From assembly GCA_040752415.1 (NCBI GenBank), contig JBFMGU010000291.1, positions 1-12,883 of the forward strand: 12,883 nucleotides of DNA, written 5' to 3'. The DNA comes from Myxococcota bacterium. Its GTDB lineage: Bacteria; Myxococcota; JACRCW01. This document shows positions 1-12,883 of this stretch, in pieces (position 1 is the first letter of the stretch; each line of letters opens with the position of its first letter). Made by a program: the position numbers and the translations under genes. The notes below the pieces were generated by a model. That model did not search any database and was not told the origin of the DNA. It was given only the letters and a program-made list of their open reading frames with translations.

Positions 1-36
1 GTGGCGTCGGGGTAACGGTGTGGCACCGTCGGCCCC

Positions 37-92
37 GGGCTAGGCATTTCCTTCCACTTTGGCCACCTCCACGACGTGGAAATGCCTAGCCC
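37..92. repeat. Perfect 15-bp inverted repeat (GGGCTAGGCATTTCC-N26-GGAAATGCCTAGCCC); REP/MITE-like palindromic element
   Basis: Left arm 37-51 and right arm 78-92 are exact reverse complements, with CTAG in both arms. The region is non-coding. Confidence 0.85.
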
Positions 93-96
93 CTAC

Positions 97-252
97 GGCT
101 GCGGCGTCGGCTCACGCCCTGGATACCGGCTGGATACCACCGGCGTGACTGCTCCGGGGACACTACCGTGACGACGTCAGGTGACCAGGTAGTATTAGGT
201 GTTCGTCGGCTTCGCCGCACCAGCCTTGGACAACTTGTTCTGACGCAGCCTC
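97..252. other. Structured non-coding region, possibly a MITE or IS-end remnant
   Basis: Nested complementarity: GGCTGCG 97-103 with CGCAGCC 244-250, TCACGCC 112-118 with GGCGTGA 142-148, ACTACC 162-167 with GGTAGT 188-193. Direct repeat CTGGATACC at 119-127 and 130-138. The end ACTTGTTCTGACGCAGCCTC resembles IS1182-type terminal repeats (from memory). Confidence 0.35.
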
Positions 253-355
253 CCCACGGACGCCTTCGGGACCGCGCGGTTCCATGCGTCGAGCGGGTGA
301 CGCACGCGCCCAGCGTGGAGAATGCGCCCGCCCCAACGCGTGTTCCGGCGAAGTC

Positions 356-1120
356 ATGCTGCGCTTCCTGGTGCTCACCCTGGCGGCGGCCATGGTGCTC
401 CCGTTGCTGTTCTTCGAGGGCCTCTATGTTGGGCTCATGGCGGACATGGGAGAGCCGCGCCTGACCTGCCTGCACCCGCGGATTTCCGACGAGGTGGCGC
501 GGGCCCTGTGGGTCGCCGAAGGCAATGAAGGGCCCATTCCCGACGAGACCGAGGCGCCTTGGCCCGTGCTGGGCGTGGTGATGTGGCCCATCGGGAGGTA
601 CCTCGTCACCGAGGGGGCCTCCTCGCGTGGGCGCGCTCAACTGGCCAGCCTGGTTGCCAAGCGGATGCTCTGGAGTACGCACCGGCGGGTCTCCACCATC
701 CACAGGGTGGCGTTGACCATCTGGTTCGGTCGTCACGTCACGCCGCGGGAACAGGTTCAGCAGTACGCCGCCAACTCCTACTTCGGTTACGGTTGGTACG
801 GGATGGACACCGCGGCGCACGGTTATTTCGGCCGCGCGGTCGGCGAGCTGGAGCCTCACGAATACGCGCTGCTGGCCAGCATCGTCGGTGCTCCGCGCGC
901 ACGCGATCCCTGGTGTCGCTCCGACAAAGCGAAGCACCGTCGCGACCATGTCCTGCGGAAGCTCCACGACGCGGGATGGCTGGACAGGTCGACCCTGCAA
1001 CACGCCCTGGGCCAACCGCTGGGCACCAACATCCCCACGCCGCAGCGCTGTCCGGAAGACCGATCCCTTCCGCTCGCAGTGATCTCCGACGAGAAACACG
1101 TCCATTTCCCTGCGGCTTGA
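356..1120 (+). CDS. Transglycosylase-domain (GT51 / monofunctional peptidoglycan glycosyltransferase-like) membrane protein with degenerate catalytic motifs, 254 aa
   Basis: N-terminal hydrophobic helix MLRFLVLTLAAAMVLPLLFF. QYAANSYFGYGWYGMDTAAHGYFGRAVGELEPHEYALLASIVGAP matches the GT51 pattern YLNxxYFGxGxYGxxAAxxxYFGKxxxxLxxxExAxLAxxxxxP, and AKHRRDHVLRKLHDAGWL matches the C-terminal RRxxVLxxMxxxGxI. ATG 356 is preferred over 284 because it begins the hydrophobic helix. Confidence 0.8.
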   Translation: MLRFLVLTLAAAMVLPLLFFEGLYVGLMADMGEPRLTCLHPRISDEVARALWVAEGNEGPIPDETEAPWPVLGVVMWPIGRYLVTEGASSRGRAQLASLVAKRMLWSTHRRVSTIHRVALTIWFGRHVTPREQVQQYAANSYFGYGWYGMDTAAHGYFGRAVGELEPHEYALLASIVGAPRARDPWCRSDKAKHRRDHVLRKLHDAGWLDRSTLQHALGQPLGTNIPTPQRCPEDRSLPLAVISDEKHVHFPAA

Positions 1121-1177
1121 CGACTGCTGCATATTGGTGAAATGGTGTGTATCATGAAGAAAACGGCCGTTGCATCA
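1117..1177 (+). promoter_or_regulatory. Putative sigma70-type promoter and TetR operator region
   Basis: TTGACG 1117-1122, 18-nt spacer, TGn-AATGGT (1138-1146), ending 7 nt before ATG 1154, with no Shine-Dalgarno. Imperfect palindrome TGAAAT-GGTGT-GTATCA 1138-1154 and perfect palindrome AACGGCCGTT 1162-1171. Locally AT-rich. Confidence 0.45.
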
Positions 1178-1774
1178 AAAACCCGGCCCTATGACAACCG
1201 GCTCCGCCAGGAGCAGGCGTCGGAGAACCGCCAGCGCATCCTGGATGCGGCCCTGACGCTGTTGGCGGAGGAACCGGGGAACGCGTTCAGCGTGCAGGCG
1301 GTGGCGCTTCGGGCGGGGGTCTCGGTGCCCACGGTGTGGCGGAACTTCGCGGGGCGGGATGCGCTGCTGGACGCGGTGCAGACAGAGAGCCAGCGCCGCA
1401 TGGGCGCCCCGCCGTGGCCCAGGGACATTGAAGAGATCCCTTCCTGGGTGCCAGCGCTGTTCTCATTCTTCGAAAAGAACCTCGCAGCGGTGCGCGCGGC
1501 GCGGAAGATGGCGGCGCTGCGAGAGATCCACACCCGCGGCCGCGCCGCTCGCGACCGTCAGCTGAGGAAGCTGGTGGAGGCGGCCACGCCCGGAATGTCT
1601 CCCGCGCAACAAGCCGCGTGGACGGGCGTCTTCCGCGCCTTGCTGAGCTCACAGACCTACCTCGACCTGATGGACCGCTTTGGCGCCAACCGCGCGGCCG
1701 CCGAGGAGGTGGTGATGCAGGCAGTCGCGGCAACGATCACGGCCCTCAAGGGCCAGGGGAGGGGAAAGCCATGA
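1154..1774 (+). CDS. TetR/AcrR family transcriptional regulator, 206 aa (alternative start 1142)
   Basis: RPYDNRLRQEQASENRQRILDAALTLL followed by the HTH FSVQAVALRAGVSVPTVWRNFAGRDALL. Typical TetR size. Confidence 0.93.
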   Translation: MKKTAVASKTRPYDNRLRQEQASENRQRILDAALTLLAEEPGNAFSVQAVALRAGVSVPTVWRNFAGRDALLDAVQTESQRRMGAPPWPRDIEEIPSWVPALFSFFEKNLAAVRAARKMAALREIHTRGRAARDRQLRKLVEAATPGMSPAQQAAWTGVFRALLSSQTYLDLMDRFGANRAAAEEVVMQAVAATITALKGQGRGKP

Positions 1775-3429
1775 GTCCACAGCCACCCGGACCGGGAAGC
1801 TGGACGCTGGATGCCACGCATTGCGAGCGCGCCCACAGCGGCTACCTCAGCTCGCGCTTCGCGGAGAACTACACACAGGGCATGCGCGAGAGCATGGCGC
1901 GTTACGGCGCGCTCCTGGACACGCTGGAGTGCCGTCTCGTCGACGGATTCACCTACACCTCTCCCCGCCCGCTCGGCGCTCCGCCGGGGGCCCGGACACC
2001 GCCCGCGTGGCTGTTCTGGATGTTGGTCCGCCTGGTGCCCCCGCTGCGGGCGCGCACCGCGGTGGCGGCGGAGGTGATGCGGACCCGTCGGTGGCGGGAG
2101 GATGTGCACCACTTCTCCACCGTGTTGTGGCCGCGTTGGCAGCAGCGACTGCGCGCGCTGGCGCAGCAGGAGCCCACCCGGCTCGACGACGCCGCGCTGG
2201 GTGAGCACCTGCGCGAATGCGACGCCGCGCTGTGGGACGGGCTCGGGGAACACTTCCAGCTCAGCCTGGCCACCATCGTCCCGGTGGGGGACTTCGCGGC
2301 CCACGTCGTGGAATGGACCGGCTGCACGCCCGGTGACGTCATGGCGCTGCTGCGCGGACACTCGCCGGCGTCGTTGGATGCGCTCCAGACGTTGGACGCG
2401 GTGGTCTCCGCGCTGCGCACCCGTCCTGACGCACGCGCCTGGCTGGATGCTCCACCCGCGGAAGCCCTGGAACGCCTCCGTACCGACGAGGGCGAGCTGG
2501 GCGCGGCGGCGCGCACGTGGTTGTGGGAGGTGGGCGAGCGCGTCCTCTCCGGTCACGACGTCCACGAGCCCCGCGCCATCGAGGTGCCGGGCGTGATGGT
2601 CCGTTCCCTGGTCCAGCGGCTGAACGCGCCCGCGACCACGTCGCCGCAGGAGGACCCGGTGGCCGCGCTGCGCACCCGTGTCCCCGCCGAGCACCGCGCC
2701 ACGTTCGACGAGCTGCTCCACGAGGCGCGCCTGGCCCACCCGCTGCGCGACGGTCGCTCGACGGTGGACTTCTGGACCATGGGGCTGGCCCGTCGTGCGC
2801 TGCTGGAGGCGGGACAACGGCTGACCACCCGGGGCCGCCTGCGCGCGCCGGAGCACACCCTGGACCTGCGCCTGGACGAGGTGCTGCAGCTGCTCGCGGG
2901 AGCCACCTCCCCCGACGCCACGGAAGCGGAGCGCCGCTACACCACGCGCAGCCGCGCCACCTGCAGTGAGATGCCGGAGCTCCTCGGTCCGCCCCCGGAA
3001 GCGCCTCCTCCCGCCGAGCTGCTCCCCGCGCCGGCAGCGCGCGTGGCGCGGGCGATGAACCTCTACATCGACCTCATGTTCCGCGAGGCGGATCGACGTC
3101 GTGACGACAACACCGTGCGGGGCATTGCCGCCAGTCCCGGTCGCACCGTGGGGCAGGCGCGCCTGGTGCTGGGGCCGGAGGACTTCTCCCGCATTGTCGC
3201 CGGAGACGTGCTCGTGGCCCGGCTCACCACGCCCGCCTACAACTGTGTGCTCCCGTTGCTCTCCGGCATTGCCACCGAGCGCGGGGGATTGCTCTCGCAC
3301 CCGGCCATCGTCGCGCGCGAGTACGGAATGCCCGGCGTGGTGGGCGCGCGCGGCATCCTGGAGCTGATCCGTGACGGCGACCGCATCGAGGTCGACGGCG
3401 ACGCGGGAACCGTGCGGGTGCTGCGATGA
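1771..3429 (+). CDS. PEP-utilising enzyme subunit: large helical substrate-binding region plus C-terminal swivelling phospho-His domain (rifamycin phosphotransferase / phenylphosphate synthase alpha / CreH-like), 552 aa
   Basis: C-terminal VRGIAASPG...GDVLVARLTTP...GIATERGGLLSHPAIVAREYGMPGVVG...IRDGDRIEVDGDAGTV is the PEP-utilisers mobile domain, with His510 at 3298-3300. N-terminal WTLDATH. ATG 1771 overlaps the TetR stop (ATGA) and follows the SD-like GGGGAGGGG. Confidence 0.88.
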   Translation: MSPQPPGPGSWTLDATHCERAHSGYLSSRFAENYTQGMRESMARYGALLDTLECRLVDGFTYTSPRPLGAPPGARTPPAWLFWMLVRLVPPLRARTAVAAEVMRTRRWREDVHHFSTVLWPRWQQRLRALAQQEPTRLDDAALGEHLRECDAALWDGLGEHFQLSLATIVPVGDFAAHVVEWTGCTPGDVMALLRGHSPASLDALQTLDAVVSALRTRPDARAWLDAPPAEALERLRTDEGELGAAARTWLWEVGERVLSGHDVHEPRAIEVPGVMVRSLVQRLNAPATTSPQEDPVAALRTRVPAEHRATFDELLHEARLAHPLRDGRSTVDFWTMGLARRALLEAGQRLTTRGRLRAPEHTLDLRLDEVLQLLAGATSPDATEAERRYTTRSRATCSEMPELLGPPPEAPPPAELLPAPAARVARAMNLYIDLMFREADRRRDDNTVRGIAASPGRTVGQARLVLGPEDFSRIVAGDVLVARLTTPAYNCVLPLLSGIATERGGLLSHPAIVAREYGMPGVVGARGILELIRDGDRIEVDGDAGTVRVLR

Positions 3430-4223
3430 GGGCGGTGCCGCTGCACCAGGCCGACGAGGTGGCGCGCTACGGCGGAAAGGCCGCGGGCCTGGCGCGCTGC
3501 GTGGCGGCGGGGTTGCCCGTGCCAGAAGGCGTGGCGTTGTCGTGGCGGCTGGTGGAGGCGTGGCTGGAAGGCGCGCCGGAGGCGTTGCATGCGCTGGCTG
3601 CCGTCGAGGAGCTGCTGAGGCACGGGCCGGTGGCGGTGCGTTCCTCCGCCGTGGGTGAGGACGGGGAGCGCGCCAGCTACGCCGGTCAGCACGCCACGGT
3701 GCTGGGGGTCCGGAGCATGGAGGCGGTGCACGCCGCGGTGCGCACCGTGCATCTCTCGCGACGCTCCTCCGAGGCCTACCGCGCGCGTCGCGAGCTCGAC
3801 GGTGAGTTGCGCATGGCGGTGGTGGTGCAACGCCTGGTGCCGGCGCGTTGCGCGGGCGTGCTGTTCACCCGCTGCCCGGTCAGCAAGCGTGACGAGCGCG
3901 TGGCGGAGGTCAACTGGGGCCTGGGTGAAACGGTGGTCTCCGGGGAGGCGCTGCCGGATCGACTCCGTTGGCACCGGGGTGGCCACAACCTCCGCTGCGA
4001 CGTGGGCGACAAGGACGTGCGCGCCGTGGTGGGCCCCGAGGGGCTGACCCATGAGACGGTTCCGCCGGAGCTCCGCGCGGCGCCGTGCCTTGGCCTGCGG
4101 GAGGTCCAGGCGCTCGAACAATTGGCGGCCACGTGCGAGTCGCTCTTCGGTCCTTCCGACCTGGAGTTCGCCGTGGAGGCGGGCCACTCCTGGCTCCTGC
4201 AGTGCCGACCGGTGACCACATGA
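3426..4223 (+). CDS. Stand-alone PEP/pyruvate-binding (PPDK_N, ATP-grasp) subunit, phenylphosphate synthase beta / CreI-like, 265 aa
   Basis: Motifs GGKAAGL, GLPVPEG, VAVRSSAVGEDGERASYAGQH, VVVQRLV, AGVLFT, WGLGETVVSG, DLEFAV and LLQCRPVT. ATGA overlap with the upstream gene. Confidence 0.92.
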   Translation: MRAVPLHQADEVARYGGKAAGLARCVAAGLPVPEGVALSWRLVEAWLEGAPEALHALAAVEELLRHGPVAVRSSAVGEDGERASYAGQHATVLGVRSMEAVHAAVRTVHLSRRSSEAYRARRELDGELRMAVVVQRLVPARCAGVLFTRCPVSKRDERVAEVNWGLGETVVSGEALPDRLRWHRGGHNLRCDVGDKDVRAVVGPEGLTHETVPPELRAAPCLGLREVQALEQLAATCESLFGPSDLEFAVEAGHSWLLQCRPVTT

Positions 4224-5200
4224 GCGCAACCCTGATGCAGATTGAATCCGTCCACGCGGTGCTGGTGGCCGGCCGGGACACGGGCCTGTTGCAGCGCCTT
4301 GCCGCCGCGCCCGCCACGTCGGTGAACCTGGCCCGTGAGCTCGGCCTGGACGCCGTCGCCACGGAGCGCGCGCTGGAGGTGCTGCACGCCTGGGGCATGG
4401 TGGAGCGTGAAGGTGGGGTGTTCCGTTGCACGTCGTGGTTTGCCAACGAGCTGCGCGGGCCGGAGGGCCTGGCTGGCGCGGGACGCATCTGGGCTGCCAT
4501 GCCCAACTACCTGCGCACCGGATCCACGCTGATGGGTGAGGGCACCGCCAACCGTGACCGCGCCTACCCCGAGGTGGTGCCACGCCTCGCCGCCATGTTC
4601 GACCAGGCCGCGCGCGCCTTTGCCGTCGAGGTGGCGGCCCGGTTGCCGCGCGGCGCCGTGATCCTCGACGTGGGCGCGGGCAGCGCGCCGTGGTCGCTGG
4701 CGGTGCTGGACGTGCGCCCCGACGTGACACTGCGCCTGCTGGACCTGCCCCAGGTGTGTGAGGCCACGCGCGCCGCCGCCACCGCGCGAGGTCACGGCTC
4801 CCGCGTGGACATCCTGGCGGGCGACTACATGTCCGCCCCGCTGCCCGTCGAGACCCTCGACCTCGTCATTGCCGCCAACGTGCTGCACCTGGAGGGTGAG
4901 GAGCGCGCGGCGGCGTTGGTGGCGCGCCTGGCTCCCACGTTGCGCGCGGGCGGCTGGCTGGCGGTGGTGGACGCGCTGGCGGGTGACGACGAGGCTGGTC
5001 GGCGCGCCCATGCTGCGTACGCGTTGCACCTCGCGCTGCGGCTGCCCGGCGGCTATCCGCACCTGCCCGCCACGCTGGCGCGGTGGATGACGGCGGCGGG
5101 ACTCATTCCACGGGAGCCCACCGTGCTCTCCCGGGAGACCATGGTGCTGGGCGTGGTGTGGGGGCAGCGTCCTCGGGACCTGTACCTGGGAGGGGACTGA
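4220..5200 (+). CDS. SAM-dependent class I O-methyltransferase (Methyltransf_2 type, with N-terminal winged-helix dimerisation domain), 326 aa
   Basis: N-terminal GLLQRLAAAPATSVNLARELGLDAVATERALEVLHAWGMV. SAM motif I ILDVGAGSA, then LLDLPQV, AGDYM and DLVIAANVLH. ATG 4220 overlaps the upstream stop (ATGA). Confidence 0.92.
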   Translation: MSATLMQIESVHAVLVAGRDTGLLQRLAAAPATSVNLARELGLDAVATERALEVLHAWGMVEREGGVFRCTSWFANELRGPEGLAGAGRIWAAMPNYLRTGSTLMGEGTANRDRAYPEVVPRLAAMFDQAARAFAVEVAARLPRGAVILDVGAGSAPWSLAVLDVRPDVTLRLLDLPQVCEATRAAATARGHGSRVDILAGDYMSAPLPVETLDLVIAANVLHLEGEERAAALVARLAPTLRAGGWLAVVDALAGDDEAGRRAHAAYALHLALRLPGGYPHLPATLARWMTAAGLIPREPTVLSRETMVLGVVWGQRPRDLYLGGD

Positions 5201-6984
5201 TGAGCAGCCAGGCGCCGGTGGGTCGGGTGGTGCTGGTCTTCACCGACGTGCAGGGAAGCACCCAGCTCTGGGAGGAGCTGCCCGAGGAGATGCGCACCGC
5301 GCTCTCCATGCATGACGAGGTGATGCGCCAGCTCCTTGCCGAGCACAACGGTTACGAGGTGAAGACCGAGGGTGACGCGTTCATGGCCGCGTTTGCGCGG
5401 GTGGAGGACGCGGTGCGCTGGTGCGTGGAGACGCAGCGCGCGCTGGTGCTGGTGGATTGGCCCGCGGGCATTGCGTCCCGGGGAGGACTGCTGGTGCGCG
5501 CCGGGATCCTCGCCGGAGAGGCGGACTGTCGACCCAACCCGCTCACCGGGCGCATGGACTACTTCGGTCCCACCGTGAACCGCGCGGCGCGCGTGGCGGG
5601 CGCGGCACACGGAGGCCAGGTTCTCGTCGAGGAGAGCACGTTCCAGGCGCTGGAGCCGTTGGATGGCACGGTGTGCCAGGCGCTGGGGAGCTACCGCTTC
5701 AAGGGCTTGCGGGAGCCGCTCGGTCTCGTCCAGGTGGTGCCCGCGGACCTGGCCGACCGTCGCTTCGGGCCGCCGCGCACCGAGTCCTCCGGTGACTCCA
5801 CCGTGGTGACCCACAGCGGCACGTCCCTGGACGTGGAAGCAGCGGTGCGGGCCGCCGCGGATGGGCTCCTGGCGCGCGGCACGGTGCGACGCAACCGCGG
5901 CCTCGCCCACCTGGCCAGCGAGGATCTCCGTGCCGCCTGCTCGTGCGCGCGGCTGGCGGGGCTGGCGGGCGTGGAGCGTCGTGCGGAGCTGCTGCTGATT
6001 GAGGCGGACGGTGAGCTGACACCCCCGGAGCGCGTGCGTCGGCTCGAGGAGCTCCGGGACCGCGCGGAACACTCGCGCGACGACTGGGTGGCCGTGCGCG
6101 CGGCGCTCCAACTGGGCTCGGCGTGGATGACCGCGGGAGACCTGGCCCGCTGCGCCAGCACGCTCTCCGCCGCCCGCGTCCGCGCCGAGGCCAGCGGTGA
6201 CCCGGATGCCACCGCCGCCGCGCTCCTCGCGGAAGCCCTCCTCGCCCGACGACGCAGCGACCTGGACGAGGTGGCCGCCAAGGCGCAGCGCGCGCTGGAG
6301 GTGGTGGAGCAGGCGGGTCTCCGTCGTCACCGCAGCTCGGCGCTGGTGGAGCTGGCGCGGGTGCGGATCTGGCGTGGGGATCCGGCGGGAGAACCCTTGC
6401 TGGAGCGGGCGCTCAAGGAGGCGCGCCAGGCCGGCGACGCGCGCGAGATCTCCGTGGCCATGCTGGAGCTGGCCAGCGCGCTGATGCGTCGTCACGCGTG
6501 GAATGATGCGCTGCGGTGGGTGCGTCGGTCGCAGCAGCAGGCCCGCTCCATGGGGTGGCAGGAAGGTGTGGCGCGCGGGCGTCTGGTGGAAGCGCTCTCA
6601 CTGCTCTTCCTCGGCGACACCGAAGCATGCGTGCGCCTCCTGCGTGAAGTCGACCTCCGCGCCATCGCGGTCTACGGCGGGATCAGCGTGGCGGCGCACC
6701 GGCTGCACCTCGCGGCGGCATTCGCGCAGCAGGGCCGGAACGACGAGACGCAGTGCGAGCTGGCCCTGGCGCGCGAAGCGTTGTCATTCGCTCCCGCGCA
6801 CCCGCTGTGGACGATGCTGGGGGAGGTGGAAGCGCTGTTGCGGCTCCGCAATGGCGACGTGGTGGGCGCGCGGGAACGTCTCAGCGCGCTGCCGGACCGT
6901 CCCCGGATGCTCGCGCCGTTGTTGGAAGCGGCCACGGCCCCTGGTCGCGGCGACCTCACCCGGCCGCTGGGCACCGTGCCGTGA
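5200..6984 (+). CDS. Class III adenylate cyclase with C-terminal TPR-like helical repeats, 594 aa
   Basis: FTDVQGSTQLWE (D16), GYEVKTEGDAFM (K55, D59) and RMDYFGPTVNRAAR (D120, N127, R131) supply the metal-binding, adenine-specifying and transition-state residues. The C-terminal ~370 aa are Ala/Leu-rich helical repeats. TGATG overlap with the methyltransferase stop, with SD-like GGGAGGGG upstream. Confidence 0.92.
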   Translation: MSSQAPVGRVVLVFTDVQGSTQLWEELPEEMRTALSMHDEVMRQLLAEHNGYEVKTEGDAFMAAFARVEDAVRWCVETQRALVLVDWPAGIASRGGLLVRAGILAGEADCRPNPLTGRMDYFGPTVNRAARVAGAAHGGQVLVEESTFQALEPLDGTVCQALGSYRFKGLREPLGLVQVVPADLADRRFGPPRTESSGDSTVVTHSGTSLDVEAAVRAAADGLLARGTVRRNRGLAHLASEDLRAACSCARLAGLAGVERRAELLLIEADGELTPPERVRRLEELRDRAEHSRDDWVAVRAALQLGSAWMTAGDLARCASTLSAARVRAEASGDPDATAAALLAEALLARRRSDLDEVAAKAQRALEVVEQAGLRRHRSSALVELARVRIWRGDPAGEPLLERALKEARQAGDAREISVAMLELASALMRRHAWNDALRWVRRSQQQARSMGWQEGVARGRLVEALSLLFLGDTEACVRLLREVDLRAIAVYGGISVAAHRLHLAAAFAQQGRNDETQCELALAREALSFAPAHPLWTMLGEVEALLRLRNGDVVGARERLSALPDRPRMLAPLLEAATAPGRGDLTRPLGTVP

Positions 6985-7111
6985 TGCCGTGATTTCCCCA
7001 GCAGCAGGCGAAGGTGCGGCGCGGCCATGGCTCACGCTCTGAACGCGGGGCCGGTGGGACGTCGACGTCGTGAGGGCCGCATGCTCAGCTCTCACCCACC
7101 ACCGGAAAGTG

Positions 7112-7174
7112 TGACCCGGGCTTCCCGGGTTGCATGTCGCGAGGACTGACTCCGGTGCGCGCCGGGGTTACATG
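7112..7174. repeat. Tandem pair of related palindromic units TGACYCSGG-loop-CCSGGGTTRCATG
   Basis: TGACCCGGG-CTT-CCCGGGTTGCATG (7112-7136) and TGACTCCGG-TGCGCG-CCGGGGTTACATG (7147-7174). Each can fold into a hairpin using G-U pairs. Confidence 0.6.
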
Positions 7175-7257
7175 CTGGCGTCCCCGAGGCGCTCGACGTG
7201 AACGAGGGCACGAGCACTCGCGTGTGAACGACCCTCACCCGCGTGAAAGGGGAAGGA

Positions 7258-8274
7258 ATGGAGACGACAGTCAACCCGGAGGACATGGTCGAAGGGGGAC
7301 GGGGGCCGTTGGTCCTGGAGGTGCGCTGCACGGGCTGTGGCGTGACGACACCCCTGGCGACGCCCTGGGTCCTGATGCATCCCGAACCCGAGGACGCCGA
7401 CTGGGACGGTGTCTCCCCGGGGCGGATCTTCACCTGTCCGTCCTGTGGGGCCGCGGACCGGTACCAGCTGACGGCCGCGGCCTGGCGGACGCTCAGGGAG
7501 GAGAACGAGCGCGCCCAAGCGGGCGAGGAATCCCGCGTCATCCTGGGGGCGGCCAGGCTGTGGGACGGAACGTTGCACCGGCGCCCCACCGAGGCGCTGG
7601 CGCATCTGCGGGAGCTGGCGGCAAGACAACCGCCGAACCCCGAAGCCTGGCGTCGGCTCGGAAACTTCTGCGAGCGCTTCGAGCTGCAGGACGAGGCGGT
7701 GGCGGCCTGGACGCGCGCGGTGGAGGTGGGGCCGGAGGAGTTTGAAGCCGCGTGCTCCCTGGCGCAGCATCACTCCAGCCTGAACACGGACCAGGACGCA
7801 CTGGCGGCGAGTCGTTACTTCGTCATGGCCCTGCAGCGATTCCCCAAGGTCGCCGCCTCGCTTCCTCACCGCGAGTACTTCGCTGCCTTCCTCGCGCGCA
7901 GCCTCTTCGAGTTCGCGGACCAGTCCCCGGAGCCCCTGGTCCTCGAGGCGTTGTGGGCCGGTGGCGTCGTCGGCGATCAGGTCGTTGTCAACGTGAGCTC
8001 GGTGGAGCTGCAGGCCATCACCTTGCGGGGTGGGCTGGAGCGCTTCCTGGCCACGGCGGAGCTCGTCGGTCTGCGCCTGACCAACAATGTCCCCGAGGAC
8101 GAGGTGACGATCCTGCACGACCTCATCGAGTCCGGTGGCTCGGCGAGACGGGGCTTCATCCGCGGCGCCGCCGCGCGTCCGGTGGTGGCCTCGCCGCGCC
8201 AACGGCCGAATGAGCCATGCGCATGCGGGAGCGGCAAGAAGTACAAGAAGTGTCACGGCGCAGGCGCACGGTAG
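7258..8274 (+). CDS. SEC-C motif protein with N-terminal Zn-ribbon (CxxC...CxxC) and a TPR-like segment, 338 aa
   Basis: CTGC and CPSC pairs. TPR-like PNPEAWRRLGNFCERFELQDEAVAAWTRAVEVGPEEFEA. C-terminal RPNEPCACGSGKKYKKCHG is a canonical SEC-C motif. Purine-rich SD (AAGGGGAAGGA) before ATG 7258; alternative GTG at 7243. Confidence 0.88.
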   Translation: METTVNPEDMVEGGRGPLVLEVRCTGCGVTTPLATPWVLMHPEPEDADWDGVSPGRIFTCPSCGAADRYQLTAAAWRTLREENERAQAGEESRVILGAARLWDGTLHRRPTEALAHLRELAARQPPNPEAWRRLGNFCERFELQDEAVAAWTRAVEVGPEEFEAACSLAQHHSSLNTDQDALAASRYFVMALQRFPKVAASLPHREYFAAFLARSLFEFADQSPEPLVLEALWAGGVVGDQVVVNVSSVELQAITLRGGLERFLATAELVGLRLTNNVPEDEVTILHDLIESGGSARRGFIRGAAARPVVASPRQRPNEPCACGSGKKYKKCHGAGAR

Positions 8275-8389
8275 TCCGCGCGTGGAAAAGGGTCTGCGAA
8301 ACCACCGCGAGCATGAGAAGATGCCCGGAGACGACGTGGGTACCCGCAATCCTTTCGCGGCAACCCGCGCGTCCTGGAGCACCTCGACG

Positions 8390-9325
8390 ATGATCAAGCC
8401 TCCCGGTTCCAGCTTTCCCAGCGTCTCGCGCAACGTCTTGCAGGAGCTCTCCACCACCTCCGCGGAGAAGCCCACCACCCCCACACCCGCCACGCCGTGG
8501 CCGGAGACCGCCACAGCCGAGCCCGCCGCGCCGCGACCGCGCGCCAGTGCCGCGGACCAGGGGCGCGCGCGTGCCATGGCGCGGAACCAGGGGGCTGCGC
8601 TGCAGCACCAGCTGGCCCGCACCATCCAGGAGTCGGAGGAGCGCGCCATCGTTGGCGGCAAGAACAACGTCGGGAAGATGGTGGACCTGGGCGGGGATCC
8701 CAGGAACGGGCTGGCATTGACCATCCACGGGATCAACGGCGCACCCGAGGACGTGGACGCGCTCAGCAACCACGCGCTGGGCCAGGGCGCGCAGACCCGC
8801 ACCTTCGCCTACGACGACAACTACCGTCGCCTCACCGACACGGCCGCGGACCTCTCGGGCCAGATGGCGGGCTGGCTCCGGGACAATCCCGGCAAGCCGC
8901 TGACGGTCCACGCGCATTCCATGGGTTCGCGCGTGGCGCTGGCGGCGTTGGATGACCTCAACCGCCAGGGGCTGCTCGAGGGGCGCCAGGTGGATTTCAA
9001 CATGGTGGCGCCACCCCTGGGTGGGTACTCGTCCGCCGACGGCGCACGGATGGCACCGGACTTCCTGGGCAACGCCATCAAGAACCTGCGCCCCTCCAAG
9101 GACATGGGAACCTCGTCGTCATTCCAGGAGACGCTGGAGGCGGCGCGCCTGCCGCCCAACGTGAACGTGCGTGTGTTCACCGCCGGGCAGGACACCGTGG
9201 TGGACTACTCCAATCCGCACTTCCAGACGATCGTCGACAACCTGCGCGCCCAGGTGATCCCGCTGCCGGAGGCGGACCACGTCAACGCAGTGGATGCCGC
9301 GGCGCGGTGGCTCGCGGACCGTTGA
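8390..9325 (+). CDS. Alpha/beta hydrolase (lipase/esterase-like) with Pro/Ser/Thr-rich N-terminal extension, about 311 aa
   Basis: Oxyanion motif IHGING, nucleophile HAHSMG, MVAPPLGG, putative acid AGQDTVV and His ADHVN. ATG 8390 follows GGAG at 8376-8379. The upstream starts at 8135 (overlapping the SEC-C gene) and 8321 are less likely. Confidence 0.82.
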   Translation: MIKPPGSSFPSVSRNVLQELSTTSAEKPTTPTPATPWPETATAEPAAPRPRASAADQGRARAMARNQGAALQHQLARTIQESEERAIVGGKNNVGKMVDLGGDPRNGLALTIHGINGAPEDVDALSNHALGQGAQTRTFAYDDNYRRLTDTAADLSGQMAGWLRDNPGKPLTVHAHSMGSRVALAALDDLNRQGLLEGRQVDFNMVAPPLGGYSSADGARMAPDFLGNAIKNLRPSKDMGTSSSFQETLEAARLPPNVNVRVFTAGQDTVVDYSNPHFQTIVDNLRAQVIPLPEADHVNAVDAAARWLADR

Positions 9326-9334
9326 CCCACGGCG

Positions 9335-11095
9335 CTACGGCCTTCCCGCCTCCGCCGCCACCACGCCGCGCACGTATTCCTCCAGGGCGCGCGCCGGCTC
9401 GTTGATGCGGGCGTGGTGTCTTCCCACGTGGTTGCGCTCATCCTGCCGCACCGGTCGCGACGAGAAACCCGGCGCCTGTTTCACCGGGTCGGGGCGCTTG
9501 GGTCCTTCGCGCGGTTCCCACACGGTGTCGATGATCCAGGCGAGCCGGTGCGTGGCCTCGGGGGTGGCGCGCACCAGGAGTCCCATCCCCAGCACCAGCG
9601 CCGCGGCGGTCCACAACGTCACCGCGCTGCGCCCCAACGACGACGCCCGTCCCAGCGTCACCGCCCGCCCCACGAACACCGCCCACAACGCGGACAGCAC
9701 CAGCGCCGTCAGCGGCACCACGGCGGAAGCAAAGCCCTTCCACCCCAGCAGCGTTCCCACCGAGTACGGGAACAACCCCGCGGTGAGCAGCGGCAGCGTC
9801 ATCTGGAAGAACGGGTGCATCAGCTCTTCCGGGTATCCGCTGTGGGTGGCACACGCGAGCCCCACCACCACGACGCTCCACACCACGCCCCCGCGCACCG
9901 CCGCGCCCAGCACCGGCCACGGTGATTTCTCGGTGGTCTCCAGCGTGTGCAGCGCCACGGCGAAACCGAGCGTGAAGAGCGGCACGGCGGGCACCAGGTG
10001 GCGCGGTCCCAGCGACCAGCCGCCCAGCCAATAGCCGAACCCCGCGGCGAAGCTGATGTAGAGCAGGCCCGCCAGCAGCAGCACCCAGCCCTCCACCGCC
10101 CGACGAGACCGCATCAGCAGCACGCACCCCACCGGCCACAAGAGCAGGTACGGCTGGAAGTAGAAGAGCCCGCGCGCCGGGGAGAACAGCGTGCCGCCCA
10201 GGCCCTCCAGCGTGGGGAGCGAGACGCCCATGAGGCCCTTCTTGTGCACGCTGCGGAAGTACGGGTTCTCGATGAACGCGTATCCCGTGGTCAGCGGGCC
10301 ACCGAACGCGGCCTGGTGGTAGGCCATGCCCAGCCCCAGCGGCACCAGGCTCCCCACCAGCATGCCCAGCAGCAGCCGCACCACCGCGCGCGGTGCGCCG
10401 CCACTGTCGCGCCAGGCCATGCCCGCGCCCAGCAGGCCCACCATGCCTATGAGCAGCGTCGTCGGGTACTCGGTGATGGCGGCCCACCCGCCGGCGAATC
10501 CCGCGAGCATGGCCCACGAGAAACTGCTCTTGCGCGCGGCATGCACCGCGGCCCACAGCGCAAACACCACGAGACACGCCGCCAGCTGGTGCCCAAAGAA
10601 CAGCAGCTCGAAGGGCACACCCACGCTGCCCAGGCCCCACGCAATCAGCGCCACCCGTCGCGCCGCGCGCGTCACCATGAGCAGCACCAGCAGGCTGTCC
10701 AAGCACGCCAGCGCCAGGAACGTGGGCAGCACGCCCAGCAGCACGCTGCCCCAGGCCAGCAGCTTCTGGGTCTCCACCTTCCCGCTCGACGAGAGCGCCT
10801 TCATCACCGCGTACACCGGCACGAGCAGGAAGCTGCTGCCGGGGGCCTTGTCGCAATAGAGGTGTCCCTCGCGCACGGCGCGGTCCATCACCCAGCCGTG
10901 CTCGGCCTCCACCTTGTCCAGCACCACGGTGTGATGGTCGACGAGCGCGCGCGTCAGGTAGGTCCGCACCAGCGGATTGGGGCTCTTGAGCTCCTCGAAG
11001 TACGGGTGATTCCACAGCGGGAGCAGCACCAGCAGGAGGATGAGCGCCCAGGGCCTTCCGCCCGCCGCGCTCGACGTCAGCAGCAAGGGCCTCAT
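9335..11095 (-). CDS. Polytopic membrane protein, GT-C fold glycosyltransferase-like (ArnT/PMT-related), 586 aa
   Basis: One TM helix, then an extracytoplasmic loop with DRAVREGHLYCDKAPGSSFL, then more than 10 hydrophobic segments. Motifs FGGPLTTGY, LFSPARGLFYFQP and WLGGWSLGPRHLVPAVP are typical of bacterial GT-C-like proteins. ATG 11095 overlaps the upstream stop (ATGA). Confidence 0.72.
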   Translation of the reverse strand: MRPLLLTSSAAGGRPWALILLLVLLPLWNHPYFEELKSPNPLVRTYLTRALVDHHTVVLDKVEAEHGWVMDRAVREGHLYCDKAPGSSFLLVPVYAVMKALSSSGKVETQKLLAWGSVLLGVLPTFLALACLDSLLVLLMVTRAARRVALIAWGLGSVGVPFELLFFGHQLAACLVVFALWAAVHAARKSSFSWAMLAGFAGGWAAITEYPTTLLIGMVGLLGAGMAWRDSGGAPRAVVRLLLGMLVGSLVPLGLGMAYHQAAFGGPLTTGYAFIENPYFRSVHKKGLMGVSLPTLEGLGGTLFSPARGLFYFQPYLLLWPVGCVLLMRSRRAVEGWVLLLAGLLYISFAAGFGYWLGGWSLGPRHLVPAVPLFTLGFAVALHTLETTEKSPWPVLGAAVRGGVVWSVVVVGLACATHSGYPEELMHPFFQMTLPLLTAGLFPYSVGTLLGWKGFASAVVPLTALVLSALWAVFVGRAVTLGRASSLGRSAVTLWTAAALVLGMGLLVRATPEATHRLAWIIDTVWEPREGPKRPDPVKQAPGFSSRPVRQDERNHVGRHHARINEPARALEEYVRGVVAAEAGRP

Positions 11096-11943
11096 GGGAT
11101 GAGCTCCCCGCCCAGGCAATTGAGCTGGCGTGCCGCGTCGGTGGTGGAAAGCGAGAGGCGCAGGGTGCGCGCGCCAGTGGGAATGGCGGTATCCAACGCG
11201 CAGCGGCCATCCCCCGCGTTGCTGCACGCCTTCTGCTCCACGGTGTTCCCGTCGACCGCGGTGGTGACGTTGATGGGCGGGCGACCGGGCTCACCGCGCG
11301 CGTCGTCGGCGTATTGCAGCCAGAGCGCGGCCCGGCTCACGCCGGTCACCGGAATGTCCACGTGCATGGTGTGGTCCCGCACAGGGTGCGACCACAGGCA
11401 CGCCACCAGCCGGTCACGTGCCTTGATCACCACCGGCCCCACGTACTGCCAGCCCTCCTTGCCGCAGCGCACGCCGCCGCTCGCGTGCGGTGGGCGGCAC
11501 GGCTGCACCGCCCCATCCTTCTCCACGCTGACAACGAGGGACTCCATCCGCTTCACCAGCAGTTCCCCCGCGTGCGGCGCCGTGGCCTCAACGACACCAC
11601 CCTCGCGCAACTCCCGCCGCGGCGCGCCCAGCGCCACCGGGTCCAGCCCCTCGCCGACGAGGAAGAAGCGCGGCTGGGGGAACGTGCTGAGGTCGGGGAG
11701 CGTGCCGGCGGGGTCCACCACCACGGTGGCCAGCGCGCCGAACGGACGCATGAGCCCACCGGGATCAGGCCGCGCGCTGAGGCGGGAGGAGAGGATGATG
11801 AGGTCGCTGGGGGTGGCGAGGTCGCGGAGGACGCGCGCGGCGGCGGCGGAGTGTCGCTCGGTGGTGGACCACCAGAGGGAGGCGGGCAGCGCGAAGAGGC
11901 CGCCCACCAGCGCCACCGCACCGCTCAGTGCCCGGAGGTCCAT
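11092..11943 (-). CDS. Membrane-anchored or secreted hypothetical protein with Cys-containing beta-rich C-terminal domain, about 283 aa (alternative GTG start 11955)
   Basis: N-terminal hydrophobic segment ALSGAVALVGGLFALPASLWW. C-terminal part QPC...VRCGKEGWQYVG...ACLWSHP...AC...RC...NC contains six Cys. Its stop is coupled to the GT-C-like gene. Confidence 0.75.
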   Translation of the reverse strand: MDLRALSGAVALVGGLFALPASLWWSTTERHSAAAARVLRDLATPSDLIILSSRLSARPDPGGLMRPFGALATVVVDPAGTLPDLSTFPQPRFFLVGEGLDPVALGAPRRELREGGVVEATAPHAGELLVKRMESLVVSVEKDGAVQPCRPPHASGGVRCGKEGWQYVGPVVIKARDRLVACLWSHPVRDHTMHVDIPVTGVSRAALWLQYADDARGEPGRPPINVTTAVDGNTVEQKACSNAGDGRCALDTAIPTGARTLRLSLSTTDAARQLNCLGGELIP

Positions 11944-12032
11944 GGGGGCGCGCACCGTCCCACCCGGCTGGTCGGCGCGTCAACGAACTCAGCCAGCCGG
12001 GAGCAGAGGCTCGTGCGCCAACGCCCCTCCGG

Positions 12033-12563
12033 TTATTCGAACAACTCCCGCACCGCGCAGCGAAAACCGGGGATGAGGGCGGGGGCTTCAAGGACGTCGT
12101 CGCGCCCCAGAATCCGCACGTGGTCCGGTGGCGTCACGACGAGGACACGCTGGGGTTCCGGGTCGGCCAGCCAGACCACCTGTGAGCCCGCGGCCAAGAA
12201 TGCCAGGGCCTTCTCAAGCAGCTCCGTCGGAGACTGGGAGTCTCCAACGACTTCACAGACGAGCTCCGGGGCGCCATCCAGCCGGCCATCGGCGCCTTTC
12301 CCGATGGGAAGGCGCGTCCGCCGCAGGAGTCCGACGTCGGGACCGCGCAGTGTGTCGGGGTTTGTCGCCAGTTTGCTTCCCGGGTCCCCGGCGCCGACCA
12401 CCCAGTCTGGGCGCGCCTTGCAGTACTGCTTGAGCAGCGACGTCAAAGACGCAACCACCATGGCGTGGCGCCAGGTAGTCCTTGTCACGGGAACCATCTC
12501 CCCGGCGACCAGCTCGCCTGGCTCGCGGTCAGGGTCCAGGCCTGCCACGTCCTGGAAGGTCAT
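12033..12563 (-). CDS. Uma2 family (DUF820, PD-(D/E)XK) putative endonuclease, about 176 aa
   Basis: GELVAGEMV, RHAMV, RGPDVG, APELVCEVV, EKALAFLAAGSQVVWLADP and LIPGFRCAVRELF match Uma2 motifs. The start codon is uncertain. Confidence 0.92.
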   Translation of the reverse strand: MTFQDVAGLDPDREPGELVAGEMVPVTRTTWRHAMVVASLTSLLKQYCKARPDWVVGAGDPGSKLATNPDTLRGPDVGLLRRTRLPIGKGADGRLDGAPELVCEVVGDSQSPTELLEKALAFLAAGSQVVWLADPEPQRVLVVTPPDHVRILGRDDVLEAPALIPGFRCAVRELFE

Positions 12564-12680
12564 GGGGCTGGGAGAGGCCCATCGGGATTGCAGGCGTCGT
12601 GAGCGGGCCACGACCTGGAGTGCGGCGGGCCCTCGCCGCCCTGGTCAGCGCCAAGTGCGTCCTCAACGGAGGTCGCTGAA

Positions 12681-12709
12681 CCCGGGAACCCCGCGACGAC
12701 GGGGAACAC
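12681..12709 (-). repeat. Solitary 29-nt hairpin resembling a type I-E CRISPR repeat
   Basis: Minus strand reads GTGTTCCCCG-TCGTC-GCGGGG-TTCCCGGG, against the E. coli I-E repeat GTGTTCCCCG-CGCCA-GCGGGG-ATAAACCG. Single copy only. Confidence 0.25.
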
Positions 12710-12883
12710 GCGGAGGCCGCGCATGGTGGACCGCTGGCGGGGCTGGAACGCGCTCAGCGCTGGCCAGGGCGGCGAGCCGCTTTGGACAGCATCGACAAAA
12801 TCTGGCGTATCCGGCTGTCCCGGCTGGAGTTGAAGAAGCGTCGTCGTCACCGGCGAGTTGAGCCCAAGCGTGCCTCGCAGCGC

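Follow-up and report, generated by a model that had tools for sequence, protein, structure and literature searches.

A predicted two-component dikinase resembling rifampin phosphotransferase, encoded in a five-gene operon with TetR, O-methyltransferase and cyclase genes in a Myxococcota bacterium

Introduction

A contig from a Myxococcota bacterium (assembly GCA_040752415.1, contig JBFMGU010000291.1), analysed here as a stretch of 12,883 nucleotides that we refer to as the window, carries five tightly packed genes for a putative repressor, the two halves of a phosphotransferase, a methyltransferase and a cyclase. The arrangement raises the question of whether the five genes represent a conserved system that couples modification of a small molecule to cyclic-nucleotide signalling, or an operon for modifying a small molecule that a cyclase gene has joined in one lineage. 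Rifampin phosphotransferase (RPH) is an antibiotic-inactivating enzyme of clinical relevance, and work on its two-component relatives has, to our knowledge, so far dealt solely with entry kinases that act on phenolic growth substrates. The evidence presented below leads us to think that the genes probably form an inducible operon whose products modify a xenobiotic or an antibiotic, with co-expression of a cyclase being peculiar to this lineage.

Organization of the operon

The five genes are co-directional on the plus strand between positions 1154 and 6984, with overlapping stop and start codons at each junction. The first encodes a TetR-family repressor (P0001, 206 aa; 1154..1774), and is followed by genes for the substrate-binding and phospho-His swivel subunit of a predicted dikinase (P0002, 552 aa; 1771..3429), the ATP-grasp, nucleotide-binding subunit of the same enzyme (P0003, 265 aa; 3426..4223), a class I SAM-dependent small-molecule O-methyltransferase (P0004, 326 aa; 4220..5200), and a class III adenylate cyclase with a TPR-like solenoid (P0005, 594 aa; 5200..6984). 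The overlaps, which lie exactly where an earlier note on this DNA had placed them, take the form ATGA at 1771-1774, 3426-3429 (the 4-base overlap of the two dikinase genes) and 4220-4223, and TGATG at 5198-5202. All five reading frames are open, with GC3 values of 0.82-0.86, and a high value is expected for real genes of this genome. Operons frequently have stop and start codons that overlap by 1 or 4 bases, and the junctions thus favour co-transcription without being remarkable by themselves.

Domain calls were judged against the curated cut-offs of Pfam and the equivalog cut-offs of NCBIfam. The TetR, swivel, ATP-grasp, methyltransferase and cyclase domains that the earlier note had assigned to the five proteins each exceed the Pfam curated cut-off. 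The gene structure, the domains, the catalytic motifs and the identity of the conserved partners are established by this analysis. The five genes form a real operon, and they are presumably transcribed together.

A predicted dikinase split over two genes

P0002 contains a PEP-utilizers swivel domain at residues 477-546 (Pfam, 71.9 bits against a cut-off of 23.1), whereas the only domain of P0003 is a PPDK_N ATP-grasp (165.3 bits against a cut-off of 27); no PEP-utilizers_C domain was present in the Pfam scan of either protein. The swivel domain includes the motif T502-x-x-G-G-x-x-S-H510, of which H510 is the predicted catalytic residue, and T502, G505, G506 and H510 are invariant in two alignments, of 25 and 26 homologues. 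PMC12167813 defines the swivel His by the motif T/S-x-x-G-G-x-x-x-H at about 50 residues or less from the C-terminus, a description that fits T502-H510 in the 552 residues of P0002.

The remainder of P0002 points to RPH, for which the structures 5FBS/5FBT/5FBU and 5HV1-3 of the RPH-Lm enzyme are available (PMC4844700). Two domains of RPH-Lm, the rifampin-binding domain and the swivel, are matched by the P0002 family profile, whose positions 182-398 correspond to RPH-Lm residues 511-739. In addition, an AF2 model of P0002 (pLDDT 93) has as its top match the RPH-Lm structure 5FBT (E 3.5e-19, TM 0.62), to which it aligns across 626 columns. The match to PEP synthase and PPDK is confined to the swivel, and most of the length of the model is aligned with RPH-Lm structures only, making RPH-Lm the best and sole near-full-length structural match, at a sequence identity of 17-20%. 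For P0003, HpeI (9GOJ, E 9e-26) leads the matches of known structure, and its structure is described in PMC12167813. The matches to RPH-Lm and HpeI bear out the earlier proposal that the second and third genes encode a split ATP-grasp/phospho-His phosphotransferase of the RPH, PpsAB or CreHI kind.

Judged from sequence, P0002 and P0003 would therefore form a two-component dikinase resembling RPH, in an uncharacterised clade that scores under every curated family cut-off. The RPH equivalogs were rejected at 86.3 (P0002) and 109 bits (P0003) against a cut-off of 999 for NF041857, and at 67 and 74.5 bits against 1700 for NF000283; the same was the case for the PEP synthase family TIGR01418 (74.4 and 112.8 bits against 739.75) and for PigC/RedH (NF052631/NF052632; 77.6-137.5 bits against 1300-1350).

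RPH is a single chain of ATP-grasp, rifampin-binding and swivel domains; the same three domains are found here, but split over two genes with the ATP-grasp encoded second, and the swivel mechanism is presumably shared. A two-component RPH-like dikinase is of a kind already described for HpeHI, CreHI and PpsAB (PMC12167813), and HpeHI, CreHI, AcvAB and PpsAB are all two-component small-molecule dikinases (PMC12167813, PMC12624787 and PMC9618137). As in HpeHI, CreHI and PpsAB, the ATP-grasp domain forms a separate subunit encoded next to one that combines RPH-like substrate-binding with a C-terminal His swivel, and as in HpeHI-type systems the His-subunit gene comes first and the ATP-grasp gene second, the order in the known systems being read from their gene names. 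P0002 was compared with HpeH, CreH and PpsA by their published descriptions, rather than by sequence. On that basis, it resembles PpsA and CreH in having a Ser just before the swivel His, and HpeH in having no regulatory Thr two residues before it, the position being Leu508 in P0002 and Met in HpeH (both from PMC12167813). In alignment with HpeI, the N-terminal lobe of P0003 is some 75 residues shorter, such that P0003 residue 67 aligns with residue 142 of HpeI.

Partners of the dikinase in other genomes

The combination of kinase, TetR regulator and methyltransferase is not confined to the window. Among 100 non-redundant full-length loci, a P0003-type gene follows a P0002-type gene in 45, and the same TetR subfamily (140-240 bits to its profile) adjoins the kinase pair in many loci, in both gene orders. 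In the tree, the window falls within a five-row subclade (SH-aLRT 95), whose other members (L111, L113, L115/L116) have the TetR gene, and also the methyltransferase gene where the contig is long enough. TetR-kinase-methyltransferase clusters occur in three more Myxococcota genomes (L224, L229 and L230), 11 other loci have a gene of the P0004 subfamily (252-371 bits) beside the kinase, and one database protein, P0138, is a methyltransferase::ATP-grasp fusion. The earlier suggestion that the TetR and methyltransferase genes go with the kinase is upheld by this recurrence and by the fusion, and both are recurring kinase partners across phyla, in many soil bacteria. Other partners include a drug-type MFS transporter, encoded immediately 3' of the kinase pair in 12 loci and fused to the ATP-grasp domain in 23 of the 120 longer homologues listed. 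The module is patchy, being present in 10 of 400 further genomes sampled from the phylum, and the kinase and TetR genes cross phyla, a distribution that fits a self-contained accessory cassette.

For P0004, the Methyltransf_2 domain (53.1 bits against a Pfam cut-off of 22.3) has solved relatives that are all distant and are natural-product O-methyltransferases, among them MfnG, RedM, MmcR and DnrK. These relatives, the weak NCBIfam similarity to RedH and PigC, and the genome itself, an 11-Mb Myxococcota MAG, would suit a tailoring role, in which the organism's own metabolite is activated by PigC/RedH-like phosphoryl transfer and O-methylated. Such a role is very unlikely, however, given the large shortfall of the RedH/PigC scores from their cut-offs, the lack of PKS, NRPS or other biosynthetic genes in the window, flanks that differ among all relatives examined, and the patchy, phylum-crossing distribution of the module with its TetR gene.

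The same surveys bear on whether the enzyme serves catabolism as an entry kinase, in the manner of HpeHI, CreHI, AcvAB and PpsAB, in which case it would phosphorylate a phenolic growth substrate and trap it in the cell for degradation. Aromatic catabolic clusters usually hold TetR-type regulators, and since HpeI, the best solved relative of P0003, is a catabolic phenol-type kinase, a catabolic role fits this match as well as a detoxifying one does. The two-component architecture and His motif are likewise those of the characterised phenolic dikinases (PMC12167813). In contrast to the HpeHI-type systems, no catabolic genes lie nearby, and the partners here are TetR, an O-methyltransferase and a cyclase. 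Carboxylase, phosphatase, P450 and ring-cleavage genes are absent from the window and from the flanks of 12 relatives, where PKS and NRPS genes are absent as well and the flanking genes are mutually unrelated. Moreover, the kinase recurs together with a methyltransferase, with a drug-type MFS transporter or with a cNMP-binding domain, the loci with a long, interrupted ATP-grasp gene form a separate tree group on long branches, and P0002 and P0003, at 552 and 265 aa, are shorter than HpeH and HpeI (71 and 40.6 kDa in PMC12167813). We consider a catabolic role improbable. The absence of catabolic and biosynthetic genes near the relatives, together with repeated pairing or fusion with a drug-type MFS transporter, suggests that the role is most likely that of inactivating or handling a xenobiotic or antibiotic, rather than catabolism, and the antibiotic-inactivating activity of RPH fits the MFS and TetR context of the clade.

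A cyclase gene at the end of the operon

P0005 has a Guanylate_cyc domain (PF00211) at residues 6-169 (90.2 bits against a cut-off of 21.9), and its cyclase domain, at about 6-185, matches the fold of the GRESAG4 and Ma1120 cyclases (TM to targets 0.77-0.91). Residues D16, K55, D59, D120, N127 and R131 are invariant in alignments of cyclase homologues, and we take two of the Asp as metal ligands, the Lys and the remaining Asp as substrate residues, and the Asn and Arg as acting on the transition state. The TPR region proposed in the earlier note fell short at the Pfam threshold (TPR_12, 17.5 bits against 30.1) but was recovered by modelling, in which residues 212-562, at a mean pLDDT of 84, form a helical solenoid of some 19 paired helices whose fold matches that of LGN, a TPR protein (5a7d_H, E 1.4e-7). 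Cyclases with C-terminal TPR regions are known from the mycobacterial cyclase-ATPase-TPR-HTH proteins, and P0005 resembles class III cyclases of this type in its canonical metal, substrate and transition-state residues and its helical repeat tail. The cyclase domain shares 52-58% identity with its counterparts in large Myxococcota cyclases, which are paralogues some 1050-1100 aa long; P0005, unlike these, has only 594 aa and no second domain in Pfam. Its full-length relatives are of 563-597 aa and 30-42% identity, and the kinase is absent from those of their genomes that were checked.

The start of the cyclase is likely the ATG at 5200, since full-length homologues start within a few residues of it and a ribosome-binding site, GGGAGGGG, lies 5-12 bases before it. 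Co-transcription of the gene is very probable, as is catalytic competence of its product. Pycsar, CBASS and similar anti-phage cyclase systems were considered and rejected, as P0001, P0002, P0003 and P0005 have no PADLOC family match and P0004 has generic SAM-fold matches only.

The earlier note had proposed that all five genes act as one system. In such a system, the TPR region would dock to the kinase, the methyltransferase or the compound itself and the cyclase would answer with a cAMP signal. The TGATG junction with its ribosome-binding site and the intact catalytic residues speak for such a system, as does an independent link to cyclic nucleotides. In a sister clade, 22 loci have a cNMP-binding domain, either as a fusion with the ATP-grasp subunit or immediately after it; the domain is found in 120 of 120 fused-form homologues among the matches listed, its phosphate-binding cassette is intact in P0245, and one fused form (L050) lies 2.4 kb from a cyclase gene. 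However, P0003 itself has no cNMP-binding domain in Pfam, and a cyclase domain is found in none of the nine further clusters of the methyltransferase type whose downstream sequence extends for 1.8 kb or more. A strong cyclase match occurs in the flanks of just 3 of 169 related loci, none of them adjacent to the kinase and one on the opposite strand. Architecture-homologues of about 600 aa are found, in the phylum sample, in genomes without a P0002 match (G013, G022 and G029), or with a match to the swivel domain only (G036).

The neighbourhood search thus supports the association of TetR, kinase pair and methyltransferase but not that of the cyclase, and its absence from the nine clusters and the presence of its homologues in kinase-less genomes contradict a conserved five-gene system. 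In addition, the genome has 34 Guanylate_cyc matches, and with cyclase genes this abundant an adjacency through rearrangement is plausible. An integrated sensing and signalling system is accordingly unlikely, and the cyclase is most likely a lineage-specific addition rather than a component of the conserved module. Counting against our preferred reading of a modification operon with an added cyclase, the 1-base overlap and strong ribosome-binding site before the cyclase resemble a selected coupling, and a cyclase may also lie beside P0006, P0008 and P0009, the three closest P0002 homologues (53-54% identity).

Proposed mechanism and significance

We infer the class of substrate, its chemistry and control by TetR. 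A hydrophobic ligand would release the TetR repressor and allow expression of the downstream genes. P0003 would bind ATP, and, by the mechanism of the family, His510 of the P0002 swivel would accept the beta-phosphoryl, carry it to the P0002 substrate-binding domain, and pass it to a substrate hydroxyl, giving substrate-phosphate, AMP and Pi. P0004, as a dedicated O-methyltransferase, may act on the same compound or its product. Derepression by the ligand would also yield more cyclase and, the cyclase being lineage-specific, any coupling would be through co-expression.

The cNMP-binding domain of the sister clade links the kinase family to cNMP signalling in a manner different from that proposed for the cyclase. 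It is conceivable, though doubtful, that the clade is wired to cyclic nucleotides in two ways, with the kinase of the sister sublineage under allosteric control by cAMP or cGMP, and a ligand-induced cyclase broadcasting cAMP here, such that exposure would be signalled while the compound is phosphorylated and methylated. Neither a cNMP-controlled kinase nor a ligand-induced operon cyclase was found in the literature searched.

Members of the kinase clade are widely distributed among soil bacteria, across several phyla, and travel in a compact cassette that includes a dedicated TetR gene and one of three partners, which may be the O-methyltransferase, an MFS transporter of the drug type or a domain that binds cyclic nucleotides. 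We see in this pattern signs of an unexplored reservoir of kinases for small molecules, possibly including antibiotics, and of a kinase family controlled by cNMP. The cyclase of the window shows how a second-messenger enzyme can come to be captured into the cassette, a single occurrence that represents a lead and not a system.

Transcription signals

Control of the operon by P0001, whose TetR_N domain (PF00440) spans residues 29-75 (41.8 bits against a cut-off of 24), is assumed. A divergent gene upstream of TetR was ruled out, as the neighbouring transglycosylase gene (284-1120) is on the plus strand and ends just 33 bases before the co-directional TetR gene. A consensus scan gave no sigma-70-like promoter in positions 1-7400 and no terminator on the plus strand, and a search of the surroundings of the TetR start revealed no inverted repeat. 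A candidate transcript end is a GC-rich hairpin at 7109..7135 on the plus strand, suggested by RNA folding, which has a local 12-pair stem and no U-tract, and begins 125 bases past the cyclase stop codon; the region as a whole folds no better than shuffles (z -0.93). At the other end of the operon, P0001 has a second possible in-frame start, an ATG at 1142.

Organization of the operon

Five open reading frames on the plus strand span positions 1154-6984 of the window, which is the entire 12,883-base contig C214 of an 11.0-Mb genome bin (G000) in 520 contigs. They encode a TetR regulator (P0001, 1154-1774), a dikinase subunit with substrate-binding and His swivel domains (P0002, 1771-3429), an ATP-grasp subunit (P0003, 3426-4223), an O-methyltransferase (P0004, 4220-5200) and a class III adenylate cyclase with a TPR-like tail (P0005, 5200-6984). 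Stop and start codons overlap at every junction, as an earlier note had read from the DNA, with ATGA at 1771, 3426 and 4220 and TGATG at 5198-5202, and all five frames have a GC3 of 0.82-0.86, the third-position bias that genuine genes of this genome show. The domain calls of that note also hold, each Pfam domain exceeding its curated cut-off: P0001 has TetR_N, P0002 the PEP-utilizers swivel (residues 477-546), P0003 the ATP-grasp domain PPDK_N, P0004 Methyltransf_2, and P0005 Guanylate_cyc (residues 6-169). None of the five proteins attained the cut-off of any NCBIfam model, and the names RPH (rifampin phosphotransferase), PigC/RedH and PEP synthase are therefore inapplicable to them. A reading of the operon as an anti-phage defence system was rejected because no relevant PADLOC match was obtained.

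A two-component RPH-like dikinase

P0002 and P0003 are a two-component RPH-like dikinase, as evidenced by profile and model matches to the Listeria enzyme (RPH-Lm), by the relationship of P0003 to HpeI, and by the His motif of P0002. A profile built from 25 homologues of P0002 matches RPH-Lm twice, once in the rifampin-binding domain and once in the His swivel domain, and the structure model of P0002 (pLDDT 93, pTM 0.91) aligned over most of its length solely to RPH-Lm structures (E 3.5e-19, TM 0.62, 17-20% identity); with PEP synthase, PPDK and Enzyme I, the swivel alone was matched. Among solved structures, P0003 is closest to 9GOJ (E 9e-26), the entry for HpeI, which provides the ATP-grasp part of HpeHI, a two-component hydroxyphenylethanone dikinase (PMC12167813). 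In that source, HpeHI, CreHI and PpsAB are a defined subfamily of two-component small-molecule dikinases, whose swivel His sits in a T/S-x-x-G-G-x-x-x-H motif and carries first a pyrophosphoryl and then a phosphoryl group, with AMP and Pi as products (PMC12167813). P0002 has the motif T502-E-R-G-G-L-L-S-H510, and T502, G505, G506 and H510 are invariant across two homologue alignments. Like PpsA and CreH, P0002 also has a Ser just before the swivel His, whereas it differs from PEP synthase in having a Leu at the regulatory position where PEP synthase has a Thr; the same source describes this Thr as absent from the HpeHI/CreHI/PpsAB subfamily (PMC12167813).

Two-component RPH-like dikinases are thus already described as a kind, and the window represents an uncharacterised clade of them, with its own TetR, interchangeable partners and, here, an extra cyclase. 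A second, distant P0002-like gene is present elsewhere in the source genome (G000:C506:26750-28150), with 29% identity over residues 73-551 within an 897-aa open frame, and is probably a single-chain RPH-like enzyme.

Gene order and a conserved module

Among 8,000 candidates scored, 202 homologues of P0002 were found at E <= 0.001, the best with 54% identity. The 60 nearest genomes hold no full-length P0002 orthologue, and in a phylum sample orthologues are present in 10 of 400 other genomes. Gene order was compared in 80 loci from species-representative genomes, 80 from metagenomes, and nine regions of orthologue-bearing Myxococcota genomes, by scanning six-frame translations with profiles of the proteins encoded in the window and of fused forms. 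A full-length P0002-type gene occurs in 103 loci, or 100 once the duplicates L133, L135 and L224 are removed; the ATP-grasp gene lies directly downstream in 45 of these, as in the window, and directly upstream in 30, with the remaining 25, many of them on cut contigs, having no adjacent ATP-grasp gene. In a tree built by maximum likelihood (quick search in IQ-TREE, LG+G4, support given as SH-aLRT only), the window's gene order maps to a single 51-row clade (support 100), in which the slot after the ATP-grasp gene holds one of three partners, namely a cyclic-nucleotide-binding (cNMP-binding) domain, an MFS transporter or an O-methyltransferase.

The O-methyltransferase follows or accompanies the kinase pair in 11 loci besides the window. 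The window's own subclade (5 rows, support 95) includes L111, with a TetR-pair-methyltransferase arrangement at 51% identity, L113, and the cut contigs L115 and L116, which between them carry TetR, pair and methyltransferase. TetR-kinase-methyltransferase clusters are also present in three other Myxococcota genomes (L224, L229 and L230). The cognate TetR subfamily is found upstream in methyltransferase-type loci and in loci without an accessory gene, as well as with most loci of the clade in which the gene order is reversed. In addition, the methyltransferase and the ATP-grasp subunit are fused in one protein from the databases (P0138), with residues 15-302 being 34% identical to P0004 and residues 328-590 being 47% identical to P0003. 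The conservation of TetR, the methyltransferase-type loci and the P0138 fusion therefore show that TetR, kinase and methyltransferase form a conserved module, the distribution of which is patchy and crosses phyla, both features that suit a self-contained accessory cassette.

At L229 (G283:C47), the order is TetR, His-subunit, methyltransferase and ATP-grasp, such that the methyltransferase lies between the kinase subunits, in the same order as in the P0138 fusion.

Other partners of related kinases

A cNMP-binding domain occupies the slot after the ATP-grasp gene in 22 loci (L050:1461-2720 (+) and 21 others, for instance L034-L036, L042, L051, L123 and L124), in 14 as a C-terminal fusion to the ATP-grasp subunit and in 8 as the product of a small ORF of its own. 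These loci form a single tight clade in the tree (18 rows, support 100) that spans the labels Actinomycetota, Acidobacteriota, Cyanobacteriota and Pseudomonadota. PPDK_N and cNMP_binding are both present in all 120 homologues listed for the fused L050 protein, at identities of at least 79%, and the domain of the fused form retains F-G-E-x-A-L ... R-S-A residues, which we take to be the cNMP-binding cassette. Because both domains are present throughout the listed homologues and the cassette is kept, part of the split-dikinase family is evidently under cyclic-nucleotide control. The window's P0003 has no cNMP-binding domain, and a link between the domain of the sister clade and the window's cyclase is suggestive only. 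Neither such fusions nor a TetR-kinase-methyltransferase-cyclase cluster is reported in the literature searched, which covers HpeHI, AcvAB (another two-component dikinase), MarK and RPH, most subscription journals being outside its scope.

The third partner, a drug-type MFS transporter gene, lies directly after the pair in 12 loci, for instance L039, L043, L044, L054, L056, L223, L225, L227 and L228. Moreover, 23 of the 120 listed longer homologues of P0003 (P0125-P0137 and others) are ATP-grasp::MFS fusions, several of them labelled EmrB/QacA at source. Such fusion and adjacency suggest that modification and transport are coupled.

The adenylate cyclase

P0005 looks to be an active enzyme from its residues, with D16, D59, K55, D120, N127 and R131 invariant among homologues and an alignment with trypanosomal and mycobacterial adenylate cyclases. 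The TPR tail proposed in the earlier note remained below the Pfam threshold, and draws its support from structure instead: an AlphaFold model (eight full-length homologues, mean pLDDT 84) has approximately 19 paired helices at residues 212-562, and in a Foldseek search this region matched the TPR protein LGN, with the N-terminal domain matching solved adenylate cyclases. The one-base overlap with the methyltransferase gene, the sequence GGGAGGGG 5-12 bases upstream of the cyclase ATG, and the absence of any gap between the two genes make it very likely that the cyclase gene is co-transcribed with the operon, and the level of cyclase probably rises with that of the operon in the source organism.

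The earlier note went further and proposed the five genes as a candidate system of small-molecule modification and cAMP signalling, which comparison of gene neighbourhoods does not bear out for a conserved system: the related clusters as a rule have no cyclase, the outcome that the note itself had named as refuting its proposal. Nine other methyltransferase-type clusters extend 1.8 kb or more downstream (L041, L049, L082, L111, L118, L125, L178, L229 and L230); no cyclase domain was found in their fetched flanks, and the gene after the methyltransferase varies from cluster to cluster, being an opposite-strand gene, a cytochrome c-like gene or a transposase. A strong cyclase match is present anywhere in the flanks of only 3 of 169 related loci, and in none is it adjacent to the kinase: at L050 it is 2.4 kb away, past an opposite-strand gene; at L164 it is 1.8 kb upstream, with three genes intervening; and at L091 it is on the opposite strand. 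Top-scoring matches to P0005 from the phylum sample share the cyclase domain alone (52-58% identity, in ORFs of approximately 1050-1100 aa), and four ORFs of approximately 600 aa align further, at 31-35% identity (G013, G022, G029 and G036). A P0002 search of these four genomes gave no match in the first three and a swivel-domain match only in G036. The source genome has 34 Guanylate_cyc matches, and cyclase genes are therefore plentiful raw material there. This probable coupling of the cyclase would be at the level of expression and lineage-specific, and is not evidence of a conserved five-gene system.

Proposed working and likely role

Gene structure, motifs and the conservation of partners are observed; beyond them, a working can be proposed in which a ligand would release TetR, and P0003 would present ATP. 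His510 would then take the beta-phosphate to the substrate-binding domain of P0002, where a substrate hydroxyl would receive it, the methyltransferase would act on the same compound or its product, and the cyclase would be co-expressed. A catabolic role would accord with the nearest solved relative of the ATP-grasp subunit, which is a catabolic enzyme, but is less favoured than a detoxifying or antibiotic-handling role because of the MFS pairings and fusions, the precedent of RPH, and the lack of catabolic genes downstream, both in the window and in the 12 relatives compared. Counting against the proposed working, no sigma-70-like promoter was found in a sequence scan of the operon region, and no inverted repeat, as an operator candidate, in 1040-1240. 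The TetR gene also starts only 33 bases after the stop of a gene on the same strand, which encodes a transglycosylase-domain protein (284-1120 (+), Transgly PF00912, 57 bits).

Flanking genes

The transglycosylase-domain gene was preferred as upstream neighbour over a longer, divergent ORF at 86-1132 (-), which has lower GC3 and no family and is probably not a gene. The only site returned by a terminator scan falls within the TetR gene, on the minus strand, and shuffles gave more. The cyclase gene is followed by 258 bases of non-coding DNA containing a GC-rich hairpin at 7109-7135 without a U-tract; despite this local hairpin, RNA folding of the region was no better than that of shuffles (z -0.93). 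The next gene, at 7243-8274 (+), encodes a TPR-repeat protein with a C-terminal SEC-C motif, and is followed by a weakly alpha/beta-hydrolase-like ORF at 8135-9325 (+). On the minus strand, ORFs of 630 aa (9335-11227) and 287 aa (11092-11955) have strong coding GC3 (0.89-0.90) and matched no Pfam or PADLOC family, and a Uma2-family endonuclease gene lies at 12033-12611 (-).
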